From a virus: a stretch of DNA of 5,526 bases. The DNA lies in UHGV virus genome UHGV-0328789. One strand, written 5' to 3'. The translations under genes and the position numbers were made by a program. Below are positions 1 to 5,526 of the stretch, piece after piece (position 1 is the first letter of the stretch; the number at the start of each line of letters is the position of its first letter). The notes under the pieces are model-generated. The model was not told the origin of the DNA. It did not search any database and saw only the letters and a list, made by a program, of their open reading frames with translations.

Positions 1-3
1 AAC

Positions 4-309
4 ATGGACAAGAAATTCAGAAATCAGATGCTGGCTGAAAACCAAAAAAGAGAGGAAGAACTCCAAAATGTAAACCTCGAAATCGAAGAAAGAGAAGTAT
101 CAGAAAGTGGCCCATTCGTACTGATCCACAACAAAAAAAACAAATGGGTAATCACAACATGCGGTGCACTCGTAAACGCGAAGGAGTTCGACACTAAAGA
201 GGATGCTGAAAAACATCTGGCTGAAAAACATTGGGAGGACATCCTAACCGCAGCACTCATATTCTTCTCACATGTGAATGACCAAATGAAAAACACCCAA
301 AAAGAATAA
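4..309 (+). CDS. Hypothetical protein of 101 aa, function unknown. It has an N-terminal charged coiled-coil-like segment and a C-terminal small beta-rich-looking segment (GPFVLIHNKKNKWVITTCGALVNAKEFDTKEDAEKHL).
   Basis: ATG-to-TAA ORF on the same strand as all the other genes. It ends 3 nt before the VP1 ATG (TAAactATG). If the window ends are joined, its ATG sits 1 nt after the TAA of the last gene (TAAcATG), which is the same tight spacing seen elsewhere in this genome. It shares the A-ending and C-ending codon preference of the confident genes. I do not recognise a homologue. Confidence 0.5.
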   Translation: MDKKFRNQMLAENQKREEELQNVNLEIEEREVSESGPFVLIHNKKNKWVITTCGALVNAKEFDTKEDAEKHLAEKHWEDILTAALIFFSHVNDQMKNTQKE

Positions 310-312
310 ACT

Positions 313-2358
313 ATGAAAAAAACATTAGGAGGAGAAAGACTCCGAAGCGAAAGCAAAATGGAAGTATATCTGCCTAATTTCGGTAGATCATCTCACAACA
401 TAGGAAAAATAATCCGAACATCACAAGCGTGCGGAACAATCGTGCCCTATTGGTGTCAAATAGGTTTGGATGGCACAACATTCTACATCGACATCACGAC
501 AAAAGTAAAAACTCTGCCAACAACCGGGCCTGTATTCGGAAGTTTCAAACATCAGATCGATGTATTCGTAATTCCGATCAGACTCTACATAGCAGCATTG
601 CATAATAATGCTCTGGGGGTAGGGCTAAACATGAGCAAGGTGCTGCTGCCGCAATTCCAAGTCTACTCCGCTAACACATCAATCTATCAAAATGATACCA
701 ACAGAGGACAAGTCAATCCAAGCTCACTGATCTCATACTTAGGAATAAAAGGATTCGGATACTCTGAAGTCAATCAATACCTTCGACGATTTCCCGCGAT
801 ATTCAATCTGGCATACTGGGATATATTCAAAAACTACTACGCCAACAAGCAAGAAGAAAACGCATACGTAATCACCGGAACAGACCATATTTGGAAGAAA
901 CTAAGTGCAGGAGATGGAATTGCTTGGAATAGAGTGTGGACAAACAACTTAAGTGAAACATACCCACTCAATCCGACAAGTCAAGCACCTAGCATCATCA
1001 AGCTGGAATTCGAGGAAAAAATATCACCTGAGGAAGTCAATGAAATCCAGTTCTTAACGAATGATCCGGAAAGACCTACACAAAAAGTCAACAAACTAAC
1101 AAAACTCGGAGACACCTTTATATTCGAACGAACAGATCCGGATGCGATAGGAATCAAAAAACCAGACAACCCGAAAAAGGCGACCAATATTTACGTGTAC
1201 CTAGTCAAAAAACCAATCAAAATTGCATACAATGAAGACAAAACAGGGAATATCCATTTAACAATGCCGGACAACCAAAAAATCAAATTAACATCGTTTC
1301 CATTAAAAAACATCGACGATGAACGAACCGCAATCCTAGCAGCACCCAGCACCTCGGCATATATAGTAAGCAATGAAAAAATGCCGTACGGAGCCGCAAC
1401 AAAAACCTTGGATCTGCCAAACTACGACCGCAAGAAAGTATATCACAGCTCAGACGCATGGTATTCACAAGCAGGGTTAGCAGTAAAAACATACCTTAGC
1501 GACAGATTCAACAACTGGCTGAATACCGAATGGATCGACGGAACAACAGGCGGAATCAATGCAATCACAGCTGTAGATGTAAGCGACGGCAGGCTCACTA
1601 TGGACGCCCTGATTCTTCAGAAAAAAATATTCAACATGCTCAACCGCGTAGCCATTACAGACGGCACTTACCAGGCATGGAGAGAAGCGACATATGGAAT
1701 CAGAAGCGCAACACTGCCCGAATCTCCTATCTTCTGCGGCGGAATGCAGAGTGAAATCGCATTTGATGAAATCGTATCAAACTCAGCAACAGACGAGGAA
1801 CCACTGGGAACACTTGCCGGACGAGGAGTTGCAACTATGTACAAGTCCGGAAGGGGATTGAAAATCAAATGCACAGAACCGAGCATGATCATGGCACTGG
1901 GATCGATCACACCTCGAGTTGATTATAGCCAAGGAAACAAATGGTGGACAAGATTGCAAAACATGGATGACTTCCACAAGCCAACATTAGACGCAATTGG
2001 ATTCCAGGAACTAATCACAGAAGAAATGGCCGCGTGGAATACAGAGACCACTGAAAACTATAAACACGTATATCAGTCATTAGGAAAACAACCGTCATGG
2101 ATCGAATACACAACAGACGTAAACGAAACATACGGCGAATTTGCCGCAGGAATGCCGTTAGCATTTATGTGCTTAAACAGAGTATACGAAGAAAACTCAG
2201 ATCACTCAATTGGTAACGCATCAACTTACATTGATCCTACGATATACAACAACATATTCGCAGAGTCAAGACTGAGTTCGCAAAACTTCTGGGTACAGGT
2301 GGCATTCGATGTAACAGCACGCCGAGTAATGTCAGCAAAACAAATTCCAAATTTATAA
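313..2358 (+). CDS. VP1: Major capsid protein VP1 (phiX174 F-like jelly-roll capsid protein), 681 aa.
   Basis: It is the largest ORF. The N-terminal region (...GRSSHNIGKIIRTS...IVPYWCQIGLDGTTFYIDITTKVKTLPT...FKHQIDVFVIPIRLY) follows the pattern conserved in Microviridae F/VP1 N-termini (compare phiX F ...HDLSH...PVIAGDSF...DIFTFYVPHRHVY). The length fits the long Alpavirinae-type VP1. Start ambiguity: the ATG at 313 and the ATG at 358 (MEVYLPNFGRSSH...) are both possible. It ends in TAA. Confidence 0.9.
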   Translation: MKKTLGGERLRSESKMEVYLPNFGRSSHNIGKIIRTSQACGTIVPYWCQIGLDGTTFYIDITTKVKTLPTTGPVFGSFKHQIDVFVIPIRLYIAALHNNALGVGLNMSKVLLPQFQVYSANTSIYQNDTNRGQVNPSSLISYLGIKGFGYSEVNQYLRRFPAIFNLAYWDIFKNYYANKQEENAYVITGTDHIWKKLSAGDGIAWNRVWTNNLSETYPLNPTSQAPSIIKLEFEEKISPEEVNEIQFLTNDPERPTQKVNKLTKLGDTFIFERTDPDAIGIKKPDNPKKATNIYVYLVKKPIKIAYNEDKTGNIHLTMPDNQKIKLTSFPLKNIDDERTAILAAPSTSAYIVSNEKMPYGAATKTLDLPNYDRKKVYHSSDAWYSQAGLAVKTYLSDRFNNWLNTEWIDGTTGGINAITAVDVSDGRLTMDALILQKKIFNMLNRVAITDGTYQAWREATYGIRSATLPESPIFCGGMQSEIAFDEIVSNSATDEEPLGTLAGRGVATMYKSGRGLKIKCTEPSMIMALGSITPRVDYSQGNKWWTRLQNMDDFHKPTLDAIGFQELITEEMAAWNTETTENYKHVYQSLGKQPSWIEYTTDVNETYGEFAAGMPLAFMCLNRVYEENSDHSIGNASTYIDPTIYNNIFAESRLSSQNFWVQVAFDVTARRVMSAKQIPNL

Positions 2359-2362
2359 CACC

Positions 2363-2686
2363 ATGAAAAAAACAATAAGTAGAAGAGGATGTATTAACAA
2401 TCCAAACCTCGCATACCAAGCAGAACCAAGGGAGGAAAAACTAAGGAAAATAATCAGCGGAGAATCCAGCAGCATGGAAGACGGAGTATTCCCAACAATC
2501 TACACAGAAAAAAAAGACGGTGTACTGCCAGAATACGACATCCGCACAGACCGCTTTGAGGTGGCGATAGATGCAATCGACAAAATCAACCAAAGCATGG
2601 CAAACCAAATCGCAAAAAACAAGGGTGAAACTGAAGCCGTAAAAGATTTCGGAACAGAAGTAAAAACCGATTCCGAAAAAAGCTAA
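2363..2686 (+). CDS. Small virion-associated protein of 107 aa, possibly the internal scaffolding (VP3-like) protein. The function is inferred from size and position only.
   Basis: ATG-to-TAA ORF starting 4 nt after the VP1 stop. It is near neutral to slightly acidic, with a DIRTDRFE segment that I think resembles motifs in microvirus scaffold proteins, though I cannot verify this without a search. Its first 12 nt (ATGAAAAAAACA) are identical to the VP1 start. Confidence 0.5.
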   Translation: MKKTISRRGCINNPNLAYQAEPREEKLRKIISGESSSMEDGVFPTIYTEKKDGVLPEYDIRTDRFEVAIDAIDKINQSMANQIAKNKGETEAVKDFGTEVKTDSEKS

Positions 2687-2715
2687 AGCAGCCGTATAAA
2701 GTTCTACCAAAACTC

Positions 2716-2747
2716 AAAGAGGGGGGATATTCCGCCCCCCCTCTTTT
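2716..2747. terminator. Perfect 11-bp GC-rich stem-loop (AAAGAGGGGGG / CCCCCCTCTTT, 9-nt loop ATATTCCGC) followed by a T-run. Candidate intrinsic terminator downstream of the VP1/VP3-like genes, or an ssDNA origin or priming structure.
   Basis: Positions 2716-2726 pair perfectly with 2736-2746. The stem has A3 on the 5' side and T4 on the 3' side, so it would look like a terminator on either strand. It lies in the only intergenic region longer than 40 bp in the genome. Confidence 0.45.
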
Positions 2748-2759
2748 AACCCTCGCAAA

Positions 2760-2841
2760 TGCGTGTGACACAGAGCGGTAGACGTTTATACATATATAAC
2801 AAGAACATAAGGTATAAATTCTTTTTTAAAAAAGAACGAAA
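2760..2841 (+). promoter_or_regulatory. AT-rich putative promoter or leader upstream of VP2. A sigma70-like GTGACA-N17-TATACA sits at 2764-2792, and there are TATA-rich elements.
   Basis: The only candidate seen is a weak hexamer pair with 17-nt spacing, plus a 9-bp palindrome TGTGACACA (2764-2772) and a direct repeat GTATAAA(G)TTC at 2693-2703 and 2812-2821 flanking the hairpin. The host sigma factor is unknown. No Bacteroidetes-type TAnnTTTG element is seen. Confidence 0.25.
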
Positions 2842-4050
2842 ATGAACTTCGAAGATCTACTGAAATTACTCGAAAAAGGAGAAGGTATTGCGAACCCTCT
2901 CGCTGGAGCCATAGGCAGCGCTTCAGGAATCCTCAATATGCTGGGCATAGGCAGGAGGAAACAGATAAGGCAGCAGAAAGAGATGGCAGAAAACGCAGCT
3001 AAAATAAATTACAAATACGGAGAGATGGCAGCGGAGAATGCATTCGAAAGGCAGCAGGTGTTATACAACAGAACCTACCAGGACCAAAGCTATGCCAACC
3101 AAGTCGCACAAATGGATGCAGCGGGATTATCTCCCGGCCTAATGTACGCCAAAGGAGGCGCTGGAGGCGGAGGAGCCGGATCAACAACAGGTGCTCCAAT
3201 GGGTGCAACAGGAGCGACCGGTGCAGGTGCAGCTGCCGATCCCAATGCGCAACTGCAGGCATTGATGTCGCTGCGACAGGTGCGAATGAATGAACGAAAG
3301 AATGAAGCTGAGATAAACCTGCTCAACACTCAAGCAAAAGCACTCGAAGCTGAAGCAGGCAAAAACAGAGAAGAAACCACGTCAATAATCGAAAAAAGAA
3401 TCTGGCAGGTAAAGCAGGAAATGTTCGAAGGCTGGAAGGGCTTTATCGACACGGCAAACCAACTATGGGACCAGATGGTGAAATGGCAGCCTACAGAGAA
3501 AACGACAATCGACGGCAAGGAAATCGAAATACCGAAATACTTTGAGATAGAGGATGACAAATTTGGCAAGATCATATTCGGAGAAGAGTCATTCCAGGGA
3601 GGCATGATGGCAGCTGAAAAACAAATCCTCGAAGGAACCGCGGCAATCAAAACTCTGGAAAGCATATATGCAGACAAAAAACTATCCGCAGAAATCAAAA
3701 AAATAAACGCAGACGCATGCAGTGGAATGGCCCAGGCGGCATATTATTACGCAGCAGGCAAAACCCAGGAAGCAGAAGCAAAAATGCTCGAAGTAAAAAA
3801 GAGAACCGAAGAAGCAACCGCAGATCTGCGGGAACTCCAATACTGGACCGAAATAGCAAACACAATCATCAAACTGGGGCAAGCGGTAGGAAATTTGGTA
3901 ATTGGAGGAAAAACAGGAAAAGTGATCAGAGAATACACAGAAAAAAGGATGAACGAAACTCCCCCCATGAACTCAACAATAGTAACGCAGCACTATGACG
4001 GAGAAATGAAATTTAAGGGAATGGACAAGAGTGCAACAACAAAATGGTAG
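2842..4050 (+). CDS. VP2: Minor capsid / DNA pilot protein VP2 (phiX174 H-like), 402 aa.
   Basis: The architecture is typical of microvirus pilot proteins. There is an N-terminal Gly/Ala-rich hydrophobic segment (GIANPLAGAIGSASGILNMLGIG), an internal Gly/Ala/Thr low-complexity tract, and a long Glu/Lys/Ala-rich coiled-coil-like region (NERKNEAEINLLNTQAKALEAEAGKNREE...). It is the second largest ORF and sits after VP1, as in gokusho-like and alpavirus-like genomes. It ends in a TAG-TAA double stop. Confidence 0.75.
   Translation: MNFEDLLKLLEKGEGIANPLAGAIGSASGILNMLGIGRRKQIRQQKEMAENAAKINYKYGEMAAENAFERQQVLYNRTYQDQSYANQVAQMDAAGLSPGLMYAKGGAGGGGAGSTTGAPMGATGATGAGAAADPNAQLQALMSLRQVRMNERKNEAEINLLNTQAKALEAEAGKNREETTSIIEKRIWQVKQEMFEGWKGFIDTANQLWDQMVKWQPTEKTTIDGKEIEIPKYFEIEDDKFGKIIFGEESFQGGMMAAEKQILEGTAAIKTLESIYADKKLSAEIKKINADACSGMAQAAYYYAAGKTQEAEAKMLEVKKRTEEATADLRELQYWTEIANTIIKLGQAVGNLVIGGKTGKVIREYTEKRMNETPPMNSTIVTQHYDGEMKFKGMDKSATTKW
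3154..3237 (+). repeat. Low-complexity Gly/Ala/Thr-coding tract inside VP2 (GGAGGGGAGSTTGAPMGATGATGAGAAA), with reiterated GGTGC / GGAGG(C) units.
   Basis: Visible directly in the sequence as ggaggcgctggaggcggaggagccgga...ggtgctccaatgggtgcaacaggagcgaccggtgcaggtgcagct. It is locally GC-rich relative to the A-rich genome. The antisense ORF 3090..3329 is just its Pro/Ala-rich mirror image. Confidence 0.6.
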
Positions 4051-4089
4051 TAAAAATGATTTTAAAGGGGTAAAAACCGATTTAAAACA

Positions 4090-5361
4090 ATGTGCCTATA
4101 TCCAAGTATCATCGAGAATCCAAAATACGCCAAATCGAACGAAAACAGCAAAGGAGTAAAAGACCGCCGTCTAAGGTGGATACAAATTCCATGCGGACAC
4201 TGCGAAGAATGCAGGCGCGCAAAAGCAAATGAATGGAGAGTAAGATTAATGGAAGAAATAAAATCTAATTCAAAAAACATTATATTTGCAACGCTGACAT
4301 TCTCCGAAGAAAGCCTAAAAAAATTAGAATATGACGAAAAAGAACCAAACAAAGCACCTCAAAAAGCAATCAGCCTATTCAGAAAACGATGGTGGAAAAA
4401 GTACAAAAAACCACTTAAACACTGGCTAATCACAGAACTGGGACATGACAATACCAAAAGAATACATCTGCACGGCCTCATATGGACAGAGCTAACAGAG
4501 GAGCAATTCGAAAAAGAATGGGGGTACGGCTGAATATTCTTCGGTTATAAAGTAAGTGAAAGAACAATAAACTACATCGTAAAATATGTAACAAAGAGAG
4601 ACGAAGCTAATCCTGAGTTCGACGGAAAAATATTCACTTCAAAAAAAATCGGAATAAATTACATAAACAAAAACACACTCAGAAGACACAGATATCAAGA
4701 CAAATTCACAGAAGAAACGTATAAAACAGAATCCGGAATAAAAATCGCATTACCAATATATTACAAACAAAAAATATGGACGGATCAGGAACGCGAAGCC
4801 CTCCGAATTATAAAGGAGGAGAAGCAAACAAAGTACTACAACAAAACTCCTATCAAAGTAGAAACAATAGAACAGTACAGGGAATATGTAAACGCAGTAA
4901 AATACTGGCAATCAATCAAAAAATATGACGGAAAGAGAAAAGAAGGAAATATGCAGAGGGTATGCAGACCTACTCATAAAAAAACAACAACTAACTCACG
5001 AACTATGGAAAACAGAATTTGGAATCAAGAAGTTGGAAGAGATATTAACACGAAACAAAATAATGATGCCAACAGAGGAGGAAGAGCCATCGGAGACAGA
5101 AGTAACAATCTTGTGAAACTAATCGGCGCCGAAAGAGTATCTCAACGAAACTTCAAATACGAAGGAACATACTACATAACAGAAGATGGAGAAATATACA
5201 GTAAAGAATACGTAGAAACTCAAAAAACACAAAGAACCGGCGTCAGCTTCTACGAAATAGCTGACTGGTTATACAACGAGAGCAAGCAAATGTACGAACC
5301 TACTATCAGAAGAATAGTAATAATCAAAATCACAAACACTCAATTATCACTAAACCTATGA
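4090..5361 (+). CDS. VP4: Rolling-circle replication initiation protein VP4 (phiX174 gene A superfamily I Rep). The frame is open for 423 codons and is interrupted by one in-frame TGA at codon 148.
   Basis: It has a CGHCEEC Cys/His cluster (4192-4212). Motif I FATLTF is at 4285-4302, motif II HLHGLIW (HuH) is at 4465-4485, and motif III YIVKYVTK with paired catalytic Tyr is at 4573-4596 (phiX A has YVAKYVNK). Motifs I and II lie before the TGA at 4531-4533 and motif III lies after it, in the same frame. There is no ATG in that frame between 4534 and 4950. The gene ends with TGA at 5359-5361, overlapping the ATG of the next ORF (ATGA). Confidence 0.85.
4531..4533 (+). other. In-frame TGA inside Rep (context GGC TGA ATA; protein ...EKEWGYG*IFFGYKVSERTINYIVKYVTK...).
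   Basis: Read directly from the sequence. Frame 1 is continuous from 4090 to 5361 apart from this codon. The other five genes terminate with TAA or TAG only. Confidence 0.9.
4925..5116 (+). CDS. Candidate overprinted ORF of 63 aa in the +1 frame relative to the Rep 3' region (MTEREKKEICRGYADLLIKKQQLTHELWKTEFGIKKLEEILTRNKIMMPTEEEEPSETEVTIL).
   Basis: It has an ATG start, and the frame is open from 4901. It uses A-ending codons like the bona fide genes and has very few T-ending codons. Over the same nucleotides the Rep frame translates to a low-complexity N/R/T/K-rich stretch. This is weak evidence, because any frame of an A-rich sequence gives K/E/R-rich peptides. Confidence 0.2.
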   Translation: MTEREKKEICRGYADLLIKKQQLTHELWKTEFGIKKLEEILTRNKIMMPTEEEEPSETEVTIL

Positions 5362-5526
5362 ATGAAAAAGTAAAGAAAATCGTAAAATGGATCGCGGTAA
5401 TAGCAGCTGCGATCGGCGCAGCAGCCGCTGTAATCATTGAGCAGGGATGCACTAACAAGTATCATCTCAAAGCAAATGGCATCAAAGTCGACACAATCGA
5501 AGTATCAAAATCAATAAAAATTAAAT
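5358..5526 (+). CDS. Small membrane protein, partial at the window end (MNEKVKKIVKWIAVIAAAIGAAAAVIIEQGCTNKYHLKANGIKVDTIEVSKSIKIK...). It is 56 aa if the window is circular, because T5526 plus A1 A2 form TAA.
   Basis: Its ATG overlaps the Rep TGA (ATGA), suggesting translational coupling. It has a basic N-terminus followed by one Ala/Ile-rich predicted transmembrane helix of about 18 aa. The helix is encoded by a locally GC-rich segment that is clearly non-random against the A-rich background. It is the only coding option for this otherwise unassigned 170 nt of a compact genome. Confidence 0.5.
   Translation, partial: MNEKVKKIVKWIAVIAAAIGAAAAVIIEQGCTNKYHLKANGIKVDTIEVSKSIKIK

Follow-up and report, generated by a model that had tools for sequence, protein, structure and literature searches.

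Microviridae genomes are circles of about 5.5 kb that encode a capsid protein of the F type along with a pilot protein, and their Rep (VP4 of gokushoviruses, protein A of phiX174) is an HUH endonuclease that carries motif I, the HUH motif and the two-tyrosine motif in that order. In phiX174, a second Rep-derived product in the same frame, A*, is made by internal initiation and retains the catalytic motifs. Protein A1 of Qbeta is made by passing the stop codon at which the coat gene naturally ends; this stop is conserved, as is the extension, a protein that is required. In code-4 microviruses such as SpV4, TGA codons are found throughout the genes, and stop-recoded phages often carry suppressor tRNAs. 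In recoded gut phages (codes 4 and 15), in-frame stops are numerous across genes and are described as concentrated in late and lytic genes (bioRxiv 10.1101/2021.08.26.457843). UGA can also be read at a low level by the normal tRNA-Trp, as in classical opal mutants; in E. coli, competition between Trp-tRNA and RF2 at UGA leads to about 2-4% readthrough (PMC10570021).

The stretch of DNA analysed here (the window, 5526 nt) is a complete circular microvirus genome with a G+C content of 41%. Like other Microviridae genomes, it has genes for an F-type major capsid protein (Pfam PF02305, at 313-2358) and, at 2842-4050, for a DNA pilot protein that matches several PHROG families named 'pilot protein for DNA ejection'; an HUH rolling-circle Rep starting at 4090 (PF23343; phrog_942) follows, and there are several small ORFs besides. 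The circle was cut exactly, because the last ORF is completed by bases 1-2 and the sequence across the junction is read straight through in relatives, many of which are circular assemblies with k-mer terminal overlaps. Whole-window megablast against GenBank phages returned a 58-nt match only and the nearest named phages in a protein-mode VP1 search were faecal microviruses with at most 56% VP1 identity, so named phages represent this clade poorly. The exact VP1 of the window was looked up as well and is not on record. Closer unnamed relatives are plentiful in IMG/VR, ENA and Logan assemblies, and the nearest of these (L070-L074) share 93.5-93.9% identity with the window over the whole genome. 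The sole match in the genome collection was a microvirus contig of 5.7 kb from an assembly of Acinetobacter lwoffii; it is free, not an integrated prophage, and may be contamination. All genes other than Rep are intact and full length, so the window is not a degraded copy with other disabling lesions, a situation that a preliminary description of this DNA had named as one that would refute its reading. The best explanation for the genome as a whole is a gut or faecal-type microvirus that uses the standard bacterial code and encodes an ordinary HUH rolling-circle initiator.

This Rep differs from other Microviridae Reps in having a TGA at codon 148 and in lacking a terminator near codons 286-304, where it is fused to the next gene. 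The features of the frame up to codon 285 are as follows.

4090-4530, + strand: N-terminal 147 codons of Rep, with the Cys cluster, motif I and HUH motif II
4192-4212, + strand: Cys cluster CGHCEEC, in the N-terminal part of Rep
4285-4302, + strand: motif I, FATLTF, upstream of the TGA
4465-4485, + strand: HUH motif II, HLHGLIW, upstream of the TGA
4531-4533, + strand: in-frame TGA at Rep codon 148 (frame from ATG 4090), in place of the clade's TGG (Trp)
4534-4944, + strand: Rep core, codons 149-285, in the same frame, without a start codon of its own and holding motif III
4573-4596, + strand: two-tyrosine motif III, YIVKYVTK, downstream of the TGA in the same frame

Motifs I, II and III (YxxKYxxK) stand in order, as in other Microviridae Reps, and all are in frame 1. 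In an alignment of homologues, T68, T70, F71, H126, H128, G129, K165, Y166 and K169 are invariant and Y162 is nearly so. The match to PF23343 (REP_ORF2-G2P) spans the stop (residues 65-170; 43.4 bits against a cut-off of 27.8), and both halves of Rep match phrog_942 collinearly (E = 5e-22 for the N-terminal and 1.6e-4 for the C-terminal half). What the preliminary description had read from the sequence, a TGA at 4531-4533 between motifs II and III of one Rep frame, is confirmed, with the TGA inside one continuous Pfam/PHROG domain, and its placing of motifs I and II upstream and motif III downstream was correct. It had also counted 139 downstream codons without an ATG: there is indeed no in-frame ATG in codons 149-287, but the frame remains open for 275 codons past TGA-148, up to the TGA at 5359, and comprises 423 codons in all. 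An uninterrupted ORF with all motifs is therefore absent from the window because of TGA-148, whereas the relatives are open up to codon 285, and the argument that an active Rep requires passing the TGA is logically true.

A Rep that is naturally two polypeptides, with the motif III part initiated or reinitiated separately, is barely conceivable. Beyond the interruption itself nothing speaks for it, while the part of the frame from the TGA to motif III contains no ATG, GTG or TTG, and the single Pfam domain runs across a site at which every relative has one continuous ORF; homologues in which Rep ends here and a separate ORF supplies motif III, also named earlier as a check, were not seen. Clade-wide pN/pS in frame 1 is 0.11 over 4090-4530 and 0.16 over 4534-4924, against about 1 in the other two frames, and the low values in both halves therefore indicate one translated protein in the relatives. 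On the best explanation, TGA-148 is not a natural split of the gene.

Codon 148 is TGG in 43/43 related genomes fetched, among them 37/37 close IMG/VR genomes and the nearest Logan/ENA genomes L069, L070 and L073, and a scan of all fetched loci (L001-L074) revealed no true exception. An apparent AGA at this codon in L008 was an end-joining artefact of the contig's 54-nt terminal overlap and was discarded. A Rep search returned 1293 homologues, and the column at this site is Trp in every aligned best match of at least about 50% identity, with V or F in two distant ones. Across the best 120 of the 1293 homologues it is occupied by W (52), Y (18), N (13), K (11), F (9) and H (6), and Gly is not among these six commonest residues. 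The residue conserved at the position of the TGA, which the preliminary description had left to be established by alignment, is thus W. The Rep shared by L070-L074 (P0126) has 147 N-terminal residues identical to those of the window followed by W, and the window's N-terminal haplotype accordingly exists elsewhere with W148.

Downstream of codon 285, the Rep frame runs through the following features.

4925-5116, + strand: ORF-x, 63 aa, in the +1 frame relative to Rep, overlapping the Rep tail, with a TGA stop at 5114
4945-5004, + strand: Rep tail, codons 286-305, unconstrained in the Rep frame
5005-5361, + strand: ORF-y, 118 aa, in Rep's frame, with its TGA (5359) in an ATGA overlap with the ORF-z start
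5358-5526, + strand: ORF-z, 56 aa, with a hydrophobic helix and its TAA completed by bases 1-2 across the junction

Rep stops are polymorphic in the relatives, falling at codon 286 (TGA), 289 (TAA or TAG), 297/298 (TAA) or 304 (TGA). The window has sense codons (GGA, CAG, AAA and AGA) at all four of these usual sites, and its Rep frame is consequently fused to ORF-y. The same fusion is intact in the nearest relatives (P0001, P0126 from five contigs, and P0144) and in a cluster of 370-aa calls. In relatives, ORF-y is among the protein calls on its own, at 118 aa (P0136, P0143 and others), and its ATG opens two codons after the usual TGA-304 in Rep's own frame; its frame-1 pN/pS is 0.41 (5116-5358). 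Over 4925-5004, pN/pS is 0.68 in frame 1 versus 0.21 in frame 2 (the +1 frame), and this segment is not under selection in Rep's frame. The frame of ORF-x is favoured by codon-position variability as well as by its pN/pS of 0.21, with an ATG that is conserved in 32/32 relatives and a frame that is open in 37, and ORF-x has no match in PHROG. ORF-z has a pN/pS of 0.20 in its frame. At the opposite end of the gene, the Rep start is GTG in 12 of 32 aligned relatives. Database Reps of 232-250 aa begin at M54 and lack the Cys cluster because of such GTG starts, and these truncated entries include GenBank 'MAG TPA: Replication associated protein' records.

One option put forward for TGA-148 was a host that reads TGA as an amino acid (Trp under code 4 or Gly under code 25), so that Rep would be translated normally. 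The position of the TGA at a Trp column fits code 4, and standard-code phages have been predicted to infect code-25 hosts (PMC10746230). The window also shares with recoded phages an in-frame stop inside an essential phage gene; unlike them, it has one such TGA and no tRNA, and its relatives have none. As stated in the preliminary description, Trp elsewhere is always TGG (31/31 in the genes counted, of which 14 are in VP1 rather than the 'about 20' that had been given), and these genes contain no further in-frame TGA. A survey of related contigs for in-frame TGA in other genes, suggested at the same time, found none in about 53,000 aligned codons of the relatives' orf1, VP1, orf3, VP2, ORF-x, ORF-y and ORF-z. 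In L002, a 'TAA' was flagged in VP2, but it arose from the joining of imperfectly redundant contig ends and was discarded. Genuine premature stops in VP1, VP2 or Rep are absent from all 43 relatives, which makes lesions of this kind uncommon in the clade's assemblies.

TGA is also used as a terminator. The statement that it ends 0 of 5 other genes was wrong, as ORF-x (5114), ORF-y (5359) and the Rep of most relatives all end in TGA. The ORF-y TGA, within its ATGA stop/start overlap, is kept in 32/32 relatives; the ORF-x TGA is found in the window and in 8/31 aligned relatives; and among the 36 relatives with a complete Rep alignment, the first stop of Rep is TGA in 23 (codon 286 in 17 and codon 304 in 6). 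Were TGA a sense codon, however, ORF-x and ORF-y would lengthen by 2-3 codons only, and terminator usage alone therefore does not exclude a host that decodes it. The Rep-ORF-y fusions that such a host would be expected to make in many relatives do, moreover, exist as intact ORFs. What is decisive on the code is instead the conservation of TGG at codon 148 in the relatives. Together with the lack of any other in-frame TGA, the conserved TGA terminators, a G+C content of 41% and, for code 25, the lack of Gly among the six commonest residues of the homologue column, this leaves a TGA-decoding host very unlikely, and the option is not supported.

Every base of the window was compared with about 43 aligned relatives, and nine were absent from all of them (33, 276, 881, 990, 1202, 2206, 3402, 4077 and 4533), position 4533 being counted as the ninth after removal of the L008 artefact. 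The A at 4533 is the sole window-private base within Rep codons 1-285. As 5.5% of the possible single-base coding changes in the genome make a stop, the probability of at least one stop among nine private changes is about 0.40 without selection. The nine changes have a transition/transversion ratio of 4:5, compared with about 2.3-3.0 for ordinary differences; this difference is not significant and is weakly suggestive of errors among the private changes. A degenerate 26-mer with the TGA fixed had no match in IMG/VR or in JGI metagenome contigs, an exact look-up among 153 billion gene positions gave no record of the 147-aa product, and the best protein matches of the Rep search include no Rep fragment of about 147 aa.

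Nothing downstream of the stop looks decayed, and Rep codons 1-285 hold no private substitution besides the TGA, so the lesion is either very recent or not real. In a pairwise comparison with L070, the window has 0 nonsynonymous changes upstream of the TGA and 8 downstream. Relaxed selection downstream (pairwise pN/pS 0.46 vs 0) was considered as a reading of this difference and rejected, as the differing residues are all found in other relatives.

No tRNA and no Rfam match were found in the window. No hairpin follows the stop, and the 90 nt around it fold no better than shuffled sequences (MFE -8.4 kcal/mol, z = +0.51). Selenocysteine at codon 148 has the in-frame UGA in its favour and nothing more. 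Given this fold (z = +0.5), the missing Rfam match and a column of W, Y, N, K, F and H in which Cys is not among the commonest residues, that reading is effectively refuted already, and its probability is negligible. Programmed leaky termination, another of the options in the preliminary description, is likewise not supported, since the stop occurs in one sequence only and has no stimulatory structure. The idea of two Rep-derived products in one frame recalls phiX174 A/A*, but the short product of the window would be N-terminal, without the catalytic Tyr, and is not conserved. Set against readthrough of the Qbeta A1 type, the coding sequence downstream is conserved (pN/pS 0.16), but the stop is present in the window only and interrupts the core of the enzyme.

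A real and viable allele could instead be leaky without any programming, with percent-level Trp insertion throttling the Rep dose and the 147-aa fragment modulating replication. UGA is the leakiest stop codon, its reading by Trp-tRNA gives the wild-type residue, and the remainder of the genome is intact; Rep is catalytic, so that small amounts may suffice. The TGA at 4531-4533 has A as its 3' neighbour, and this UGAA context is one of relatively weak RF2 binding (PMC5373646). Against such an allele, it occurs in one sequence and in none of the collections searched, it lacks a stimulatory RNA structure, and nothing points to selection maintaining it. In a complete mutational scan of phiX174, moreover, 99% of nonsense mutations were lethal (bioRxiv 10.64898/2026.07.25.740675), which favours a defective genome or an error over a fit variant. 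We regard a dose-throttling allele of this kind as improbable. Slightly more doubtful still is a version in which the allele is real, dominant in the sample and kept by a host tRNA-Trp that decodes UGA-A, giving low-dose wild-type Rep along with a truncated DNA-binding fragment. Variants of tRNA-Trp with 4-bp anticodon stems that read UGA have been reported across diverse bacteria (PMC13092985), and a host with unusually high UGA readthrough would possibly help the TGA allele to survive.

By far the most probable reading is that TGA-148 is a private TGG>TGA point substitution of a conserved Trp codon, and neither recoding nor programmed readthrough. The remaining option of the preliminary description, a defective genome or a TGG read as TGA, is supported by the TGG in 43/43 relatives and the private A at 4533. 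On a rough reckoning, we infer that the change is somewhat likely to be real, as a defective or at best leaky mutation; a sequence error, arising in base-calling, assembly or amplification, is a substantial possibility that falls short of even. As a mutation, TGA-148 would be a G>A change at the third position of the Trp codon, and very recent. From what is established about termination, RF2 would stop most ribosomes after 147 residues, yielding a product with the Cys cluster and motifs I and II that lacks the catalytic Tyr and should be inactive for nicking and joining. A few ribosomes could insert Trp at the UGA by means of the normal Trp-tRNA(CCA), which would restore the exact wild-type residue and give full-length Rep, here in the 423-aa form fused to ORF-y. 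TGG>TGA is the one nonsense mutation whose natural misreading gives back the wild-type residue, so a real variant could make a little normal Rep. Such unprogrammed leakiness of UGA is the only plausible rescue of Rep for a real variant.

If the TGA stands in the consensus of a well-covered assembly, it would be the dominant allele in the sample, and a lethal mutation would not be expected to dominate unless biased amplification, complementation or leakiness came into play. When viromes are amplified by multiple displacement, small circular ssDNA is over-amplified in a stochastic manner, and a rare defective molecule can in this way become the consensus. Protein A of phiX174 acts mainly in cis, which would limit rescue by co-infecting wild type.

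These results recommend caution with metagenome-assembled phage genomes, in which a lone in-frame TGA is not evidence of an alternative genetic code. Standard decoding is shown here by 43 relatives and by the genome's own terminators, and if the site were called recoded, the genome would be mislabelled, for instance as code 4, and so would its host. Annotation of the clade gains more from the variable Rep terminator, the Rep-ORF-y fusion, ORF-x and the GTG-truncated entries than from the TGA. If the allele is real and dominant, it would be a modest natural case in which the leakiness of tRNA-Trp lets a phage tolerate an opal codon where Trp belongs, and if the leaky reading is true, it would provide a natural example of a microvirus whose Rep dosage is tuned by a leaky opal codon.

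One relative of the circular genome, L068 (NZ_JACWEU010000076.1), is a complete 5673-nt microvirus from this clade and is about 85% identical to the window in nucleotide sequence. It is a free scaffold rather than an integrated prophage in the assembly of an Acinetobacter lwoffii isolate, where it could represent either a contaminant or a phage that the isolate carries, and its presence there is no firm host assignment. Besides position 4533, eight further bases of the window were found in none of the aligned relatives.

33, 276, 881, 990, 1202, 2206, 3402, 4077: other window-private bases

Several of these (276, 1202, 3402 and 4077) fall at sites that are invariant in 42-43 relatives; the change at 1202 substitutes Leu for Gln in the major capsid protein VP1, and 4077 precedes the ATG of Rep by 13 nt. 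Transversions account for 5/9 private changes, while among ordinary differences transitions outnumber transversions about 2.3-3.0 to 1. The private changes weakly hint at errors in the sequence or at deleterious variants that arose only recently. A separate intergenic feature was detected after orf3.

2716-2746: strong G+C-rich inverted repeat of 12 pairs, then a T run

This repeat (AAAGAGGGGGG ATATTCC GCCCCCCTCTTT) has a terminator-like score on both strands and may terminate transcription or belong to the replication origin.

At the window's Rep start site (4090), 12/32 aligned relatives feature GTG, which leads gene callers to begin at Met54. The resulting database entries, which include P0010-P0017 and P0122 (DAY06780.1), are 232-250 aa (or 370 aa) in length and lack the N-terminal Cys cluster. 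These Met54-start records represent a systematic mis-annotation of Rep in public records of the clade.

Two small ORFs were identified towards the end of the window, in addition to ORF-y (5005-5361).

4925-5116, + strand: ORF-x, 63 aa, +1 frame, overlapping the Rep tail
5358-5526 plus bases 1-2, + strand: ORF-z, 56 aa, with hydrophobic helix IVKWIAVIAAAIGAAAAVII

The ORF-x ATG is kept in 32/32 relatives and its frame is open in 37, with a pN/pS over 4925-5004 of 0.21 in the ORF-x frame versus 0.68 in the Rep frame. No match to ORF-x was found in PHROG or Pfam, and a family search with ORF-z likewise returned no match. ORF-z has a start codon that overlaps the stop of ORF-y (ATGA), a TAA stop that crosses the circular junction, and a conserved sequence (88% identity, pN/pS 0.20); it may encode a small membrane or lysis protein.

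Comparison of window positions 4945-5004 and 5005-5361 with relatives L001-L037 and L069-L074 showed that the Rep stop varies within the clade (codon 286 TGA, 289 TAA/TAG, 297/298 TAA or 304 TGA). No stop occurs at codons 286-304 in the window, its nearest relatives (homologues P0001, P0126 and P0144) or the 370-aa cluster, so Rep and the 118-aa ORF-y downstream of it share one open frame, for a fused product of 423 aa. Where this fusion is present, ORF-x is overlooked by gene callers. In 28/31 aligned relatives, codon 304 is TGA-A and the ORF-y ATG follows two codons on in the same frame, an arrangement that makes coupling at the natural Rep end by termination-reinitiation or readthrough conceivable.

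ORF-y itself is highly divergent among otherwise close strains (window 5005-5361 compared with L070/L073), with a pN/pS of about 1.0-1.2 for the window versus L069/L070, and the window allele is similar to that of another sub-lineage (P0144, P0136). Together, these two features suggest recombination and/or fast evolution of this small protein.

What the first reader, a model, noticed from the sequence alone, without database searches (positions are those of the whole stretch)
5358..5526. Small single-pass membrane protein coupled to the Rep stop: candidate single-gene lysis (amurin/E-like) or membrane-targeting factor in a lineage with no identified lysis gene
phiX-like microviruses lyse with a small N-terminal-TM protein (E) that blocks MraY. 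For gokusho-like and alpavirus-like microviruses the lysis mechanism is essentially unassigned. This ORF has a basic N-terminus, one Ala-rich TM helix and a short polar tail. That is the minimal architecture of protein-antibiotic lysis proteins. It is not overprinted on another gene.
Basis: inference. Interest (0 to 1): 0.55.

Follow-up and report, generated by a model that had tools for sequence, protein, structure and literature searches.

The report
Small exported membrane peptide of microvirus
This gut microvirus carries a real, tightly conserved 56-codon gene for a tiny membrane-anchored, lipoprotein-like peptide, its only membrane-targeted product, which makes it the best (untested) candidate for how such phages break out of or re-model their host's envelope.

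Summary
The ORF is real. It starts at 5358 and runs across the circular junction; its TAA stop is bases 5526, 1 and 2. It encodes 56 aa: a basic N-terminus, one Ala/Gly-rich helix, an invariant Glu-Gln-Gly-Cys and a 25-residue cationic tail.

It is intact and exactly 56 codons in 36 of 37 IMG/VR relatives; the exception is split by contig ends. dN/dS is 0.09, against 1.7-3.7 in four of five control frames. It holds the only strongly hydrophobic stretch on the coding strand.

It is not E-like: no homology, it is not overprinted, the helix has no Pro, and the predicted orientation is opposite (N-in).

Fifteen of 18 more distant relatives carry one analogous small ORF (hydrophobic segment, Cys, 31-40-aa polar tail) between Rep and capsid genes. 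Twelve of 15 sequences tested match a lipoprotein lipobox pattern. The window family misses it only at position -3 (Glu).

So this is a shortened member of an undescribed family of small lipoprotein-like envelope peptides.

Function is inferred only. Candidates are a lysis effector built like colicin-release lipoproteins (about 0.4) or a superinfection-exclusion lipoprotein like T5 Llp (about 0.3).

The literature searched reports no microvirus lipoprotein, and lysis outside phiX174-like phages remains unassigned.

The parts
5358..5526 (+). ORF56: codons 1-56 plus the first base of the stop codon
   Evidence: It is 56 codons in 36 relatives, with conserved start and stop, and dN/dS 0.09.
1..2 (+). 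Last two bases of the ORF56 TAA stop across the circular junction. The next gene's ATG follows at 4-6 (TAAcATG).
   Evidence: Relatives show the same AAATAACATG junction inside their contigs.
5358..5361 (+). ATGA overlap. The ORF56 start overlaps the TGA stop of the upstream frame (ORF118, which in this genome is fused in frame to Rep).
5358..5387 (+). Basic N-terminal region, residues 1-10 (MNEKVKKIVK, net +3).
   Evidence: dN/dS is 0.013.
5388..5438 (+). Hydrophobic Ala/Gly-rich helix, residues 11-27 (WIAVIAAAIGAAAAVII). It is a signal-peptide h-region or a membrane anchor.
   Evidence: There are many synonymous Ala-codon changes and almost no amino-acid change (one substitution each at residues 14 and 15, with I/M/L variation at residue 27). 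dN/dS is 0.047.
5439..5450 (+). Glu28-Gln29-Gly30-Cys31, a lipobox-like motif. Glu28, Gly30 and Cys31 are invariant; Gln29 is nearly so.
   Evidence: dN/dS is 0.005 over residues 28-32. It fails the lipobox pattern only at position -3.
5451..5525 (+). Polar cationic tail, residues 32-56, predicted to be periplasmic.
   Evidence: dN/dS is 0.19 over residues 33-56.
5487..5504 (+). Tail strand motif V44-D-T-I-E-V49. Asp45 is invariant, and K-x-D-[ST] is shared with the analogous ORFs of distant relatives. It resembles a TonB box; this is an untested lead.

Best explanation
ORF56 is a bona fide gene for a small exported, membrane-anchored envelope effector.

Proposed pathway (steps 1-3 are inferred from the anatomy; none is shown):
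1. The basic N-terminus and the 17-residue Ala/Gly-rich hydrophobic helix insert it into the cytoplasmic membrane, N-in, through the Sec pathway.
2. The invariant Gly30-Cys31 just outside the helix is then either lipid-modified and cleaved like a bacterial lipoprotein, leaving a 26-residue lipopeptide, or it stays as the membrane-proximal end of an uncleaved signal anchor.
3. In both cases the 25-residue cationic, strand-prone tail sits in the periplasm, tethered to a membrane.

It is the shortened member of a family of one-per-genome small lipoprotein-like ORFs found in the Rep-to-capsid accessory block of this clade of gut microviruses.

Inferred function, not shown: it is the phage's single-gene release (lysis) effector. 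It would act on the envelope from the periplasmic or membrane side. In build it is closer to the small colicin-release lipoproteins than to phiX174 E. Translational coupling to the upstream ORF would keep its dose low.
For: Real gene:
- It is 56 codons with conserved ATG, ATGA overlap and stop in 36 of 37 IMG/VR relatives.
- 108 of the 120 listed protein clusters are exactly 56 aa.
- The identical protein sits on at least 24 contigs.
- dN/dS is 0.09 overall, 0.013 for the N-terminus, 0.047 for the helix, 0.005 for EQGCT and 0.19 for the tail. Four of five control frames give 1.7-3.7; the fifth, the wobble-matched antisense frame, gives 0.14.

Export and anchor:
- N-terminal charge is +3, the Kyte-Doolittle maximum is 2.33, and the AF2 helix spans residues 3-28.

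Only membrane protein, with no alternative lysis gene:
- It holds the only hydrophobic window on the + strand in any frame.
- No ORF gives a Pfam, PHROG or NCBIfam muralytic hit.
- None of 65 loci of the clade has an M15 peptidase homologue, whereas the cultured Bacteroides microvirus phiHBP1 has one.

Family:
- 15 of 18 more distant relatives (capsid protein 35-61% identical) have one ORF of 64-104 codons as listed (about 64-73 from the nearest Met). Each has a basic N-terminus, a hydrophobic segment, a Cys and a 31-40-aa polar tail, and lies between Rep and the capsid gene.
- 12 of 15 tested sequences fit the core lipobox pattern.
- Profile-profile comparison with the window family gives 88% probability, P 2.8e-6, with the Cys aligned.
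- A K-x-D-[ST] tail motif is shared.

Context:
- Lysis is unassigned in non-phiX microviruses.
- Colicin lysis proteins show that a small lipoprotein alone can cause release and lysis.
- Two relatives without the Cys-type ORF carry another small hydrophobic ORF in the same block (L053, L055). This fits lineage-specific turnover of lysis genes.
Against: - No functional evidence of any kind was obtainable.
- None of the characterised single-gene lysis proteins seen in the papers read is a lipoprotein (one search found no mention). Small phage lipoproteins with known roles are superinfection-exclusion proteins or spanins.
- The nearest outgroup genome, L038, has no hydrophobic ORF at all on its coding strand. 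This is odd for an essential function.
- The window family's lipobox is non-canonical, with an invariant Glu at -3, so processing is uncertain.
- Homology to the canonical-lipobox family rests on one profile-profile match, driven partly by the hydrophobic segment.
- Colicin-type quasi-lysis is not known to release 25-30 nm particles through the sacculus (own knowledge).
- The host is unknown, so the envelope type is assumed, not shown.
Confidence: 0.42

Rival explanations
1. Superinfection-exclusion or receptor-masking lipoprotein, working like T5 Llp or the Cor proteins. The lipid-anchored tail would bind the periplasmic face of the phage's outer-membrane receptor, or its energising partner such as TonB. 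This would block further infection and stop progeny being wasted on cell debris.
For: - The lipoprotein-type build is the hallmark of known phage exclusion proteins, which jam TonB-dependent transporters from the periplasm.
- In the wider family the tail, not the hydrophobic segment, is the conserved part.
- The gene is absent in L038 and replaced in L053 and L055. That patchiness is typical of accessory genes.
- The most conserved tail element, D-[ST]-hydrophobic-x-hydrophobic, resembles a TonB box.
Against: - There is no sequence relation to Llp or Cor.
- The mature peptide would be only 26-40 residues with a single Cys, too small for the folded, disulphide-braced roughly 60-residue Llp type.
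- In the window family the helix is more constrained than the tail, which is unexpected for a disposable signal peptide.
- This reading leaves the phage with no lysis candidate at all.
Confidence: 0.3
2. One reading: an E-like 'protein antibiotic'. The transmembrane helix itself would dock onto a membrane enzyme of the lipid II pathway (MraY, MurJ or similar) and block cell-wall synthesis. The Cys and the tail would be secondary.
For: - In the window family the helix is nearly invariant (dN/dS 0.047 with dS 0.45). It has an all-small Ala/Gly face suited to tight helix packing.
- Known membrane single-gene lysis proteins act through their transmembrane domains.
- The window family's lipobox is non-canonical, so the helix may remain attached.
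Against: - There is no homology to E.
- The predicted orientation is opposite to E, and the helix has no Pro (E topology from own knowledge).
- In the wider family the hydrophobic segment varies freely while the Cys and tail are conserved. That is the reverse of what a helix-mediated inhibitor predicts.
Confidence: 0.12
3. Holin or pinholin-like membrane depolariser without a cognate endolysin, or another envelope role such as assembly, egress or an entry aid.
For: - It is a small single-helix protein with a small-residue zipper and a charged tail.
- One analogue gives a weak sub-threshold similarity to a holin model (E 0.02, 15 bits against a cut-off of 39.7).
Against: - No endolysin, peptidase or spanin partner exists in the genome.
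- There is no dual-start motif.
- The holin hit is far below threshold.
Confidence: 0.1
4. Not a protein-level feature. The GC-rich stretch would be conserved as a DNA or RNA structure (origin or hairpin), and the ORF would be incidental.
For: There is a local GC peak (0.45-0.49 against about 0.35) and short palindromes at 5400-5425.
Against: - The fold energy is no better than shuffles (z -0.48).
- Third codon positions in exactly this stretch vary freely while the amino acids do not.
- dN/dS is 0.09 in this frame against above 1.6 in four of five control frames and 0.14 in the wobble-matched antisense frame.
Confidence: 0.01

Closest known systems
Colicin lysis / bacteriocin release proteins (small lipoproteins of colicin plasmids)
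   Same: Both are tiny precursors (about 45-56 aa) made of a signal peptide, a Cys and a mature peptide of about 26-35 residues. Both are encoded on a very small replicon with no wall-degrading enzyme. For the colicin proteins this build is enough to cause release and death of the producer.
   Different: There is no sequence similarity (no Pfam hit). The window family has Glu at lipobox position -3. The target in colicin systems is outer-membrane phospholipase A in enterobacteria, and nothing is known here. Release of whole virions has not been shown for that mechanism.
Phage superinfection-exclusion lipoproteins (T5 Llp, Cor of T1/phi80)
   Same: Both are small phage-encoded proteins with a lipoprotein-type N-terminus, and both act or would act from the periplasmic side of the envelope.
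   Different: There is no homology. Mature Llp is a folded 61-residue domain with a disulphide, whereas this tail is 25 residues with one Cys and no confident fold. No such gene has been reported in Microviridae in the papers searched.
phiX174 lysis protein E (and other membrane single-gene lysis proteins such as LysM/SglM, SglPP7)
   Same: Both are very small single-helix membrane proteins of a small phage that lacks an endolysin, and both occur one per genome.
   Different: E is overprinted in gene D. It is N-out/C-in, depends on a conserved Pro in its helix, and has a basic cytoplasmic C-terminus (own knowledge). ORF56 is stand-alone, predicted N-in/C-out, Pro-free and followed by an invariant Gly-Cys. 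It has no sequence similarity to E.
Small lipoprotein-like ORFs of related gut microviruses (for example in MG945452.1, PQ006915.1, PQ006995.1, OM869549.1, PP511403.1; all annotated 'hypothetical')
   Same: They occupy the same genomic block (Rep to capsid), occur one per genome, and have the same build. The Cys is aligned and the K-x-D-[ST] tail motif is shared. The profile match is 88%.
   Different: They are 64-84 aa with longer tails (31-40 residues) and mostly canonical lipoboxes ([TSQ][SG]C). One subgroup has a strongly conserved YNTxTGDSIVIRYEQxG tail. The window family is shorter, has EQGC, and its helix is the most constrained part.

Membership tests
phiX174 E-type amurin | Sequence homology to protein E (Pfam Microvirus lysis protein family) | tested here: not met
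   No Pfam or PHROG family matches at E <= 0.1. An exhaustive HMM search finds only its own family.
phiX174 E-type amurin | Gene overprinted inside the scaffolding gene in another frame | tested here: not met
   It is a stand-alone ORF that overlaps its neighbour by 4 nt only.
phiX174 E-type amurin | N-terminal transmembrane helix, N-out/C-in, with an essential Pro | tested here: not met
   A helix is present, but it has no Pro. The N-terminus is +3, which predicts N-in. The topology is predicted from charge only.
phiX174 E-type amurin | Inhibits MraY and depends on SlyD | not testable with these tools
   This needs genetics or biochemistry.
Bacterial lipoprotein (signal peptidase II substrate) | Positively charged n-region and an uncharged hydrophobic h-region | tested here: met
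   K4, K6, K7 and K10 are present, and residues 11-27 are uncharged.
Bacterial lipoprotein (signal peptidase II substrate) | Lipobox: {DERK}(6)-[LIVMFWSTAG](2)-[LIVMFYSTAGCQ]-[AGS]-C, with Cys at position 15-35 (PROSITE-type rule, recalled from memory) | tested here: inconclusive
Twelve of 15 analogous ORFs from distant relatives pass the core pattern.
Bacterial lipoprotein (signal peptidase II substrate) | Actual diacylglyceryl modification and cleavage before Cys | not testable with these tools
   This needs globomycin sensitivity, lipid labelling or mass spectrometry. No SignalP or LipoP was available.
Colicin lysis protein / bacteriocin release protein | Sequence homology to the colicin lysis protein family | tested here: not met
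   There is no Pfam or NCBIfam hit.
Colicin lysis protein / bacteriocin release protein | Small lipoprotein precursor with a mature peptide of about 30 residues | tested here: inconclusive
   The size fits (56-aa precursor, 26 residues from Cys31). Lipoprotein status is unresolved.
Colicin lysis protein / bacteriocin release protein | Causes quasi-lysis through outer-membrane phospholipase A | not testable with these tools
   Experimental.
Superinfection-exclusion lipoproteins (Llp/Cor) | Homology to Llp or Cor, and a folded mature domain of about 60 residues | tested here: not met
   No family hits. The tail is 25 residues with one Cys, and AF2 pLDDT is below 50.
Superinfection-exclusion lipoproteins (Llp/Cor) | Blocks the phage's own receptor | not testable with these tools
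   Host and receptor are unknown.
Holin / pinholin | Partner endolysin gene in the same genome | tested here: not met
   No ORF has a muralytic domain. There is no M15 homologue in 65 loci of the clade.
o-spanin (Rz1 type) | Pro-rich mature lipoprotein with an i-spanin partner gene | tested here: not met
   The tail has no Pro, and the genome has no second membrane protein.

The most novel reading that the evidence does not exclude
The family is a new class of periplasm-acting phage 'protein antibiotic' or decoy. A 26-40-residue lipid-anchored peptide would use its conserved strand (V-D-T-I-E-V here, G-D-S-I-V-I-R-Y in relatives) to mimic a TonB box or another edge strand. By beta-augmentation it would dock onto an essential or receptor-linked envelope machine such as the TonB C-terminal domain, a SusC-type transporter plug or BamA. 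That would give gut microviruses either a lipoprotein-type single-gene lysis system or a minimal superinfection-exclusion device.
Probability: 0.13. Interest if true: 0.85.

Novelty: new variant of a known kind. Interest (0 to 1): 0.6.

Why it matters
How microviruses other than the phiX174 group leave their hosts is an open question. The papers read say these phages lack a cell-wall-synthesis inhibitor and that only some have acquired peptidases.

This work narrows that question, for a widespread lineage of human and animal gut microviruses, to one 56-codon gene and a wider family of analogous small ORFs. All are annotated 'hypothetical' or not annotated at all.

If the peptide is lytic, it would be the first lipoprotein-type single-gene lysis protein. 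It would also be a new route to a periplasmic or outer-envelope target in gut anaerobes.

If it is an exclusion factor, it would be the first in Microviridae and the smallest known.

Either way the experiment is cheap: a 168-nt insert, three point mutants and a 5.5-kb synthesizable genome.

Tried and rejected
1. Stop-codon recoding. The in-frame TGA in Rep at 4531-4533 suggested genetic code 4 or 25. This is rejected. Every relative checked (37 IMG/VR loci; six exact-match contigs) reads TGG there. TGA also alternates with TAA and TAG as the ORF56 stop in relatives.

2. A DNA or RNA structure in the GC-rich stretch. Rejected: z is -0.48, and synonymous sites vary freely.

3. Remote homologues. 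An HMM of 35 family members was searched against 1.84 billion representative proteins. It returned only the family itself, fragments or fusions of it, and one 769-aa Cys-rich repeat protein (P0132) matching the tail five times. I regard that match as chance.

4. The apparent frame disruption in L036. The ORF is split by the ends of a contig with no terminal repeat, so it is an artefact.

5. Host assignment through prophages. The single genome-contig scan found only a free 5673-nt scaffold in an Acinetobacter lwoffii assembly. This is probably contamination and is uninformative.

6. Structure prediction. It gave only the helix, with nothing usable for fold search.

7. A comparative test of mutual exclusivity with M15 peptidases. 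The five peptidase-bearing microviruses I fetched have T-rich coding strands and capsids not detectably related to this clade. Hydropathy scanning there is swamped by false positives, so the test was uninformative.

8. Profile comparison with only eight analogues was weak (33%). It rose to 88% with 13. I treat the homology as probable, not proven.

9. NCBIfam, Pfam and PHROGs gave nothing for ORF56 or its small neighbours.
Full report
**What the window is.** The 5526 bases are a complete circular microvirus genome with all genes on the + strand. The genes are:
- ORF101 (4..309).
- Major capsid protein (313..2358; Pfam Phage_F, PHROG 514).
- ORF107 (2363..2686).
- DNA pilot protein (2842..4050; several PHROG 'pilot protein' families).
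- Rep (from 4090; Pfam REP_ORF2-G2P, PHROG 942).
- A block of small ORFs up to the junction.

The nearest annotated genomes are faecal microviruses from rodents, lemurs, civet and birds. They share only about 64-70% nucleotide identity over parts of the capsid gene and 35-56% capsid protein identity. No cultured relative or host is known. The one hit in bacterial assemblies is a free 5673-nt scaffold in an Acinetobacter lwoffii assembly, probably a contaminant.

**The observation.** The ORF starts at ATG 5358-5360 and is open to the end of the window. On circularisation it closes with TAA (base 5526 plus bases 1-2), giving 56 aa.

The join is not an assumption. In 36 IMG/VR relatives the same ORF lies inside the contig. 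It is again 56 codons and ends ...AAA TAA CATG, running straight into the ORF101 homologue.

The protein has three parts:
- A basic N-terminus, MNEKVKKIVK, net charge +3.
- An uninterrupted 17-residue hydrophobic stretch, WIAVIAAAIGAAAAVII.
- EQGC followed by a 25-residue polar, cationic tail.

AlphaFold2 on the family alignment gives one helix over residues 3-28 (pLDDT about 86) and no confident structure for the tail.

The coding strand is A-rich, so hydrophobic stretches are rare on it. This is the only 19-residue window with Kyte-Doolittle hydropathy >=1.6 in any of the three + strand frames of the whole genome. The phage therefore encodes exactly one strongly membrane-targeted product, and no E-like overprinted membrane ORF is hidden elsewhere.

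**It is a real gene.**
- A word-indexed search found 187 homologues. Among the 120 listed, identity is 75-97% and 108 are exactly 56 aa, on contigs up to about 5.5 kb long. The identical protein occurs on at least 24 contigs.
- Across 37 genomes the third codon positions vary freely. Ala codons in the helix use GCA, GCG, GCT and GCC, while the amino acids hardly change.
- Nei-Gojobori dN/dS is 0.09 overall. By region it is 0.013 (N-terminus), 0.047 (helix), 0.005 (EQGCT) and 0.19 (tail).
- Read in the other frames, the same nucleotides give 1.7-3.7. The exception is the antisense frame whose wobble positions coincide, which gives 0.14.
- The start, the ATGA overlap and the stop position are conserved. 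The stop is TAA in 33 genomes, TGA in 3 and TAG in 1.
- The one apparently disrupted copy (L036) is split by contig ends.
- A DNA-level explanation for the GC-rich stretch is excluded. Folding is no better than shuffles (z -0.48), and the synonymous sites are not conserved.

**The gene upstream.**
- In this genome and in its two closest relatives (L061 and L063, 93-95% nucleotide identity), the Rep frame has no stop between the Rep core and TGA 5359-5361.
- In all other relatives examined, one or two stops end Rep near the equivalent of 4945-5000. A separate 118-119-codon ORF (window 5005..5361, '...YEGTYYITEDGE...') is what overlaps ORF56.
- A 63-codon coiled-coil ORF (4925..5116) is overprinted on that junction in another frame. 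There it is better conserved than the Rep frame.
- The window's Rep frame also contains TGA at 4531-4533, where every relative has TGG (Trp in EKEWGYGW). Since TGA also serves as the ORF56 stop in three relatives, this is a nonsense change or a sequencing error, not recoding.

**What it belongs to.** No curated library knows the protein (Pfam, PHROGs, NCBIfam). A profile search of 1.84 billion representative proteins returns only its own family. The context was more informative.

I examined 18 more distant genomes (capsid protein 35-61% identical):
- Fifteen carry, between Rep and the capsid gene, one small + strand ORF of the same build. It has a charged N-terminus, a hydrophobic segment, a Cys and a 31-40-residue polar tail. 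The ORFs as listed run 64-104 codons, or about 64-73 from the nearest Met.
- Two carry a different small hydrophobic ORF in the same block. L053 has a 39-aa helix with an acidic N-terminus and a basic C-terminus. L055 has a 31-aa amphipathic peptide.
- One (L038) has none.

In the Cys-type ORFs the residues before the Cys read FTSC, TTSC, LSSC, IQSC, VQSC, AVGC and so on. Twelve of 15 sequences tested fit the core of the PROSITE-type lipoprotein lipobox rule, which I recalled from memory.

In that wider set the hydrophobic segment varies freely, while the Cys and the tail are conserved. One subgroup has a conserved H-x-V-x-Q-S-x-Y-N-x-x-T-G-D-S-I-V-I-R-Y-E-Q-x-G. That is the signature of a cleavable lipoprotein signal peptide in front of a functional mature peptide.

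A profile-profile comparison of the window family with 13 of these ORFs gives 88% probability (P 2.8e-6), with the Cys in register. With only eight sequences it was 33%. A direct alignment shows the shared K-x-D-[ST] strand near the C-terminus and a deletion of about 13 residues in the window family.

I conclude, as probable but not proven, that ORF56 is a shortened member of this family.

The window family has two peculiarities:
- Its lipobox fails the rule at one position, an invariant Glu at -3, so 0 of 120 members pass.
- Its helix is more constrained than its tail.

Whether it is still lipid-modified and cleaved at Cys31, or has become an uncleaved N-in signal anchor, cannot be settled here.

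**How it most likely works.**

Shown:
- It is a translated-looking, strongly constrained gene.
- It has a Sec-type hydrophobic N-terminal segment and an invariant Gly-Cys just after it.
- Its tail has a conserved D-T strand motif.
- It is tightly packed, with a 4-nt start/stop overlap upstream and a 1-nt gap downstream.

Inferred:
- The N-in insertion.
- The periplasmic location of the tail.
- Possible lipidation.

For function I commit to a release (lysis) effector at about 0.42. The reasons are:
- Every lytic microvirus needs such a function.
- This genome has no muralytic enzyme and no other membrane protein. By contrast, the only cultured Bacteroides microvirus, phiHBP1, carries an M15 peptidase.
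- One small hydrophobic ORF per genome recurs in the same block, even where its type changes.
- Small lipoproteins on colicin plasmids show that such a peptide alone can cause release and death.

The main rival, at about 0.30, is a superinfection-exclusion lipoprotein of the Llp/Cor kind, which jams a TonB-dependent receptor from the periplasm. This is favoured by the lipoprotein build, by the conserved tail, and by the patchy distribution, including the absence from L038.

The helix is remarkably invariant here. However, the wider family conserves the tail rather than the helix, and the orientation, the lack of Pro and the lack of overprinting all differ from E.

**A lead, not a result.** The best-conserved tail element is V-D-T-I-E-V here and G-D-S-I-V-I-R-Y in relatives. 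It resembles the TonB-box pentapeptide. The SusC-type transporter Bt1763 has VDEVVV, and all TonB-dependent transporters carry such a box. The E. coli consensus D-T-I-x-V is from memory. A tethered strand mimic that docks by beta-augmentation would fit either exclusion or a new kind of periplasmic 'protein antibiotic'. I could not test it.

**Known or new.** Full-text searches combining microvirus or Microviridae with lipoprotein, signal peptide, lysis, Bacteroides and Alpavirinae returned no paper describing such a gene. The phiHBP1 paper does not discuss lysis genes. Reviews and primary papers state that non-phiX microviruses lack an identified lysis protein apart from occasional peptidases.

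The homologues in GenBank records are 'hypothetical protein' or unannotated.

I rate it a new variant of a known kind. Small phage- or plasmid-encoded exported lipoprotein-type envelope effectors are known. One in Microviridae, of this size and with this motif, is not.

**Limits.** There was no dedicated signal-peptide or topology predictor, no host, and no expression or functional data. The wider-family survey covers 18 genomes, three of them closely related to each other. The family link rests on architecture, position and one profile match.

Noticed in passing
window 4531-4533: There is an in-frame TGA inside Rep, upstream of the catalytic YxxK(Y) region. Every relative checked reads TGG (Trp) here. 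This genome's Rep is therefore truncated at codon 148 unless the TGA is read through, or the base is a sequencing error. It is not stop-codon recoding, because TGA serves as the ORF56 stop in three relatives.
   Followed up: yes
window 4940-5010 (Rep frame): The window and its two closest relatives (L061, L063) lack the one or two stop codons that end Rep in all other relatives. Rep is therefore fused in frame to the downstream 118-codon ORF, giving 423 codons. Both arrangements evidently exist in nature.
   Followed up: partly
window 4925-5116 (+): A 63-codon coiled-coil ORF (MTEREKKEICRGYADLL...) is overprinted on the Rep/ORF118 junction in another frame. It is better conserved there than the Rep frame, and recognisable homologues exist in distant relatives (L039, L041-L043). 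Its function is unknown.
   Followed up: partly
window 5005-5361 (+): This ORF118 ('...FKYEGTYYITEDGEIY...') has only its C-terminal roughly 80 residues conserved. Short homologues of about 66 aa that start just before the Y-x-[DE]-[DE]-D-G motif occur in distant relatives. Its true start in this lineage is unclear: a conserved ATG at 5005, or GTG at 5113 in this genome only.
   Followed up: partly
window 4-309 (+): ORF101 is conserved across the whole clade and sits directly upstream of the capsid gene. It ends in a moderately hydrophobic or amphipathic stretch (HWEDILTAALIFF); the homologue in L047 reaches hydropathy 1.77. It has no family assignment.
   Followed up: no
L053 (MT135417.1, reverse strand) 2429-2548: A relative without the Cys-type ORF has, right after Rep, a 39-aa single-helix ORF with an acidic N-terminus and a basic C-terminus. 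That is the orientation typical of E and LysM, so it may be an independent small membrane effector in the same block.
   Followed up: no
L038 (PQ006946.1), whole genome: The nearest outgroup (capsid 56% identical) has no hydrophobic ORF on its coding strand at all, and no peptidase. How it leaves its host is unexplained under any model.
   Followed up: partly
L052 (NZ_JACWEU010000076.1): A complete genome of this virus lineage (capsid 88% identical, ORF56 intact) is deposited as a stand-alone 5673-nt scaffold in an Acinetobacter lwoffii isolate assembly. It is probably contamination, but it is the only 'host' association found.
   Followed up: no
P0132 (769-aa protein from the representative library): A Cys- and Pro-rich repeat protein with a signal peptide matches the ORF56 tail five times (LKVNGVCVDTIQVS against LKANGIKVDTIEVS; E 1.5e-11 summed). 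This is probably a chance resemblance of a beta-strand motif amplified by the repeats.
   Followed up: no
L065 (Bacteroides phage phiHBP1, PV598014.1) 84-488, reverse strand: The only cultured Bacteroides microvirus encodes a Peptidase_M15_3 protein (E 4e-17) that is annotated 'hypothetical'. About 165 microvirus records in the phage collection carry a homologue. The five fetched have T-rich coding strands and capsids unrelated to this clade.
   Followed up: partly
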